Below are positions 1 to 64,000 of a stretch of DNA of 64,000 bases, in pieces (position 1 is the first letter of the stretch; each line of letters starts with the position of its first letter). The DNA is from Promethearchaeota archaeon. GTDB lineage: Archaea > Asgardarchaeota > Lokiarchaeia > Sigyniarchaeales > SOKP01. The position numbers and the translations under genes were made by a program. The DNA lies in assembly GCA_019894975.1 (NCBI GenBank), contig JAGXNO010000012.1, positions 11,081 through 75,080 on the forward strand. Direction: 5' to 3'. The notes under the pieces are model-generated. The model was not told the origin of the DNA. It ran no database searches and saw only the letters and a list, made by a program, of their open reading frames with translations.

Positions 1-640
1 CGGCTGCAGGATTGTGAGGATTTGACCTATCTTTAGCAATAAATGTAGTTACAGGTGCTTTAGAAAGATGAGTGAACGTAACATCATGCCCAACACATAA
101 TCCAATTATGATATTTAAATCAGTTTTTGCTTTATTGAGTAATAGTGCTTGTGCTACAGGGTTACATGTCATAATTCCTATCGGATATCCTGTTTTTGAG
201 ATCATTGTAAATTCTTTAGGGACATCAACATCTGTCTTTTTAATTGATTCAGTTTTACAGCACGCGGAACATACTTCAAAACCATATTTAGTTAGAATTT
301 CAGCAGTTTTGCTAGCCTCTTTTCTCAAACCAACACAGAAAGCTAATCCTAACCTTTTAAAACCCATCCCTTTAGCATATTCTATTGTATCTTTTAAACG
401 GGGCCAATGAATATACCCCTGAGCTTCAACTATTGATGCGACGCTAGTTGACTTTTTCACAAATTCATCTGTTTTGTAGAGTTTCATTACTTCCTGTTCA
501 ATTTCAGAATTTACAATCATTGGACAATTTTCTTTTCCTGTATTAGGATTTCCCATTGTACAAAATTGAATGCTGTTACAACTATGGCACGTAGGACCTA
601 ATAACACTTCATTATTAGGTTTTTCTAAATCTTCTGGCAT
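1..640 (-). CDS. DUF1847 family Cys-rich metal-binding protein (3' end runs off the window; not in ORF track)
   Basis: Manual translation from ATG at 640: MPEDLEKP...CHSC...CPM...WPRLKDTIEYAKGMGFKRLGLAFCVGL...CCK...CNPVAQALLLNKAKTDLNIIIGLCVGHD...AKDR..HNPAA, the DUF1847 motif set. Confidence 0.85.
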   Translation of the reverse strand, partial: MPEDLEKPNNEVLLGPTCHSCNSIQFCTMGNPNTGKENCPMIVNSEIEQEVMKLYKTDEFVKKSTSVASIVEAQGYIHWPRLKDTIEYAKGMGFKRLGLAFCVGLRKEASKTAEILTKYGFEVCSACCKTESIKKTDVDVPKEFTMISKTGYPIGIMTCNPVAQALLLNKAKTDLNIIIGLCVGHDVTFTHLSKAPVTTFIAKDRSNPHNPAA

Positions 641-703
641 TTTAAATCACTATCCAATTAAATCATTATTTTCTATATTAAGTTTATTTTATCTAATAAT
701 TAC

Positions 704-1504
704 CTAAGATTTTTTATTAAGGGAAATAGCTTTATTTGGACATTTTGAAATACAGATTCCGCATCCAAAACACATCTTAGAATTCAATTGCAGTTTGCCA
801 TTATGCATAACTCTTGCTCCAAAATTACACCATTTTTCACAATTACCACAATTTATGCATAATTCTAAATCTGTCGTAGTAACAAAGTCACTTTTAACCA
901 TTTGTGGAGAACCACTCTTAAGAAATTTGTTTAGAACGACGCAACAGCAAGAACAACAATTACATACTAAATAATAAAACTGCGGATTTGGGAAATAGAT
1001 TAGTTGATGTATTAATCCTCTTTCATCGCATTCTTCTAATAGTTCTTTAATTTCTTTTTTTGTGACTTTTTTTAAATTGGAGGATTTAAACGGAATTTCA
1101 TATAAAGTTTCACCAAAACCAATATGAATGCATGTATGAAGAGGATGGTCGCAGTTAGGTTTATTGTATTTTCGTTGGATTGCTCTACAATAACACCAAC
1201 TAATCCCTACGACTTTCGATTTACTTAATAAGCCAAAAATCTCTTGAGAGGTAACAAATTTTGTGTCAACGTTAATATTCCTATCTAAGGGAACAACTTT
1301 TCCACCCCATCTACCCTTTAGAATATATTTATCAACAATACCTAAAGTATAGATTCTAAATTTCTCATCTATTTTTCGGAAAAATTCAAGTATAAATAAT
1401 TCAAAAATTCCAAATAAACTCGATAACACCCTACCCAAGGGAGGGATTTTCTTTAAGACTTTATCTAATTTAGATTCGAATACTCTATTAGGCAAAAACT
1501 TCAA
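704..1504 (-). CDS. 4Fe-4S dicluster ferredoxin-domain protein
   Basis: CYCR, CNCCSCCC and two CxxCxxCxxxC motifs (CINCGNCEKWC, CFGCGICISKCP). Confidence 0.85.
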   Translation of the reverse strand: MKFLPNRVFESKLDKVLKKIPPLGRVLSSLFGIFELFILEFFRKIDEKFRIYTLGIVDKYILKGRWGGKVVPLDRNINVDTKFVTSQEIFGLLSKSKVVGISWCYCRAIQRKYNKPNCDHPLHTCIHIGFGETLYEIPFKSSNLKKVTKKEIKELLEECDERGLIHQLIYFPNPQFYYLVCNCCSCCCVVLNKFLKSGSPQMVKSDFVTTTDLELCINCGNCEKWCNFGARVMHNGKLQLNSKMCFGCGICISKCPNKAISLNKKS

Positions 1505-1611
1505 ACTAATTGAACAAATAATTAAATTGTTTTAATTTTTATTATAAGAAATGATTTAAATTTTTATTTTAATTTTAGTTCATTTTTATGATCCTAGTAC
1601 GATATTAAATT

Positions 1612-1723
1612 GCGGGAATTGCCAAGTCTGGTAAAGGCGCTGGACTTAGATATTACTTCAATATCTGCTGGACTCAGAATTCAGTCTCGTAGGAGTTCGG
1701 GAGTTCAAATCTCCCTTCCCGCA
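1612..1723 (+). tRNA. tRNA-Leu (most likely CAG) with 28-nt non-canonical intron, probably at position 32/33 (1646-1673)
   Basis: Acceptor stem GCGGGAA/TTCCCGC plus discriminator A; D-arm GCC..GGC; anticodon stem CTGGA/TTCAG; long variable arm CTC-GTAG-GAG; T-arm GGGAG-TTCAAAT-CTCCC; BHB-like motif (helix CTGG/CTGG, two ACT bulges, 8-bp intron hairpin); T-run after the gene. Confidence 0.92.
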
Positions 1724-1896
1724 TTTTTTAAAAAATAATTCTTGGGGTAATATCCATTCATGCATTCACTGATAGGATTTATAAATTGATTACTGATTTT
1801 ATTCACTTAATAGAAATAATAAGGTATATTATTTTTTAAATCAAAAATGATAATATATTATTAAAATATTAAGAAAATCTATTCACACATATTATT

Positions 1897-2565
1897 ATGT
1901 CAAAAGAGCCCCCCCCAGAAGAAGAAGAAGAAAAATTAATTGTTTTCCAATATGTTGATGAACTGAATGAATATCAAGAGTTAGAGCTTGAAGCCGACGT
2001 TCAAATACCAGAATTACTTGATTCGGATTTTATCCTACTCTTCGTAGATCCTAAAAGATATCAAGTATGGATTTGGCATGGAGCTAATACTACAACTCGA
2101 ATGAAGTTTATTGCTGCTAAACTTGCACCAGGTATAAGGGATAGATATGGGATTGGATATAAAATCTCAGCAGTGGATGAGGCTAATGAAACTTTAGGTT
2201 TCAAAATAATGGCGGGCATCGAAAAAGAAATCGATTATACTGAAGTTCAAAAAGGACCAGCTTATACAGAGACTGAGGAAGGTTTAGAACTCATTGAATC
2301 GTTATCGAGAGAAAAAATCTTATTGATACTAGAAAAAGCGGGAATACCTGACGGATATGAGAGAAAAATGGTAATAGTAAAAAATAATATATTTGGTTAC
2401 AAAGAATATGACAGAGAATATTTAGGATCAACAATAAGAGAGAAAAAACTCTTTCCTTTAAAAGAGGAAGTTGAAGATGGAACATATTTAGCTGAGGATT
2501 ATACCCCTAGAATGCTCTTCTCGTATAATAATGTTGTTTTAACAGAACTTCTACTGAAAAAATAA
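1897..2565 (+). CDS. Asgard gelsolin-domain protein (one gelsolin domain plus an unknown C-terminal domain, 1DGelX-like)
   Basis: LLDSDFILLFVD...VWIWHG.NTTTRMKFIAAKLA..IRD...ISAVDEANETLGF matches the gelsolin repeat consensus. Confidence 0.75.
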   Translation: MSKEPPPEEEEEKLIVFQYVDELNEYQELELEADVQIPELLDSDFILLFVDPKRYQVWIWHGANTTTRMKFIAAKLAPGIRDRYGIGYKISAVDEANETLGFKIMAGIEKEIDYTEVQKGPAYTETEEGLELIESLSREKILLILEKAGIPDGYERKMVIVKNNIFGYKEYDREYLGSTIREKKLFPLKEEVEDGTYLAEDYTPRMLFSYNNVVLTELLLKK

Positions 2566-2577
2566 AGGAGAAGAAGA

Positions 2578-2724
2578 ATGAGCCGCCCAAAATATAGAAT
2601 TTCTCAAAAATCACGAATGAAAATTAGTAAAAAGAAAAAGCAGAGTATGGCTATATTCATTGCAATTCTGATTTTTATTAGTATTGTAATAAGTATAATA
2701 TTAGTTGCGTTTCCTCTTCTTTAA
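2578..2724 (+). CDS. Small 48-aa basic protein with C-terminal transmembrane helix (tail-anchored-like; not in ORF track)
   Basis: MSRPKYRISQKSRMKISKKKKQSMAIFIAILIFISIVISIILVAFPLL*; AGGAG SD upstream; starts 12 nt after the gelsolin gene stop. Confidence 0.65.
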   Translation: MSRPKYRISQKSRMKISKKKKQSMAIFIAILIFISIVISIILVAFPLL

Positions 2725-2798
2725 AGAAGGGTAAATAAATAACTATAAAATGAAAAATCCTTTATCTACCTTAATTAAATTAAATACCATTTATTACT

Positions 2799-3515
2799 TT
2801 GAAATTAAAGAAAATAGACTATATTTTCTTAGTTCTTATCATATTAATCACAATCCTCTCAATAGATTTAATAGTAAATGCAACGCACAGAGAGATAATT
2901 GAGGATATATCCAAATATGCACCTTTTCAAAATTTAGGTATGGGCCTTCTTGTGACTTTTTGGGTATGTTTGGTTGGTAACCTCCTTCCCGTTCCTACTC
3001 CTTATACTTTTGTCGTATGTTTTTCTTCTCAACCTTTTTTAGAGATTAATTACTTTATACCTTTACTCGTTGGATTTATAGCTTCATTAGGGTGCTTGGT
3101 TGGAGAATTGGGAGGATATTTTATTGGTAGAGGTGCTTCGGAATTGATATCAGAAGAAAGAACTGAGATTCTAAAGAGCTATCAGCAATTTCTTATTGAT
3201 CACCCAAAAGTTGCCCCTTTTTTGATATATCTATTCGGTTTAACACCGTTAAATGATGATATGATAACCATACCTTTAGGATTAATCAAATATGATGTTA
3301 AAAAAACTATCTTTTGGATTTGGCTAGGTAAATTATGTTTAATGCTAGTTTTTGCTTACAACTTACTAAATATCTGTTCGTTAATTGGAGGAGAGAGCTG
3401 GATTATATCCATTATCTCTCTTTATATAATTGTAATTTTAGTATATCTTATGCTTAGAGTAAGTATCTTAGACTTGATAAGAAAGTTAACGATTAGAAAG
3501 ACTAAAAAATTATAA
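2799..3515 (+). CDS. VTT/DedA (SNARE-associated Golgi) family membrane protein
   Basis: LPVPTPY, GELGGYFIGRG, FGLTPLNDDMITIPLG motifs; multiple TM helices. Confidence 0.8.
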   Translation: MKLKKIDYIFLVLIILITILSIDLIVNATHREIIEDISKYAPFQNLGMGLLVTFWVCLVGNLLPVPTPYTFVVCFSSQPFLEINYFIPLLVGFIASLGCLVGELGGYFIGRGASELISEERTEILKSYQQFLIDHPKVAPFLIYLFGLTPLNDDMITIPLGLIKYDVKKTIFWIWLGKLCLMLVFAYNLLNICSLIGGESWIISIISLYIIVILVYLMLRVSILDLIRKLTIRKTKKL

Positions 3516-3535
3516 AGTGATAAAGAAAAATGATT

Positions 3536-4932
3536 TTACGTAGATTTAAGTCTATCTCTCTTTTCTTTATGTAATTCTGTTATTTGTTTTTTAATGTCCT
3601 CTACTCGAGATTTTGTATAGGGATAATATAATAAGCAAATAAGTGTTGCTATAAGTGCAATAGCTGGGAACAGGAAAACAAGTAATTTAAGTCCTATTAT
3701 TGTGTTTACCCCAGGGATTGGGGTATAGTCTGACCAATCAGCCCCTGTAAACACTAATCCGACAGTTACGATTGATAATATCATCGACAACCTCATGAAG
3801 AAGTTAGTAATCCCAAAGAATGTTCCTTCACGCCTTACCCCTGTTTTAAGTTCATCTTCATCAATAACATCTGCGATAATAAGATATATGAAATATAGCA
3901 TACCCCCAAAACCGAATCCCATAAATGTGACTGTTATTAAGCACGTAATGAAACTATTGACAAAGAGTAATGGAATTGAAGCTAAAATATAAGCAATAAT
4001 TGAAATCGTATACGCTTTCAAGCTTCCGAGTTTGATATCTAATTTTCGCCAAATAATCACTGTAATTATACCCACGATAAACATTACTCCCAATAAAAGT
4101 GCTGTTAAAAAGGTATCAGTCACCCCAAGTACTTCTCTTGCATATAACGGAACTGTAGTGGCAAGTACGAGAAGAGTGTATTCATATAAGAAAAACATGG
4201 CAGTATAGAGCACAAATCCTTTGTTTTTGAATGTATATTTTAGCCCTTTGAAAAAACCGAAACCAGGCTGGTAATCCATTACGAATTCAGGGCGTTCTTT
4301 AGCGCCCCACTTTATAAAAATGAACATAGTAAGGCCTACAATTATTGAAGTAACGATACCATTAGTAAGATAACCCGATTTTACTGTTAGATCTTCTATG
4401 AATATTCCTAGAACAAGAAAAGCCAGGATTAATCCGATAGTAGATAAAACCTGCCTAATCATATTAACTTCAGCTCTTTCTTTTATAGTAGTATACAATT
4501 CAGGAAAAAGTGCGTCTGTGGGTAATGCTAACATCGTATAAAACGTATCATAGCAAATCAGCATTATTAGTAGATATATAAAACCTAAAACTTCATTTCC
4601 AGCAGGAGGTACCCATAATAATATTTCAATAATAAGAACAGGGATTAATCCAATCATTAAATATGGTCTGCGGCGTCCCCACCTAGTTTTTGTGCGATCG
4701 GATAAAAAACCAATCATAGGATCATTAAAAGTGTTCCAAATCGTCCATAATACAAATGCAAGAGTTATTGTTAAAGCTTCTAATCCTACAGCGGTAAAGT
4801 AGAACGAAAATACCCAAGTATTAAATGCACTGTTAATAAAGAATTGAGCAAATGAAGCCGTCCCAAAACTCCATTTCTGTCTTTTACCATACCCTCAAAT
4901 TGCACTTCTGGTTGTAGTTTTGAATCACTCAT
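3536..4932 (-). pseudogene. MFS glycoside-pentoside-hexuronide (GPH/MelB-like) transporter with a frameshift near the 5' end (or a sequencing indel)
   Basis: NDPMIGFLSDRTKTRWGRRRPY and DEDELKTGVRREG motifs. The transporter frame continues upstream of 4717 (YGKRQKWSFGTASFAQFF...WNTFNDP) to a TGA near 4895, while the natural start MSDSKLQPEVQF at 4932 is in another frame. Confidence 0.75.
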
Positions 4933-5084
4933 AGTATTTTTCACAAAAATTATATGTTTCTTAATATATTTGTTAGATTTCTTAAAATAGATTTCTAAAA
5001 AGAGCAATTTAGACTAAAATGTAAATCTGAATCTTAGATTTCTTGATTAGATTTTTATCTGGCCTTTTTCCATTTGAAATTTTT

Positions 5085-5300
5085 TTAGAATTTTGAATAT
5101 TTTTCAATGATATAATTCTGTAATGACCACACATATTTTTCAAGATTTAAAATTAAGATTTTTTGTTGTACTTTTCGTAAATATGGTACATTAAGTTGTT
5201 TGAATAATGACTTCAAATTATCTATTGTATCAAAAATTTCTACGATTACCTTCCAATCATTCGACCACTCAAAATCTTGACAATTTTGTACAAATTCCAT
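5085..5300 (-). CDS. Small hypothetical helical protein
   Basis: 71-aa ORF with protein-like composition filling the intergenic space. Confidence 0.55.
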   Translation of the reverse strand: MEFVQNCQDFEWSNDWKVIVEIFDTIDNLKSLFKQLNVPYLRKVQQKILILNLEKYVWSLQNYIIEKYSKF

Positions 5301-5423
5301 TTCATAATCATCTCGACATTATATTCTCTGATGGTATTCATACTAATTAAGCTTTATAAATATTTAGGAACTAATAAATTTCTGATAAACTAAAAAAAAA
5401 GAAGTTTTAATGCTTGAAGAATC

Positions 5424-6002
5424 TTACTTTACCATAATTACTACTGTCTCTGAAATATTTTGCATTACTCTAATTCTGTTTTTAGGATCTCCTGAATTTT
5501 TTGATATTCCAATGAGAAAATCAATAATTATTAAAGCGGATCCTTTGAAAATATTATTAATTGCATAGTTCGAAGAAGATGCTAATTGAAGAGTATGCTC
5601 ATCTACGGTTCTAATACTTAATGCCATTTTCCCCAGAGTTTGGCCATTATTATGTGCCTCTAAGCCCCAATGGTATAAAAAACCTATCAAAAAATCAAAC
5701 GGCATTGTAAACCACCATGCTCTAACAGGATCAAAGAAATTAAGTCCATACCATGGATTAATTAGAAGCCAGGAAAAAGCAGAACCGATCAAGCCAATAA
5801 TTATAGAATCAAAAATGAATGCAATTATTCGTTTTAACGAAGGAGCATAAATCACACCTTCTGGTTCAATCTTGTGTGTCGGGGTAGATGTTTCAGCTGG
5901 TTCTGTTCTCTCTTTCAAGTTTGCTCCACAAGCCTCACAAAACGCCGCATCTGGTTCTAATTCATTCCCACATTTGGGGCAAAATTTTAGTGCCATTTTC
6001 AA
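5424..6002 (-). CDS. Zinc-ribbon plus RDD domain membrane protein
   Basis: FCPKCG...FCEACG; KRIIAFIFDSII; GQTLGKMALSIRTV. Confidence 0.88.
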   Translation of the reverse strand: MKMALKFCPKCGNELEPDAAFCEACGANLKERTEPAETSTPTHKIEPEGVIYAPSLKRIIAFIFDSIIIGLIGSAFSWLLINPWYGLNFFDPVRAWWFTMPFDFLIGFLYHWGLEAHNNGQTLGKMALSIRTVDEHTLQLASSSNYAINNIFKGSALIIIDFLIGISKNSGDPKNRIRVMQNISETVVIMVK

Positions 6003-6153
6003 TACACCATACTTTTACACTTAAATTTTATTAATGTAAATTTTAATCTTATTCATTTTAAATATTTACTTAATTAAAGAGTTTTATAGTCCAATTTTAG
6101 ATATTATAAGCTTTGAATAATTTGGTTAAGAATATTTAGGTTTATTTAGAATT

Positions 6154-7296
6154 CTATAAATATAAATGAAATCCCTGTTCTATAAGCTCTTTCGCTCCGG
6201 AAAATTCAGAAACGTTAATTAATTTGTTTAGATCTTGAATTTCAAGTAATTCCTCGTGAAACTTTTCTTTAAATTTAAGAGTGAATTTTCTCATTAAATT
6301 TTGCAAAATTGCGTTTTTTCTATTTGTTATTAAAACCACCGCAAAACCTAAATCGTCATAGTTTACGATAATTTCAGTATTTTTTGTTTGAAGAACATCA
6401 ATTTGATTGCGTTTATCTACAAACTCAGATAATATGTGGTTAATCCCAATAAGGATATTTCCCCAGATAGCTGAATCTAATTCATCTGGAGATTTAGTAA
6501 ATTTGTAAGAATAAAGTAAAATTCCAGATTTATGATATATATTAACGTAATATATTTTATTTGTTAATTCTAAGAACATTTCAGGCTTTCTGAGCAAAAT
6601 TACGCAGAATCCAAAAATAATAATCCACAAAGAAATTATGTGTAACTCTCTAAATATCGGAGCTTTAAGGAAAATGTATAAAATGTACATTACTATAGGA
6701 ATGGGGAAAAATAGTGTATTTTTAATCAAACTCTTGGTTAGATTTTTATTTCGGGCTTTTTTATGAATGAGAATAGAAAGAGTAAAGTAATAAAATGCAT
6801 TTGAAAATTGGAAAATGGAAATTAATATCCCTGCAGTGAAACCATAGGTGTAATTTATTTGAGAAGGATCTTGTATAAAAAATGGGGGAGATTGAGAAAT
6901 ATTGATATTTATACTAATTGAGTTCGAGAAGAATAAAATTCCAATCAACATTCCTAAAAGAGTAATAAAGTACAGAAATGGAAAATCAGGCACCTCTTTA
7001 TAATGCCTTAGAAACGTGAATATTAAAGTATTTAGGAGTAAACTAACTAAACCAGAAAATATGGAAAGCTTCCATAAAAAAATATTTAGTGTTTCAGAAA
7101 AAAAAAAGGTGATCGAGCTGATATAAAGAGATGAATAGATAATTATAATGTTAAAAATTGTTAAAAAATTCAAAACTGCCATGAACTTAATTCCATAGTT
7201 TTCACGAAATCGTATAATATGAATTAGGGTAAAGATTGCTATACAAAAAATGAAAAAATACCCAATTCCTAATATAATAAAGAACGCGACATACAT
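6154..7296 (-). CDS. Multi-pass (about 7 TM) membrane protein with C-terminal longin-like domain
   Basis: About 240-aa hydrophobic N-terminus, then IYYVNIYHKSGILLYSYKF...ILIGINHILSEF...F.EKF longin-type pattern. Confidence 0.65.
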   Translation of the reverse strand: MYVAFFIILGIGYFFIFCIAIFTLIHIIRFRENYGIKFMAVLNFLTIFNIIIIYSSLYISSITFFFSETLNIFLWKLSIFSGLVSLLLNTLIFTFLRHYKEVPDFPFLYFITLLGMLIGILFFSNSISININISQSPPFFIQDPSQINYTYGFTAGILISIFQFSNAFYYFTLSILIHKKARNKNLTKSLIKNTLFFPIPIVMYILYIFLKAPIFRELHIISLWIIIFGFCVILLRKPEMFLELTNKIYYVNIYHKSGILLYSYKFTKSPDELDSAIWGNILIGINHILSEFVDKRNQIDVLQTKNTEIIVNYDDLGFAVVLITNRKNAILQNLMRKFTLKFKEKFHEELLEIQDLNKLINVSEFSGAKELIEQGFHLYL

Positions 7297-7360
7297 GATT
7301 TTATTCGTTATCTATATTTTCTATTCTGTAAACCATTCAAGAATTTTTTTAAATAATTTA

Positions 7361-8470
7361 TTATTTTTTAGTTTTTTGTATATATGGAGTAAAGGTTTCC
7401 GTGAGTAATCCTTTTGCATTTCCAAATTCAGAAACATCTATCAACCCTTTCATACTTTTCAATTTTTCTCCATTTAAATCTGAAAACTGACGCATAAAAT
7501 TACTAACTGCGTTTTCGATAAACGCATGTTTATGGTTTGTAGTCAGAATTATTGCATAATCATAGGTGTTATCGTATTCAAAAATTAAATCTCGATCCTT
7601 CATTTTTATGAGATTTAATTGATCTTTCCTATCAATAAAATTGGTTAGGATGTGATTTATCCCAATTAGGATTGATCCCTTTAATAAGGAATCATCTGTC
7701 TCCTTTCCTGTTTCAAAATTAAATGAATATAAGAGAATTCCACTCTTATGAAAGATGATAAAATCATAAATCTTATTTGTAAGCTCAAGAAATAGAGATG
7801 GTCTTCTATACATTGCATAAGATACAAAAATTGCTCCTATAAAATAAATAAGGTAGTAAATAATTTTATAAACTATGTTTTGAGTAAAGAGATGCATTGT
7901 ATAGGATATTATCACTGCGGAAAATTGGATGGTAAGTAACCCTAAATTTCTTCCTGATCCTTTATCTCTGACATCATTTAGATTATTAAATAGATAAAAT
8001 ATTAGAAGAGATAATACGATTATATTGAAAAATATTATAATTAATAACAGGATAGAATTAGTAAATCTGTAATAATAATTATTACTACTTCCTTGGAATA
8101 TTTCAATAGAATTTGGGAGAATTAATAAACTTGTAATCATTCCCCCTACAAGAGCATAAAGTATTGAAGGGAAACTAGATATTTTCTTGATTTTTAATGT
8201 CATTTTTTGCTGAATACTTAACACGCTGGTTGAGATTAACCAAAAGATTAAAGAAGTTTTCCATAACAATAGAGCAACAGATTCCTCTATTAAGGATTCT
8301 GTCGAAAGAGTATATAATGGGAAAAAAAATATACCAAAAAAAACATAAAGTAGAATGTTTAAAATTGTATTTCGATAAGTTCCATAAATTTCTCTTTTGA
8401 GAAGAGTATAATAAGTACCACCAATGGAAATACAAATCGATATAAATATAAGAATTATACTAAAAATCAC
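7361..8470 (-). CDS. Multi-pass (about 7 TM) membrane protein with C-terminal longin-like domain (tandem paralog of 6154-7296)
   Basis: Shares P.LFLELTNKIY..I.HKSGILLYS..F, ILIGINHIL and I.VSEF motifs with the neighbour. Confidence 0.65.
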   Translation of the reverse strand: MIFSIILIFISICISIGGTYYTLLKREIYGTYRNTILNILLYVFFGIFFFPLYTLSTESLIEESVALLLWKTSLIFWLISTSVLSIQQKMTLKIKKISSFPSILYALVGGMITSLLILPNSIEIFQGSSNNYYYRFTNSILLLIIIFFNIIVLSLLIFYLFNNLNDVRDKGSGRNLGLLTIQFSAVIISYTMHLFTQNIVYKIIYYLIYFIGAIFVSYAMYRRPSLFLELTNKIYDFIIFHKSGILLYSFNFETGKETDDSLLKGSILIGINHILTNFIDRKDQLNLIKMKDRDLIFEYDNTYDYAIILTTNHKHAFIENAVSNFMRQFSDLNGEKLKSMKGLIDVSEFGNAKGLLTETFTPYIQKTKK

Positions 8471-8663
8471 AAGTGAAAATCATCTATTATAGTGAATTTC
8501 TTCAATTAAATTAAAGATAATAGTATAATATTATATAAATATGTTTTATATTGTAATTATTTCAATTTTTCATTTATTCATATCTAATCTTCACCTATAC
8601 CGATTAAATTTATTAAATCGCAAATAAAAAAAGAACAAATAAACTCAAACCCTAGTTTAAGAA

Positions 8664-10586
8664 ATGATGAATTCTGCTTATTTGACAATGGATAAATTCA
8701 TTACATACTTGAAAAAGGAAGGTATAATTCAAGATCTTTTAGAATTTTATGATATAAACCAAAGCAAACACATTCTAGACACATATTTTGATAAACTCAT
8801 TGAAATCCTCGATAAAAAAGGAAATATTTATGCTTCTAAAAACAGTGTAAACCAATTTAAATTAAAATTTAATTCATTGGGTAAGTTTTATGAAAATAAT
8901 TTACATGAAACGGAAAGAAAGTCATTAGGGGAATTTTATACTCCTAAATCTATAGTGGATTATATTTTAGACGCTGTCGATTATAAAGATGGTGAAGATA
9001 TTCAGAATAAAAAACTTGTCGACATAAGTTGTGGATCTGGAAGTTTTATCATTTTAGCTATTAGAGTTTTAATCAATAATTGTGTTAAGAGCTTTAATAA
9101 GAAAGATATTTCTGAAATTTCACCTAAAGAGGCTAGATACATCATTTTGAAGGTAAATGAAAACATATCTGGCATAGATATAAATCCGATTGCGTGTATT
9201 TTATGTCAGATTAATATTCATCTTGAACTATTTGATTTATTAAAAGTCATTAAAGATAAGGATAAGAATTATCATTTACCACAGTTTAGTATAAAAAATT
9301 CTAACACTTTTACAATTCTTAAATCGGAGATTTATGATTTCATAGTAGGTAATCCACCATATTTATTTATTAGAGACATTCCAGATGAGCAGAAGTTGGT
9401 TATTGAAAAGGGTGATTTTGATACAAATAATGGTCAATATGATTATTATCAAATCTTTATTGAGCTTGGTATTAGACTCTTAAAAAATAAAGGAAAACTT
9501 GGGTATATAGTTCCAGATTCACTATTAGTCCTATCCAACCGCTCCATATTAAGGAAATATATATACAATACCACAAAAATTAGAGAAATATATGAAACTG
9601 GTCCAAAATTTGAGGATCCTATTGTATCAAATATTATTCTCGTTTTAGAAAAAGAATCTGATATGCAAGAAAGAGAGAAAAACTCTATTAAAGTTAAAAT
9701 TTCAGACCAAATAAAGAGAGATATTTTACAAAAGGATTTACAGAAATGGGATTACAAATTTTTAATTCACCTAAGTAAGGAGGATTTATTTATTCTTAAC
9801 CATCTAAAAAAATTCTTTCCTACATTAAAAGATTTAATGATGAAAAAAGATTTTAATATTCTATTAAGTAGAGGGATAGAGTTAACGAAAAAAGGAGAGA
9901 TTATTTTTTGTGAGAATTGTAGGAAATATTTCCCTGTCCCAAAAAGAACACTTGATTGCCCAGAATGTAAAAAACATCTAAAAGAAAGAAATATTGAACT
10001 GATTATTTCTGATTTTGTACCGGAAGAAGAAGAAGGTAAATTTGAATTATTTATAAATTCAATAAATCGCTATAAAGTCAAAAATTATAAATATGTTAAG
10101 GTTGATAAACCAGGGATTAATTATAAAGATTTTAATATTTATAGTGACCGGATTATAATTAGACAGCTAAGCCAAAATAGTTTAATCTGTGCAACTTATG
10201 AGAAAAAATTCTCTTTAACATCCCAATCTTTTTATAATTTAAGAGTTTACAGTTCAGCTATAAAAGAATTTAACAATTTATATCTCTTGGGCATTATCAA
10301 TTCCAAACTCTTATCTTATTATTTTATAAAACTATTTGGTTCTTATAAGAGACTCTTTCCCCGAATATTAATTGAAAAAATTAAAGATTTTCCTATTAGT
10401 ATTCCCGGTAACCTAAATGAAAAAAAATTAGCATCTCAAATAATTAAAAAAGTTGAGATTTTATTAAATTTAAATGAAGGGGAAGAGGAGAAATCTAAGA
10501 AGATCCAAAGAGAAATTGATGAGATTATATTTAAACTTTATAGAATACCTGATTTATATAAGGAAAAGATATTAGAATTTGTATAA
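8664..10586 (+). CDS. N6-adenine DNA methyltransferase (gamma class, Eco57I/TaqI-like) with TRD and zinc-ribbon insert
   Basis: GEFYTP, DISCGSGSF, GIDINP, IVGNPPY, LLGIINSKL; CENC...CPEC insertion. Confidence 0.88.
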   Translation: MMNSAYLTMDKFITYLKKEGIIQDLLEFYDINQSKHILDTYFDKLIEILDKKGNIYASKNSVNQFKLKFNSLGKFYENNLHETERKSLGEFYTPKSIVDYILDAVDYKDGEDIQNKKLVDISCGSGSFIILAIRVLINNCVKSFNKKDISEISPKEARYIILKVNENISGIDINPIACILCQINIHLELFDLLKVIKDKDKNYHLPQFSIKNSNTFTILKSEIYDFIVGNPPYLFIRDIPDEQKLVIEKGDFDTNNGQYDYYQIFIELGIRLLKNKGKLGYIVPDSLLVLSNRSILRKYIYNTTKIREIYETGPKFEDPIVSNIILVLEKESDMQEREKNSIKVKISDQIKRDILQKDLQKWDYKFLIHLSKEDLFILNHLKKFFPTLKDLMMKKDFNILLSRGIELTKKGEIIFCENCRKYFPVPKRTLDCPECKKHLKERNIELIISDFVPEEEEGKFELFINSINRYKVKNYKYVKVDKPGINYKDFNIYSDRIIIRQLSQNSLICATYEKKFSLTSQSFYNLRVYSSAIKEFNNLYLLGIINSKLLSYYFIKLFGSYKRLFPRILIEKIKDFPISIPGNLNEKKLASQIIKKVEILLNLNEGEEEKSKKIQREIDEIIFKLYRIPDLYKEKILEFV

Positions 10587-10591
10587 AATTA

Positions 10592-11968
10592 TTAATTAAA
10601 TTGCGGTAACCATTTTGCTTCTTTTTCAAACAATTCATCAACCATATCTCGAATTTCCTGGGGAGAACAAACACTTGCGGTGTTAGGGTCTAACATGACA
10701 GCGTGAAAAATCTTTTCCCTATCCAAATCAAGCGCGCCTTCAACGGTTGCCTTTTGAACCATTACATTTGAAATACAAAGTGCTTGACAAATTGTAGGTA
10801 ATTCTATACCTCCTTGAGGATGTAATCCCTGTGTATCTGCAAATACGGGAACTTCTACACAACACCCGTCCGGTAGATTTGTTATTAAACTTTGTTCTTT
10901 GTTAATTACATTACCATTAAATCCAAATGGTTTATCAGTTTCAATTGCATTTAGGATATGCGAAGCGAATTCAGTTGAAGGCTTTTTTTTCAGATTAAGA
11001 ATAGGTTCCTTTATTCTTTTTTCAAAATTTCTTTCCGCCCATCCTTCTGTATTAACACACATATCATAATAAGCACCATGTTCCAAATGTGCATATAATC
11101 CTTTAGTTGCTTTGTATTTTTCTAAAAGATCTTTTCGTTTTCGATAATAGGGTATATATTCACTAAGATGTCCTGAGGATTCAGTCATATAATAGCCACA
11201 TACATTAAACATATCTCTACGTACTTTATCAGTTTCTGAGTATTTAGGGTTATCCTTCATTTCTCTTTTAAGCTCAGGATTAGCATCCTGCCAAGGAGAA
11301 TTTTTATCTTTTCTATACCATACTTTAAGAAACCATGCCATATGATTAATACCAGCGCAAAAATAATCGAAGTTCTCTTCTCGTACCTTAAGAACTTTCC
11401 TTAAAATTCCGGCTGTGCTTTGAACCCCATGACATAACCCTACAGTTGAATCTGGTAATAACTTATTGCAGTACCAAGTATTCATTGCCATAGGATTGGA
11501 GTAATTTAACAGAAGAGGTTTATCACTATTATTTTTAGTATTGTACCCAAATTCTTGAATATCTTCTATGATTGATTTAATTGCCGGAACAGTTCTAAGA
11601 AATCTGAAAATTCCACCCGGACCTAACGTATCCCCCACACATTGAGAAACACCATATTTTAATGGGATTTCAAAATCATATTTCATAACATCCAACCAAC
11701 CAACCTGAATGGCATTAATTATATACTTAGCATTTGCAATTGCTTCCTTTTGCTTGGTCGTTTTCTCAACTTCGACATTATTCAAGATATGAGAATTATC
11801 TTCGATATTTTTTTTTATATATCTATAGGTCGTATCTAGACGTCCCGGATCGATATCTTCTAAGCATATAAGAGTGTCATTTTGAAAGGAAGGGAAAGTT
11901 AAAATGTCTGTAAGCAGATTGTCTGCAAAAATCATAGATCCTGCTCCAATAAAAGTAATCTTCTTCAT
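10592..11968 (-). CDS. melA: GH4 NAD+-dependent alpha-galactosidase/alpha-glucosidase
   Basis: KITFIGAGS, GDTLGPGGIFR, NYSNPM, GLCHGVQ, GINHMAW, TESSGHLSEY. Confidence 0.9.
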   Translation of the reverse strand: MKKITFIGAGSMIFADNLLTDILTFPSFQNDTLICLEDIDPGRLDTTYRYIKKNIEDNSHILNNVEVEKTTKQKEAIANAKYIINAIQVGWLDVMKYDFEIPLKYGVSQCVGDTLGPGGIFRFLRTVPAIKSIIEDIQEFGYNTKNNSDKPLLLNYSNPMAMNTWYCNKLLPDSTVGLCHGVQSTAGILRKVLKVREENFDYFCAGINHMAWFLKVWYRKDKNSPWQDANPELKREMKDNPKYSETDKVRRDMFNVCGYYMTESSGHLSEYIPYYRKRKDLLEKYKATKGLYAHLEHGAYYDMCVNTEGWAERNFEKRIKEPILNLKKKPSTEFASHILNAIETDKPFGFNGNVINKEQSLITNLPDGCCVEVPVFADTQGLHPQGGIELPTICQALCISNVMVQKATVEGALDLDREKIFHAVMLDPNTASVCSPQEIRDMVDELFEKEAKWLPQFN

Positions 11969-12063
11969 TTTACATCCGATTCCGAAATTTTTTAATTTAA
12001 TATATATGAAAATTCCTAAAAATTATAATATTTGGTTTAATATTATTTATAGGTGAAATATGT

Positions 12064-12636
12064 ATGAATAGAATTGCTCATGTTTCAAGAAAAACGAGTG
12101 AAACTGAAATTACAGTTGAATTGAATTTAGACGGGGAGGGCAAAGGCAAAATCAATACCGGTTTTAAATTTATGGATCATATGTTAAGGTTACTTTCAAA
12201 ACACTCAACTACAGACATAATGATAGATGCTACTGGAGATCTTACTCATCATATAATTGAAGATATTGGCATCTCATTAGGAGAATGCTTCCACAAGGCT
12301 TTAGGTGATAAAAAGGGAATAAATAGATATGGTTCTGCTTTAATTCCAATGGATGAAGCTCTTGCAAGGTGTGTTTTAGATTTTAGTGGTCGCACAGCTT
12401 TAATTTTAGATTTAGATTTGAAAGATTGTGATATGGAAGATGTAGCTGTTGAGGATATAAAACATTTCTTTAATTCATTTGCGGAAAATGCAAAAATGAA
12501 TCTTCACATCCATATCCTTTACGGTGATGACCAACATCATAAAGTAGAAGCTGTGTTTAAAGCTCTAGCACTAGCTATTAAGAAAGCAAAGAAAATAACC
12601 TCAAATGAAATTCGCTCAACTAAAGGAATATTGTGA
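12064..12636 (+). CDS. hisB: Imidazoleglycerol-phosphate dehydratase
   Basis: RKTSET, FMDHML, HHIIED, PMDEAL, HHKVEAVFKA, STKGIL. Confidence 0.97.
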   Translation: MNRIAHVSRKTSETEITVELNLDGEGKGKINTGFKFMDHMLRLLSKHSTTDIMIDATGDLTHHIIEDIGISLGECFHKALGDKKGINRYGSALIPMDEALARCVLDFSGRTALILDLDLKDCDMEDVAVEDIKHFFNSFAENAKMNLHIHILYGDDQHHKVEAVFKALALAIKKAKKITSNEIRSTKGIL

Positions 12637-13079
12637 TTGAGTACCTTCCTATTATGAATAAACCTCAAATTCTATAAAAAATTACAGATTTGATATTTTA
12701 AACGTATCTGTGCATTTCATTTACTTTTTAATTATCTTCTCTTTTTAGAACGATATGTCTTTAAAATTATGTCCCATTTTTCAGCCAGCTCAGGAAGATC
12801 TGTTCGTTTAAAAAGTTTTACTGCGCGATCTAAGATTTTGGTTATACTTTCTTCACATATAGCAATATCATCTTGTATGGAGGAATCACTTATCATAATT
12901 AAAGAAGTATTAGAATTCAATTAAAAAATAATATGGTATGCTGATGTCCACTGAAGTATGCTTATAATAATATCCTAATACCTTCATTAATACCTATATT
13001 TATATTACCTAAGAATATATTCTTAGTATATTTCCGAAGGAAAGTAAATTCTTTAAAGTTATAGTTCAAGGGGATATCA

Positions 13080-14063
13080 ATGGAAAATCTTCCCAATACA
13101 TATCGTCTTAAGCAGGTACTGAAAAATTATTTTGAAGAGGTTGATGGTATTTTAGGTGTAGCGATATGTGATAGAGACGGCTTTATTATTGCTTCGGAAT
13201 TCAAGGAAGGTGATGATGAAGAATCTGACTCCGTTATTGGAGCAATGTCAGCAATTCTTGATACTTATATTGATAGAATTAAAAGTGAATTTGGAACGAA
13301 GGGAAGTTTCTTCAATATAACTATGATGGGGGATAAAAAATTTGCTTATTGTTCACAAGGCCCATTATCTATTTTAACAACAGTTGCAGATCAATCTACA
13401 AGTGATATAGAGTTAAAAGTATATTCTGAGCATATAGCAGGAAAAGTTGAATTGATTTTAGATGGTAACAAGGATGTTTCCCCTAAGATCCCCGAAATTA
13501 TTAGAGCGTTGGCAAAAACAAGGGCAGGATCCCTTCAAAACATGGCAGGAGAGTATTCTCATAAACTTATTTTAACAGGTGATTTTCAAGTAGGGAAGTC
13601 TTCCCTTATTAGAAGGTTTGTAAAGAATACGTTTGAAAAAGATTATATTTCGACTATTGGAGTGCAATTATCGAAGAAAATAGTTGATTTAACAGACAAA
13701 ATAAAGATGAACTTTATCTTATGGGATATAGGTGGTCAAATTAGACAAATGGCACCTTATCGCACTAAATTCTATAATGGTGCTAATGCTGCTTTTATCG
13801 TTATCGACAGAACTAGAGAGGACACTATGAGTAGTGTAAAAAAGTGGTATGAGGATATTAAGAATTCAATCCCAAAGAATATTCCTATTGTTTTGGTTGG
13901 AAATAAATCAGATTTAGTAGCTGAGATTAAAATTAGTGAGGAGGATATTAAGAAAGTAGCTCAAGATTTTGGTTTTCATTATATCCTTACTAGTGCTAAA
14001 TCAGGAGAAAATGTTAATGATGCATTTTTATATATTGCTTATCGAGTTATAGAAACACTATAA
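13080..14063 (+). CDS. Roadblock/LC7 domain fused to a Rab-like small GTPase
   Basis: N-terminal roadblock (VDGILGVAICDRDGFIIAS...GAMSA); G1 GDFQVGKSS, G2 YISTIG, G3 WDIGGQ, G4 NKSD, G5 TSAK. Confidence 0.9.
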   Translation: MENLPNTYRLKQVLKNYFEEVDGILGVAICDRDGFIIASEFKEGDDEESDSVIGAMSAILDTYIDRIKSEFGTKGSFFNITMMGDKKFAYCSQGPLSILTTVADQSTSDIELKVYSEHIAGKVELILDGNKDVSPKIPEIIRALAKTRAGSLQNMAGEYSHKLILTGDFQVGKSSLIRRFVKNTFEKDYISTIGVQLSKKIVDLTDKIKMNFILWDIGGQIRQMAPYRTKFYNGANAAFIVIDRTREDTMSSVKKWYEDIKNSIPKNIPIVLVGNKSDLVAEIKISEEDIKKVAQDFGFHYILTSAKSGENVNDAFLYIAYRVIETL

Positions 14064-14162
14064 CTCTAATGATCCAAACTTTTTTATGAATTCTCTTTCT
14101 TTTAAATAATTGAAGTATAAATTGAAATAAAATATGAAATTAACAAAAGGAGGTTAAAAAAA

Positions 14163-15083
14163 ATAGTTCTAAAGGTAGATTGGCACGATGTGCTCACCAC
14201 TTGAAACGCTGCTGGATATGTTATGGGATTTTCAATAAAAGAACTTACCTATAAAGGAAGATATCTTGTGTATCTCAGTGAAAAAGAATTAACAGGCCCT
14301 TGGTTCAGCTTTACTTTAGAAGGGAAAAAAATAGGTTCTATTCCAGTCATTCTAAGAAATATCGAACCTACTCCAATATATAAAATGATTAATACACGAA
14401 AAGGAACTGCTATAAGTAGAATTACCTTGGATTTCAGTATCACAGAATATCTTAAGAAATTAACTGAAGAAAATAAATTGAAATCGATTCCGATTAAAAA
14501 GGAAGAATACGTTCGTTTATATAAAGATATCTTTAATCCTCCCAAAGTACCCTATATTAGTACGTTCTTTACTTTGAAAAACATTTCAGATTATGCTATG
14601 AAAAATTTCTCAATGTACTTCGTCTTAGATTTTGATATAAATGGACTTGACGGATTTGATAATGATTTATCAGGTTATGATGCGGAAAATGATGTGATTT
14701 ATCAATATGATGACACAGGATTGTATGGTGGATTTTCCCCTATTTCTAAATCAACAAATTACGAATCATGTCTAACACATGATTTTAAAATTGATAATCA
14801 AAATTTAAACCTTTCAAATAGTTTATTTGAAGGTTCAGGAGAAATCTTATCTGCTTTACAAATTGAATTCAAGACGCTTGAACCTAACCAATCTTTTCAG
14901 ACTGCAATGGTTATTTCTGGGGGATTTAGCAAAGAAGAATTAATTGAAAATATTAAAGAAGGAAAAAACAACGCTATGAAACACTTACATCAAGTAAACA
15001 GATCAATCAAGTCAGAACAACGTAATCTTCAGGAGGAAGCTTTTATAAAAATCAATCTTCAGCAAGCGGTTGATTGTAAATAA
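14163..15083 (+). CDS. Candidate selenoprotein of unknown function (Sec14 at UGA 14202-14204), beta-sandwich-like, penultimate Cys; ORF-track call 14223-15083 is the downstream part
   Basis: Frame upstream of ATG 14223 reads ATA-VLKVDWHDVLTT-TGA-NAAGYV-M; AGGAGG SD at 14148-14153, 9 nt before ATA 14163; SECIS-like element right after the stop. Confidence 0.7.
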
Positions 15084-15087
15084 TAAA

Positions 15088-15162
15088 AATCCACAATAAT
15101 GAATCACTTAAAAAAATCCTATTGGATAGTTATTTGATGAAAACCCTGCTCGGGTGTGGATT
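15088..15162 (+). ncRNA. Eukaryote-like (Loki-type) SECIS element, form 2, in the 3' UTR
   Basis: Helix I AATCCACA (15088-95)/TGTGGATT (15155-62); core ATGA (15099-102) opposite GA (15139-40); 9-position helix II ATCACTTAA/TTATTTGAT (7 WC pairs); unpaired AAAA (15112-15); apical minihelix ATCC-TATT-GGAT. Confidence 0.72.
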
Positions 15163-15191
15163 GAAAAAATAAAGAAAAAAAAATTTGATTT

Positions 15192-15908
15192 TTAAATCTT
15201 TTTGTGCGACTTTAGATCAAAATAGGCATCCTCTAGAACATCCAGATACTCAATCAACGCTTTATTCGCAATAGATCTTTGTTCATAAGCTAATTTAATA
15301 ACGTTCAAGAGATATTTAGGAAATATAAGATCCATGTAAAAGTCAGAAATAAGAGCATAGTATTCAATATTGTTCTCATCTCTAAAAACTTTAACCAAAC
15401 GATTATCCCACAATAATTTCAACGCTCCATATGCGTCCTTAACTCCTTAGGCTCTTAGTTTATCAAGATCTTGTCGTGTTACAATTGCAGTTCTTAATAA
15501 TCGCAATGTCTCATAAACTTCAGGATTTATTAAAATATCAACAACACTTAGGTTATCTTCCGTTGTGGGTTGATAATTTTGAAAAAATTTCTGAACTTCG
15601 GCAATATATTCCTTTGCAAATTGAGTTGGTAAACCAGAGTTTATAGGATCTGCGAATAATTTTGCAGGAGGAACTCTAAGCATATATATATCTTTTGTCA
15701 AGACAATCAATTCTGATGGTAGTCCTTTTACCGAGACCTGTTTTATCATATCTCTTTTCAATAGTTCCATGAGAGTAGCTTCTATATCTACAAATCCCTC
15801 AATATATCTATCTCTTAGCCATATTGTCAATTCTGATTTAGTCATAACACCTCTATCCCTTAAGTTATCTATTATCATTTGTTTAATCTCATCTTGATAA
15901 ATGAGAGC
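15192..15908 (-). pseudogene. 5'-truncated, nonsense-interrupted paralog of the longin-wHTH protein at 56620-57747
   Basis: ORFs 15447-15878 and 15192-15422 are in one frame separated by a single TAA (..KLRA*GVKD..); aligns with the C-terminal half of the 56620 protein (LPT..A..Y..EV..FF..Y.P..ED.L; NP..Y; FP.Y); N-terminal domain absent. Confidence 0.8.
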
Positions 15909-16182
15909 TTTTATTGTGATAGATAGAACTCGACAGGATAATTTAAAAAGTGTAGATCTATGGCATAATGAAATAAAAAAATATGTAGGGAAGGAAATAA
16001 GTATTATTTTAGTAGGGAATAAATCTGATGTGATTGAAAATATTGAAATTAGTGAAGTAAGTATAAAAATGATTGCTGAAGAGAAAGGATTTCATTATAT
16101 CCTTACTAGTGCGAAGACGGGAGAAAATGTTCATGATTTATTTCTCTATATCGCATATAAGTTTTTGGAAGGAGTTTCGTAG
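15907..16182 (+). pseudogene. C-terminal fragment of a Rab-like small GTPase
   Basis: AFIVIDRTR...LVGNKSD...FHYILTSAKTGENV..LFLYIAY closely matches the 13080 GTPase; G1-G3 missing. Confidence 0.82.
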
Positions 16183-16194
16183 CAAAAAAGAATT

Positions 16195-17268
16195 TTATTC
16201 CTCAGCATAGTCAAATTTGAATTTTTTATAAGTAACCATAAATTTAGTTTGATTTTCTCTATGATTATTTATTGAATATAATAGGATATCTATTTCCTGT
16301 TTTGTAATAACAGGAAATTTATAGTGAACAGAATTATACTTTATATCTTTAATTTTCTTACTGTAGTTCTTAATAAATTTAACATGTTGATTTAATCTTT
16401 TATTATTGGTATCGGTATTCAATTGCTTGAGTTCTTTTATTCTTTTTTTAAATAAATTAATAAATTCTGAATTGAATTCATACCCAATTGAATTTCTTGT
16501 AGAAATCATAGCAGCCAATGAGGTTGTTCCTGTTCCCCAGAATGGATCTAAAACAATATCTCCATAAATTGAAAACATATTGATCAAACGATAAGCTAAT
16601 TCTAAAGGGAATGCAGCAGACCGTTCCCTTATTTTATTAGGTGTAGTAGATTTGTTATGTAGCTTCTGAGATATACCTCCCATGTCTTCCCATACATCTG
16701 AAAACCATTTATTCCTCTCTTCCCAAAAAAAAGCACTGTTATATCTTTTTTCAGATTTGGGTACTATAACTCGTTTAATATCTCCTTTCCTGAAGATCAA
16801 AATATATTCATGTTCAAGAGTAGCATAGGCATTTGGGGGTAACATCCCAGAACCTAAGAATTTATTTGGACTATTTGTTGGTTTTCTCCATAATATAGAA
16901 GGTAATTCAATAAATCCGTGATTAAGGAACGAATTAGTTATTTTAACGTGATTAGGAAATAATTGAAAGTTTTTCCCAATAGTTCTTGTCGCGTCCCCTA
17001 TATTTACACAAGCTATACCACCAGGTTTTAGTACCCGTGTCACTTCTATCCATACTTTATCTAATTCGTCATGCATCAAATTGAATGCTCTTTTACCATC
17101 CAATTCTTCTAAGGATTCTTTAATTTCACTATTTAAAGAAGAAAATAACGAATCCCACATCTCAATCATGGGATAGGGAGGTGATGTAATCAGCAAATCA
17201 ACCGATTCAGGCTTTAACTCACACATATCAGATGAATTTTTGAAATATACATTGTGAATTGTTTCCAT
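16195..17268 (-). CDS. Site-specific DNA methyltransferase, beta class (N4-C/N6-A)
   Basis: ITSPPY before VLDPFWGTGTT; AAFPLELAYRLI; GYEFN. Confidence 0.9.
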   Translation of the reverse strand: METIHNVYFKNSSDMCELKPESVDLLITSPPYPMIEMWDSLFSSLNSEIKESLEELDGKRAFNLMHDELDKVWIEVTRVLKPGGIACVNIGDATRTIGKNFQLFPNHVKITNSFLNHGFIELPSILWRKPTNSPNKFLGSGMLPPNAYATLEHEYILIFRKGDIKRVIVPKSEKRYNSAFFWEERNKWFSDVWEDMGGISQKLHNKSTTPNKIRERSAAFPLELAYRLINMFSIYGDIVLDPFWGTGTTSLAAMISTRNSIGYEFNSEFINLFKKRIKELKQLNTDTNNKRLNQHVKFIKNYSKKIKDIKYNSVHYKFPVITKQEIDILLYSINNHRENQTKFMVTYKKFKFDYAEE

Positions 17269-17384
17269 AATCAGTTTCCTAGTTTCAATGTTGGGTATAT
17301 GAATTTTTTAAATCAAAATTCAAATACTTTACATCAATATGTTATTAAAAATTTATATAAATATTGATCAAAGACTAGATAATA

Positions 17385-18902
17385 ATGAGTCGAAGTGCTA
17401 GGGTTAACCAAGTTATATTGATCATTCTAGATGATGTACGAGCAGAACATTTATTCAAATGGATGAAGGAAGGAAAGCTTCCAAACATTGCTCAACTCGC
17501 AGATAATGGTGTTTCATGTAAAAATACAGTTACATCATTTCCTAGTGTTACTTTACCTTGTTATGCAGACATCATAACTGGTTCTAATTCGGGATATTTT
17601 CCCAAAGAAGGAAGTGGGGTACCTAATTATCATTGGATTGATCGTACAATTCCCTCCTCGGTAAAAAAGAAACCACCTTTAATTCGTAATTACAGCGAAC
17701 GACGAGATGTATTAAAAATTAACAAAGATATTGGCAAGAATGTTAAAACAATATTTGAACAGGCAGGGGACGGGAACTTTTTAAGTGCAACCAGTTTTTT
17801 ATACAGAGGTTCTACTTTCACTACCTCAAAAGAATTCAAACCAGAATTGATCTTAAAAAGAATAGAAGATATTTACAATAATCCTAAAGAGCTTTTTTCT
17901 AACAAAGAGGTCCCAAAAGTTTCTGTAGGATATGTCCCTCATACTGACGACTTGATGCATAAGAAAGGATTTGATCATCCTGACTATATTAATTTGGTAA
18001 TTAGATGTGACGAGTTTATAGGATCTTTAATTAAAACACTTAAGGAAACAGGCTACTATGAGGATACAGCAATAGCTATTACTACTGATCACGGAAATTA
18101 TAAAGCTCCGAACATTTTTGACCTTGAACCTTTCTTTAAAGAGAAGGGTTTAAAACCTTATAATCCCATAAAAGGTTCAGGAGATTTTGACGCAAATCTT
18201 GGAGGTGTGGGATTTTTCAACTTTAGAGGAGATTCATGGTTCCATCATCCCACAGTTAATCAGATGAAGGAGTACAATACAAGCGAAATCGGTGCTACTA
18301 AGATGAATTTGTTTGAAATTCTTTGGGATATACCAGGTATTGAATTGATGTATTATAAAGATGATAATAATAATGCTGAAAAAGGTATTATCCATTTAGA
18401 GAGAAGAGATCTAAAAATAAATAAAATCTCAAGAGGAAGAATTGAATATTCTGGATATGGAAAACATCAGAAAACTAAATATGTGTTTGATGATGATGAT
18501 TTATTTGGATACGTTAATAGCGAAAAATCTTGCACACTTCTTGATAATAAATCTCATACAATAAATGAGTGGATTGAAGCAACTTATCAGACAAATTTTA
18601 TAAACTTAATAGATCAACTTCCACGTCATTTTAAAAACCCTCGTTCGTGTGATATAATGGTGTCTAACACAGGTTTATATAATTATAACTATGAACATGG
18701 ACATACTAAAGGTACTTCACCATTCTCTCATGATATTGCTAGTCAGAAATCTATGTTTGTACCGTTAATAATTGGAGGATCATTAGAAATCCCAAAAATG
18801 GAGCTTGAGGTCTGTAAAACAACAGATATAGTTCCCACCTTATTAGACTTATTAGGAAAGGAACCTCATTCAAGTGTATTAGGAGAATCAGTATTGAACT
18901 AA
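17385..18902 (+). CDS. Alkaline phosphatase superfamily / nucleotide pyrophosphatase-phosphodiesterase
   Basis: LIILDDVR, TSFPSVT, DDLMH, TTDHG, SHD, DIVPTLLDLLG. Confidence 0.85.
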   Translation: MSRSARVNQVILIILDDVRAEHLFKWMKEGKLPNIAQLADNGVSCKNTVTSFPSVTLPCYADIITGSNSGYFPKEGSGVPNYHWIDRTIPSSVKKKPPLIRNYSERRDVLKINKDIGKNVKTIFEQAGDGNFLSATSFLYRGSTFTTSKEFKPELILKRIEDIYNNPKELFSNKEVPKVSVGYVPHTDDLMHKKGFDHPDYINLVIRCDEFIGSLIKTLKETGYYEDTAIAITTDHGNYKAPNIFDLEPFFKEKGLKPYNPIKGSGDFDANLGGVGFFNFRGDSWFHHPTVNQMKEYNTSEIGATKMNLFEILWDIPGIELMYYKDDNNNAEKGIIHLERRDLKINKISRGRIEYSGYGKHQKTKYVFDDDDLFGYVNSEKSCTLLDNKSHTINEWIEATYQTNFINLIDQLPRHFKNPRSCDIMVSNTGLYNYNYEHGHTKGTSPFSHDIASQKSMFVPLIIGGSLEIPKMELEVCKTTDIVPTLLDLLGKEPHSSVLGESVLN

Positions 18903-19021
18903 TAGCAATAAGACTAATTACTTTAATCTCTTTATTTTTTTACTTTGGTACATCCAATTAATTTTTATTAAAGAAATCTTTTACAAACTCAATTAGGATT
19001 TTCTATTAAATATTTTTTATT

Positions 19022-21811
19022 ATGAAAGCAAATCACATTACTCTTGTTTCCGAAACTCATTGGGATAGGGAATGGTACTTACCTTTTCAAGAATTTCGAG
19101 CTAGACTTGTATTACTGATGGATAGATTACTAAATATTCTAAAAACAGACCCAGATTTTAAAAATTTCACATTAGATGGGCAAACTATTCCATTGGAGGA
19201 TTATTTAGAGGTAAGACCTGAAAGAAAAGCAGAAATTAAAAAATATGTTAATGAAGGAAGGCTTTCTATTGGACCTATGTATGTACTACCTGATGAATTT
19301 CTTGTTAGTGGTGAATCCTTAATAAGAAATCTTATGATCGGACATCAGATTAGTAGGAAATTTGGGAAGTTTATGAAAGCAGGATATATACCTGATCCTT
19401 TTGGACATATTGCACAACTACCTCAGATAATAAGCGGATGTGAAATACCCTCAATATTATTAATGCGCGGCTTTGGTAATGAATTTGAAGAAAACAATTT
19501 AAATATGGAATTTGTCTGGAATTCTCCAGGGAACGCAACCTCTGTGTTAGGGATACATCTCATTTTAACCTACCATAATTTAGCATATTTGAATACAAAA
19601 ACTATAAAAGGTGAGTTCAAGCCAGCATTAAGAAGGATCAAAAATGTTGTATTAGATTTCGAGAAACACATCGCAACACCTAATATTTTGTTAAATAATG
19701 GAATTGATCATGAGGAAGCGACCCCAGAAATTCCAAAAATAATAGAACAATGGAATAAATTGTATCCTGAAACTCCTATAGAGCAGGCAGATTTTGAGTA
19801 TTATGTTAATAAGGTAATGGAATCAGGTGCAGAACTGAAAGAGTACCAGGGGGAATTAAGAGGTGGAAAATACTCACCACTCTTGTCGGGGGTATTTTCA
19901 GCGCGAATGTGGATAAAGCAAAGAAATACCGCGATTGAGTATTTATATGAGAAATATACTGAACCACTATCAACTCTAAGTTGGGTACTCGATAAATATG
20001 AAAATTTCATATATCCAAAGGATTATATTTTAACTGGTCTAAAATGGTTGCAGAAAAATGCACCCCATGATAGTATTTGTGGTTGTAGTATAGATGAGGT
20101 TCATAATGAGATGAAGACTCGTTATGATTGGGCTGAGCAGATAGGTGAAGAAGTTTATAAGAACTCTTTTTTATACTTAGCTGAACTCATAAACCCTCAT
20201 TCTAATTATGAAGGTCGAAGTGTTTTAATTATATTCAACCCTCTTCCGTGGAAGAGAAAAGATATTGTTGAATTTAATTCAATCTCAAAAAAAACGACGG
20301 GTGAAAGATTACCTTTTAATATTAAATTAATTGACTCTGAGGAGAATGAAATTGAATTTCAATATTGTCGTGTTGAAGAACAACCAAGATTTACACGAAA
20401 GCAAGGAGTTAGCCACAAAATCTCATTTTTAGCAGAGGTTCCCGCTTTTGGTTATAGAGTTTATTACCTCTTTCCTGTAGAGTCTGAGAACTCTTTTGAT
20501 CTTAATACAAAAGATTTTAAAATTACTAAAGATTTCTTAGAAAACGAATTTTATCTTGTTGAAATTAAGTCAAACGGCTTAATTAACGTTAAAGATAAGG
20601 ATACGGGTATAATATATGAGAATGTATGTGAATTCGAAGATATGGGAGATTGGGGAGATGAATACGACTTTTCTGGTCCGAAAGAGAATCAAACAGATTT
20701 AAGATTCTCAACTGAAGATGCTGCTCTTTTTGAGAAGTCTGTGTACATTAATGGCCCGACTCAAAAAACCTTCAAGTTAAGATTGAATTTAAAGTTACCT
20801 TATTCTCTTACGGAGGATCGATATAATAGAGAAGAATGGTTGGTTGATAATAAGATAACGGTTTTTATAACCTTATATAAAGCAATTAAGCGAATAGATT
20901 TTAAAATTGAGTTTGAGAATAATAGTCGAGATCATAGAATTCGTGTATTGTTTCCTACTATGATAAAATCTGATGTAGTTCATGCTGATGGTCATTTTTA
21001 TGTAGTCCCAAGGAGCATTAAACTACCTAAAGCGGTAAAATGGGTTCAAGACCCTTTACCTACTAATCATCAAAAAGATTTTGTATCGATTAGTGATAAT
21101 TCAAAAACTTTTGCTGTATTAAATAAAGGTTTACCGGAATATGAAGCAATTATTAATGATGATAAAACAATAACATTTGCGATTACTCTTCTGCGATGTG
21201 TTGAATGGTTGTCTCGTGATGATTTCAGCTCAAGAAGATCTCATGCAGGTCCAGGTTATAAAACTCCTGGAGCACAATGCTTGGGTGAACATGCTTTTCA
21301 AATATCGGTTACTACTGAATCAAAATCAAGCTGGTTAGATTCAAATATTCATCAACGGGGAAAACAATTTAACAATCCATTAAAACTAATATTTCCGGCG
21401 ATGGCTCAAAGTGCTCTTAGAACTTCTAATAAAGTTATGTTAAATCCATCTGGGGAGCTTTCCTATGCGGGTGGATCTAAAACAAAACCAATTAAATCTT
21501 ACCTTCCTCCCTCCTTATCATTTCTTAACATTGATAATAGGTATATAGCTTTAAGCGCCTTAAAAAAGGCAGAGGAGGGGAATGATATTATTCTTAGAAT
21601 CTTTAATATCTCATCTAAATCTCAAAATACAAGATTAACCTTCTACGAGAAAATCTTAATTAGGAATGCCGAAATTGTTAACCTCCTTGAAGAGAAACCG
21701 AAGAATGAAATTAAAGCAACAATTAATAATTATAATCAGAACAATCTTGATATAGAATTAAAACCTCATGTAATAGTTACTTTAAAAATTGACTATGAAT
21801 TAATTCATTAA
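19022..21811 (+). CDS. GH38 alpha-mannosidase (MngB-like)
   Basis: THWDREWY, LDGQ, PDEFLVSGESL, PDPFGH, NGIDH, PHDSICGCSIDEVH, DHRIRVLFP. Confidence 0.93.
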   Translation: MKANHITLVSETHWDREWYLPFQEFRARLVLLMDRLLNILKTDPDFKNFTLDGQTIPLEDYLEVRPERKAEIKKYVNEGRLSIGPMYVLPDEFLVSGESLIRNLMIGHQISRKFGKFMKAGYIPDPFGHIAQLPQIISGCEIPSILLMRGFGNEFEENNLNMEFVWNSPGNATSVLGIHLILTYHNLAYLNTKTIKGEFKPALRRIKNVVLDFEKHIATPNILLNNGIDHEEATPEIPKIIEQWNKLYPETPIEQADFEYYVNKVMESGAELKEYQGELRGGKYSPLLSGVFSARMWIKQRNTAIEYLYEKYTEPLSTLSWVLDKYENFIYPKDYILTGLKWLQKNAPHDSICGCSIDEVHNEMKTRYDWAEQIGEEVYKNSFLYLAELINPHSNYEGRSVLIIFNPLPWKRKDIVEFNSISKKTTGERLPFNIKLIDSEENEIEFQYCRVEEQPRFTRKQGVSHKISFLAEVPAFGYRVYYLFPVESENSFDLNTKDFKITKDFLENEFYLVEIKSNGLINVKDKDTGIIYENVCEFEDMGDWGDEYDFSGPKENQTDLRFSTEDAALFEKSVYINGPTQKTFKLRLNLKLPYSLTEDRYNREEWLVDNKITVFITLYKAIKRIDFKIEFENNSRDHRIRVLFPTMIKSDVVHADGHFYVVPRSIKLPKAVKWVQDPLPTNHQKDFVSISDNSKTFAVLNKGLPEYEAIINDDKTITFAITLLRCVEWLSRDDFSSRRSHAGPGYKTPGAQCLGEHAFQISVTTESKSSWLDSNIHQRGKQFNNPLKLIFPAMAQSALRTSNKVMLNPSGELSYAGGSKTKPIKSYLPPSLSFLNIDNRYIALSALKKAEEGNDIILRIFNISSKSQNTRLTFYEKILIRNAEIVNLLEEKPKNEIKATINNYNQNNLDIELKPHVIVTLKIDYELIH

Positions 21812-21839
21812 AAAAATCTGCTAAAAAGCATAGTCTCTT

Positions 21840-23525
21840 TTATAGAAATCCGTATGATGGGAAAAATACAACCATCATCCAAGCATAGAAGATCGATATA
21901 AAGATCGTGGAGCTTAGAATATTTCTTGAATGGATATAAACCCAGGTAACAGTGCAATTTTGGATAATTGAAAAAATAACCCACGCTAACATGTAGAGTG
22001 CATAAGGAGGTAAATATGCTAAATTCATTTTTCCCACAAGAATAATCGTAACTATGAGGAAATTATCTATAAAGATACCTATACCAGCCATGATAAAATA
22101 TTCCTCATATTTATATGATGTGTTTAGTTTCCCTTGGATGCTCCTAAAATAAAACTCTCTAATAAAGAAAAAGGGGAGTGATATTATTGTAATTAGGATA
22201 ATTGACCCAACTCCTCTTAATGTTGGTAAAGTATTTTGAACAGACCAGTGCCAAATTGCGGCTATTGATAAAATTGAAATTAGTGCTATAGTAGCGCCAA
22301 ATATTATTGAATGACGAGGTTTTAATGAAATCAATTCCTTCACTCTTCGAAAAAAGTCCTTTATACTATATTTTTCTCCCGTGTTCAACAGAATGAGATT
22401 ATATATTAGAAAAGATCCAATTGCGGCTCCAATAATAAGGATTAAAGTAATATTAGTTGTAGAGAGGGTAAAAAGATCTTCAGAAAGGGTTGATAAGAAT
22501 AAAAAGAAAGTAATTTGAATTAATTCAACAGGGAAAGTATAATATATTATAAGTTTGTGAATTGATATTTTTTTATCTACATCGGATATCCTTGTTTCAA
22601 GTACAGCCTTTTTATGCTTAAAGATAAAATGCCCTAAATAAACCACTAGAATTGAATTAAGTGCTATAATACCCGCAAGAGAGAAATAAGAAAAGAATTG
22701 AAGGGCGGGAGCAGTGATAAAAATATTATCACCCTTTTCCCCATTAAAAGCTTGTTCAAGCCATTGAACAGTTTGATAAATAGTAGTATAGTCAACTATT
22801 TCAGTCCAATGGTCAGCAAATGGACTTATAAAGGCTTTTGTGTTGTTTCCATTAGTAAAATCTCCATCGTATATGACTCCGACTTCCACATCTTCCCTTC
22901 CAGTATATATCCTTAAAACATTAAGCATTGTTTCTTCTGTCAATCCTGGATCAAATCTTCCGGAGACCATTAAAAGGTTTGATATGTTTGTAACTACCGT
23001 AGAAATACCCCCAATTGCAATTGTAGTATTTATTCTATTGGGATAAGTATTAGAAAGAGCTAATGCTGTATATGCACCCAATGAATGCCCAACAAGACCA
23101 ATTTCTGTAATGTATGGTAAATTATAGTCTAAATAATCCGCCGCAGCCTTCATATCTAATTTTAATTTACTTCTATCAAAAAAGCCCCCAGAAGCACCAT
23201 GACCTCTGAAGTCTAAATTTATTACTGTAAATCCTCTTTTAGCTATTTCTATGCTTATCGGTTGCATATTAAGTTTATTTCCAAAAAAACCGTGGGCAAC
23301 AACTACTCCACCATGACTTTTTTCTCCTTTTGGAGTATATTGAAAAGCGCTTATATAAACCCCGTCTTCAGTTTCAAGAGCTAATGGTTTAATAGTATAT
23401 GATTGTTTTAATTCAGGAAAAAAGGTGAGAAAAAATAATGGAACTACCCCAATTAAAATTATAACAATACTTACAAAGAGCGCAAATTTTGTTCTATTAG
23501 ATGTTAACCTTTTTAGATTCACCAA
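21840..23525 (-). CDS. Membrane-bound alpha/beta hydrolase
   Basis: N-terminal TM; VVVAHGF, DFRGHGAS, GHSLG nucleophile elbow; multi-TM C-terminal half. Confidence 0.85.
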   Translation of the reverse strand: MVNLKRLTSNRTKFALFVSIVIILIGVVPLFFLTFFPELKQSYTIKPLALETEDGVYISAFQYTPKGEKSHGGVVVAHGFFGNKLNMQPISIEIAKRGFTVINLDFRGHGASGGFFDRSKLKLDMKAAADYLDYNLPYITEIGLVGHSLGAYTALALSNTYPNRINTTIAIGGISTVVTNISNLLMVSGRFDPGLTEETMLNVLRIYTGREDVEVGVIYDGDFTNGNNTKAFISPFADHWTEIVDYTTIYQTVQWLEQAFNGEKGDNIFITAPALQFFSYFSLAGIIALNSILVVYLGHFIFKHKKAVLETRISDVDKKISIHKLIIYYTFPVELIQITFFLFLSTLSEDLFTLSTTNITLILIIGAAIGSFLIYNLILLNTGEKYSIKDFFRRVKELISLKPRHSIIFGATIALISILSIAAIWHWSVQNTLPTLRGVGSIILITIISLPFFFIREFYFRSIQGKLNTSYKYEEYFIMAGIGIFIDNFLIVTIILVGKMNLAYLPPYALYMLAWVIFSIIQNCTVTWVYIHSRNILSSTIFISIFYAWMMVVFFPSYGFL

Positions 23526-23711
23526 GAAGTTTTTCTACTCTCGTTTTTAATTAATTCTTTTTAGTGAATTATTAATTAAAATTTCATATTCTCGAAACGC
23601 TATATAAAATAATTAAGAATCTTGATCATTTGAAATTACTTTTATTCTAGTAAAAACTTTTCTTTTATAGTCTAAAGGATTATCATTATTAATTAAAAAG
23701 AATAGTGCACT

Positions 23712-24782
23712 TTGATGAAATTTTCAGAATATATAAAGGAATACAAGTGGAAAATTAATGATGTAATTAAGTCTATTTATGATAAAAAACTTCAAAGTAT
23801 TAAAAATCCGTTCCTTAAAGAATATTATCTTGAATTGAAAGATTACTTTCTCGCGGGAGGTAAGAGAATTCGACCTTTATTATGCATAGCTACTTATAAT
23901 GCTTTTAAGGATAAAAAGGATGAAAATATTATATATCCAAGTGTAGGAACTGAATTCTTGCATAATGCATCTCTTATTCATGATGATATTATTGATAAAG
24001 ATGATTTTAGAAGAGGGAAACCAGCTTTTCACTTTCGGTTTCAGAATTACCACCAAAATTATAACTTAAAAAAAATGGAAGCTCAGGAATTCGGAAATTC
24101 TATAGGAATAATAGGAGGGGATTCAGCTTTCATTATGGGTTTGGAAGCTTATTTTTTTAATAACTTTGATAAAGAATTCAACTTGCAAGCAATAAAATAT
24201 TATGAACAAGCATTTTTAGATATAATTAGCGGAGTTTTAATCGAAACTGATATGGTAAATCAAACAGACCTCACACTTTCAGATTATATTGAGATGGTAT
24301 CTTTAAAAACTGGAGCTTTAATTGAAAAATCGATTTTAATAGGTGCAAACTATGCTAATGTTAGCGAAGAATTCATCAAATACCTTTCAATCTATGGAAC
24401 AAATGTTGGTATTATTTTTCAGATAATTGATGATATCTTAGGGACTTTTGGAGATGAAAATATTACAGGTAAACCAACTGATGGAGATATTCGAGAAAAT
24501 AAATTAACCGCTTTAAAAATCAATGCTTTAAACGGATTAAATGACTCGAAAAAAAGTCAACTTTTAAAATTGCTTGAGAATCCTAATATGAATAAAGATG
24601 ATGTTGAAAAAGTTAAAGAACTATTTATTGAAGCAGACGCTATTAATTCATGTAAAGAGTTGGCAAATAAATACTATCAAAAAGCAAGTTCATCTCTAGA
24701 TGATTTAAAATCGACAATCAATCAGTCTGAAGCAGAATTTTTCGAAAATTTATTGAATTTTGTTATAGAGAGAAAATTCTAA
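23712..24782 (+). CDS. idsA: Polyprenyl diphosphate synthase (GGPP synthase)
   Basis: GGKRIRP, HDDIIDKDDFRRG (FARM), KTG, FQIIDDILG (SARM). Confidence 0.92.
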   Translation: MMKFSEYIKEYKWKINDVIKSIYDKKLQSIKNPFLKEYYLELKDYFLAGGKRIRPLLCIATYNAFKDKKDENIIYPSVGTEFLHNASLIHDDIIDKDDFRRGKPAFHFRFQNYHQNYNLKKMEAQEFGNSIGIIGGDSAFIMGLEAYFFNNFDKEFNLQAIKYYEQAFLDIISGVLIETDMVNQTDLTLSDYIEMVSLKTGALIEKSILIGANYANVSEEFIKYLSIYGTNVGIIFQIIDDILGTFGDENITGKPTDGDIRENKLTALKINALNGLNDSKKSQLLKLLENPNMNKDDVEKVKELFIEADAINSCKELANKYYQKASSSLDDLKSTINQSEAEFFENLLNFVIERKF

Positions 24783-24903
24783 GAAGAAAATATCTTTTTT
24801 TCTTAATTTAATATAGAAAAAGATAAGAACTAAAAATCATAGAAGAAATATTAAGCTCAATGAAAAGTGTATACCTTTATTAAAACATTTGGGATGGATT
24901 TGA

Positions 24904-25452
24904 ATGTTAATCGCTATTACTGGAGCCACTGGTGTAGATTTAGCAGTTAAGATCTTAGAAACTCTGAAAGAAAAGAACATTAAGGTTTCTTTAATAATTT
25001 CTAAAATTGCAGAAAAAATAATCAATATTGAAACCGATTACGATATATCTGAAATTCGTGAATTAGCAGATAATAATTACGATGTAGATGATTTATTAGC
25101 TCCTCCTGCAAGTGGTTCCTTTAAGATAGATACTATGATAGTAATTCCTTGCTCAATGAAAACCTTATCAGCAATCGCAAATGGCTATGCAAATAATCTA
25201 ATTTCGAGAGCTGCTGATGTAATGATAAAAGAAAAGAGAAAATTAGTATTAGTAGTAAGAGAGACGCCTTTTAATGCTATACACCTTGAGAACATGCTTA
25301 AATTAGCGAGATTGGGAGTGATTATTAATCCACCTATCCCTTCATATTATATAAAACCTAAAAGCGTTGACCAACTCATTGAATACACCATTGGGAGGAT
25401 TTTAGATCAAATTGGTATTGACAGTGACATCCCACGATGGGGATCAATCTGA
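24904..25452 (+). CDS. ubiX: Flavin prenyltransferase UbiX
   Basis: IAITGATG, ASGS, PCSMKTLSAIANG, RAADV..KEKR, RETP. Confidence 0.95.
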   Translation: MLIAITGATGVDLAVKILETLKEKNIKVSLIISKIAEKIINIETDYDISEIRELADNNYDVDDLLAPPASGSFKIDTMIVIPCSMKTLSAIANGYANNLISRAADVMIKEKRKLVLVVRETPFNAIHLENMLKLARLGVIINPPIPSYYIKPKSVDQLIEYTIGRILDQIGIDSDIPRWGSI

Positions 25453-25514
25453 GAAGTATAAAATTAACTTTTAAATTTTTTAAATCAATAGTTCTACTAC
25501 ATAGGGGAAATTAA

Positions 25515-25898
25515 GTGAAAATACTCCAAGATATTTGGATAATACATAAATCGGGAATAGTGATCTTTCACAGAGCTTTTACAGAGTCTATGTCGCCTCA
25601 GGCATTTGGAGCTATGATGAGTGCACTTAACTCTTTTGCAGAGCAATTGACTGAAGGAGGATTATCTAATTTTGAACTATATAACAAAAAATTTACAATA
25701 GTTAAGAAACTTTATCTTACGTTTATAGCTAATTCATCAAAAGAATATAATCAGAAAAAAATTAATCGCGAATTAGAAAAAATATCAAAGAAATTCTTAA
25801 AGTCCTACTCTAAGGACTTAGAAAATTATCAAGGTCAGATAGGAGCATTCACTCAGTTTGAACAATTAATTAAAGATTCCTTAGAGGAAAGTACCTAA
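25515..25898 (+). CDS. Stand-alone longin-like domain protein
   Basis: IWIIHKSGIVIF...FGAMMSALNSFAEQL...LEKISKKF..Y; same pattern as the C-terminal domains at 6154 and 7361. Confidence 0.7.
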   Translation: MKILQDIWIIHKSGIVIFHRAFTESMSPQAFGAMMSALNSFAEQLTEGGLSNFELYNKKFTIVKKLYLTFIANSSKEYNQKKINRELEKISKKFLKSYSKDLENYQGQIGAFTQFEQLIKDSLEEST

Positions 25899-25913
25899 AA
25901 AAGTTTGATATAA

Positions 25914-27032
25914 TCATTGGTTCAACCATCTATAAAATTCACCAAGAATTACAAATTTATCATTATTATTTTTTAGTTTAGTTATATTATCTAGATTCAA
26001 TAACCATAGACATGAACGTAGCTCATTTTTTAACGTTTTTATTTCTTTAACTGTATTAGAGATAGTATTAGCTTTTCGATCTTTCCATGCAGATTGAAGA
26101 AAGTTATAAGCAAACCCTCCAACATCAGCCCCTAATGCTAAAGATTTAGCAATGTCTATACCTGTTCTTAATCCCCCTGTAGCAATTATTATTTTTTGAG
26201 AAACTTTTCTAACATATATGATACTAATTGGTGTTGGGATTCCCCATTCTCTAAAGGTTTCCGCAGGATCTCGAGTAAATTTTTGATTATTGAAGTTTTT
26301 TCTTTTTGATTCAATTGCCGCAAAACTCGTTCCACCTGCTCCTCCGATATCAAAACCATCAAATCCCAGTTTATCAAGGTTTAATGCTAAATCTTGGTTA
26401 AAGCCGGTTCCAACCTCTTTTGCAATTATTGGAATATCATAGGTTTCTCGGATGTTCTTAAAATTTCTACGAAAGAGTTTATACGATATATCCCCTTTGT
26501 CTTGAACCAATTCATGTAGAATGTTTAGATGAATCGCCATTACATCAGCATTTACCATTTCTATACATCTCTTGAAATTTTCAACTTTAAAATCTTCACT
26601 ACTGACTTGGCCAATTCCAATGTTTCCAATTATGGGTATAGTAGGTGCGACTTTACGGGTAATCTCAAATGAATCTAATAAAGTAGAATCTTCAATTCCA
26701 GCACGTTGACTTCCGACACTCATAATAATATTTTCTTCCTCTGCCGCTTTTGCTAGTATTTCATTAATCTCTTTTGAGACGGGATGACCACCAGTAATTG
26801 CAGAGATACAGATTGGAGCAGAAATTATCTTATCATAGAATTTCATAGTAAGATCAATTTCGTCAAAATCTATGTCTGGAACAGGGTGATGTATTAGTTT
26901 CATATCCCTAAAATAATTTTTAGAATGTTGTACGTCATATTCTAAGGCTATTCTGAGATGTTCTATTTTTCTGTCCATTATCTCTTTCGGGTTATTCTCC
27001 TTTGACATTTCTTTCCTCTCTATTTCAGTCAT
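25914..27032 (-). CDS. fni: Type 2 isopentenyl-diphosphate delta-isomerase
   Basis: RKIEHL, SAITGG, VGSQR, GNIG, HLN..HE, KEVGTG, GAGGTSF, ATGGLRTG. Confidence 0.95.
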   Translation of the reverse strand: MTEIERKEMSKENNPKEIMDRKIEHLRIALEYDVQHSKNYFRDMKLIHHPVPDIDFDEIDLTMKFYDKIISAPICISAITGGHPVSKEINEILAKAAEEENIIMSVGSQRAGIEDSTLLDSFEITRKVAPTIPIIGNIGIGQVSSEDFKVENFKRCIEMVNADVMAIHLNILHELVQDKGDISYKLFRRNFKNIRETYDIPIIAKEVGTGFNQDLALNLDKLGFDGFDIGGAGGTSFAAIESKRKNFNNQKFTRDPAETFREWGIPTPISIIYVRKVSQKIIIATGGLRTGIDIAKSLALGADVGGFAYNFLQSAWKDRKANTISNTVKEIKTLKNELRSCLWLLNLDNITKLKNNNDKFVILGEFYRWLNQ

Positions 27033-27048
27033 TTTAATAAAAACAATC

Positions 27049-27888
27049 CTAATTGTTAATTTTTACTACTGTACAAATTACACTTTGATTTTTTAATGAT
27101 TTGAATATATAATTTTTCTTCAACCCATTCAGAATTTGTACAAGAATATTGAAATTACAGATATCCTTAATTGAGTTAATTTTTCCTTTAATCCCTCCTG
27201 TAACATCGATTTTTTGTCCTAAATCTGCTAAATTCAAAGAGTTTAAATCACTTGAAAGGATTTCAGGTACAAGTTTAATATTTTTATTCTTATTATCTTG
27301 AGTATTAATGAATATTCCATCAGTTTCTATAGCGAAAATAACTTTTGAGATACGATATTTCTTTAATTCTTCACATAACTTGAAAATAATTTGATCTCCT
27401 GAAATTATAGAAAATGAACCTTGTTTATCAAAAATAATATCTCCATATAAAATTGGAAGTATATTAAGGTCTAACATAGTTTCAATTATATCAAGTGAGT
27501 TATTTATCGTATTACCTGAGTCATTTATAAAAATACTTGAGGGTTGAATCGATAAAGCAGGATAATTCCTTTCTAAAAACAAGTTAACTAGATAAGAATT
27601 AAATTTAACCATAGCCTGATGAGTCTCAGTTAATCCAAAAATTTGATTTGGGACAGATGTATTTAACCCATTCAAAATTTCATATTTTTTTGCGAGTGGA
27701 TGCCCAAAAGAACCACCGCCATGGATTAAAATAATTTTTGCATTAGCATTAATTATTTGATCGACTGCGCTCTTAACTATTTCTTCTCTGACAGATAAGG
27801 GTTTTTCTTTATCAGTGAGTAACCCCCCACCTAATTTTAAAAGTATCACATCGTTTTCTTCTTTCAAATTCAACTCTCTCTTATCCAA
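27049..27888 (-). CDS. ipk: Isopentenyl phosphate kinase
   Basis: LKLGGGLLTDK, IHGGGSFGH, YGD, SGDQI, DVTGGIKGK. Confidence 0.93.
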   Translation of the reverse strand: MDKRELNLKEENDVILLKLGGGLLTDKEKPLSVREEIVKSAVDQIINANAKIILIHGGGSFGHPLAKKYEILNGLNTSVPNQIFGLTETHQAMVKFNSYLVNLFLERNYPALSIQPSSIFINDSGNTINNSLDIIETMLDLNILPILYGDIIFDKQGSFSIISGDQIIFKLCEELKKYRISKVIFAIETDGIFINTQDNKNKNIKLVPEILSSDLNSLNLADLGQKIDVTGGIKGKINSIKDICNFNILVQILNGLKKNYIFKSLKNQSVICTVVKINN

Positions 27889-28816
27889 TCATAGTTTTCC
27901 AGGCATCATATCCTTTAGTCTCGATTGCTTTAGAAATTTTTAATTGAGATTCTTCATTTTCTGCCACAGCAATAACTAAACCACCTCGGCCTGTTCCCGT
28001 CATTTTAGCCCCGAGTGCTCCGGTTTGTAATGCTATATCAACTAACTTTTCATTCGCTTCTCCTGAAACCGTAATTTCCCTAAGAAGATTTTGGTTTTCA
28101 TTCATTAATGTTCCTGTTTTATTAATATCCCCATTAATTAATGCAACTTTTGCTTCTTCAGCTATGATCTTATATTTTTTAAAAATTTTTTCAAACTTTT
28201 CTGGATTTTCTTCCTTCAAACGTCGAACATCAGCAACGACTTCTGTCGTAGATGCTGTGATTCCTGAATTTGCTATGACGAGATGCATTTTTTTAGAAGC
28301 TTTCATACGATCCATAGTATTTTTACTCCCACTCAAACTTTTTATGAACCATATTAATCCCCCATAAGTGGAAGCAGTATTATCAATTCCAGAAGGAGTT
28401 CCATGGTAAGCTTTTTCTCCTTCATATGCAGTTTTGTTTATTTTTTCATCATCCAACTTAAGATCAAAAGTATCATTAAACGCACGAGCCAAGGATGTAC
28501 ATTGAGCTGCAGAAGCACCCACACCACTTGCAGCCATTAAATTGCCTTTGAATGTTATCTCGAGTTTCTGATTTGTTATATCTATATTTAAATGCTCGAT
28601 TACATTTTGTATAGAACGCATAGCTTCATCTTTTTTTTTCTTTTTATATCCGGGAGTAGCAGGTCTTTGATCGTCTACAGTCCACCCATTACCTTCTACA
28701 ACTTTAACATTTGCAATTGTATAGGTATCTAATGCTGATGCAATTGCTGGAAGTCCATAAACGACAAAATGTTCCCCGAATAAGATAGTCTTCCCATATC
28801 CTTTCCCTATACCCAT
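27881..28816 (-). CDS. mvk: Mevalonate kinase
   Basis: GKTILFGEHFVVYG.PAI, SGVGASAA, HGTPSGID, GAKMTGTGRGG. Confidence 0.93.
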   Translation of the reverse strand: MGIGKGYGKTILFGEHFVVYGLPAIASALDTYTIANVKVVEGNGWTVDDQRPATPGYKKKKKDEAMRSIQNVIEHLNIDITNQKLEITFKGNLMAASGVGASAAQCTSLARAFNDTFDLKLDDEKINKTAYEGEKAYHGTPSGIDNTASTYGGLIWFIKSLSGSKNTMDRMKASKKMHLVIANSGITASTTEVVADVRRLKEENPEKFEKIFKKYKIIAEEAKVALINGDINKTGTLMNENQNLLREITVSGEANEKLVDIALQTGALGAKMTGTGRGGLVIAVAENEESQLKISKAIETKGYDAWKTMIG

Positions 28817-29206
28817 TTATTTTACCTCCACAAATCCTTCTGCCCCATTAACAACTAATTTTTGCCCAGTTTTTATATTACTGATGTCAATTTTATCTAC
28901 ACAAGGAATTTCACTAATAATACAACCAACAGCTATGATAGTATCAATCTGCTCGTTTACGATTGCAACCGGAGCTGTGTTATTTTTCTTCATTCTATAC
29001 ATAGTATATGAACCCACTGTTGATCCTTTTCCTGATGGAAAGACTAATACTTTTCCTGTTATAGATTGACCTTCAAGTTCGTGACCTACCTCAACCACTT
29101 TACCAGTATCTGGATCAACACCACCATAAAAGGAAATTCCATCTTTTGTTACAATTGCTTCTGCTTCGACTGTTCCTTTATAAATTTTTCTTCCTGATAA
29201 TTTCAT
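28817..29206 (-). CDS. Phosphomevalonate dehydratase small subunit (AcnX swivel, DUF126)
   Basis: ISFYGGVDPDTG, GQSITGKVLVFPSGKGSTVGS. Confidence 0.92.
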   Translation of the reverse strand: MKLSGRKIYKGTVEAEAIVTKDGISFYGGVDPDTGKVVEVGHELEGQSITGKVLVFPSGKGSTVGSYTMYRMKKNNTAPVAIVNEQIDTIIAVGCIISEIPCVDKIDISNIKTGQKLVVNGAEGFVEVK

Positions 29207-30396
29207 TTGGTGGCCTCCTCAATACATTGTTCAATTGATCCAATTTTTACTTTAAACTTGTTTTTTGCACGACCATAATAGCATGCTTTTGCTGAATCCA
29301 CCATAATCCCCTTGAAACGGCCTTTTATAGGAGCGACAACGCAACACGTATCTGCTGCAAATTTGGCTCCTGCATTTTCTATAATTTTAGAGTATCCCGC
29401 TTCATCCGCAATTCTTTTTGTGGGTCGTGCTGTTGTAATCCAGAATTCTTTCATTACTCTCTTTCCTTTCAATAGATGAGCTATGTTTGCAATTTCATGA
29501 ATTGATGCATGAGGACAACCAATACTAACAAAATCGATTTCAAGATCCTCATCAATCAGTTCAGAGCGAGTTTTATTCAGATCATCCTGGGTGATTCTAA
29601 ATGAAATCTTATCTGGTCTAGGATATTTATCATACTCAGGAGTTATCGTTTCCATGTGAAACAAAGCAGTTCCTCCATATGTTGCAACGGAAGCACAAAA
29701 CGATTTTAGTTCCTCAACGGTTGCACTTGAAATACCGGTTATGAAGGGGATTTTCTTACCCAATTCAACTAATTTATCCCCAATTATTTTTCCTAAAACA
29801 CCAAATTGATCTGTTCCTATAATTTGAGCGTTTACTTCAATTAATACTTCACTGTGACGGTTTTCTTCTAAATGATATCCATATCTTGGCGTTTTTCCAG
29901 TTATTGCTGCTGCTAAAGCACTAGGACCTCCTTCACGATTTGTTCGAGCACCAATAACTGAATTAGCATAACAAACAGCACTACTTTCTGCCCAAGCAAG
30001 ATGTTGACCAAAATGTGGGGTATTTCCAATTAAATAGGGGGTACAAGAACATGTAGTTATTATCCCCATCTTAGCAAAAGCATCTATTGCCCGATTTTGG
30101 TTTTTTGCGAATTCTTTATCAATTCCTAATACTTCCCAATTCTCTCGATCCATTCCAGCAGGATTAAGGGTAGTTAAAACCCTGACCTTTCCATCTTCTG
30201 CCATTTCGCTTAAGAACTCTAATCCCGCTTCCCCAAGATTAGCATATGAAACTCCCGCTATTTGAACACTGATAACATCAACCATATTTTCAGCTTCAAA
30301 TATCTCACCTAATGCAGTTAAAATCTCCATTGATTTTTTAGCTGCTTTCCCAAATTTACCTTCGAGCATACCTCGTTCTTCAGGGGTTAAATCCAT
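29203..30396 (-). CDS. Phosphomevalonate dehydratase large subunit (AcnX catalytic, DUF521)
   Basis: QIAGVSY, CSCTPY, AWAESSAV, GARTNREGGPSALAAA, IGCPHAS, DTCCVV, SAKACYY. Confidence 0.93.
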   Translation of the reverse strand: MDLTPEERGMLEGKFGKAAKKSMEILTALGEIFEAENMVDVISVQIAGVSYANLGEAGLEFLSEMAEDGKVRVLTTLNPAGMDRENWEVLGIDKEFAKNQNRAIDAFAKMGIITTCSCTPYLIGNTPHFGQHLAWAESSAVCYANSVIGARTNREGGPSALAAAITGKTPRYGYHLEENRHSEVLIEVNAQIIGTDQFGVLGKIIGDKLVELGKKIPFITGISSATVEELKSFCASVATYGGTALFHMETITPEYDKYPRPDKISFRITQDDLNKTRSELIDEDLEIDFVSIGCPHASIHEIANIAHLLKGKRVMKEFWITTARPTKRIADEAGYSKIIENAGAKFAADTCCVVAPIKGRFKGIMVDSAKACYYGRAKNKFKVKIGSIEQCIEEATK

Positions 30397-30414
30397 TATT
30401 TTTCACTCCGAGTT

Positions 30415-31716
30415 TTAAAAATATTTGTTTACATCAACTTTAGGAAAGTCTGCTAAATCAAAACTCTTCCCTTTAACTACAAGTGGTTTAGTAAAGTCAA
30501 AACCCATTTTAGTGGTCATTTTCGTTCCGGGTTCCGCACTTGGATCTAGACTGCTTCCTGGTTCTTTTTCTTTTATAATCATACGGGAATCGCCTTGAAA
30601 TCGAGTTGCCATAGCCCATTCTACAGACAAAGGATCATAAATATCAATATCTTTATCCACAATAAACACATGTTTACAGCTAGTGTGTCCTGTAAATGCC
30701 CCTTCAATTGCTTTTTTTCCATCTTCTTCTGATTGCTTATCAATCTGAACTATAGCATGCAACCAAGAACACCCACCAGGATTAACGTTTACATCCAAGC
30801 ACTTCACACCAGTTTCATTTACTTCTTTAAAGATAGTGGGTTCCCGAGGCATACCCATTAATAATTTGTGTTCAAGAGCTCCTGGTAATAATGCTTGCCA
30901 GATTGCATCCTTCCGATGAGTTATTTTTTTTACTTCAAAAATAGGTTCTTCCCTAATGGCATCATAAGTCTCTGTTAAATCGACAAAGGGTCCTTCAAAG
31001 TGCCGTTGTTCTAAATAAACTCGACCTTCCAAAATAAATTCTGCCTCTGCAGGTATTAAAAGATCAACTGATTTTGCTTTTACTACCTTAATAGGTTCCA
31101 AAGCATTGGCAATATGCAATTCATCAACTCCAATATCTACTGAAGTTGCTCCAGCAATTAAGATATTAGGAGTATTTCCTATACAAAAGGCTACATCTAA
31201 TTCTCCATTTTTTTCTAAAAATTTAGAAAAATGACGACCCTTCACTATTCGAGTAGCAAAACTATCTTTTGAAAACTGCATTGCTCGATGGAAATCTAAG
31301 TTTTGCCCATAATCAGGATCTCTCGTCACACAAACCGCGGAACTAATGTAATTTCCACCATCATTTTCGCAATGAAATAATATAGGAATTTTGTCTAAAT
31401 CAACATTAGATTCAACAATTTCCTGACAAGGGGCTTTAGTTACAATTTCTGGAGCCGTACGCTTCTCAATTGCTTCTGAAAGCATTGGTATGAGATCAGC
31501 GGTTGTTACACCGAAATATGAAGCAACAACATTCTTTGTACAGAACACATTACCAGCCACCCGAAATTCTGATTCTTTTATATTGTTAAATATTACAGGA
31601 GTTGGCTCAACCTCCTTTAAAATCCCAGAAATTTCTAGCTTTCGGGATACTTCTACATCTACTTTTCGAAGTATTCCTTTATTATCAATTTTTTCTAAAT
31701 ATTCTCTAAATCCCAT
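30415..31716 (-). CDS. UbiD-family decarboxylase (anhydromevalonate phosphate decarboxylase)
   Basis: DGGNYIS, EGPFVDLTETYD, VDKDIDIYD..VEWAMATRFQ, SSLDPS; located in the MVA operon. Confidence 0.9.
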   Translation of the reverse strand: MGFREYLEKIDNKGILRKVDVEVSRKLEISGILKEVEPTPVIFNNIKESEFRVAGNVFCTKNVVASYFGVTTADLIPMLSEAIEKRTAPEIVTKAPCQEIVESNVDLDKIPILFHCENDGGNYISSAVCVTRDPDYGQNLDFHRAMQFSKDSFATRIVKGRHFSKFLEKNGELDVAFCIGNTPNILIAGATSVDIGVDELHIANALEPIKVVKAKSVDLLIPAEAEFILEGRVYLEQRHFEGPFVDLTETYDAIREEPIFEVKKITHRKDAIWQALLPGALEHKLLMGMPREPTIFKEVNETGVKCLDVNVNPGGCSWLHAIVQIDKQSEEDGKKAIEGAFTGHTSCKHVFIVDKDIDIYDPLSVEWAMATRFQGDSRMIIKEKEPGSSLDPSAEPGTKMTTKMGFDFTKPLVVKGKSFDLADFPKVDVNKYF

Positions 31717-31805
31717 AATGATATCCTTCCATACTTGTTTATTTTGATAATTTAAATAATATAGTGGTCTTTTTTAGAGGAGTTAAAGAACCACTTTTTA
31801 TAAAA

Positions 31806-33086
31806 CTAAAGGTTTTCACCTTCACTTAATTTTTTCAGGATTTCTTTTGCAATATCAACCCTTATTTTATTCTCCTCAATCATTTTCTTTGCTACTTTTT
31901 CTACCAAATTTTCAGGCACACCAGCGATTTTCGCTATATTCCGAGAATGAAGTGCCATATGACCTTTTTGGATACCTTCTGAGGCCAATGCTCTTAATGC
32001 TGCAACATTTTGGGCTAACCCAAGCGCCGCACATACTTGTGAAAGCTCATTTGCGCTTTCTACATTCAAAATTTTTAACGCTATACGCGCCATAGGATGA
32101 ATTTTTGTCATTCCCCCTATAATTCCGAGAGCAAGAGGAACCTCAATTTCTCCAACTAAATTTCCCTTTGAATCCAATGCAAATTTTGTCAATGGGGAAT
32201 ACTGTCCACTTAAAGAAGCATAAGCGTGAGCACCTGATTCGATAGCTCTTGTATCATTACCAGTTGCCATTGTTAATGCAACGATTCCATTCATTATACC
32301 TTTATTATGTGTGGTAGCACGATAAGGATCAGCTGCAGCAAATTCATACGCATTCAATATTCCTTCCACTACTTCGGAACCGCCTAGTAGTTCCTTATCA
32401 AATGTTGCTTTACTCTTAGCAATGCGATGTGTTGCTAGATTCGATAAAATCCGCAAATAAATTTTTCCTTTAGTGAGTTCTTCAATAAAAGGACTAATGG
32501 CTTCTGCCATAGTATTAACTACATTAGCCCCCATAGCATCCAGAACATTTACTAACAAATGAATAATTAACATCTTACCCTTTCCTGTTTTTAAATCTCG
32601 GAGCTCCAAATCAAGGGCACCACCACCCAATTTATTTAATAGTGGATCTTGTTCATTTGCGATTTTTAAAATTTGATCTTTATTATCGGAGATTAATTTT
32701 TTTGCGGATTCAATATCATGTATTTGGGTTATTTGAATCTGTGAAATCATAACTGATGGAACATTCTCCGAGTGAAATCCTCCATGCTTTCGAGCCATTC
32801 TGGCAGCATTAGATGCCGCTGCAACAACAGATGGTTCCTCAATAACCATGGGGATGATGTAGTCTTTATTATTGATTTTAAAATTAAAAGCTAAACCCAT
32901 CGGTAATTGAAAACTTCCAACAACATTTTCAATTAGAGTGTCAATCTGACTTGGTTTAAAATAGCCTAATGTGTTTAAAATTTCTATTTCATCTTGATTT
33001 AAATTAACAAGCTCAGATAACAATTTTCGACGTTCATCCATTGATAATTTGTAAAAACCGGATATATCTGAACGAAATTCTTTCAT
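31806..33086 (-). CDS. mvaA: HMG-CoA reductase, class II (bacterial/degradative type)
   Basis: IENVVG, EEPSVVAAAS, DAMGAN, RILSNL, RATTHNKGIMNG, GIQKGHMALH. Confidence 0.95.
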   Translation of the reverse strand: MKEFRSDISGFYKLSMDERRKLLSELVNLNQDEIEILNTLGYFKPSQIDTLIENVVGSFQLPMGLAFNFKINNKDYIIPMVIEEPSVVAAASNAARMARKHGGFHSENVPSVMISQIQITQIHDIESAKKLISDNKDQILKIANEQDPLLNKLGGGALDLELRDLKTGKGKMLIIHLLVNVLDAMGANVVNTMAEAISPFIEELTKGKIYLRILSNLATHRIAKSKATFDKELLGGSEVVEGILNAYEFAAADPYRATTHNKGIMNGIVALTMATGNDTRAIESGAHAYASLSGQYSPLTKFALDSKGNLVGEIEVPLALGIIGGMTKIHPMARIALKILNVESANELSQVCAALGLAQNVAALRALASEGIQKGHMALHSRNIAKIAGVPENLVEKVAKKMIEENKIRVDIAKEILKKLSEGENL

Positions 33087-33234
33087 TATCTTTTCACAAT
33101 TTTAAATATTAATAAGTTTTTCTAAATCACTGTCAAATTTGGTGATTTCTTTAAAATTGAAGGTTTGTAGTGCGAAGGATTAAAGATATTCTATATTTCA
33201 TTGGAAGTATTCAAAAATAATATTAGGGATAAAA

Positions 33235-34869
33235 TTAATAAACATGGTGTTCGGGAACTCCAATATAAATAGGAGCCCAATTAAGTAATCCTTTAGCATT
33301 CACATTTTGTTCATTCTCTGTTTCTACTCTCCTTATCTCATATTCTAGAGAATTACCTTTACTTACATTACCTGCTACTCTTACCAAGCCTTTGCTTAGA
33401 TACTTTAAATCGTCAGATGGTTTTGGAGCAATTGGCTCGGTAGTTAACTTTGCAAATAGGGGAAAAAATCGTTTATGAAATCCAGAATGTCCCTTAGGAC
33501 AGTTGTCTAATCCACTTATATTTGGAATTATACACCCTTCATCACAAAAATGAAGCGTAAAACCTCTTTTGTTATTTAATTCATGTTCAGCAATTTTCCC
33601 TACTAATATTATTGGATTCAAATCACCATTTTTACTTAGCTCATATTCTAGAACGCTTTTCTTATTCTTTAAGTGAATGAAATCATTAATCCATGGTTTT
33701 AATTTGATAGCCTCTTCAAACCCTTCCTGAATTTTTAGCAATCCTGAAATACAAGTAGCTCCCGAACCATAAGACCCAAAGTAAATTGTGTCGTTAGCAT
33801 GAGCATGATTTTCAATTAGGTATATGATCTGTGCCCACAATGCAGCATTGTACATGTTTCCAAAATGCATAGGCACTCGCAATTGAGGGAGTACTCTCGC
33901 TTTTATATTGGTATTCACCCAATTTGAGATTCTTTCTAAAGATGATGATGAAAAACCTCTTTCATTAAGTTTTAGATAAAGATATTCTGGTAAAACTGTA
34001 ACATCGTGTAGGAAGGCATCAATTTTCTTCAGGATTGATGATCTAACATTATGTCGTTCAAATTTGGGTAAATCGGTAATATGTTTGATCCAGCGTTTTA
34101 AAATGATCTGTTGCATAATTTTTAATGGTAATTTGGAGAATGGAGCATGAAATGTATAAAAATCTGCATGAAAATCTCCAATACTGCTAACTAAATCGTC
34201 ATACGCTTTCATTTGAAAGTCAATATAAGTGCTTTGAGAATAACTTCCAAAAGCTCTCGCATTTTTTTCATTCGCAGGCCTAAAAAAGTCATTTACGTTC
34301 CCGGAAATTTTACCGAATTTATGACTAAAGGCAGCTATTCTAGGGTTTTTTGAGATAACAAGCCCAATCGCGCCTGAACCTTGTGTAGGTTCACCAGGGG
34401 AGCCTAGATGATACCGAGATATGTCGCTACTGATTACAAGGGCTTTGTTTACCATCCCTTTTTCAATCATTGCGATTGCATTAAGAATTGCTAGCGTACC
34501 ACCTGCACAGGCGTTGTACGTATCCATAGTTAAGCTATTGGGCGATATCCCCAGCATTTCGCCAAATATATTTGATATACTCTTAGCAGCATATACTTCA
34601 GTTTCTGTTCCTACGAATAAAGCATCGATGCTCTTAGGGGCGATGCCCCCTCTTTGTAAAGCATTATATCCTGCCTTGAGTCCCAAAGATATTATATCTT
34701 CGTCAGAATCAACGACACGCATTTCTTTAGATAAAAGGCCTTTTGAATACTTTGCCGGATCTACGCCCCTTGTTATTGCAAGATCCTCGAGCTTTACGAA
34801 ATTCCGTGGAGCGTGGAATCCTAGACTGTCAATTCCAATTTTTGAAAACAGATGATCATCAGAAATCAT
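33235..34869 (-). CDS. HMG-CoA synthase with internal insert and C-terminal Zn-ribbon/OB (DUF35-like) extension
   Basis: VGTET, catalytic NACAGG, GEPTQGSGA, DFFRP, FHAPF, GNMYNA, GSYGSG; tail CDEGC...CPKGH...YEIRR...G...W. Confidence 0.85.
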   Translation of the reverse strand: MISDDHLFSKIGIDSLGFHAPRNFVKLEDLAITRGVDPAKYSKGLLSKEMRVVDSDEDIISLGLKAGYNALQRGGIAPKSIDALFVGTETEVYAAKSISNIFGEMLGISPNSLTMDTYNACAGGTLAILNAIAMIEKGMVNKALVISSDISRYHLGSPGEPTQGSGAIGLVISKNPRIAAFSHKFGKISGNVNDFFRPANEKNARAFGSYSQSTYIDFQMKAYDDLVSSIGDFHADFYTFHAPFSKLPLKIMQQIILKRWIKHITDLPKFERHNVRSSILKKIDAFLHDVTVLPEYLYLKLNERGFSSSSLERISNWVNTNIKARVLPQLRVPMHFGNMYNAALWAQIIYLIENHAHANDTIYFGSYGSGATCISGLLKIQEGFEEAIKLKPWINDFIHLKNKKSVLEYELSKNGDLNPIILVGKIAEHELNNKRGFTLHFCDEGCIIPNISGLDNCPKGHSGFHKRFFPLFAKLTTEPIAPKPSDDLKYLSKGLVRVAGNVSKGNSLEYEIRRVETENEQNVNAKGLLNWAPIYIGVPEHHVY

Positions 34870-35241
34870 AGTTTATATCTTGTCTAAATTTTGACTGAAA
34901 AATAAAAAGTTAAGCTGTTATAGCTGTTATTTAATCTTTGATCAGTTAAATCCTTATTTATTTATTTAATTAAATGTTTTAGTTAAAATGGCTATTTAAA
35001 CATTGACCATTGAAACATATTTTCAACAATTCAAACTCTTAATAGTGTTAAAACTAGATAAATGAGATAATATTTCAGATAATTTAAGTCATTTTTGTTA
35101 AATAAGATTAAATATCTGTTATTTAATTGTTTTAAGTTGTGGAGATAAGATATTAGGGTCTATTTAGGGGGTGAACATTTAAATAGGTCACTATCTCTTG
35201 TGATTACAATAAGATAAAAATTTAGGAGTTTAGTAAACCTT

Positions 35242-36729
35242 ATGAAGATATATTTAAAGAGGTTAATTTTGGCTTCTTTCCTCATTTCAGTGATATTAAC
35301 TATCTCACCGAGTATCACAGCCTATTCCTGTAAGAGTACAACCGTCTGTGATGAGATTGGTTTTCAATATGAGCATACTCAATGCGGTGACGGTGAAGGG
35401 GGTATATTTATTGTATGGTCAGATGGTAGAAACGGGATAGATCTTGACATATACGCCCAGAGGATCGATGTGAATGGAGATATAATGTGGGAAGCTAATA
35501 ACACTGCTATTTGTACAGAGTCAGGAAATCAAGGAACCCCAAAAATTTGTAGTGCTGGAGTAGGTGGTGCGATAATTGTATGGTCAGATGGTCGAAGTGG
35601 AGGTGCTGGTGCGGGTATTTATGCCCAGAGAATCAAAGCAAATGGGAGCACTTTATGGAATGCGAACGGTTCCTTCGTATCTACAGGGGGTTTACGTCAG
35701 CTCTTCAGTGACAACAACGGTGGTGCAGTATTTACTTTGGGTAAATCGATAGATACAGATTATTATGCTCAACGTGTCTCTTCTAATGGAACGGCTCTAT
35801 GGGGTAGCGCGGGAGCGGTTATATGTAATGCGACTGATTCACAAGAAGACTTACAATTTTTTTGCGACGAGGAGGGAAATAGTTACTTTACATGGCATGA
35901 TTATAGAGAAGGAGAGATTGCACCAATGATTAAGGAATCAGATATTTATGCACAGAAAATTGATATTAACGGAAATGTACTATGGCAATTTAACGGTACA
36001 GCGGTCTGCACTCTTAACGGTTCTCAGTGGTATCCCCAAATTTGTACTGATGGAATGGGTGGAGCCATTATTAATTGGATTGATTTGTCGAGGGGACAAT
36101 GCTTTTTTCAGCGATTGAATTCAACTAGAGAAAGTCAATGGGAACCTAATGGAACAGCATTACTTAGTTCAGTGAATTTTCTTATGGTTAATCGCATGAT
36201 TAGTGATGGAGGAGGAGGAGCAATAATTATCATAGGCGGAACTGGATCCGGTCTTTATGCTCTAAGGATTAATTCAAGTGCAGGTTTAATTTATTTTAAT
36301 GAGTTTTACACCAACGAAAATGGAGGAATATTACGTCATGCCCAAATATGTAGTGATGGAGAAGGGGGATATTTTATTGCATGGGAGGAACCAGGACTCC
36401 CCCAAAAAAAAAATGTCGTGGCTCAGAGAATAAACGGAAACGGAATAAATATATGGTCTCTCAACGGTAAAGTTGTATGTGACTCTTTAGGTGATCAGGT
36501 TAGAATATCTATTACCAACAATGGTGTAGGTAAAGCAATTATTTCATGGGAAACTTGGCTTCCTGACAGCGTTATCCCGACCGACAAAAACATCTACTAT
36601 ACAATACTGAAGTCAGGTAATGAAACATCCATTCCATTCGGAAATACATACTTATTGTTTGCAGTTCTTTCTATACTGACCTTAGTTTTTATTGTAAAAC
36701 GTTATCCCCATCAAAATCCTAAAACTTGA
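35242..36729 (+). CDS. Secreted/surface repeat protein (probable beta-propeller) with C-terminal Loki-CTERM-like anchor
   Basis: Signal peptide; about 7 repeats of DG.GGA.I.W.D.R...DIYAQRI..NG...W..NG..IC; IPFGN-TM-KR tail. Confidence 0.75.
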   Translation: MKIYLKRLILASFLISVILTISPSITAYSCKSTTVCDEIGFQYEHTQCGDGEGGIFIVWSDGRNGIDLDIYAQRIDVNGDIMWEANNTAICTESGNQGTPKICSAGVGGAIIVWSDGRSGGAGAGIYAQRIKANGSTLWNANGSFVSTGGLRQLFSDNNGGAVFTLGKSIDTDYYAQRVSSNGTALWGSAGAVICNATDSQEDLQFFCDEEGNSYFTWHDYREGEIAPMIKESDIYAQKIDINGNVLWQFNGTAVCTLNGSQWYPQICTDGMGGAIINWIDLSRGQCFFQRLNSTRESQWEPNGTALLSSVNFLMVNRMISDGGGGAIIIIGGTGSGLYALRINSSAGLIYFNEFYTNENGGILRHAQICSDGEGGYFIAWEEPGLPQKKNVVAQRINGNGINIWSLNGKVVCDSLGDQVRISITNNGVGKAIISWETWLPDSVIPTDKNIYYTILKSGNETSIPFGNTYLLFAVLSILTLVFIVKRYPHQNPKT

Positions 36730-36853
36730 ACTATTTTTTTCTTCATTTATTATTAAAAATAAATAATTAGAAACGTTATCGCTAATATCGAAAAATTTAA
36801 TATTTTTGTATTAGATATAAACTTGAAATTAAACCACAATTAAATCTAGATAG

Positions 36854-37597
36854 ATGACATTTACTTTAGAAGAATTGAAAAAAGCAAATCAGGATAAGTT
36901 ACCACGACATATTGGGCTTATTGTTGATGGTAATAGAAGATGGGCAAAAAAAAGAAATCTTGATATTAATTTCGGTCATTTAGTCGGGTACGAAAACCTT
37001 AAAAAAAGACTTTTTGATTTTTTTGACGCAGGAATTCATTATTTAAGTTTGTATTTATTATCTCTTGAAAATGTAAAAAGACGAAGCTCTGAAGAACTTA
37101 ATTATATTTATCAGATAATGATCAAGGCTGTGGATACGGTGGTAAATGAATCGATAGTTAAGGAAGAGAAAGTAAGGTTCAATATTGTGGGTAAATTATC
37201 AATGTTACCCTCAGATGTAAGAGAAAAACTCGAAGAATTAATTGAATTTACTAAATCCCATGATCAAAATTTTATCAATCTGTGTATTATGTATGATGGA
37301 CATGAAGAAATAGTGGATGCGATAAAAAGCATTATTAAAGATCAAATTAATCCGGAGGAGATCAATAAGAAACTTATCAAGGGTTATTTATATGAAGGAC
37401 GAGAAAATTTTCCGGATTTAGATTTTATAATAAGGACAGGAATGGAAGATGGAGCAAGAATTTCAGGATTTTTATTATGGGATTCCTCCTATGCGGAATT
37501 TAAATTTAGGAACGAATTATGGCCTGATTATAATAAAGAAATGGTACTTGAAGACATAATTGACTATACAAAAAGAAGTAGACGTATGGGAAGCTGA
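36854..37597 (+). CDS. uppS: cis-prenyltransferase (undecaprenyl/dolichol-type diphosphate synthase)
   Basis: PRHIGLIVDGNRRWA, SLEN..RR, IIRTG...RISGFLLW, LWPD, C-terminal RRMG. Confidence 0.94.
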   Translation: MTFTLEELKKANQDKLPRHIGLIVDGNRRWAKKRNLDINFGHLVGYENLKKRLFDFFDAGIHYLSLYLLSLENVKRRSSEELNYIYQIMIKAVDTVVNESIVKEEKVRFNIVGKLSMLPSDVREKLEELIEFTKSHDQNFINLCIMYDGHEEIVDAIKSIIKDQINPEEINKKLIKGYLYEGRENFPDLDFIIRTGMEDGARISGFLLWDSSYAEFKFRNELWPDYNKEMVLEDIIDYTKRSRRMGS

Positions 37598-37709
37598 CTT
37601 TTTAAAAACTAATTTTTCTCTCTAATCACTTGATTTGACATTAAACCTAAAAATAAATATCAGAACAACCATTCATTATTAAAAGAGAGATTAAATTGTA
37701 ATTTTTATT

Positions 37710-39482
37710 ATGTCAAATTCCTCTAACATTATTTCCTTAAACATAACAAAATTTCCACAGAATATTCTGATTCCTGATATGGATAATGATGTTTCCATTC
37801 AAGCAACAAATAATTCAAATAAGAACGAGAATTTTAGATTTGTTTTTGAAGGGGAAAATCTAGATGTTTACTATAAATCAGAACCGTTAAACGATCAGGT
37901 TGAATTTGCAGCAAATGAAACCAAAAGTATCGATTTAAAGCTAAACCCAACCGTTAGCGGTTCTGGAAAATTGATAATTAATGGCTTTTGGTTAAAAATC
38001 GTAGAATATACAGTTAAAGTACAAAAAGTTAGAGAAACTGTTCCAAAAAATAAGTTAAACAAAAAGTTAGAAAATTATAAATTCAAAGGTACAGAGAAAA
38101 TAGACTCAATAGATCCAAAAGAGTATCTCCTTGGAATGACATTAAAGGAGATACAAACCGCAGAAGAACAATTAGAGACAATGAAAAAAAATTATAACTT
38201 AACATTATCATCAAACTCAACAAACTCAGAAGCATTTACGAGGGTTACAATTGAAGTTATTGAAAAAACTATAAAACAATTAGCTAAAGGATATCTCTCA
38301 AATAATAATATTCAGAATGCGTTAGGAATAGCATTAGAATTATCAGATCCAAACGACCGGATTAATTTCTATGTAAATTTAATAAGAGCATATGCGTTTG
38401 AAAATATGAATGACGCAGTTCAAATAATTAGAAGTTTGAATGATGTAAATCTGCAGCAAAGCCTATTGAAATCCTTGATTTTTGATCAAGCATCTCATAA
38501 TCCAATTCCAGCCCTTACATTGATCACCGGTATTATTGATTCATCCACAAAAATTATTTTGTTATTTAATATAGCCAAACAATTAAATAATGATAATAAT
38601 TCATCTGAATTGTCAAAAATTTTAAGAAAAACAATTGAAACTGTTCTCAAATCTATAGGACTCAATAATGAAGATAAGAAAGACCAAAAGTTTTTCTATG
38701 AATCGCTTAAAGATGCTATAAATGGAATTGCTGAAATTGAAAATCCTGTTGCAGCGAATAACATAATTGAAGGGATTGATAACCAAACACTCAAAGAGAG
38801 CATAACAAAAGATTTATTTGATATGGTTTATGAGCTTGTGGATGAAATAAGAACAAAAATAGAATCTGAATTAGTCTTTTCTCAATTCTTTTTACTCAAT
38901 ACCTATATTTCGAACATTACCAATGAAATTAAAAGTTTTAGCAATATTGGTGGAAATGTAAGTAGTAATATTCTCTCAGGTGATTTCAATTTTAATCTTA
39001 TTTTTCTTTCATTATTTAGGTTTGATTTTAGTATTTTCCCATTTATCGATCGTGTATCTAGTGACCTAAAATTTAACATGAAGAAATCCATTGGATATTA
39101 TATTTTCCCTTCTGTTGATAATTTCCAGAACAATGAATTAAATGTTCTCCAGAAGACATTACAACAGTTTTTTAATAATTTTGCGAACGTACCTAACCAA
39201 TTACTCATATTTAACCTTGATTTTATTCCATATTTAGGAAAACCAACCGTAATTTTATCTTCTGAATCACAGCTAAGTAATACAATAAAATCTAAAATAG
39301 AAAAGCTTGGAGACAGTGTTAATCTAATTATTGATGATTCGATGTTTAAAGGTGGTGAAATTTACGATAATTTAAGAAAAATTATCCCCTCAAATAAAGG
39401 AGAGATTTTTAACCTTATTTTATCCTACGAATTCATAAATGACTATAATGTGTTTAAAGCATTTATTCAATCACTATTCTAA
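37710..39482 (+). CDS. Hypothetical protein: Ig-like N-terminus, alpha-solenoid/TPR-like middle
   Basis: Beta-rich N-terminus (ETKSIDLKLNP) followed by helical repeats (NALGIALEL.DP.DR; DAVQII). Confidence 0.5.
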   Translation: MSNSSNIISLNITKFPQNILIPDMDNDVSIQATNNSNKNENFRFVFEGENLDVYYKSEPLNDQVEFAANETKSIDLKLNPTVSGSGKLIINGFWLKIVEYTVKVQKVRETVPKNKLNKKLENYKFKGTEKIDSIDPKEYLLGMTLKEIQTAEEQLETMKKNYNLTLSSNSTNSEAFTRVTIEVIEKTIKQLAKGYLSNNNIQNALGIALELSDPNDRINFYVNLIRAYAFENMNDAVQIIRSLNDVNLQQSLLKSLIFDQASHNPIPALTLITGIIDSSTKIILLFNIAKQLNNDNNSSELSKILRKTIETVLKSIGLNNEDKKDQKFFYESLKDAINGIAEIENPVAANNIIEGIDNQTLKESITKDLFDMVYELVDEIRTKIESELVFSQFFLLNTYISNITNEIKSFSNIGGNVSSNILSGDFNFNLIFLSLFRFDFSIFPFIDRVSSDLKFNMKKSIGYYIFPSVDNFQNNELNVLQKTLQQFFNNFANVPNQLLIFNLDFIPYLGKPTVILSSESQLSNTIKSKIEKLGDSVNLIIDDSMFKGGEIYDNLRKIIPSNKGEIFNLILSYEFINDYNVFKAFIQSLF

Positions 39483-39563
39483 AAAAAGGTAAGTTACAAA
39501 GATTATTTAATGAAATATTTTATGTAATGAGTATAAAAGTAGAAAAACACAGGTTAAGCCCCT

Positions 39564-41237
39564 ATGGCGAAAGATAAGAAGAAAAAAGAAAAAAAGTCGA
39601 AGAAACAAAAACAAGAAAATAGTACTTTTTCTGAATTAATAACTCAAACAGGCAAAAGTAAAGCAAAAGCAGCAGCTCCTGCAAGTGTTGCATTAGGCCA
39701 AAATATTGACAGATCTGCAGATAAGCTATTCCTCGGAACTGATTACCGAGAAGTCCTTATTCCTGAAAGACCGTGGGCTGAAATGTTGAATGATGTGGAA
39801 CATTGGACTCCGTTACCTTATACTCATGGAATTGAAATGGAATTGATTATAGCAGATGACAACGGTGATTATCCCCCTGGTGATGAAATGGTTTTTCGGA
39901 TGAAAGAAATTGTTAAAGATGCTATTAAAATTATGGATGAGATACTTTATGCGGGAAGAAGTGATTTTCTACCTGTACCCGATTATATTCACCAAAAAGT
40001 GTTAGCTAGACCGTGGGGGCGTGATGACCTTGAAAAGGGGTATGCAATGGATATTCGCTATGCATTAGGAGACAGCTCTGTTGATATTGATACTTTTGCT
40101 CGAGATGGAAATGTAACGGCAATTACTTATATATTAGAACTTGTAACACCGCCATGTGTCTATGTAGAAGAATTAGCATATTGGGCGAGTACTTTATTCT
40201 TACTAGCAAAAGCTACTTTGCCAAAAGATTTACATATAATTGCTTCTGCGATAAACCCAGCAACAAAAGAATATATGCGCGGTGTTTCTCAAGCAGATCA
40301 CAGTCATATTGGTTCTTTTGAATCTGATTTAGAGAGAGTTCAAGCTTATTGCATGATACGGAATTTTATCCCACATATCATTGCTCTCACCTGCAATTCA
40401 CCAATTTTGAATAATAAACCAACTGACGTTGTGAAGGTCATTAATAACAGAATCACCGCACCTAACTGTGTCCGCTCATTAAGGTTAAAAAGTAACATTA
40501 CCATGTTGAGTAATAATGATCCAAATCATTATATTCCTTATTTAACTGATCTTAGTGAGAATTCTATCAATTTCCTACTCAATACAGTTCAAAAAGCAAG
40601 CTTAGAAGATGCAAGGTTCCAGGATATCTTCCCAGTAACGGATTGGGGAACGATAGAGGTCAGAATAAGCGATGCGCAGATTTCTATATGCAGAAGAATC
40701 GGTATCGCTCTTTTAATCGAAACATTATGCTACAAGGCTAAGAAATTACTCCAGAAAGGTGTTTGGGTACCAGATGTAGGCTCAGAGACAATCACATTGA
40801 ACAGACAAGGAGCCATCGAACGGGGTTTGATTTCCTTATTCCGCGTCTCACCTAACCTTAAGCGAGAAAACTTAGCACAGTATGACCCTGACTTTGCAGA
40901 GCAGTACCTTGGATCACAGGATAAACCTATACGCTATATGATGCAGGCAGTGCAGAGCATGTTTTTCTATTTGAAGGATGAGTTGAAAGAGCTAGGTTTT
41001 CTCTACAGCCCCTTTCTAAAGCCAATACTCCAATCCGTATTCGGCAATGTAAGCTATGCTGAACCCCCCATAACCGAGGCAGAATACCAGCTAAGCCTTT
41101 ACAAATACAAACTGGATAACGGAGAAGATCCTAGCATTTTATACGATTTGATTTATTTTACTATCCAATATTGTCAGGATCCACTGAATAATCCCCTTAC
41201 AGGGGTTTTAACTCTTCCTAAAGAGATGAGAGATTAG
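39564..41237 (+). CDS. Carboxylate-amine ligase, glutamate-cysteine ligase family 2 (GCS2/YbdK-like)
   Basis: THGIEMEL, LELVTPP, DHSHIG, ALTCNSP, RS.R, WGTIEVRISDAQ. Confidence 0.8.
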   Translation: MAKDKKKKEKKSKKQKQENSTFSELITQTGKSKAKAAAPASVALGQNIDRSADKLFLGTDYREVLIPERPWAEMLNDVEHWTPLPYTHGIEMELIIADDNGDYPPGDEMVFRMKEIVKDAIKIMDEILYAGRSDFLPVPDYIHQKVLARPWGRDDLEKGYAMDIRYALGDSSVDIDTFARDGNVTAITYILELVTPPCVYVEELAYWASTLFLLAKATLPKDLHIIASAINPATKEYMRGVSQADHSHIGSFESDLERVQAYCMIRNFIPHIIALTCNSPILNNKPTDVVKVINNRITAPNCVRSLRLKSNITMLSNNDPNHYIPYLTDLSENSINFLLNTVQKASLEDARFQDIFPVTDWGTIEVRISDAQISICRRIGIALLIETLCYKAKKLLQKGVWVPDVGSETITLNRQGAIERGLISLFRVSPNLKRENLAQYDPDFAEQYLGSQDKPIRYMMQAVQSMFFYLKDELKELGFLYSPFLKPILQSVFGNVSYAEPPITEAEYQLSLYKYKLDNGEDPSILYDLIYFTIQYCQDPLNNPLTGVLTLPKEMRD

Positions 41238-41267
41238 ACACTATAAAAGAAAGTATGGTGAATTTTT

Positions 41268-42815
41268 ATGTTAACATGTACAATAGAACAAAATGGCAGA
41301 AAATGGGAGGAGCACATCCTAGTTATTGATGCACATTCTCATCTTGGCCAAGATGTAGATGGTGCAACCATGATGAACCCTTTAGCTCCAGGAGCAGGCA
41401 CTTTTGACTTTTGGGGAAATGTCCAAGGGAGGATCAAGGCAGATTGGGAAAAAACGGGAGAACAATCTTTTACCAGTATTATGAACGGAAAGAATACTAA
41501 AATCTCCTGGTCTTTTACACCCTATCCTTTTACGGATAGGTTATACATTGCCCTTGAAAAGCTTGGAAAAAAGCATTCTGATTTAAAAGAGAAAGCTAAA
41601 TTTTATTCTATGATTGATCAAGGAGTATGCTTTCCTTTTCAAGACGTGTTTCGTGATAAACATCCAGAAGCGCTTTATCGAGCGAGTAATATTAATGTTT
41701 CACGTTTTACAACCAGATTTCCATTCTCTATGAAATTGATTGGATATGGTCGATGTGATCCCATGGAAGGGGAAAAAGCGGTTAATGAAGTAAGATATGC
41801 AAGAGAAGTATTAGGTCTCCGCGGATTAAAGCTTCATCCCAGGTCGGAAGGATGGATTGATAAAATAAGTTCGGAGAAAGCACTTCAAGTTCTTATAGAA
41901 GCAGCATCATTTTCAATGCCTGTTCTTTTTGACACTCGAGGGAGAGGGTCAATTCTAGAAATATCTCGGTTGATTGAACAAACAAGGAATGTCTTAAAAT
42001 CAAAATATCCTGATCTATTACCCCATCTTAAAGTAATTATTGCTCATTTTGCTCAGGGGAATATTGATGATTATGAAGTGTACAATGCAGTAGTTCAACC
42101 AAATACCTATGGAGATCTTTCAATGTTGCATGGTGCGGGAGCAGGTAACTTTTTCGAGAGTTTTCGAAAATGGTTTAAATCAAATAATAAAGAAAGAGTA
42201 GATAACCGGATATGGTCTGAATATCTTCTGTATGCTAGTGATTATCCATATTTTGGAGACGTTCATGCCCAAAAATTGATGAAATATATCATTAATAAAC
42301 AATTTTTTGATTCAGGGGGAACCATACAAGATACAAGAAATATTCTTGGATTAAACCAATTAAGAGTATTACCAGAATATAACCTTCCTCAAAATCAAAA
42401 AGAGTTAAAAAATCCACCCAGTTTAACCATTTCTAATCCTCTGTTTAAAACAAATAAAGAGAGTTCATTTGCAACCGCAATAACCACACTTGCAAAAACA
42501 ATCGTAGATAATAAAATTGATATTAAGAAGTTTTGTTTGCAGTTTAAGGAATCTTGGGCAGAATTTACTGATGATGTCCTCTTAACTATTATATCAAATT
42601 CAAAAAAGCAAGAGAAAAATATCTTGTTGATGAATTTGATAAAAGATCAGATTTCTATATTTGCTCCACTGCAATCGAATATGGAATGGAAAAAATTTGG
42701 TTACAAATATTTTGATCCACTAGATAGAGCATTCTTCGCAACTCTATTCAAAACAAATTATTTATCTATGGATGTAAATAAAACGGTAGAGACATTTACT
42801 CATATCTATACTTAG
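41268..42815 (+). CDS. Amidohydrolase family protein (Amidohydro_2) with C-terminal extension
   Basis: IDAHSHLG, GLRGLKLHP, VIIAH, LYASDYPY. Confidence 0.85.
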   Translation: MLTCTIEQNGRKWEEHILVIDAHSHLGQDVDGATMMNPLAPGAGTFDFWGNVQGRIKADWEKTGEQSFTSIMNGKNTKISWSFTPYPFTDRLYIALEKLGKKHSDLKEKAKFYSMIDQGVCFPFQDVFRDKHPEALYRASNINVSRFTTRFPFSMKLIGYGRCDPMEGEKAVNEVRYAREVLGLRGLKLHPRSEGWIDKISSEKALQVLIEAASFSMPVLFDTRGRGSILEISRLIEQTRNVLKSKYPDLLPHLKVIIAHFAQGNIDDYEVYNAVVQPNTYGDLSMLHGAGAGNFFESFRKWFKSNNKERVDNRIWSEYLLYASDYPYFGDVHAQKLMKYIINKQFFDSGGTIQDTRNILGLNQLRVLPEYNLPQNQKELKNPPSLTISNPLFKTNKESSFATAITTLAKTIVDNKIDIKKFCLQFKESWAEFTDDVLLTIISNSKKQEKNILLMNLIKDQISIFAPLQSNMEWKKFGYKYFDPLDRAFFATLFKTNYLSMDVNKTVETFTHIYT

Positions 42816-42922
42816 GAAGCTTGTTTCTTAGCAGAACTATTATATTTATTAAAAAATAATCTATATATAAAAAGTTACGAAAAGAATTTTCGTTATTTAT
42901 TCACTCCTTATGGGGATAAACA

Positions 42923-43981
42923 TTGAGAGGAATAGTAATTCTAAATTTAAGTGAAGGGTCTGAACCAACTATTGATATTCAATATCCTGATGATATTTGT
43001 GAAATCCTTCAAATCTCAACATCGGGGTTAATGAGTCTCTTTGAGCAACACAAGACGGTCAAAACGGGCCCTAATTATCTTGAAATGCAAATTAAAAGAA
43101 ATGTTAGTGTCGCAAGTTTTTTTACAGGGCATAGCAATAGAAGCTTTCTTGGAAAACCAGATCATTGCATAACAATCTTCCTCTCTGATGACGATACTAT
43201 TCCTAAAACATTTGAAGGTCAAGTTAGACGGATAGCTTTTGAATTATTACCCAAAAGAGAAGAACCTGATTTCCATGACCAATTTGTAAAATATTTTGAA
43301 CTATTGAAAATGGGAGAATTGGATCCTTATTATCAACAAATGCTAAAATTGACACAAGACCTAAGTACTAAAAGGGAAAGAATCGATGACCTAGCCCAAA
43401 AAGTTTCTTTATTAGTATCAGATAGATCTGACCATTTAAGAAACGTAGATGCTCTTAAGGATGAGATTAACGAATTATATGCAAAAATGGACAATTGGTC
43501 ACTTCAGATGGCAGAATTAAATGAATATAATGCAACCTTAACTATGAAGATTAAAGGTTTAAATCAACTAACAACTCAACAGAAAAACAGATTAATGCAA
43601 AAGGAGAACCTAATTATCAGTCTAAGTAATGAAATAAATGAAAAAAGTGAGATTGAAGATGGTGCTGAGAAATTACTTAATCAGATAAAACTGATTAAGT
43701 CACAAAATCAAACACTAAGCGACGAGATCTCCACGTTAAATGAGACAAATAAAAATTTAAAATTTCAAGTTTTAAAAGCCAATCGGGAAAATGAAGCTCA
43801 TCTTGATACTATCACGAATCTGAAATTAGAGATGAGGGAACTAAAACAACCCATACCTTCTGATACTACCGGTAAAGGCAAAAAGAAGGACGATATTATA
43901 GATTTGAAAAAAGAATTAAAGGTTCTAAGAAGAGAAAGAGACCATTATAAGGAAATGGTTAAGAAAAATAATCTTCTTTAA
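42923..43981 (+). CDS. uDENN/longin-like N-terminal domain plus long coiled coil
   Basis: RGIVIL...PTIDIQYP...H...VASFFTG is similar to the N-terminus of 56620; heptad-rich C-terminal ~200 aa. Confidence 0.55.
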   Translation: MRGIVILNLSEGSEPTIDIQYPDDICEILQISTSGLMSLFEQHKTVKTGPNYLEMQIKRNVSVASFFTGHSNRSFLGKPDHCITIFLSDDDTIPKTFEGQVRRIAFELLPKREEPDFHDQFVKYFELLKMGELDPYYQQMLKLTQDLSTKRERIDDLAQKVSLLVSDRSDHLRNVDALKDEINELYAKMDNWSLQMAELNEYNATLTMKIKGLNQLTTQQKNRLMQKENLIISLSNEINEKSEIEDGAEKLLNQIKLIKSQNQTLSDEISTLNETNKNLKFQVLKANRENEAHLDTITNLKLEMRELKQPIPSDTTGKGKKKDDIIDLKKELKVLRRERDHYKEMVKKNNLL

Positions 43982-44094
43982 TTTGAGATCCCTTTCGATT
44001 TAAATTTTTACCAATTTTACAAAAGAATCTAATTTTTTATTCTATAATATGGGAAAAAACACTCTATAAGATTTAAAAGGATTTAATACCTTAG

Positions 44095-44133
44095 GTAACA
44101 TACAATCTATTAAAAAGGGTTAAACTTAAAATG
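44095..44133 (+). repeat. 39-nt upstream leader duplicated at 45883-45921
   Basis: GTAACATACAATCTATTAAAA(A/C)GGGTTAAAC(T/C)TAAAATG precedes both beta-helix genes; 2 mismatches. Confidence 0.85.
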
Positions 44134-45783
44134 TACAAGAATAAACAGAAAGTGATATTTTTTTCAGTGATATTTTTATTAGGTTCAATTACCGTGCTTA
44201 CAATAAGTACAAGTTTTCATTCCCAAATTGCAATTGATTATGATTCAACATCACTAAAGACTTCTGCGACATTTACAGATGTAGAAATTAATGCCCTTGC
44301 CACTACCAATACTTCAAATACTGGTAATTGGACATGGGCAAAATCTATAGGATTATGCACTGGATCTGGAACACTTGGTAGTCCCTATATAATAGCAAAC
44401 CATGTTTTTGAATATAGTTCTGGCGTTGGAAATTGTCTAACAATTATAAATTCAAGAGTCTATTTTAGAATTAGAGATTGTACTTTCAGAAATTCAGCGT
44501 TCTCTTTTGTAGGTTTACTTATTGTCAATTCTACTAATGGTGAAGTTACCGATTGTTCAATATATGGTAATTATGAAGGTATTGTCATGGCAGATGTCAA
44601 TGATACTGAAATTAGAGATAGTCACATTTATGGCAATAATGATATTGGGTTAATCTTAGTTAATTCTCGTTTTAACACGATAAATAACAATAATGTTTCA
44701 GCTAATACTGAATGGGGAATTATCCTCGCAACAAGTATGTATAATACCATTTCTAATAACATTGCTAACGATAATCTAAATGAGGATGGAATAACACTTG
44801 ATATAGAAAGTAACTACAATGATGTGAATTTTAATACAGCAAATAATAATGGAAATGCAGGTATTTTTCTCGATGATAGTCATAGGAACACTATTTCTAA
44901 CAACAAAGCTAACGATAATTTTCAATTTGGAATTTCCCTAGACATTAGTACTCGAAATATTATTTCCAAAAACACCGTAAATTCTAATAACATCATGGGG
45001 ATCTTGGGTGTTGATAGTGACACTAATTTGATAAGTCAAAACACAGCAAATCATCACAGCGTGGCTGGAATTTACTTAGAAAATTGTGATGATTCAACTA
45101 TATCTGATAACACTGTTTACAACAATACTATAATGGGAATTTATATGGTAAATTTAAATAATATGACATGTACAGACAATTTAGCATATGAAAATAAAAT
45201 GTGGGGGATATATTTATATAACTCAGATGAATCTGTAATTGAAAATAATAATGCTCATCATAATAACTTCTATGGTATATATATTAATAGCGGCAGTCAA
45301 GTGAATGTGATAAAATCTAATCTTGCCCGATATAACAACTTGAGTGGAATATATATCCAGAGTAGCAGTAATAATTTATTAATTGATAATATAGCAAGTT
45401 ATAATGTAGAGCATGGAATTTTTATCGAATCAAGCAACAACATCGTTCTATCAAGTAATACAGCGAATGATAATGAAGAGAATGGTATCCATTTACTTAA
45501 TAGTAATTCAAACACTATCATTTCTAACACAGCGAATAATAATAAAAACGGAACATTTTTAGACGGTAGCAATAACAATAAAGTAATTGATAATGTATTC
45601 GTGGGTAATGACGATTGCTATAACGAAACGGGAAGCACAGGTAATATATTTGAAAATAATAGATGTTCTGCTCCTGGTGGTTTGCCAATAGACTTGAGTA
45701 CCATTCTATTGATTTTAGCTATTGTTGAGGGAGCAGTTATTGCGGTAATTGCTTTAACCTATTTCGTGCGAAAACGAAAATAA
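44131..45783 (+). CDS. Right-handed beta-helix (NosD/pectin lyase-like) surface protein, N- and C-terminal TM
   Basis: Many GI.L..S..N.I..N...N repeats; GSGT.GSPYII motif; TM plus RKRK tail. Confidence 0.88.
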   Translation: MYKNKQKVIFFSVIFLLGSITVLTISTSFHSQIAIDYDSTSLKTSATFTDVEINALATTNTSNTGNWTWAKSIGLCTGSGTLGSPYIIANHVFEYSSGVGNCLTIINSRVYFRIRDCTFRNSAFSFVGLLIVNSTNGEVTDCSIYGNYEGIVMADVNDTEIRDSHIYGNNDIGLILVNSRFNTINNNNVSANTEWGIILATSMYNTISNNIANDNLNEDGITLDIESNYNDVNFNTANNNGNAGIFLDDSHRNTISNNKANDNFQFGISLDISTRNIISKNTVNSNNIMGILGVDSDTNLISQNTANHHSVAGIYLENCDDSTISDNTVYNNTIMGIYMVNLNNMTCTDNLAYENKMWGIYLYNSDESVIENNNAHHNNFYGIYINSGSQVNVIKSNLARYNNLSGIYIQSSSNNLLIDNIASYNVEHGIFIESSNNIVLSSNTANDNEENGIHLLNSNSNTIISNTANNNKNGTFLDGSNNNKVIDNVFVGNDDCYNETGSTGNIFENNRCSAPGGLPIDLSTILLILAIVEGAVIAVIALTYFVRKRK

Positions 45784-45918
45784 AATTTTTCCTTTTTTTT
45801 TCTTAAACATCATTTCTTTATATTATAGAGAGAATTAATGTTAAATTTGTTCTATAAACTTTAAATGAAAAGGTTGTGTTGAGTAACATACAATCTATTA
45901 AAACGGGTTAAACCTAAA

Positions 45919-47772
45919 ATGCAAAATAATAGACAGAAATTGATTTTTTTTACACTTATATTTTTATTTGGTTCAGTTACGATACTTACAATAAGCACTA
46001 ATTTCCACACCCAACCGTTAAGCGATCATGATTCAACGCAATTAAAGACTTCCGCTACCTTTACTGATGTAGAAATTAATGCCCTTGCTACTACTAATAC
46101 TTCAAATACCGGTAATTGGACATGGGCAAAATCTATAGGCTTATGCACTGGATCTGGTACAGCTGGTAGTCCCTATATAATAGCAAACCATGTATTTGAA
46201 TATAGTTCTGGATTTGGATATTGCCTAACAATATCTAATTCAAGAGTCTATTTTAGAATTAAAGATTGTACTTTCAGAAATTCAGCTCCCTCTTTAGCTG
46301 GTTTATTTATTATTAATTCTACTAATGGTCAAGTTACTGATTGTACAATATATGATAATTATGATGGAATTGTCATGGTAGGTGTCAATGATACTGAAAT
46401 TAGAGATAGTCACATTTATAATAATACTGCCAATGGGTTGCACTTATCTGGTTCTCATATCAACACCATTTCTAACAACAATATATCTGAGAATTCAGCT
46501 ATGGGGATGTATCTCCTTCAGAGTTCTCATAACACTATTTCTAATAATATATTCATGAATAATATGGTATATGGCATTTTATCAGTTACTCATAGTAATG
46601 ATAATACCATTTCAGGGAATACTATTACGAAGAATCTAATAGGGATTTCCATTGATACTTGTAGAGATACTACAATTTCTAATAATGATGTGAGTAATAA
46701 TGATATGTTTGGGATGTATATAGATGATGGGGATGAAAGTGATATCATATCTAATACAGCAAATGGACACAATACAATGGGAATATATTTGACAAGTGCC
46801 AGTGACAATAATACTATTTCAAAAAATATTGCGAATAATAATTTTTATGGAATTTTTGAGAGTGGATGTATTAATAACGAATATTCCCAAAACACAGCGA
46901 ACAATAACGCACAATTTGGTTTTTATATAGCTGGGAGTATGGAATCAGTACTTCATGATAATACTGCTTTTAATAATACACTTTATGGAATTTTTCTTAC
47001 AGGTGCTATTAATATATCATGTACCGACAACTTGGTGTATGAGAATAAGCAATTTGGGGTTTACTTATCGGGAACACTCACATCAACAGTCGAAGATAAT
47101 AATGCACACCATAACGGAATGTTTGGTATATTAGTAGAGGGTTGTTTATCAATCGATATAAAATCTAATCTTGCCCAATATAATAACTGGAGTGGAATAT
47201 ATGTTTCTAACAGTGATGAAACCACTTTGTCGGACAATACTGCTAGTAACAATTACCAACATGGAATTGTTGTAGATGATAGCGATATAAACGTTATAAA
47301 ATCTAACGTTGCAAAATATAATAATTGGAGTGGAATATTCTTGGATATAGGAAGCGATTATAATTTAGTATCTAACAATATCGCAAGTAATAATAATGAC
47401 CATGGAATATTCTTAAAAAATTGTGCGGTAAATACTATAAATAGTAATACTGCGAGTAATAATGGAAAGAATGGAATTCATCTACTCTATAGCGATATAA
47501 ATAGCATCACGTCTAACACTGCAAATAATAATAAAAATGGGACGTTCTTAGAAAATAGCGACATGAATACAGTTGCGAACAATGTATTCCTAGGCAATGT
47601 TCACTGCTATAATGAAACGGGAAGTATGGGAAATGTCTTTGAAGACAATTCTTGTACGGGAGGAGGTGGCCCAACCATAAATCTGACTTTTACATTACTA
47701 ATCATCGCAATTATAGAAGGAGTAGCTCTCGCGGGAATTGCTGCAATCTATTTTAGGAGAAAGCGAAAATAA
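45919..47772 (+). CDS. Right-handed beta-helix surface protein (tandem paralog)
   Basis: Near-identical N-terminal block (LKTSATFTDVEINALATTNTSNTGNWTWAKSIGLCTGSG) and C-terminus to 44131; more central repeats. Confidence 0.88.
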   Translation: MQNNRQKLIFFTLIFLFGSVTILTISTNFHTQPLSDHDSTQLKTSATFTDVEINALATTNTSNTGNWTWAKSIGLCTGSGTAGSPYIIANHVFEYSSGFGYCLTISNSRVYFRIKDCTFRNSAPSLAGLFIINSTNGQVTDCTIYDNYDGIVMVGVNDTEIRDSHIYNNTANGLHLSGSHINTISNNNISENSAMGMYLLQSSHNTISNNIFMNNMVYGILSVTHSNDNTISGNTITKNLIGISIDTCRDTTISNNDVSNNDMFGMYIDDGDESDIISNTANGHNTMGIYLTSASDNNTISKNIANNNFYGIFESGCINNEYSQNTANNNAQFGFYIAGSMESVLHDNTAFNNTLYGIFLTGAINISCTDNLVYENKQFGVYLSGTLTSTVEDNNAHHNGMFGILVEGCLSIDIKSNLAQYNNWSGIYVSNSDETTLSDNTASNNYQHGIVVDDSDINVIKSNVAKYNNWSGIFLDIGSDYNLVSNNIASNNNDHGIFLKNCAVNTINSNTASNNGKNGIHLLYSDINSITSNTANNNKNGTFLENSDMNTVANNVFLGNVHCYNETGSMGNVFEDNSCTGGGGPTINLTFTLLIIAIIEGVALAGIAAIYFRRKRK

Positions 47773-47874
47773 ATTTTTTTTTTTTTTTTAATTTTGTCTG
47801 TTGTTCTAAATTAATCTTAGAAGAAATAGATTAATCAAATAAGTTGAAATGAATAAAGTAAAAAAAGCTAATTT

Positions 47875-48333
47875 TTAATCAGGTGTAAGTGAATCTAAAT
47901 CTGACAGATCTAAGCCGCTGTCTGAAATCTCAAAGCCACTGTCCGCTAAAAATTCGTCAAGAATCTCTCTTAGTTCGTCACCAGATCTCTTTAGAATTAA
48001 TCTAATTAACCCAATATTGATGTCAGGATCTGAAATTAATGTGAGAACTCCCTTAGGGCCGCAAGATGATGCGAAAATCTTACCCCCAGTAAATTCTGAA
48101 GTTACAATTTCAAGATTTCCAAGTTCCAGATTTTTACCTTGTTCTTCTGAAGCACAGAACACTGCTGAAGCGATTGCACCAATTCCATCAACATCAGCTG
48201 GGAAATAAGAAAATTTTGAAACACTTGCAATAGTAAGTCCTGTTCTATCAACTAAAATAACTTTTTTGATACCACTTTCACTTTTAATAATCTTGCTTAG
48301 AATATTATCGAAGCTTTTCGTGTCAATACTAAT
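47875..48333 (-). CDS. Roadblock/LC7 (MglB-like) protein with acidic tail; probable ATT start
   Basis: Frame extends 57 codons above the ORF-track start: ISIDTKSFDNILSKIIKSESGIKKVILVDRTGLTIAS...DVDGIGAIASAVF; AAGGTG SD 7 nt before ATT 48333; NIGLIRL motif. Confidence 0.85.
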   Translation of the reverse strand: MSIDTKSFDNILSKIIKSESGIKKVILVDRTGLTIASVSKFSYFPADVDGIGAIASAVFCASEEQGKNLELGNLEIVTSEFTGGKIFASSCGPKGVLTLISDPDINIGLIRLILKRSGDELREILDEFLADSGFEISDSGLDLSDLDSLTPD

Positions 48334-48577
48334 TGCAATACACCTTTTTAATTAATGTTAGTAATGTGATGTTTAATATAATAATATATTCTTCAATCTT
48401 TAAAACTATTATAATCATTTGAATTTATAAAATTATCTTTTTAAAATCTTCCATGGGAAATCTAGGAAAACTAATGTTTTAGATGTGATTAGAATAATCC
48501 ATATATTAATTTAAAATATTTTCACAATTCTAATAATTAGTAATACATACTTAATGTGAAAAAACGGTGTGGGATTC

Positions 48578-48736
48578 TTGAGGTATGATATTGAGAAGAG
48601 ATTACATAGAGTTAAAATAGAAATGAATAATAGGAATATTAAATGCGAATATGCTAAAGCCTGCAGTGAAGCTGAAAACTCCTATAGATGCAACGAGTTT
48701 TATCGAAAATGCACCAAATATAAACGATTTAAATGA
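48578..48736 (+). CDS. Small 52-aa protein with four Cys, putative Zn-binding (not in ORF track)
   Basis: TTG start after GGTG; MRYDIEKRLHRVKIEMNNRNIKCEYAKACSEAENSYRCNEFYRKCTKYKRFK*. Confidence 0.55.
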   Translation: MRYDIEKRLHRVKIEMNNRNIKCEYAKACSEAENSYRCNEFYRKCTKYKRFK

Positions 48737-49040
48737 AGTTTAGAACTGTTTAAAATCATTTTATATGGTGAACATTCATCTTACTTTGTGTTATGGATCT
48801 CTGTGATACTATAAATAATTTAATTTTTAAAAAGTTACGAAATACAATAAAAACATTTTTATATCGTATATCGCCACTAGTATTCTAATATTTGTCTGGT
48901 AACATATGATTTTAATAATATTATTATTGATTTTAAGAAGAGCAACAGTTATTAATTTTAAAAATGGTTTCTATTTTATTAAATAGAAAAAATTGAAAAT
49001 TATGATTATACAAATTAAGAATTAAGATAAGTGAATAAAA

Positions 49041-52000
49041 TTGTTTTCAAAAAAAATTAAAGTTCAAATTATAATTGTTATTTTACTTATTTCTTCATTC
49101 GCTTTAATATTTAGATATAAAAACCATAATAATTCTTATTTTAATGTAAATGAGCAAGATAATATTCATACTTCTGCTCAGATTTCAGAAACAAAACAAT
49201 GGATAAAGAACCCTACGTTTGAATCTCCAATAGAACCTTCTTGGTATTGGAAAAATGGTACAGAAGGCGATAATTCAGATGTGAATGCCACTTCAAGCCC
49301 TGGTCAAGCAAATTTTGAAGTATTAGGGGAAACAAGAACCTTTACTGTAGTATCTGGAATTGTTAACTCCTCTACATCACCTGGTTGGAAACAATTTGAT
49401 AAACCAAGTTTTCTTCAACCGGATACAGCAGAAATTCGATCTTATGGGTGTTTTGTTTATCATTATTGGTATGATGATCCTAATCAGTTTCCAAGTGTTC
49501 AATGGAGAACAAATATAAGTATGCCAATAGATATGTCTGATTATATTATAACTTCCGCATCTTTAGAGGTTATTGTAAATGCAACTGTTAGTAGTGATGT
49601 TGATACTCCAAATGATGGCGCTTACTGGGAAAATTTTGCAATAGGAGATTCTGTAACATATTATGCTCAAATTACAGATCTAGAGTATAATGCACCAATT
49701 TATACCGTTGCTTCAAATAAAACGAGATATTTAGGGCAAAATTCTCCTCCAATATTAACTTTAACCAATAAATCATTAGATCCAGTTAGTGAGGTTGATA
49801 TAATTGCTGCTTTAAATTCTGCTTTTGAAAAAGATTCCTCACATTCAAATTTCACGCTTACTTTAGGAATTGATATATATTGTGAAGATAACCTTCAATC
49901 TAGTGATCCTGATACTTTTAATGAATTAATAATTAAAACCTGTAATCTAACTTTTACAGTTATGAAAAAAATTGATCAATCTACAACATTGTCATGGAAT
50001 CAAATCGGTGATGAAATCACGGGGACTAGTGTACAAATCATAGATGCGAATTTTAACTTTAAATATAAAGTTGATAAAATTTGGCCAACGTCTGCACCTC
50101 TTTCTGAACTAAGATTTTATATAAATAATAAGAGTTATGATGCTGGAATAATTAAGTTATCTTCTGCAACTACATCTTTTCAAGAAGCAAAATCTGGGGG
50201 ATTTGATGTAACTGATTTAATTACTGCTAACGTTAATATTTCCGTTTCAATAGAAGTATTTCTTAAAGACACATTTGAACTAGATGAAGTATATATTATT
50301 TCAATTGATGAAGTTTATCTAAACATCTCGTATATAAAAACCTTTCCAGATTACGGAAGTGAGTTACAATTGTTTTTAAATAAAGAAAATAAAACTACTG
50401 ATCCCATGATACAGATATCTTATTTTGACACATTAAATATTACTGTTACTTATAAAGAAAATGAAACAGGAAATCATATTTCAAATTCTACTGTAAAAAT
50501 TGAGGGAAAAGTATCTGATAAGCTAGAGGAAGATGAAATATTTGAACATTATTATATTCTTATTAATACTTCAGAATTAGGACTTGGAGCAAGTGTTTTA
50601 ACTATAAGTGCTCAAAAAGATAATTATGAGGTTAAGAGTGTTCAGATTTATATTGAAGTAATTGAGCAACCAACAGAACTTCAATTAGTAATAGATGATA
50701 TTCAGAGAAGTAGCAAAGAGACTATCGATGTTAAATTCAATGAATTGTTAAATGTTACTGTATTTTTTAAAGATAACCTTACAAATACCCATATCAATGG
50801 AGCTACAGTTAATTTATTAGGTATTGGAAATTTCAGTGAAACAATTAATCATTATAACTTAACTTTAAACACTAATGATTTAAATCAAGGAATTAATATC
50901 CTAACTATTTTTGCACAATTAGATAATTATCAATCTCAAACAATTCAATTCTTCATAAATGTAATAGAAATAGCAACAGAATTATTGATGTTTTTAGATG
51001 GAAACCAAACATATGTTCGTGATACGATTTACAATCAAATTGATGAGTTTATCAACATATCTGTTTATTATCGAAACAATAACACAAAAGAACATATAAT
51101 TGGGGCAAGTGTTGATTTATTGGGGTTTGGAAGTTTAGACGAATTAAATAATCAATATAATTTTTCCTTGAACACTAATGATTTAGTTCGGGGTATTAAT
51201 GTATTAACTATTTATGCTCAACTAAATAATTATCAATCCCAGACTTTTCAGTTTTTCATTAGTATTGAAGAAAGAGGTACAAATTTACTTCTCTTCATTG
51301 ATGAAGTTCAAGAATATCCCAGTGACACTTTCAACACTCAATTTGATGAAATTATAAATATAACTGTTTTATATCGTGATGATAACACAAATATGGACAT
51401 AAGTGGAGCGAGTGTAGAATTATTAGGAATAGGATTTCTAAATGAGACTTCAAATCAATATAATATCTCAATAAGTACTAACATTTTAGAAAAAGGGATA
51501 AATATTTTAACAATTTTTGCTCAATTAAGTGGTTATCAGCATAAAACAATTCAATTTTTTATAAATGTTGATGACAGGGCAACAGAATTATTATTATATA
51601 TAGATGGTGTTCAATTGAATGATAGTGATACAATTCAAGTAGAAATTGATGAAAATATTAATATAACTACTTTATTTCGTGATAAAATTACGAATTTACA
51701 TTTAGGTGGGGCGAGTATAGAATTATTAGGAATAGGATTTCTAAATGAAACTTCAAATCAATATAATATTACGATTAATTCTAATGATTTAGAGCTAGGA
51801 ATTAATATATTAACGATATTTACTCAGCTAAACAATTATCAACCGAATTCAATTCAAATTTTTGTTGATGTGGTTAATAAAGTAACTAATCTAATTGTAT
51901 GTTTAAATGGAATAGATAAAACCAATGATCCTGTATTAACTCTTCCAATTAATAGTCTATTAAATTTAACTATAAAGTATTTACATAATCAAACGGGCCT

Positions 52001-52808
52001 TGAAATAAGTGGAGCATTGTTACAATTGATCGGTGAGGGCCTCATTGAAAATATAAATGAGAATGTTAATTTTTCACAATATTCATTTATTCTCAATACA
52101 ACAAATTTAGGGATTGGAGTAAGGTTATTTACAATTGTGGCTCAAGCTACAGATTTTCAGATAAGTACAGTTGATATTAGAATAACTGTTAATAGAATTA
52201 GCACATCAATAAACACACTTTCTGGAGAAACATATTTTGATATTAGTTCAGAAGATGATTTTCTCATACAAATTGTCCTTAATAACACTGATTTTGGTGA
52301 AATTATTAAAAATGCAACAGTTACTTATCGTTGGGAACGAGGTCAAGGAGAATTGGTTGATTTAGATAATGATGGCATTTATGAAGTAGTACTACGGAAT
52401 CTGCCTGCTGGCTCATATGTTATAATCATAAATGCTTATGCCGGAGAAGATTATGAATTTGAAACTTTTGAAATAATTTTAAATGCTAGAGCAAAACCCG
52501 GATTTGATTATACATTTATTATAATTCTACTATCAATTGGGATCCTTGGACTTGGAACCTACTTCGTTTTATATCAAAAATATTTTAAATACCCTCCAAA
52601 AGTGAGGAAAATAAGAAAGTTGAGAAAGAAAATTAGTAAAAATAAAAGGTTAAATCCTATTTCACTTCAAACACGGGATGATATTATTAGAAGTAAAATA
52701 CAAATGAATAAACAAATGTTAGAACAAGAAAAAATATCGCCGGAGACAAAAATTCAAGTTGAGGATTCAGATGTAAAAAAAAAAGAAGGAGGAGGAGTTA
52801 TTGAGTAA
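49041..52808 (+). CDS. Giant cell-surface glycoprotein with ~100-aa Ig-like repeats, TM and conserved basic cytoplasmic tail
   Basis: N-terminal TM/signal; repeats T.L.L..DG...NITV.Y.D..T..HI.GA.V.L...Y..LNT..L..G.N.LTI.AQL.NYQ; DLDNDGIYE; TM then KYPPKVRKIRKLRK. Confidence 0.8.
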   Translation: MFSKKIKVQIIIVILLISSFALIFRYKNHNNSYFNVNEQDNIHTSAQISETKQWIKNPTFESPIEPSWYWKNGTEGDNSDVNATSSPGQANFEVLGETRTFTVVSGIVNSSTSPGWKQFDKPSFLQPDTAEIRSYGCFVYHYWYDDPNQFPSVQWRTNISMPIDMSDYIITSASLEVIVNATVSSDVDTPNDGAYWENFAIGDSVTYYAQITDLEYNAPIYTVASNKTRYLGQNSPPILTLTNKSLDPVSEVDIIAALNSAFEKDSSHSNFTLTLGIDIYCEDNLQSSDPDTFNELIIKTCNLTFTVMKKIDQSTTLSWNQIGDEITGTSVQIIDANFNFKYKVDKIWPTSAPLSELRFYINNKSYDAGIIKLSSATTSFQEAKSGGFDVTDLITANVNISVSIEVFLKDTFELDEVYIISIDEVYLNISYIKTFPDYGSELQLFLNKENKTTDPMIQISYFDTLNITVTYKENETGNHISNSTVKIEGKVSDKLEEDEIFEHYYILINTSELGLGASVLTISAQKDNYEVKSVQIYIEVIEQPTELQLVIDDIQRSSKETIDVKFNELLNVTVFFKDNLTNTHINGATVNLLGIGNFSETINHYNLTLNTNDLNQGINILTIFAQLDNYQSQTIQFFINVIEIATELLMFLDGNQTYVRDTIYNQIDEFINISVYYRNNNTKEHIIGASVDLLGFGSLDELNNQYNFSLNTNDLVRGINVLTIYAQLNNYQSQTFQFFISIEERGTNLLLFIDEVQEYPSDTFNTQFDEIINITVLYRDDNTNMDISGASVELLGIGFLNETSNQYNISISTNILEKGINILTIFAQLSGYQHKTIQFFINVDDRATELLLYIDGVQLNDSDTIQVEIDENINITTLFRDKITNLHLGGASIELLGIGFLNETSNQYNITINSNDLELGINILTIFTQLNNYQPNSIQIFVDVVNKVTNLIVCLNGIDKTNDPVLTLPINSLLNLTIKYLHNQTGLEISGALLQLIGEGLIENINENVNFSQYSFILNTTNLGIGVRLFTIVAQATDFQISTVDIRITVNRISTSINTLSGETYFDISSEDDFLIQIVLNNTDFGEIIKNATVTYRWERGQGELVDLDNDGIYEVVLRNLPAGSYVIIINAYAGEDYEFETFEIILNARAKPGFDYTFIIILLSIGILGLGTYFVLYQKYFKYPPKVRKIRKLRKKISKNKRLNPISLQTRDDIIRSKIQMNKQMLEQEKISPETKIQVEDSDVKKKEGGGVIE

Positions 52809-52820
52809 ATTGAAGCGGGG

Positions 52821-55800
52821 GTGTCAAAATTGATGCGAAAAAATTATAGAACTATTATTTTAATTATTCTCCTTACCTTTTCCTCACTGATATTTCCTTT
52901 CTTTAGCTTATTTAGTAATACTGGTAAATTTGAAGAAATGAATAATGAAAATATTTTGCAATATTCAGGTGAAACAGTTTATAACAAAGAATGGTTGGAT
53001 AACAATGATTTTTCAACTCAAGCTGATTGGTTTTATTCTAAAGGAGCGCAAGGTGATAATTCCACTGTAGATGCAAATATAATTAATGGTCAAGCTAATT
53101 ATAAGATTATTGGAGACAATGATACTTTTGATATTCTGGCTGGTGAAGTAAATTCTTCAACTTGGTTTGGATGGGGGATATATAACAATAGTGATTATTT
53201 ATTACCTGATGTTTATGAAATTAATGCAACTGGATGTTATGTTTATCATTATTTAGATGAAAGCGAGGGACCTACTGGTGAAGGACAAGTTCACAATTTT
53301 CCTAGTATTCATTTTAGGAAAAATATTAGTTTACCTCAGGATATGTCTGATTATGAAATTATATCGGCTTCGCTAGAGGTAATTTTTAATGCAAGTGTGG
53401 AAGATACTGTTGATACTCCTGGTGATAGTCCTCTTCCTCAAGAAGCAATTTATGATTCTGTTACATTCTATGTCGAAATTGCTGATTTAGACCTAAGCTA
53501 TGCATTTAGAGTTGCTGAAAACAAAACTACAGATTTAGGACAAGATGATCCACCAATATTAAATATAACTGACAGAGAATTAACTTATGTAAGTGAAAGT
53601 GACTTAATTACAGCACTCAATCTAGCTCTTGAAAAAAATCCTTCCCATTCCGATTTTACAATAATATTAGGTATGGATATTTACTGTGAAGATAACGCTT
53701 TTCCCGATTATGATGAATGGAATGCTTTAATATTTAAATCATTTAACTTAACATTGAGTTATGAGAGGAAGGTAGATAAATTTTCTTCAGTTTCTTGGAA
53801 TCAAGAAGGAAATCAAATTACAGGAAGTAATGTTCAAGTTACTGAAGCAAACCTAAAATTTAAATATACAATTAACCAAGATTGGCCTACAGCATTATCT
53901 CCATACTCAGAAATTAAAATATTAATAAATAATAATCCACATCCAGAAACAATAAGATTAAGTTCCGCAAATACTTCTTTGCAAGACGCTAAAGTTGGTG
54001 GTTTTGATGTAACAAATTTAATTTTAAAAAACGTAAATATTACAGTTTCAATTCAAGTATTTATAGCTAATACCTTTGAATTAGGTAGGAATATTACTAT
54101 TTCTATAGATGAAATTTACCTAAATATTACTTATGTTGAAACTTTTTCTGATTATGAGACCCAAGCTCAATTATTTTTAAATTCTGAAAATAAAACTGCG
54201 GATCCATATATTCAAATACCTATTGCTAATAATTTAAACATTACAATAAAATACATCGATAATCAAACCTTAAATCATATCACTGACGCATTAGTCCAAT
54301 TAGAAGGGAAAGAATCTGGAGAATTGGTTGAAAATTCTTCATTTGAACAATATACCATTATTATAAATACATCCAAATTAGATATAGGTTTATGGCCCTT
54401 AAGTGTTATAGCACAAAAGAATAATTATGTAACCCAAACATTTCCATTCTATGTAAACATAATTGAAAGGCCAACTGAATTTAAGGTCTTTGTGAATGGT
54501 GAGGAAAAGACTACTAATAACACTGTAAAGATAAAATCTAATGAATTTATGAATATTACTGTTTTATATAAGGATAACTCAAGTAAACAACATTTAAGTG
54601 GAGCAAATGTAAGTATATCTGGTATAGGAAATTTTGATGAATTAAATGAGCAATATAATCTTACACTAAACTCAAACACCCTTGGTTTAGGTTTTCATGT
54701 TTTAACTATCAATGCACAGACACAGAACTATACTATACAGACTTTTCAATTATTTGTTGAAGTATTTGAAAGAGAAACAGAATTAAGGTTATTTATTAAT
54801 GGTATTCAGAGGTTTGATAATAATATTATTCGAGTAGAAGTATTTGAATCCATAAATTTAACAGTTTTTTATCTCGATGATAGTTTAAAAACATATTTGA
54901 GCGGTGCAGGGATTTCATTACTAGGTTTTGGTAATTTCAGTGAAATTGGTAATCAATATAATTATACTCTAAATTCGCTTAATTTAAATTTAGGATTTAA
55001 TGTAATAACTATTTATGCTCAATTAAATAATTATGAGACTCAAGTTATTCAATTTTATATTGAAGTTTTTGAACGGGAATCAGAAATACTATTATTTATT
55101 GATAGTAATCCAATAAATGCGAGTGATACTATACAAGTTGAAGTGAATCAGTTCTTAAATATTACTATTTTTTATAAGGATAATTTTACGAAACTGAATC
55201 TTCCAGGTGCTATAGTTGAACTCATTGGTTGGGGTAATTTTAGTGAAATCAGCAGCCAATATAATTATACAATTGATACTAATGATTTAGAACAAGGAAT
55301 AGCTATATTAACTGTCCAAGCAAAATTAACTAATTATAAGTTTCAAACTATTCAATTTTATGTAAAGGTAGTTGAAAGAGATACAGAGTTGCAATTATAT
55401 ATTAATGATATTCAAATAAATGCGAGTGATGTTATACAGGTAGAAGTGAATCAGTTCTTAAATATTACTATTTTTTATAAGGATAATTTTACGAAACTGA
55501 ATCTTCCAGGTGCTATAGTTGAACTCATTGGTTGGGGTAATTTTAGTGAAATTGGCAGTCAATATAATTATACAGTTGATACTACTGATTTAGAACAAGG
55601 AATAACTATATTAACTATCCAAACAAAATTAACTAATTATAAGTCTCAATCTATACGATTTTATGTAAAGGTAATTGAAAGTTCTTCAAGTATACAATTA
55701 TATTTAAATGGTGAAGATAAAACATTTGATCCTGTAATAGAATTACCAATAGGATCAAGCCTAGATATAACAGTAAAATTTACTGATAATATTACAGGAT

Positions 55801-56585
55801 TTCATATTTATAATGCATCCGTCAGAATTGAAGGAGACCTTGTTTTACTAAATTCAACAGAAAATATTGGATTAGAACAATATTCATTTAACATTGATAC
55901 AACAATTCTAAAGATTGGGGTTAATCTGCTTAAACTCACAGCTTATAAGCCCAATTATAAGATCAAGGAGATAAACTTAAGAATTACCATCAACAAGATA
56001 AGGGCAGTTATTAGTACAATATCAGGAGAATCTTATATAATCATTGGATCAGGACAAAGTATTAATTTGAGAATAATATTGAACGATACTGATTTTGGAG
56101 GTACAATAAAAGGAGCAATAGTGACATATAGGTGGGCATATGGTCAAGGAAACCTCACAGATTCTGATAATGATGGTATTTACGAAGGATTAATTGAAAG
56201 TGTTCCTATTGGAACATATATTATTACTATAACCGCGTCAGGTTATGAAAATTATGACTTTGAAAGTTATGAAATAATTTTAAGTGTAATAACTGAAGAG
56301 GGAGGTCCAGAGAGTTTAACTTGGTTGGTGTACATTTTGGTGGGTGTAATTGTAGGTTTAGTTGGAGTATTTAGTGCCTACCAACTGCATTTTAAATACC
56401 CACCAATGGTTAGAAAAATAAGAAAATTACGTAAAAATATAAGAAAAGACAAGAAAACAAAACCAATTATACTTAGTCAAAGAAATGAAATATTACAAAA
56501 TAAAATCAAGTCACAAGCAGATATTATTGGTTTTGAGTCACAATTACCAGATAAGATAATTGAGGAAAATAAAATAAAAAAATAA
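52821..56585 (+). CDS. Giant cell-surface glycoprotein (tandem paralog of 49041)
   Basis: Collinear with the neighbour (DMSDY, LG.DIYCEDN, AK.GGFDVT, DNDGIYE, KYPPMVRKIRKLRK). Confidence 0.8.
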   Translation: MSKLMRKNYRTIILIILLTFSSLIFPFFSLFSNTGKFEEMNNENILQYSGETVYNKEWLDNNDFSTQADWFYSKGAQGDNSTVDANIINGQANYKIIGDNDTFDILAGEVNSSTWFGWGIYNNSDYLLPDVYEINATGCYVYHYLDESEGPTGEGQVHNFPSIHFRKNISLPQDMSDYEIISASLEVIFNASVEDTVDTPGDSPLPQEAIYDSVTFYVEIADLDLSYAFRVAENKTTDLGQDDPPILNITDRELTYVSESDLITALNLALEKNPSHSDFTIILGMDIYCEDNAFPDYDEWNALIFKSFNLTLSYERKVDKFSSVSWNQEGNQITGSNVQVTEANLKFKYTINQDWPTALSPYSEIKILINNNPHPETIRLSSANTSLQDAKVGGFDVTNLILKNVNITVSIQVFIANTFELGRNITISIDEIYLNITYVETFSDYETQAQLFLNSENKTADPYIQIPIANNLNITIKYIDNQTLNHITDALVQLEGKESGELVENSSFEQYTIIINTSKLDIGLWPLSVIAQKNNYVTQTFPFYVNIIERPTEFKVFVNGEEKTTNNTVKIKSNEFMNITVLYKDNSSKQHLSGANVSISGIGNFDELNEQYNLTLNSNTLGLGFHVLTINAQTQNYTIQTFQLFVEVFERETELRLFINGIQRFDNNIIRVEVFESINLTVFYLDDSLKTYLSGAGISLLGFGNFSEIGNQYNYTLNSLNLNLGFNVITIYAQLNNYETQVIQFYIEVFERESEILLFIDSNPINASDTIQVEVNQFLNITIFYKDNFTKLNLPGAIVELIGWGNFSEISSQYNYTIDTNDLEQGIAILTVQAKLTNYKFQTIQFYVKVVERDTELQLYINDIQINASDVIQVEVNQFLNITIFYKDNFTKLNLPGAIVELIGWGNFSEIGSQYNYTVDTTDLEQGITILTIQTKLTNYKSQSIRFYVKVIESSSSIQLYLNGEDKTFDPVIELPIGSSLDITVKFTDNITGFHIYNASVRIEGDLVLLNSTENIGLEQYSFNIDTTILKIGVNLLKLTAYKPNYKIKEINLRITINKIRAVISTISGESYIIIGSGQSINLRIILNDTDFGGTIKGAIVTYRWAYGQGNLTDSDNDGIYEGLIESVPIGTYIITITASGYENYDFESYEIILSVITEEGGPESLTWLVYILVGVIVGLVGVFSAYQLHFKYPPMVRKIRKLRKNIRKDKKTKPIILSQRNEILQNKIKSQADIIGFESQLPDKIIEENKIKK
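55112..55680 (+). repeat. Intragenic 303-bp tandem duplication (one Ig-like repeat)
   Basis: Units start at ~55112 and ~55415; 110 bp identical (55140-55249 vs 55443-55552). Confidence 0.85.
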
Positions 56586-56619
56586 AATAGAAAATTAACA
56601 GAAAAAGAGTGGAAAATTA

Positions 56620-57747
56620 ATGGCTAACGGATTTGTAATAACAGAATGGACAGAAGATCAAGGATTGGAAGTTACCTTTAGTCATCCAGAATCTTTAAAT
56701 ATAGATTTAGATGATATGATGCGTATATTCTATGCTCATATCACAGGAGCAGGGGAAGCGGGTAATGTTTTAGTAAGGTTAGAAAAAGCACGATCTAATG
56801 TTTCAAGTTACTTCACAGGAATGGAATCAGCGAGACCTTTAATGATAAATATTATGTTGGAATTAGGGGAGGATCCAGAGATGTTTGGTGAAGCAGTATT
56901 ACATGAAATAAATCAAGCGATTTTGAAATATTTAATTCAAATGGGAACGAATGTTTCTCAAAAATATGAAATTACAATGGAATTAACAAAATATTTAAAA
57001 AATACTCTCATCCTCTTAGATCGTTTAAAAAATTTAACAAAAGAACAAAGATTAGCACGGATTTATAGTAGTGAGAAAGGAAGAACAATTCTTGAGATAT
57101 TACAGGATAAAGCATTATCCAAGAAGGAATTACAGGGAATATTAGAAGATAAATTAAATAAATTGATTTCAAATATAGACATTACTCTTGATCCATTCAT
57201 CAAAACTGGTTTAGTAAAGCAAGATTGGATTGGAGATGAGACAGATGTCACACTGTTTCTTCTTTCGGATTTTACATTATACAGAACACCTATTCCTAAA
57301 TTAGTAGAGGACTCTAGAAATAATCTTCCGACACCTACATTAGCTACAAAATATTTTGAGGAAGTATCAAATTTCTTTGAGGATTATAAACCTAATTTAG
57401 AGGATAGTTTAAAAATAGCTCAAAGTATGACTAACCCCGATAAGTATGACTATATTACCCTTTTTAGAGAAAGAGCTTACCCTCTAAATAAGATTCCAAG
57501 AGGACCTGGAGAAAGTATAGAACAAATTGGTGGTTTACTAAGAGCCATGGAAGAAGATAAAATAATAAAGATTTTAACAGATGAGAAAGGCACGGAATGG
57601 GTATTTTTACTAACAGATATAGCTACAGATACATTCTATCCAGAATATATAATAGAAAAAATTCGCAATCATAGAGTAGAAGGAAACTTAAATAAGGATG
57701 TAGCAATAAAACACTTAGAATTTCTCGAAGAAGTTTATAAAAAGTAA
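56620..57747 (+). CDS. uDENN/longin-like domain plus winged-helix-like domains
   Basis: GFVITEWTEDQGLEVTFSHP (uDENN-type start), VSSYFTG; then ILEILQDKALSKKELQ...LDPFIKTGLVK wHTH-like segment. Confidence 0.6.
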   Translation: MANGFVITEWTEDQGLEVTFSHPESLNIDLDDMMRIFYAHITGAGEAGNVLVRLEKARSNVSSYFTGMESARPLMINIMLELGEDPEMFGEAVLHEINQAILKYLIQMGTNVSQKYEITMELTKYLKNTLILLDRLKNLTKEQRLARIYSSEKGRTILEILQDKALSKKELQGILEDKLNKLISNIDITLDPFIKTGLVKQDWIGDETDVTLFLLSDFTLYRTPIPKLVEDSRNNLPTPTLATKYFEEVSNFFEDYKPNLEDSLKIAQSMTNPDKYDYITLFRERAYPLNKIPRGPGESIEQIGGLLRAMEEDKIIKILTDEKGTEWVFLLTDIATDTFYPEYIIEKIRNHRVEGNLNKDVAIKHLEFLEEVYKK

Positions 57748-57765
57748 TTAGGTGCATAAATCAAC

Positions 57766-59718
57766 TTGTCTAATGAAGAAGATTCAGCAACAATGCAGGT
57801 TTTGGAACTAATTGGGCTAGCCCATGATGAAGTTGATACTTATTTTAAGATTACAGGAAGAGGTCCAGTAATGACTGGAGAAATAGCTCTTCTTGCAGAT
57901 GTACCTGAGGAAAGAGCTGCTGAAATAGCGACTAATTTATTTCAGAAAGGACTTCTCAAACAAATACCGGGTAAAACTCCAATATATGAAGCACTACCTC
58001 CATATGCTGCCCTTTTAAGTCAAATCCATCAATTTAAAGAAACAATCAAGACCTTTCAACAAGTTACTCCAAAGAATATACAAGAGCGATTTGACTCATT
58101 AGAGACTCATTCTGATAAGCTTAAAAAACTAGATGATTACCGTAGTTATTTGCAAATAATGAAGCAAAAATTACCTGAACAAATTAAGACACAATTTGAT
58201 AGATTTGAGAAAGAAATTGAACAAGTAAATAGATTTAAAGACGTTAGACGATTTATTCTAAACTTAAAAGAAATTGTTCCCGCAGAAATTACAAAAGAAT
58301 TTGCTGCAATGGAAACACGATTAGATTCGATGAAAAATGAGATTTCAAATCGATTCGAAAAACAGTTTAGAATCGGTGCCCTAAAAAATATGGCTGAAAA
58401 AATAGTTTCTCGAGTAATTTCGGAGCAGTTCAAAGACATTACTGTAATTTTCCGTGATAAATTTGTAGCTACTACACAAAATATGCTTGATCAAGTAATA
58501 GAGCAATTAGGAAGTATTACAGAAACAGCTGGTGAAATTAGTAGTGATCTAGGGACCGTATTTTCTGATATAGAAATTGGATTGAAAACTACTTTAGAAG
58601 ATTTGGAAAATAGAGTTTCAGGAGTTTACGATGATATTATTACAGGAATAAATGAATTAAAAGACTTATTCAGGGTAGAAATTTTCGAAACAATTCAAAA
58701 TGATATCATAAATAATATTGTTACTCAATTAGATAGCGCTGAATTAACAATGAATGAGTTTTGGCGACGATCGAAAGAAGTATCATTATTGAGTTTTAAA
58801 GATGTTTGGTTTGTGAGAAGTATTGAAGGAATTAAGTCACAAATTAACGAGTCATTAACGCGCGTCAAGATGCGGGTTCATATAATCGCCCCTAAGTTAG
58901 AAGATATTGATCTTGTAGCACTTTCAAGGCTAAAAAGACATATTAATATACGGATTTCAACAAATTTTGATCTTAATAATCCAGAAGATCAAATGAAATT
59001 TCAGGAAATTGCAGAACATCCTAATTTCGCATTAAGGCACTATGGAAGAGAAAATTTATGGTCTATTAACAAAGATTTTGAAGAGGTTGTCATATGTGTT
59101 CTATCTCGTTCAGAAGAAGGTGAATTGCAAGTTGCGGGAATGGGTTCTGTAATTGAAGAGCATGTAAAACTGTTTGCTGCTGTTTTAGAAGATGTCTGGA
59201 TCCAAAGCAAAAAGTTAGATCAGGTGGAAGTATTACATGAATTAAAAAGAATAGTCAAACCAAGTATTCCTATGGAACGACCTACACCCTCAATACCTAC
59301 CCCTATAAAAAGAGAACCTGAAATAAGCACACCTATCGTTCCTGAAAGCCCACCCCCTATACCACAAGAGCCAGTTAAAATTGAACCTACAGTAAAAATC
59401 GAACCTTCGGTGGAAACACCAACATTTAAACTGGAATCAAGTATGTCAACAGCTGCGATCGGATCAACTGATGCATATCTTTCAACCCAAATTGATAACT
59501 TACTTAATAATCTCCCTAATATGACAGGATATGATATCGCCACGCAACTACAAAGTATTCAAGATGACATTCTTGAAAGAAAAGGATTTAGTGGTGTTCT
59601 TAGGCAGATAAGAATGGGGATTACTCCCTTAAAAACTAATCCTAATATACTTAATCCCACTGAACGGCAAGAGTTAATTTCAAAAATTAACTTTTGGAGG
59701 GGAAAATTAAATATTTAA
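57766..59718 (+). CDS. TrmB-like protein: N-terminal wHTH, long coiled-coil insert, PLD-like domain, Pro-rich linker
   Basis: LIGL...EVDTYF...GP..TGEIA...L..KGL....GK...YEALPP (TrmB HTH); VWFVRS.EGIK..INE...RVHIIAP (TrmB effector/PLD fold). Confidence 0.7.
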   Translation: MSNEEDSATMQVLELIGLAHDEVDTYFKITGRGPVMTGEIALLADVPEERAAEIATNLFQKGLLKQIPGKTPIYEALPPYAALLSQIHQFKETIKTFQQVTPKNIQERFDSLETHSDKLKKLDDYRSYLQIMKQKLPEQIKTQFDRFEKEIEQVNRFKDVRRFILNLKEIVPAEITKEFAAMETRLDSMKNEISNRFEKQFRIGALKNMAEKIVSRVISEQFKDITVIFRDKFVATTQNMLDQVIEQLGSITETAGEISSDLGTVFSDIEIGLKTTLEDLENRVSGVYDDIITGINELKDLFRVEIFETIQNDIINNIVTQLDSAELTMNEFWRRSKEVSLLSFKDVWFVRSIEGIKSQINESLTRVKMRVHIIAPKLEDIDLVALSRLKRHINIRISTNFDLNNPEDQMKFQEIAEHPNFALRHYGRENLWSINKDFEEVVICVLSRSEEGELQVAGMGSVIEEHVKLFAAVLEDVWIQSKKLDQVEVLHELKRIVKPSIPMERPTPSIPTPIKREPEISTPIVPESPPPIPQEPVKIEPTVKIEPSVETPTFKLESSMSTAAIGSTDAYLSTQIDNLLNNLPNMTGYDIATQLQSIQDDILERKGFSGVLRQIRMGITPLKTNPNILNPTERQELISKINFWRGKLNI

Positions 59719-59752
59719 ACAAATTTTTCACTTATCCTTTTAGATTGTAGAA

Positions 59753-60817
59753 TTAGAATAAATCTGGACTATTTATTTTAAGATATTTACTTGCAACAAG
59801 AAGTATCTCTTCTTTATAACCAATATAAGCAAAAAGTTGATGCTTAGCTTTCCCATGAGAAGCATTATCAATTGCTTGAAAAGGATTTAACTGAATTTCA
59901 ATCTCCCCAAAATTTAGCATTGGTTTATCTGGGGATTCGGAATTATAAGATTGAATAACGCCAATTTCTAATTTGGGATGATCTCTAGAAACATCGAAAC
60001 AATCGTTCTGAGTTTTTGGAATATCATCTGATAACTTTACAACAAACCCATACTCCTCTGATTCTGGGAGTTTTACTATATAACCAATTTTTGCGGGAAT
60101 ATCAAAATTGATATCTTCGGGACGAATCGCAAGCTTGTATATATCATCTACATCAATCTTAAATGCTACAAAATTTTCCCCAATCTTCAATCTATCTTTA
60201 GGAATTGTTCTAAAATAAGAAAGAGGTTTTGAGTTTGCCTTAGTAGGTATTAAAACTGTACCAGGGGATTTAGCACCACCACTTATAACTGTTGCTAGAC
60301 TCCATCCATTAACTTTCAGATTAGGTCTATAAAAGACGCAATCATCCAAGAATTCTATCCCACAATGGTTTAATCCCGTAGAAAAGGGTTCCTTTATAAG
60401 TTTAAATTGACGAGTTATTTCTCCCTGATATCCTTTCTTAGTTCTCTGGTTCGTTACAAAAATTCCACTTGAAACCGTAACGGAATTTTCTGAATCCATC
60501 AATATTTCATAGGTGGCAGGATCAAGTCCATTGGGACAAAACCAATCTGTAAATGTTTCGGGTTGTTTATAGAAGAAATCTCTTTCAGGGCTGATCCAGT
60601 ATCTATCTCCCCCAATTTCATGACTTCTGGCTTTTATAGCTTCTCTTATATGAGGATTTACCCATAATAAATTATAACAGTTATCTTTAGGGAAAATTCC
60701 TAAGGGTCTTCCCCCATATTCTGAAATAATGATTGAACTTTCCTCTGATTCTAATTCTATAAATCTTGTATTATCCTTTATAGTAGAGATTAGTGTTTCC
60801 CTTGTGAAGTAATTCAT
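59753..60817 (-). CDS. Hypothetical protein, probably galactose mutarotase-like fold (DUF6786/DUF4380-like)
   Basis: EYGGRPLG...NLLWVNP...GGDRYWISPE...W..P..LDP..Y; IQSYN...FGEIE. Confidence 0.55.
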   Translation of the reverse strand: MNYFTRETLISTIKDNTRFIELESEESSIIISEYGGRPLGIFPKDNCYNLLWVNPHIREAIKARSHEIGGDRYWISPERDFFYKQPETFTDWFCPNGLDPATYEILMDSENSVTVSSGIFVTNQRTKKGYQGEITRQFKLIKEPFSTGLNHCGIEFLDDCVFYRPNLKVNGWSLATVISGGAKSPGTVLIPTKANSKPLSYFRTIPKDRLKIGENFVAFKIDVDDIYKLAIRPEDINFDIPAKIGYIVKLPESEEYGFVVKLSDDIPKTQNDCFDVSRDHPKLEIGVIQSYNSESPDKPMLNFGEIEIQLNPFQAIDNASHGKAKHQLFAYIGYKEEILLVASKYLKINSPDLF

Positions 60818-60935
60818 AATTAAAAATGAGTATTTGAGGATTTTAAGGTTTTTTGTTTATCTAGTATCGTTTTATTGAATTAAGTTTCAAGACAATTTTG
60901 TCATTTTTCTTTACTGGAATATTTAAATTTCAGTA

Positions 60936-61727
60936 GTGTTTAAAGTAATTGAACCTATGGTAAATGTTTATTCTGATAATGATTGGAAAGATGTCATTCC
61001 ACACGTTCCACCTGGCTTTGACAGAGGAAAGTATAATATTATTTTTGATCAGCATTCCCATACTGTATTTAGTGATGGTAAGTTAACTATCAAACAGAAT
61101 GTTGAATGGCATATTGCAATGGGATTTAATGCTATAGCATTAACTGATCATAACAATATGCACCATTTAGAAGCGGTTGAACAGGTGCGAGAAGAATACA
61201 AGGATATTATTATAATTAGTGGATTAGAATGGACGACAAGAAGAATTCACTTAAATTTTCTTGGAATTAGAGAATGGAAATTTAAAATTCCTATGAAACC
61301 TAAAGATCAGGATATCATTGATGTTATTAATCAAACTCACAATCAAGGTGGTTTAGTTGTTTGTAATCATATCCCCTGGAGCATCAATGAATTTAAAGTA
61401 AAAACACACCCTACACCCAAAGCACTACTAGATTGGGGCGTAGATTTTTTTGAAATTGTCAATGATGATTCACTCCCTGAAAATGTTTATGACAAGGAAA
61501 CCTATGATTTTTGTCAAAAGCATAAAGGAGAGGTTGGGATCCTCACAGGTACTGATATGCATAAACCAGATGGTTTAGTAGGGGGAGGAGTACACGGTTG
61601 GACTATTATGAATATATCAGAATTTACTGAAGATGCTCTAATGCGTGAATTGAAAAAGAAAAACACGGAAATTATCTACTCAAAGACACCTTATTTAGAT
61701 CCCGGAATTCATAAACTTAAGGTATGA
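60936..61727 (+). CDS. PHP domain metal-dependent phosphoesterase
   Basis: DQHSHTVFSDG, ALTDHN, GLEWT, NHIPW, GTDMH. Confidence 0.9.
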   Translation: MFKVIEPMVNVYSDNDWKDVIPHVPPGFDRGKYNIIFDQHSHTVFSDGKLTIKQNVEWHIAMGFNAIALTDHNNMHHLEAVEQVREEYKDIIIISGLEWTTRRIHLNFLGIREWKFKIPMKPKDQDIIDVINQTHNQGGLVVCNHIPWSINEFKVKTHPTPKALLDWGVDFFEIVNDDSLPENVYDKETYDFCQKHKGEVGILTGTDMHKPDGLVGGGVHGWTIMNISEFTEDALMRELKKKNTEIIYSKTPYLDPGIHKLKV

Positions 61728-61738
61728 TCAAGGCATCT

Positions 61739-61760
61739 TCGTGAAAGCACACTTTCACGA
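61739..61760. promoter_or_regulatory. Perfect 9-bp inverted repeat (terminator hairpin or operator)
   Basis: TCGTGAAAG-CACA-CTTTCACGA, 11 nt after the PHP stop and upstream of the VOC gene. Confidence 0.4.
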
Positions 61761-61918
61761 GTAATTATATATTGTGTGATGTTTCTCTCGTAATATCATG
61801 ATAACATTCCTCAATTATGAGAAAAGTTTAAAATTTATAGCATGGGGTAACGTTTTATATACCAACAAATCAATTTGTAGTATAATTAAAACTGGTTTGG
61901 AATAAGAGGTGATTATAT

Positions 61919-62284
61919 TTGCCAAAAATAGCACATTTTGAAATTAATGCGGATGATATTGAAAGAGCAAAAAAGTTTTATGAAAAGACTTTTGATTGGG
62001 AAATTGAAAAATGGGAAGGTGGAGAATACTGGACGATAAAAGCTGGAGAAGATGATGAAGGAGGTATTAATGGGGGGTTACAGAAAAGAGAGGATCCAGA
62101 AGATCAAGTTCTTAATTACATTACAGTAAAATCTGCTGAAGACGCAAAAGTTAGAATTGAAGAATACGGTGGAACCATAGTTTCTCCTAAAATTACTGTC
62201 CCAGGAGTTGGTCATTTCTACATGTTCAAGGATACTGAAGGAAATAAACTTGGGATTACGCAAGAAGATGAAAATGCAAAATAA
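61919..62284 (+). CDS. VOC/glyoxalase family protein
   Basis: IAHFEINADDIERAKKFY..TFDW, INGG, GG.IVSPK.TVPGVG.F..FKDTEGN. Confidence 0.92.
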   Translation: MPKIAHFEINADDIERAKKFYEKTFDWEIEKWEGGEYWTIKAGEDDEGGINGGLQKREDPEDQVLNYITVKSAEDAKVRIEEYGGTIVSPKITVPGVGHFYMFKDTEGNKLGITQEDENAK

Positions 62285-62362
62285 ATATTAATCTTTAATA
62301 TCCATTTTTTTAAATTATTAATTTCAAATTAAAAAAATAAAAGTAGTAAAAAAAAATTTGTT

Positions 62363-63679
62363 TTATTCTACAATCTCAGCGATTTGTAATGGTTCTGTGA
62401 GTTCTTCAACTTCCACAATTTCTTCAGACTCCATCATAATTGCCCTATCGAGAACTTCAAGTTGTCTTATTTGTGTAAAAAACCATATACCTAACGGTTG
62501 AATAATCCCAATTATTGCAAAGACAAGGAATAAAGGAACGATGCCCATAATCTCTGATAATGGTCCTGCAAGAAGTGCTCCTATTGGTGCGATTGCCATA
62601 GAAATCATGTGATCAATTGACATTATTCTACCGATTTTATCTTTAGAGACAACTGTCTGCAAAATAGAGAGATACAATCCAACTGTTATCGGAAAAAGCA
62701 CCCACGCAGGAAAGAGAGCTATAATCATTAGCAGAAAATTTCCTTTGGGTGCGAGAATGGCAGGTATTTGACATATAAAGAACAAAGATGCCCCAATTAT
62801 GTTTATTTTAATTTTGTGCTTCCACGTTTTCTTGATTGACATGATTATGGAGCCTACTACACTTCCAACTTGAGCAGAAGTCATAAGTAAGGCAAGATTC
62901 AGAGCAGAACCGCCATGAGTATATCTTACAAAATAAGGCATTAACACAGCCCAAGGTCGGTGAATAAAATTCCAAAGCATCGCAAAAGCAATCATCGCAA
63001 AGAGTCCTGGAATCAATTTGATTGTTAATAATCCTGTTTTGAAATCTTTAACAAAAGATTTTTTGGTAGCCTCTTCAGTGACCGTTTTGTGCCTTGAGGG
63101 TATTTTAATAAGGACTAGCGGAATAAGAGCTATCAAAAACGTGATGATATCAATGAAGAAAATTTGTTCCACATTATTTTTGAAGATTTCTAATAATGTT
63201 GCAGCGATTAAGGGACCTATGGTAAAAATTAATCCAGAAAATAAAAAGTTAAATCCATTTACTCGACTTAAATGCTTTTTAGGAACCATAACAGGGATTA
63301 AAGATTGGACTGCGGGTAATTGAAATGCAAACAATGAGGCTCGAAAGAAATTGATTCCTAGAACTAACCACACATTATTAATACCAAATAGAAAAAATAT
63401 AAATAGCAAAAAGGTGACTGCTGCTTGTAATGAATCTGAGATAGCAATAATCGCTTTCTTACTCCATCTATCAGATAACACTCCGGAAAAAGGAGTAACC
63501 ACAATTTGCGGAATAAACATCAAGAAAACTGATATTGATAAAACAACAGCACTCCCAGTCTCAATCGTCAACCACCACGTGATAGTAAATCCTACTATCA
63601 GCGAACCTAACATTGAGAAGTTCTGGCCAAAAAGAAAAAAAATATAATGTTGATAGCCTTTAGTTGGTGTTTGCTCCAT
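62363..63679 (-). CDS. MFS transporter, DHA3/MefA-like
   Basis: GQNFSMLGS.IV.F.I.WWLT.ETGSA, PFSGVLSDRW, PA.QSLIP.MVP...LSRVNG; start set at the second Met (MEQTP), ORF track gives 63739. Confidence 0.88.
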   Translation of the reverse strand: MEQTPTKGYQHYIFFLFGQNFSMLGSLIVGFTITWWLTIETGSAVVLSISVFLMFIPQIVVTPFSGVLSDRWSKKAIIAISDSLQAAVTFLLFIFFLFGINNVWLVLGINFFRASLFAFQLPAVQSLIPVMVPKKHLSRVNGFNFLFSGLIFTIGPLIAATLLEIFKNNVEQIFFIDIITFLIALIPLVLIKIPSRHKTVTEEATKKSFVKDFKTGLLTIKLIPGLFAMIAFAMLWNFIHRPWAVLMPYFVRYTHGGSALNLALLMTSAQVGSVVGSIIMSIKKTWKHKIKINIIGASLFFICQIPAILAPKGNFLLMIIALFPAWVLFPITVGLYLSILQTVVSKDKIGRIMSIDHMISMAIAPIGALLAGPLSEIMGIVPLFLVFAIIGIIQPLGIWFFTQIRQLEVLDRAIMMESEEIVEVEELTEPLQIAEIVE

Positions 63680-64000
63680 TTTCTCAAACCTTAATTTAAT
63701 TTTCAGTATTATATTTGTTATATTTATTCTACTAATCATCGATTAAATAGATTTAATTCCTGAACTTTAAACCCTTGTTGAACTATATGTGAACTATAAA
63801 TCCTGTTAAAAGATTTAAGCTTTTGACTAATAAGGAAAAAATATTCTATGTTACATATAGAAATAGATTAATTACTAGAACTATTTTGTATTTTATGATT
63901 CAAGCAATTATGTTTGACTTATGGAATACGTTGTTTATCAATAAATCCTATTCTAAACAAAGAGTGGAAAACTTATTCCAGTTTTTGCATGAAAGAGAAA

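Follow-up and report, generated by a model that had tools for sequence, protein, structure and literature searches.

Within a 64,000-nt stretch of DNA from a Loki-type Asgard archaeon of the Promethearchaeota (the window), a tRNA-Leu gene carries two synonymous leucine anticodons, TAG and CAG, which raises the questions of whether its transcript matures into one isoacceptor or into two, and how the intervening sequence was acquired. The genome that contains the window, labeled G000 (other G numbers denote relatives, and L numbers extracted loci), was assembled to 3.9 Mb with 31.6% G+C and 95% completeness, and its tRNA genes are intron-rich. The explanation that best accounts for the locus as a whole, and in which we place considerable confidence, is that this is the only Leu(CAG) gene of the genome, interrupted between tRNA positions 32 and 33 by a 28-nt intron that probably arose by duplication and that would carry the TAG triplet away when it is spliced out.

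A tRNA-Leu gene with a direct repeat over both predicted splice sites

The gene (1612-1723, forward strand) specifies a 112-nt precursor without an encoded CCA, and was assigned to tRNA-Leu(CAG) by Rfam and synteny. It scored 45 bits against RF00005 (gathering score 29; model positions 1-71), with an alignment that spans the full model and contains a 30-nt insertion in the anticodon region. The T-run read from the sequence directly 3′ of the discriminator base (1724-1729, forward strand) is a probable transcription stop. The 12-nt direct repeats reported in the first-pass annotation, GCTGGACT-TAG-A at 1639-1650 and GCTGGACT-CAG-A at 1667-1678, both on the forward strand, are indeed present; the copies are offset by 28 nt and identical at 11 of 12 positions, the sole mismatch being the wobble base (T1647 versus C1675). 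Copy 1 (GCTGGACTTAGA) comprises the exonic G26, the 5′ strand of the anticodon stem and C32, followed by U-UAG-A of the intron, and copy 2 (GCTGGACTCAGA) comprises the seven last intron bases, G-CUGG-AC, followed by the exonic U33-CAG-A37. A 12-mer direct repeat with at most one mismatch appeared anywhere in the gene in 96 of 20,000 dinucleotide-preserving shuffles (p ~0.005), and by our own estimate the chance that such a repeat would in addition be in phase with the 28-nt intron and extend over both splice sites is ~1e-4 to 1e-5.

Judged by sequence alone, the gene can be read in two ways, as had been claimed. Nine equivalent 28-nt deletions, from 1639-1666 to 1647-1674 (last exon base 1638-1646), leave one and the same 84-nt product with anticodon CAG, and four further deletions (last exon base 1647-1650) leave an 84-nt product with TAG. 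The splicing register was predicted by enumerating BHB motifs over the whole precursor, each defined by a 4-bp helix whose strands are both followed on the 3′ side by a 3-nt bulge, with cleavage past bulge base 2. This cut rule was validated on the G002 orthologue, in which a perfect canonical hBHBh′ (CUCA/UGAG) leads to exactly 37/38. The best-ranked motif was the CUGG/CUGG candidate, the only one to leave a tRNA-sized product of 84 nt. In its central helix, CUGG at 1640-1643 pairs with CUGG at 1668-1671 at four of four positions, two of them G·U (C-G, U·G, G·U, G-C). The two ACU bulges occupy 1644-1646 (predicted cut 1645/1646) and 1672-1674 (predicted cut 1673/1674), and the intron hairpin (1647-1667) pairs 1647-1654 with 1660-1667 over 8 bp around a loop at 1655-1659, all features lying on the forward strand. 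The outer helix is a single pair, G1639-C1675 (G26-C34). With flanking helices of 8 bp inside and 1 bp outside, the motif falls into the non-canonical BHB class, in which at least one flanking helix is required. The symmetric motif previously described from the letters (CTGG/CTGG with two G-U pairs, ACT bulges, and a hairpin) is real, and it is the top candidate across the precursor. The predicted 5′ exon extends from 1612 to 1645 (tRNA positions 1-32, ending on C32), the intron from 1646 to 1673, in agreement with the deletion enumeration, and the 3′ exon from 1674 to 1723, containing U33, the anticodon CAG (1675-1677), the remaining tRNA, and the discriminator A, again on the forward strand.

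Because the intron length equals the repeat period, the strands of the central helix carry one and the same 4-mer in every register, and only the G·U-palindromic CUGG pairs with itself. Counting against the motif are the shortness of its outer helix, the G·U pairs in its central helix, and the minimum-free-energy fold of the naked RNA, which is a structure other than the BHB. Conformer thermodynamics were set aside, as the mature tRNA itself gives no cloverleaf in silico.

According to the proposed mechanism, CUGG in the anticodon stem (5′ strand, positions 27-30) would pair in the precursor with the duplicate that the intron has at its 3′ end. The intron body would fold into the 8-bp hairpin and, together with the CUGG/CUGG pairing, would complete a BHB with two ACU bulges. 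A two-subunit splicing endonuclease would then cut both bulges past their second base (1645/1646 and 1673/1674), and a ligase would join C32 to U33 to yield an 84-nt tRNA with the anticodon CAG. The TAG at 1647-1649 would be intronic, paired in the hairpin, and discarded. Two EndA paralogues of ~200 aa each, 30% identical, are encoded in G000 (contigs C22 and C55). Paralogue 1 has Tyr, His, and Lys at the aligned positions that we take, from M. jannaschii EndA, to be the catalytic triad, and paralogue 2 lacks the Tyr and His; judged from these alignments, a pair with one catalytic-looking and one non-catalytic-looking member fits an (αβ)2 enzyme. The two-paralogue architecture has been reported for most Asgard genomes (bioRxiv 10.64898/2026.10.13.758758).

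Alleles in related genomes and the TAG triplet

The flanks of the gene are syntenic with the Leu(CAG) loci, and not the Leu(TAG) loci, of at least eight related species; the syntenic set includes G002, G018, G003, G021, G011, G009, G020, G059, G061, G048, and others. In the genus, the Leu(CAG) gene is mostly intron-less and 84-85 nt long. An intron-less gene in G061 (L061:1478-1561, minus strand; 56.2 bits) is identical to predicted exon 1 joined to exon 2, and the intron-less G052 gene likewise matches the predicted spliced product. Empty intron sites were found in G061, G052, G048, G049, and G018. A tree of rpoB DNA was used to order the genomes, since the tree of a single flanking gene gave no resolution. 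It placed G000 with G059 and G064 as (G000,(G059,G064)), with support 100/99, recovered G061, G048, G049, G018, and G002 as the sister clade, and had the intron-less G052 as outgroup. The comparison covered the genomes other than G064, the sister of G059, whose assembly lacks the Leu genes and the flanking gene.

The nearest relative found to carry the gene, G059, has a homologous 28-nt intron (L151:1501-1612, minus strand). Its copy 1 reads CA-TTG-A, with neither U33 nor TAG, and in its copy 2 the stem strand CUAGA would be mismatched against UUCAG, so that a tRNA can be obtained solely from junctions 29/30 to 32/33, matching the BHB prediction. The G059 intron differs from that of G000 at eight positions. 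Five lie in pairs and keep the pairing, including an inner A-U replaced by U-A, an inner U-A replaced by G-U, and a central U·G replaced by U-A (partner strand CUAG); the remaining three comprise a loop change, a bulge change, and a change that disrupts a terminal pair. Pattern scans of public collections re-found G059 and revealed one additional allele, L160, on a metagenome contig with 86-92% flank identity to the window. L160 has a G000-type intron with the TAG kept, and its two changes relative to G000 are both in the hairpin loop. The BHB is kept through compensatory change across the three alleles, although a set of two to three sequences has no statistical weight. The position is also an established one, as a 30-nt intron of the same geometry occupies 32/33 of tRNA-Ala(CGC) in ~24 species of the genus. 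Taken together, BHB geometry and the relatives uphold the earlier prediction of cleavage at 32/33 with a CAG product, and the making of Leu(CAG) by BHB splicing at this locus, with the cleavage itself predicted from sequence, is well supported.

The Leu(CAG) orthologue of G002 (L030:1501-1600) contains an unrelated 16-nt intron at the canonical 37/38 position, within the perfect hBHBh′ noted above. It is a second, independent gain at the Leu(CAG) gene within one small clade.

The suggestion that the gene is alternatively spliced into two isoacceptors can be weighed against these data. A separate, intron-less Leu(TAG) gene is present in G000 (C104:7228-7312; 57 bits with Rfam), as the first-pass annotation had proposed checking, and its existence speaks against dual coding; the same check yielded no second Leu(CAG) gene in the genome. 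The body of this Leu(TAG) gene is almost identical to that of the window gene, and its anticodon stem differs (GUGGA/UCCAU). The other Leu genes of G000 have the anticodons TAA (C140), CAA (near C104:18139), and GAG (near C90:13087), and no CAG anticodon arm other than copy 2 of the window gene occurs in the genome, so that reading the gene as CAG provides G000 with all five Leu anticodons. Splicing of one precursor in two ways, into tRNA-Leu(CAG) and tRNA-Leu(UAG), would be consistent with the intact, cloverleaf-sized sequence of both 84-nt products, with the retention of the copy-1 TAG in G000 and L160, and with the Rfam and ARAGORN alignments, in which the gene appears as Leu(TAG) and the insertion follows the anticodon. 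We nevertheless consider it very improbable. Read directly with the BHB geometry, the four TAG registers form only zero to two of the four central-helix pairs (none at the canonical 37/38), neither a BHB nor a relaxed BHB is found in any of them, and the 37/38 cut site sits within the 8-bp hairpin, where bases 1647-1650 are paired. G059, like G000, has a separate intron-less Leu(TAG) gene, and has lost U33 and TAG from copy 1. A locus making two isoacceptors would be marked by a splice motif for each product, by the lack of a separate gene for the second, and by conservation of both anticodons; here, there is a motif for one product, a second gene, and a TAG that one relative lacks. The triplet at 1647-1649 is almost certainly a decoy, a piece of intron that is thrown away, and its T1647 is explained by the U·G pair that closes the intron hairpin. 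No new route to isoacceptors is revealed by the locus.

Even less probable is that the window gene is an additional tRNA-Leu(TAG) gene, interrupted by a 28-nt intron at the canonical 37/38 position, in a genome without Leu(CAG). Such a gene would agree with the Leu(tag) call that ARAGORN makes with its intron option and with the Rfam alignment, which sets the insertion after UUAG, and a CAG tRNA might be dispensable in G000, where CUG accounts for 3.7% of Leu codons, the smallest share of any. Against it stand the lack of any central pair in the canonical BHB, the CAG anticodon of all syntenic orthologues, including the intron-less G061 allele, and the G059 allele, which cannot be read in this manner and lies below the Rfam gathering score.

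The repeat could also have been created by an assembler that merged two Leu tRNA genes, one TAG and one CAG, and the two Leu genes of G000, being identical in their 5′ and 3′ parts, are repeats of the type that confuses assemblers. The probability of such an artefact is practically negligible, as contigs of independent origin refute it: one from a different study covers 1400-1687 with 0 differences, running from unique upstream sequence through both copies, and one from another sample covers 1617-1714. Homologous introns in G059 and L160 lie between diverged flanks, and the stem of copy 1 is of the CAG type, not the TAG type. No RNA run was listed as containing the locus, and a run labeled as metatranscriptomic contributed a single contig with the 3′ exon only, and is hence uninformative on splicing.

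Possible origin of the intron

From its distribution, we infer that the intron in the window was gained once and recently, on the branch to G000 and G059. A DNA-level event may have duplicated the 12-nt target G26-A37, leaving a 16-nt spacer between the copies. Owing to the quasi-palindromic nature of the unit G-CUGG-ACU-C, two direct copies would pair into a BHB core of 1+4+1 bp; the new insert would have been spliceable at once, since both copies would build the core unaided, and the repeat would later have eroded more in G059. The repeat would then be the birth scar of the intron, a proposal that we put forward tentatively, at slightly less than an even chance. Consistent with it, a direct repeat of the target brackets the insert and the corresponding sites in relatives are empty. 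The flanks are syntenic with those of intron-less relatives, showing that nothing else was co-inserted. Neither a donor of the insert nor a related intron copy in another gene was found in the G000 genome, where the best other match was a 15-nt A/T-rich segment (E = 0.05).

The alternative is that the repeat is no scar, and that selection for the BHB fold, combined with chance or with later intragenic conversion, produced the resemblance. The fold demands 4 of the 12 repeated bases, the G059 copies match at only 8 of 12, and the 32/33 intron of Ala(CGC) resembles its exon in part for structural reasons, the ends of its CUUG/CAAG helix being palindromic. The young G002 intron, which has no comparable repeat across its splice sites, also favors this reading. 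The wobble-equivalent base, which is U rather than C in both G000 and G059, counts against duplication as well, as does the 16-nt spacer, for which no source was found. On the other side, CUGG is one of eight partner strands that the fold allows, and the bulge AC, the U at the first intron base, and the AGA match are not demanded by it. In other 32/33 introns of the genus the 3′ bulge reads UC, UA, or UG; bulge bases are thus unconstrained there, and the shared AC/ACU bulges suggest that the two copies descend from one sequence. G000 and G059 differ at three repeat sites, and at each of them the exon-like base is found in G000 and L160; polarizing the ancestral state at these sites would take an outgroup intron. 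The chance of the repeat under the structural constraints is ~3e-5 by our estimate. On balance, we judge an origin of the repeat without duplication rather unlikely. Birth by duplication of anticodon-arm sequence, which had been suggested at the outset, accounts for the repeat better than any other available explanation but is unproven, and the accompanying suggestion that isoacceptor sequence was inserted is unlikely, since the copy-1 stem, CTGGA, is of the CAG type and the stem of the TAG gene is GTGGA.

Two simpler ideas were rejected. A 28-nt tandem duplication is contradicted by the 16-nt spacer, which matches the downstream exon at only 5 of 16 positions, and a requirement for symmetric bulge bases at 32/33 is contradicted by the Ala(TGC) introns of the genus.

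Related systems, annotation, and other tRNA genes

The intron of this Asgard tRNA gene is of the non-canonical BHB type and may bear a birth scar. Like the non-canonical BHB introns described in Thermoproteales and Asgard archaea (PMC4090602, PMC4033280, bioRxiv 10.64898/2026.10.13.758758), it is short, lies outside 37/38, and uses a 3-4-3 BHB, and it shares with them the two EndA paralogues and a late, patchy gain among close relatives. It differs from them in the identical strands of its central helix (CUGG), by which the intron end copies the exon, and in its 12-nt repeat over both splice sites with a decoy anticodon. In Caldivirga maquilingensis, split and tri-split tRNAs were described in which several isoacceptors arise from one shared body joined to pieces with different synonymous anticodons (Fujishima 2009, as relayed in PMC4033280). 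Those pieces are separate transcripts with a BHB each, in contrast to the single transcript and single BHB of the window, where the second anticodon has no splice motif, is not conserved, and has a separate gene. In yeast, tRNA-Leu(CAG) genes derive from intron-containing tRNA-Leu(UAG) by U34C (PMC4090602). The two cases share the single transition that separates UAG from CAG, but the yeast change is an anticodon switch of a whole gene, whereas the window has both triplets in one gene, with one of them exonic.

Transposition of introns among tRNA genes has been described for Thermoproteales (Fujishima 2010, as relayed in PMC4090602 and bioRxiv 10.64898/2026.10.13.758758), and almost no cross-gene intron families were found in Asgard archaea (bioRxiv 10.64898/2026.10.13.758758). 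The shared elements are a DNA-level event and a late gain where a BHB can form; unlike the Thermoproteales introns, that of the window has no related copy elsewhere in G000.

Spliceosomal introns can arise by tandem duplication of an exon segment that contains AGGT. The analogy would lie in the joint supply of both splice sites, which makes the insert removable immediately. The machinery is different, however, and the signal in the window is an RNA fold built from the paired copies. The gain is cleanly bracketed, with filled sites in G000, L160, and G059, an empty sister clade, and an independent intron in G002. If the proposed route is general, duplication of a self-complementary site may be one way by which BHB introns enter Asgard tRNAs, and perhaps mRNAs. 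How these introns arrived has been stated to be an open question (bioRxiv 10.64898/2026.10.13.758758), for which a repeat that would both mark the target and build the splice signal offers a concrete and testable model.

The decoy anticodon misleads annotation. In default mode, ARAGORN found no tRNA in the window, and with the intron option its calls were unreliable; as a validator of spliced products its output was noisy. Both ARAGORN and the Rfam alignment suggest Leu(TAG) for the window gene, and the G059 Leu(CAG) gene (L151:1501-1612), which falls under the Rfam gathering score, is called tRNA-Asp(atc) with the intron option. Where the decoy is misread or the gene is missed, genomes will seem to be without tRNA-Leu(CAG). 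Both genes fit the report that Asgard tRNA introns are under-called (bioRxiv 10.64898/2026.10.13.758758).

Several observations were made on other tRNA genes. About 35 tRNA genes were found in G000 despite its 95% completeness. Truncated or arm-only hits occurred on the minus strand at C104:7829-7880 and C111:16483-16537, and near C90:13087 and C104:18139; they appear to result from T-arm introns, with Leu(GAG), Leu(CAA), and an Asn(GTT)-like gene as examples. A tRNA-SeC(tca) was called by ARAGORN at G000:C44:65495-65582 (minus strand; 33.5 bits with Rfam). The tRNA-Ala(CGC) gene of G000 (C98:95903-96004, minus strand; L010:1501-1602), called Val by ARAGORN, has its 30-nt intron at 32/33 within CUUG/CAUG (three of four pairs) and AUU bulges. 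Most relatives have CAAG on the intron strand (four of four pairs), and others have CGAG or CCUG.

The Ala(TGC) genes of the genus (L162-L181; G000:C104:161-262) have at least two different introns at different positions, one at ~25/26 in G000, G002, G059, G061, and G069, and one at 32/33 in G051, G005, G067, G012, and G024. That of G000 includes an 8-nt copy of the anticodon loop (CTTGCACT), which is not conserved in relatives and is probably due to chance; the idea that introns generally copy the anticodon loop was accordingly dropped. A D-loop intron of 32-33 nt is present in the Leu(TAG) genes of most species of the genus (L032-L049, L074-L088), and is absent from G000, G059, G002, G024, and G062. 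It ends in AGGC, which is also the end of the preceding exon (a 4-nt microhomology). For the intron boundaries of genes other than that of the window, a simple cloverleaf scorer proved too permissive, and only microhomology lengths were used.

Elsewhere in the window, two adjacent ORFs on the forward strand (49041-52808 and 52821-56585) encode proteins of ~1255 aa each with no Pfam match, an Eco57I/MmeI-type methylase-like ORF lies at 8664-10586, and a GH38 alpha-mannosidase is encoded at 19022-21811.

Follow-up and report, generated by a model that had tools for sequence, protein, structure and literature searches.

The public annotation of one gene in the genome of a Promethearchaeota archaeon raises the question of where its protein begins. 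Within the window (the whole stretch of 64,000 nucleotides that was analysed), this gene is limited to positions 14223-15083 and described as a hypothetical protein of 286 aa. The same frame is open further upstream, from an ATA codon at 14163 through an in-frame TGA at 14202-14204 to the annotated ATG at 14223 (I-V-L-K-V-D-W-H-D-V-L-T-T-[TGA]-N-A-A-G-Y-V-M). Is this TGA a stop, a mutation, or a selenocysteine (Sec) codon? The initial annotation, made from sequence alone, proposed a 306-aa selenoprotein of an unrecognised family with Sec14. Conservation, homologs, a SECIS element, and the Sec machinery of the genome all support this proposal: window positions 14163-15083 very likely encode a 306-residue selenoprotein with Sec14, for which no published-catalogue family was found. 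The relevant features, in window coordinates, are the following:

13080..14063, plus strand: roadblock/LC7-like domain fused to a Ras-family GTPase, 327 aa (Pfam)
14148..14153, plus strand: Shine-Dalgarno sequence AGGAGG, read directly
14163..15083, plus strand: full selenoprotein gene, 306 codons and a TAA stop
14163..14165, plus strand: inferred non-canonical start AUA, 9 nt downstream of AGGAGG
14202..14204, plus strand: in-frame TGA, read as Sec14 (invariant among congeners; aligns with Cys/TGA of homologs); predicted residues around it ...WHDVLTT-U-NAAGYVMGFSIK
15075..15077, plus strand: codon of Cys305, the penultimate residue (invariant column in a 16-sequence alignment)
15081-15083, plus strand: TAA stop
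15088..15162, plus strand: 3'-UTR SECIS element, eukaryote-like Loki type II (fold, covariation, covariance models)

The upstream features on which the proposal rested (the AGGAGG, its spacing to ATA, the open frame, and the lack of a comparable Shine-Dalgarno sequence at ATG 14223) held with exact positions; there is no Shine-Dalgarno sequence in front of ATG 14223. Comparison with 34 independently assembled congeners (72-85% protein identity) shows that the region preceding the annotated start is coding. The TGA at 14202 is invariant in all 34, while the terminal stop of the same genes varies among TAA, TAG, and TGA. On either side of the TGA, diversity follows the order of codon positions 3 > 1 > 2; the in-frame synonymous/nonsynonymous ratios there are 0.93 and 0.80, whereas out-of-frame readings give 0.01-0.23. 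Conservation of the residues upstream of the UGA thus came out in favour of coding, as these residues are conserved as codons.

The start codon itself is less secure. It is ATA in 31 of the 34 congeners and ATT in the other three; ATG, GTG, or TTG occurs in none, and no congener-conserved start of these three kinds lies between the Shine-Dalgarno sequence and the TGA (the in-frame GTG at 14190 of the window is GTA, GTT, or ATT in other congeners). GGAGG is located 8-11 nt upstream of ATA/ATT in 27 of 29 parsed loci, with a degenerate AGAGG in the remaining two. Indels in the spacer between the Shine-Dalgarno sequence and ATA are not multiples of three, which places the beginning of coding at ATA. 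The distance from ATA to the Sec codon is 13 codons (12 in L058), the same as that from the ATG start to the aligned Cys in Cys-form homologs. To our knowledge, neither AUA nor AUU is an established archaeal initiator, and initiation at AUA is an inference that rests only on Shine-Dalgarno spacing, frame, and homology. Because ATG 14223 is also kept in 34 of 34 congeners (distant homologs have Phe there), a shorter, Sec-less isoform starting from it remains possible and cannot be excluded. Contigs from RNA libraries of relatives, obtained in three studies, begin at 14120-14158 and continue without a break across the Shine-Dalgarno sequence, ATA, TGA, and ATG with the TGA unchanged; this is weak evidence because of possible DNA carry-over. 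All public annotations begin at Met21 (MGFSIK...), and this truncation affects over 400 database entries.

More distant homologs identify the residue that the TGA replaces. Nine Cys-form loci (family f2), 25-30% identical, have ATG at the ATA column and carry a CxxC motif, the second Cys of which falls in the Sec column; the 306-residue form aligns with these homologs over the full length. Four other loci, from families f4 and f3, have C-x-x-TGA (CxxU). In an alignment of 16 sequences with 22-86% identity (A2), column 14 is invariant as Cys or TGA. A profile search gives the same picture: full-length Cys forms match from profile position 1, and annotations cut at the TGA match only from position 21. 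Cys is therefore found exactly at the UGA column, with an ATG start at the ATA position, and coding through the UGA and the pairing of Sec with Cys in homologs are shown. The insertion of selenium itself is inferred, as there is no protein-level evidence of selenium. The initial annotation saw no CxxU or thioredoxin motif here; this needs amendment, since CxxU and CxxC are present in other lineages of the family. In the window genus, the first Cys of the motif is replaced by L, F, V, I, M, or Y. We consider a CxxC or CxxU motif at the N-terminal hairpin to be the ancestral state, of which the window genus keeps only Sec, together with the C-terminal Cys. The latter was correctly called as penultimate and is invariant across the family.

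If the UGA is decoded as Sec, a SECIS element is expected, and the initial annotation described one of form-2 layout. Its positions and parts held. The element begins 4 nt after the TAA stop and comprises the following parts, all on the plus strand:

15088-15095 with 15155-15162: helix I
15099-15102: AUGA
15103-15111 with 15130-15138: helix II, with two mismatches in the window genome
between the 5' strand of helix II and the ministem: AAAA bulge
15116-15127: ministem
15139-15140: GA
15144-15154: 3' hairpin CCC-TGCTC-GGG

The same structure is the minimum-free-energy fold in RNAfold (-19 kcal/mol, z = -3.3), and none of 200 shuffled sequences was as good. It is kept in 33 congeners, where 88% of cells are paired compared with 23-48% when partners are slid, and compensatory changes occur at eight pairs, so the covariation of the 3' structure came out in favour of a SECIS element. 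Of the nine positions of helix II, seven are paired in the window genome and eight or nine in congeners. The A-run bulge measures ~4-6 nt and the ministem covaries. In the putative kink-turn core, all 33 congeners keep the G and A of AUGA as well as both bases of GA, and in two of them the U is replaced by G. The layout matches that of the selD SECIS elements of the genus, and the five known SECIS elements of the genome share the architecture of the window element. The 3' hairpin, initially regarded as an extra, belongs to every known SECIS element of the genome.

Covariance models connect this element to those of known selenoprotein genes. A model built from the candidate-family element (R1) matches, over the 3.9-Mb genome, only VhuD and Prx-like SECIS elements, all at the 3' ends of selenoprotein genes. 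The reciprocal model, R3, was trained on VhuD SECIS elements only (11 group-a elements) and included no candidate-family sequence; R1 guidance touched only its alignment and was chosen because MAFFT left the 3' halves of two VhuD groups out of structural register. R3 recognises the window element with 51.9 bits (E 6.6e-10; the next match in the window has 16 bits) and matches 33 of 33 congener genes and none of nine Cys-form loci. Its remaining genome-wide matches are VhuD, HdrA, and one small TGA-containing ORF. R2, a model trained on selD (type II) SECIS elements, rates the window element weakly, at 17.2 bits (E 0.16). It also picks up 16 congener elements with 15.7-22.4 bits, each at the correct position, and gives no match in Cys-form loci. 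Among the f4 homologs, the Sec-form L033 and L039 carry, overlapping the end of the CDS, an AUGA...GA element that also includes the 3' hairpin; in L044, AUGU...CA replaces the AUGA...GA core. At the gathering threshold, Rfam finds no SECIS family in the whole window, only a tRNA, which is expected because existing SECIS models also miss the Loki form (Mariotti 2016, PMC4989117). The SECIS identity of 15088-15162 is shown; its function in UGA readthrough is inferred from sequence and structure models. As a side observation, a small CxxxU ORF on C98 is present in only two of the 15 congeners searched.

The genome has the means to use such an element. tRNA-Sec (62.6 bits), SepSecS (387 bits), and SelB (248 bits) are clustered on contig C44, and there are two selD genes, each with a TGA (Sec-containing). 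A PSTK-like protein matches over its full length with 125 bits, below the equivalog cut-off of 290.5 bits. The Sec machinery is thus essentially complete, with the PSTK match below the family cut-off, and this check too favours the selenoprotein. The genomes of the f4 homologs L033 and L039 also carry tRNA-Sec.

Four congeners (L023, L029, L030, and L032) have an insertion of 28-32 nt right after the TGA; the frame is disrupted unless the RNA loses these nucleotides. In all four, a 4-bp helix, CUUG/CAAG, is flanked by 3-nt bulges (AAU and AAA/AUA) located 3' of each strand; the hairpin of the putative intron covaries, and symmetric cuts give the exact intron-less sequence and restore the frame. 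The outer exon-exon helix is imperfect, and predicted folds consequently merge the second bulge into an internal loop. All four genes keep full-scoring SECIS elements. The pattern is unique within each of the four genomes, so the insertion is not a dispersed repeat; a partial scan of a 185,579-species collection returned mostly chance bacterial matches and, among the loci inspected, recovered only the genome of L023. Archaeal bulge-helix-bulge (BHB) introns are known in tRNA and rRNA, with rare mRNA cases such as crenarchaeal cbf5. The insertion is similar to them in its 4-bp central helix and two 3-nt bulges, and differs from typical ones in its location inside a protein-coding gene, at the Sec codon, and in its imperfect outer helix. 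A BHB-like mini-intron is a possible interpretation, based on geometry only, as no spliced RNA has been observed. Two other interpretations were rejected: CUUC/GAAG as the central helix, where the retained nucleotides would break the frame, and translational bypassing, for which there are no matching take-off and landing codons.

What kind of protein is this? The AlphaFold2 model (pLDDT 91.3, pTM 0.89) is an all-beta supersandwich with helices, in which a short helical tail closes the chain at residue 306 and Sec14 lies at the turn of the N-terminal beta-hairpin. It is similar to the N-domains of GH15 and GH94 enzymes (Z 18.6-20.0, rmsd 2.6-3.1 A over 215-236 residues; Foldseek E ~1e-9), in agreement with the initial guess of a mutarotase/glucoamylase-N-like fold, which held by structure comparison. 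The fold, as predicted by the model, is a stand-alone GH15/GH94/GH116 N-domain-like beta-supersandwich without a catalytic domain. Residues 1-280 share it with the N-domains of bacterial glucoamylase and glucodextranase (GH15; 1lf6, 1ulv) and of GH94/GH116 enzymes (2cqs, 8bou, 8rf9, 7w2t), which also have a helical linker after the sandwich, as the selenoprotein does. Identity to these domains is only 12-15%, and, unlike the GH15/GH94 enzymes, the selenoprotein lacks an (alpha/alpha)6 catalytic domain. Neither GH94_b-supersand nor any related Pfam model matches the protein; it stands alone, appears to be cytoplasmic, and carries Sec and Cys at its termini. Searches of Pfam and NCBIfam with Sec-form, Cys-form, and distant members matched no family. 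Because the chain stops after the helical tail and there is no Pfam match, we see here a shared domain fold rather than a GH15/GH94-type enzyme, and the fold does not imply a carbohydrate function.

A redox function is inferred. The protein differs from CxxU/UxxC selenoproteins of the thioredoxin fold in lacking that fold; the CxxU of f4 members is on the N-terminal beta-hairpin. The most likely chemistry, a Sec14/Cys305 selenylsulfide couple, is something we would not yet favour over its absence: it is inferred, the proximity of the two residues is untested, and this part of the initial proposal neither held nor failed. Animal thioredoxin reductase has a C-terminal GCUG, a Sec/Cys redox centre on a flexible end. 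As in that enzyme, Sec and its putative partner Cys are located at chain ends and not in the core fold, a placement suggestive of a mobile selenylsulfide couple; in contrast to it, 291 positions separate the two residues, which occupy opposite ends of the chain, there is no flavoenzyme core, and the pairing is inferred.

The neighbouring gene was initially described as a roadblock-Rab GTPase directly upstream on the same strand. This held in the form of a Ras-family GTPase with an N-terminal roadblock/LC7-like domain (Pfam Ras 1.2e-38; Robl_LC7 20.6 bits, under the 23-bit cut-off). Such GTPases are among the "eukaryotic signature" proteins of Asgard archaea. The fusion gene is directly upstream, on the same strand, in all six family-f2 loci tested and in all 11 congeners checked; conserved synteny with the selenoprotein gene is thus shown. 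A functional link between the two proteins is inferred without binding data, and we find it as plausible as not. Complex prediction with the GTPase and the 286-aa form gave "no answer" (score 0.01), which speaks neither for nor against binding.

Several other explanations of the TGA have to be considered. The one with the most in its favour is that of two cistrons, in which the UGA is a true stop that closes a conserved regulatory upstream ORF of 13 codons, and ATG 14223 serves as a separate (or reinitiation) start for the 286-aa protein. On the one hand, this ATG is conserved throughout the 34 congeners and replaced by Phe in distant homologs, the upstream start is the non-canonical AUA, and four congeners have a frame-breaking insertion of 28-32 nt between TGA and ATG. 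On the other hand, the six codons from TGA to ATG are under coding selection in the same frame and align with a GY-containing segment of stop-free homologs; a real stop would be expected to vary in the same way as the terminal stop, which is TAA, TAG, or TGA; a conserved SECIS element follows every TGA-form gene and no Cys-form gene; no Shine-Dalgarno sequence precedes ATG 14223; and the insertions have BHB geometry, with symmetric cuts that restore the frame and full-scoring SECIS elements retained. We consider this explanation very unlikely. Another view, that the TGA is a recent nonsense mutation or an assembly error truncating an ordinary Cys gene with a pseudogenised N-terminus, could appeal to the single-base change from TGT or TGC to TGA and to the fact that every public annotation starts at Met21. 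It is refuted by the comparative data and all but excluded, as all 34 congeners, assembled independently, and the RNA-library contigs of relatives have the TGA, and there is purifying selection upstream of it.

It may also be argued that the UGA is read through without Sec, by near-cognate insertion of Cys or Trp, or that the main product is a short Sec-less isoform and the 3' element acts in stability or termination. There are no protein-level data, helix II of the window genome is weakened by two mismatches, and the score of the selD-trained model is weak. Against this stand the recognition of the element by the VhuD-only model (E 6.6e-10), the retrieval by R1 of nothing but selenoprotein-gene 3' ends in 3.9 Mb, the presence of the Sec machinery (with PSTK below cut-off), and the alternation of Sec and Cys at one column, the classic selenoprotein signature. 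This explanation, too, seems very improbable to us.

We therefore return to the selenoprotein. Translation would start at AUA, 9 nt past a strong Shine-Dalgarno sequence; the UGA at codon 14 would be decoded as Sec, directed by the type-II Loki SECIS element ~885 nt downstream in the 3' UTR; and translation would terminate at TAA 15081. The Sec14/Cys305 couple may then act with the GTPase encoded directly upstream in the conserved gene pair, which is inferred. A bolder joint reading, unlikely as a whole, would make this the first selenoprotein family specific to Asgard archaea: a beta-supersandwich with a redox switch that works with a eukaryote-like roadblock-Ras GTPase and whose expression is gated by the AUA start, by the eukaryote-like SECIS, and, in some species, by a BHB mini-intron removed from the mRNA precisely at the Sec codon.

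The gene resembles the Lokiarchaeial VhuD/FrhD, HdrA, Prx-like, SelD, and VhuU genes in having an in-frame UGA aligned with a Cys of homologs and a SECIS element just past the stop. This element is built around AUGA...GA, with ~9 bp in helix II and a run of A at its top. Its type-II ministem resembles that of selD, and covariance models recognise the element and those of VhuD and Prx-like genes mutually. Unlike known Loki selenoproteins, the product does not have a thioredoxin, Fe-S, or hydrogenase fold: it is a beta-supersandwich with Sec at residue 14, an AUA start in the window genus, and the vicinal Cys of CxxU lost. Seven selenoprotein families have been published for Asgard archaea (Mariotti 2016, PMC4989117; Huang 2024, PMC11227280). 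The present one is not among these seven, and no record of it was found in the catalogues or papers that could be searched, in Pfam, or in NCBIfam; the claim of an unrecognised family, checked against the published Asgard lists, held. The 2024 survey found families using representative sequences of already known selenoprotein families (Huang 2024, PMC11227280), and a lineage-specific family was missed because annotation stops at the UGA and restarts at the next Met.

Beside the known seven, this is thus very likely an eighth, Asgard-specific selenoprotein family with an unusual fold, one in which Sec occurs in a fold without an earlier link to selenium. It provides a new, well-sampled set of SECIS elements from 34 species with covariation, in which, for the window genus, the small 3' hairpin is always present. 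Two side observations, the conserved AUA start and the possible BHB intron in the mRNA at the Sec codon, bear on unresolved points of archaeal gene expression. Finally, because the pairing with the roadblock-Ras GTPase is conserved, a possible redox input into Asgard roadblock-Ras GTPase modules becomes directly testable.

The candidate gene (14163-15083, + strand) very likely encodes a selenocysteine (Sec)-containing protein of 306 amino acids, rather than the 286 amino acids of the public annotation, which starts at ATG 14223. Inspection of the sequence from 13400 to 15500 confirmed what the initial annotation had described, including every coordinate, and its interpretation of the gene as a selenoprotein is supported by the evidence presented here. 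No Pfam family was found for the 286-aa ORF obtained with translation table 11. The elements of the gene are as follows:

14148-14153, + strand, Shine-Dalgarno sequence AGGAGG (direct reading)
14163-14165, + strand, ATA, the inferred start codon (direct reading)
14202-14204, + strand, in-frame TGA; the frame is open through it into ATG 14223
15081-15083, + strand, TAA stop codon (direct reading)

The gene was found in 33 of 36 sampled genomes of the same genus (congeners), and all 34 loci, that of the window included, share one layout. A Shine-Dalgarno sequence, almost always GGAGG, is followed after a spacer of 8-11 nt by ATA (in 31 loci) or ATT (in 3); then come 12 sense codons, or 11 in locus L058, the TGA, six more sense codons and ATG. 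Because indels between the Shine-Dalgarno sequence and ATA have lengths that are not multiples of three, we infer that coding begins at the ATA, and AUA is the likely start codon. Throughout the genus, a strong Shine-Dalgarno sequence precedes what appears to be a conserved non-canonical AUA start (AUU in three loci); in homologs from other families, AUG occupies the aligned position. In metatranscriptome libraries from three studies, contigs with 95-97% identity to the window run unbroken from 14120-14158 over the Shine-Dalgarno sequence, ATA, TGA and ATG into the ORF, with no difference reported at the TGA, and one such contig spans 15000-15200; since DNA carry-over cannot be excluded, they are only weak support for expression.

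The in-frame TGA does not vary in any of the 34 loci, whereas the terminal stop codon differs by species (TAA, TAG or TGA). On both sides of the TGA nucleotide diversity follows the order of codon positions 3 > 1 > 2. Synonymous/nonsynonymous pair counts before the TGA are 1617/1746 in frame versus 241/2818 and 31/2967 in the wrong frames; after it, they are 558/696 versus 211/913 and 57/946. Immediately 5' of the TGA, all four Thr codons (ACT, ACC, ACA and ACG) occur.

The deciding evidence for UGA as Sec is its pairing with Cys and Sec in homologs from other families of the same order, at 22-30% identity. Nine loci of one such family (f2), three single-contig genomes among them, encode M-D-I-F-I-D-Y-E-T-I-C-I-N-C-Q-E-K-G-Y-S-F-G-Y, starting with ATG in eight (L035 lacks an ATG there); in the alignment the start Met falls on the ATA, the second Cys of CxxC on the TGA and a Phe on Met21. 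In four loci from families f4 and f3 the sequence is ...F-D-Y-V-C-T-I-[TGA]-K-K-S-G..., that is, CxxU, and CxxCxxC is present in more distant members. Column 14 (Sec/Cys), the penultimate Cys305 and a D-F-D motif are invariant in an alignment of 16 sequences. An exhaustive profile search agrees with this pairing: the 286-289-aa forms annotated from after the TGA align only from profile position 21, whereas Cys forms of 316-322 aa align from position 1. tRNA-Sec scored above the cut-off in the CxxU-form f4 genomes, and the genomes with the Cys form are also Sec users.

The element at 15088-15162, which starts 4 nt past the TAA, is identified as a SECIS. Its minimum-free-energy fold in RNAfold is the structure that the initial annotation had drawn: helix I, AAUAAUGA left unpaired, a helix II interrupted by a 2x2 mismatch, an AAAA bulge, a ministem, GA, a CCC/GGG hairpin and the strand that closes helix I. 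The fold has -19 kcal/mol (z = -3.3; none of 200 shuffles was as stable). Across the 33 congeners, pairing within the proposed structure reaches 88%, compared with 23-48% after sliding the partners; compensatory changes occur at eight pairs, and the observed covariation was matched by none of 500 shuffles. The five known SECIS elements of the genome (three VhuD, two selD) share this architecture and likewise have a small hairpin after GA, before helix I closes; those of selD also have an AAA bulge and a ministem.

Covariance models connect the element with known SECIS in both directions. The model built from candidate-family elements only (R1) found, besides the candidate, two SECIS over 3.9 Mb: one of VhuD (50.5 bits, E 1.6e-6), the other of a two-TGA peroxiredoxin-like gene (39.8 bits). 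Among known loci, a second VhuD SECIS came up at 25 bits. The VhuD model (R3), built from only 11 VhuD SECIS sequences picked by protein homology and two in-frame TGAs with an R1-guided alignment, scored the candidate at 51.9 bits (E 6.6e-10, filters off), the next match in the 64 kb reaching 16 bits. Genome-wide it gave six matches: two VhuD, two HdrA-type, one to the candidate and one to a small ORF with a TGA. R3 matched once in every one of the 33 congener loci, always just 3' of the gene's stop (27.7-59.7 bits); the nine Cys-form loci had no match at E < 1. The selD-only model (R2) was weak on the window element (17.2 bits, E 0.16), and all 16 of its sub-threshold matches in congener loci coincided with the candidate element. 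In L033 and L039, both Sec forms of f4, an AUGA...GA element that also has the 3' hairpin overlaps the CDS end; in L044 (G039:C36), a CxxU form that retains the in-frame TGA, the SECIS-like element at the CDS end reads AUGU...CA instead.

As a separate observation, all SECIS of the genus, type I and type II, have a small G+C-rich hairpin after the core GA and before helix I closes, giving a three-way junction (seen in the 3' UTRs of genes for VhuD, selD, Prx-like and HdrA in G000, the genome of the window, on contigs C109, C103, C110, C108 and C92, and in congeners).

The source organism, placed in Promethearchaeota/Lokiarchaeia by the source names of its homologs, is a Sec user. A cluster on contig C44 holds tRNA-Sec (62.6 bits), SepSecS (387 bits) and SelB (248 bits, above cut-off), and a full-length PSTK-like gene scores 125 bits, under the strict equivalog cut-off. 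There are three VhuD genes with two TGAs apiece and two tandem selD genes with one in-frame TGA each. The selD pair (G000:C108:10686-12773), each gene with its own type-II SECIS, recurs as two tandem genes in 17 of 19 genomes searched, G000 counted, with a single copy in the other two, consistent with an earlier report that Lokiarchaeia have multiple selD genes (Huang 2024, PMC11227280). Elsewhere in the genome, a 105-aa ORF (G000:C98:164648-164994; L141:1224-1582, + strand) combines a transmembrane helix and a stretch of acidic residues with C-D-I-F-[TGA] (CxxxU), and a textbook type-I Loki SECIS lies over its stop codon (R3, 57.8 bits). It is present, again with TGA, in one of 14 other congeners searched, and could be another unrecognised selenoprotein.

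Four congeners carry extra nucleotides directly 3' of the TGA (32 in L023, 28 in L029, 29 in L030 and 31 in L032), once in each genome:

G024:C43:89948-89982, - strand, L023 insertion, hairpin after the Sec codon
G030:C29:41153-41183, - strand, L029 insertion, hairpin after the Sec codon
G022:C1:1600384-1600415, + strand, L030 insertion, hairpin after the Sec codon
G031:C292:1733-1766, + strand, L032 insertion, hairpin after the Sec codon

The genes bearing them are scattered on the gene tree, requiring at least four changes, and their SECIS keep full scores (38-50 bits). If CUUG/CAAG is taken as the central helix of 4 bp, one of its strands has AAU on its 3' side and the other has AAA (AUA in L030); the insertion's own hairpin forms the other arm, hence a bulge-helix-bulge geometry, with an imperfect outer exon-exon helix. 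A symmetric cut after nucleotide 1 or 2 of both bulges would remove exactly the insertion and regain the frame ...A-T-[U]-N-x-x-G-Y-V-M-G-F-S; for L030, cutting after nucleotide 2 would bring back the conserved Asn as well. We lean, by a modest margin and without RNA evidence, towards a spliced mRNA mini-intron at the Sec codon. Elsewhere in the window, an Rfam tRNA at 1612-1723 (+ strand, 112 nt, 45 bits), not reported by ARAGORN, likely contains an intron.

AlphaFold2 (U as C, 28-row alignment) predicts an N-terminal beta-hairpin, a large beta-sandwich and C-terminal helices (pLDDT 91.3, pTM 0.89), with residue 14 at the turn of the hairpin (local pLDDT about 63). Foldseek (E about 3e-9) and an exhaustive VIA search (Z 18.6-20.0, rmsd 2.6-3.1 A, 215-236 residues aligned) returned the same closest structures: the non-catalytic N-terminal supersandwich of bacterial GH15 glucoamylase/glucodextranase, GH94 phosphorylases, cyclic glucan synthase and GH116. 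Unlike these enzymes, the candidate has no catalytic (alpha/alpha)6 domain after the sandwich. Its central part is also seen in large proteins bearing PKD, CARDB or dockerin domains; the protein atlas gave archaeal hypothetical clusters only, with GH94-supersandwich clusters a weak lead.

The gene upstream encodes a Ras-family GTPase with a roadblock-like N-terminus, and such a fusion lies immediately 5' on the same strand in all 11 congeners checked and all six f2 loci examined; in the two f4 loci tested, the upstream ORF is unrelated. A 93-aa ORF (15901-16182, + strand) begins about 700 nt past the SECIS, some 820 nt after the candidate gene's stop; its match to the Ras family covers only the C-terminal half of the profile (positions 75-159), and it is possibly a truncated or frame-shifted second small-GTPase gene. 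Because the GTPase context is conserved, we propose that Sec14 and Cys305 may form a redox-active couple, descended from an ancestral CxxC/CxxU hairpin and C-terminal Cys, which would be carried on a binding-type scaffold and act with the GTPase. Both parts are inferred: the functional link to the GTPase could as readily be wrong as right, and the couple itself we regard as the slightly less probable outcome.

A de novo search gave five families (Mariotti 2016, PMC4989117), a search with representatives of previously reported selenoprotein families gave seven (Huang 2024, PMC11227280), and a 2026 review gives the same seven for archaea. The candidate family has no model in NCBIfam, a database with many curated selenoprotein families, and a further literature query did not find it. 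Within the literature and databases searched, the family is thus unreported as a selenoprotein: the mechanism, UGA with a Loki SECIS, was already known, and what is new is the family that uses it.
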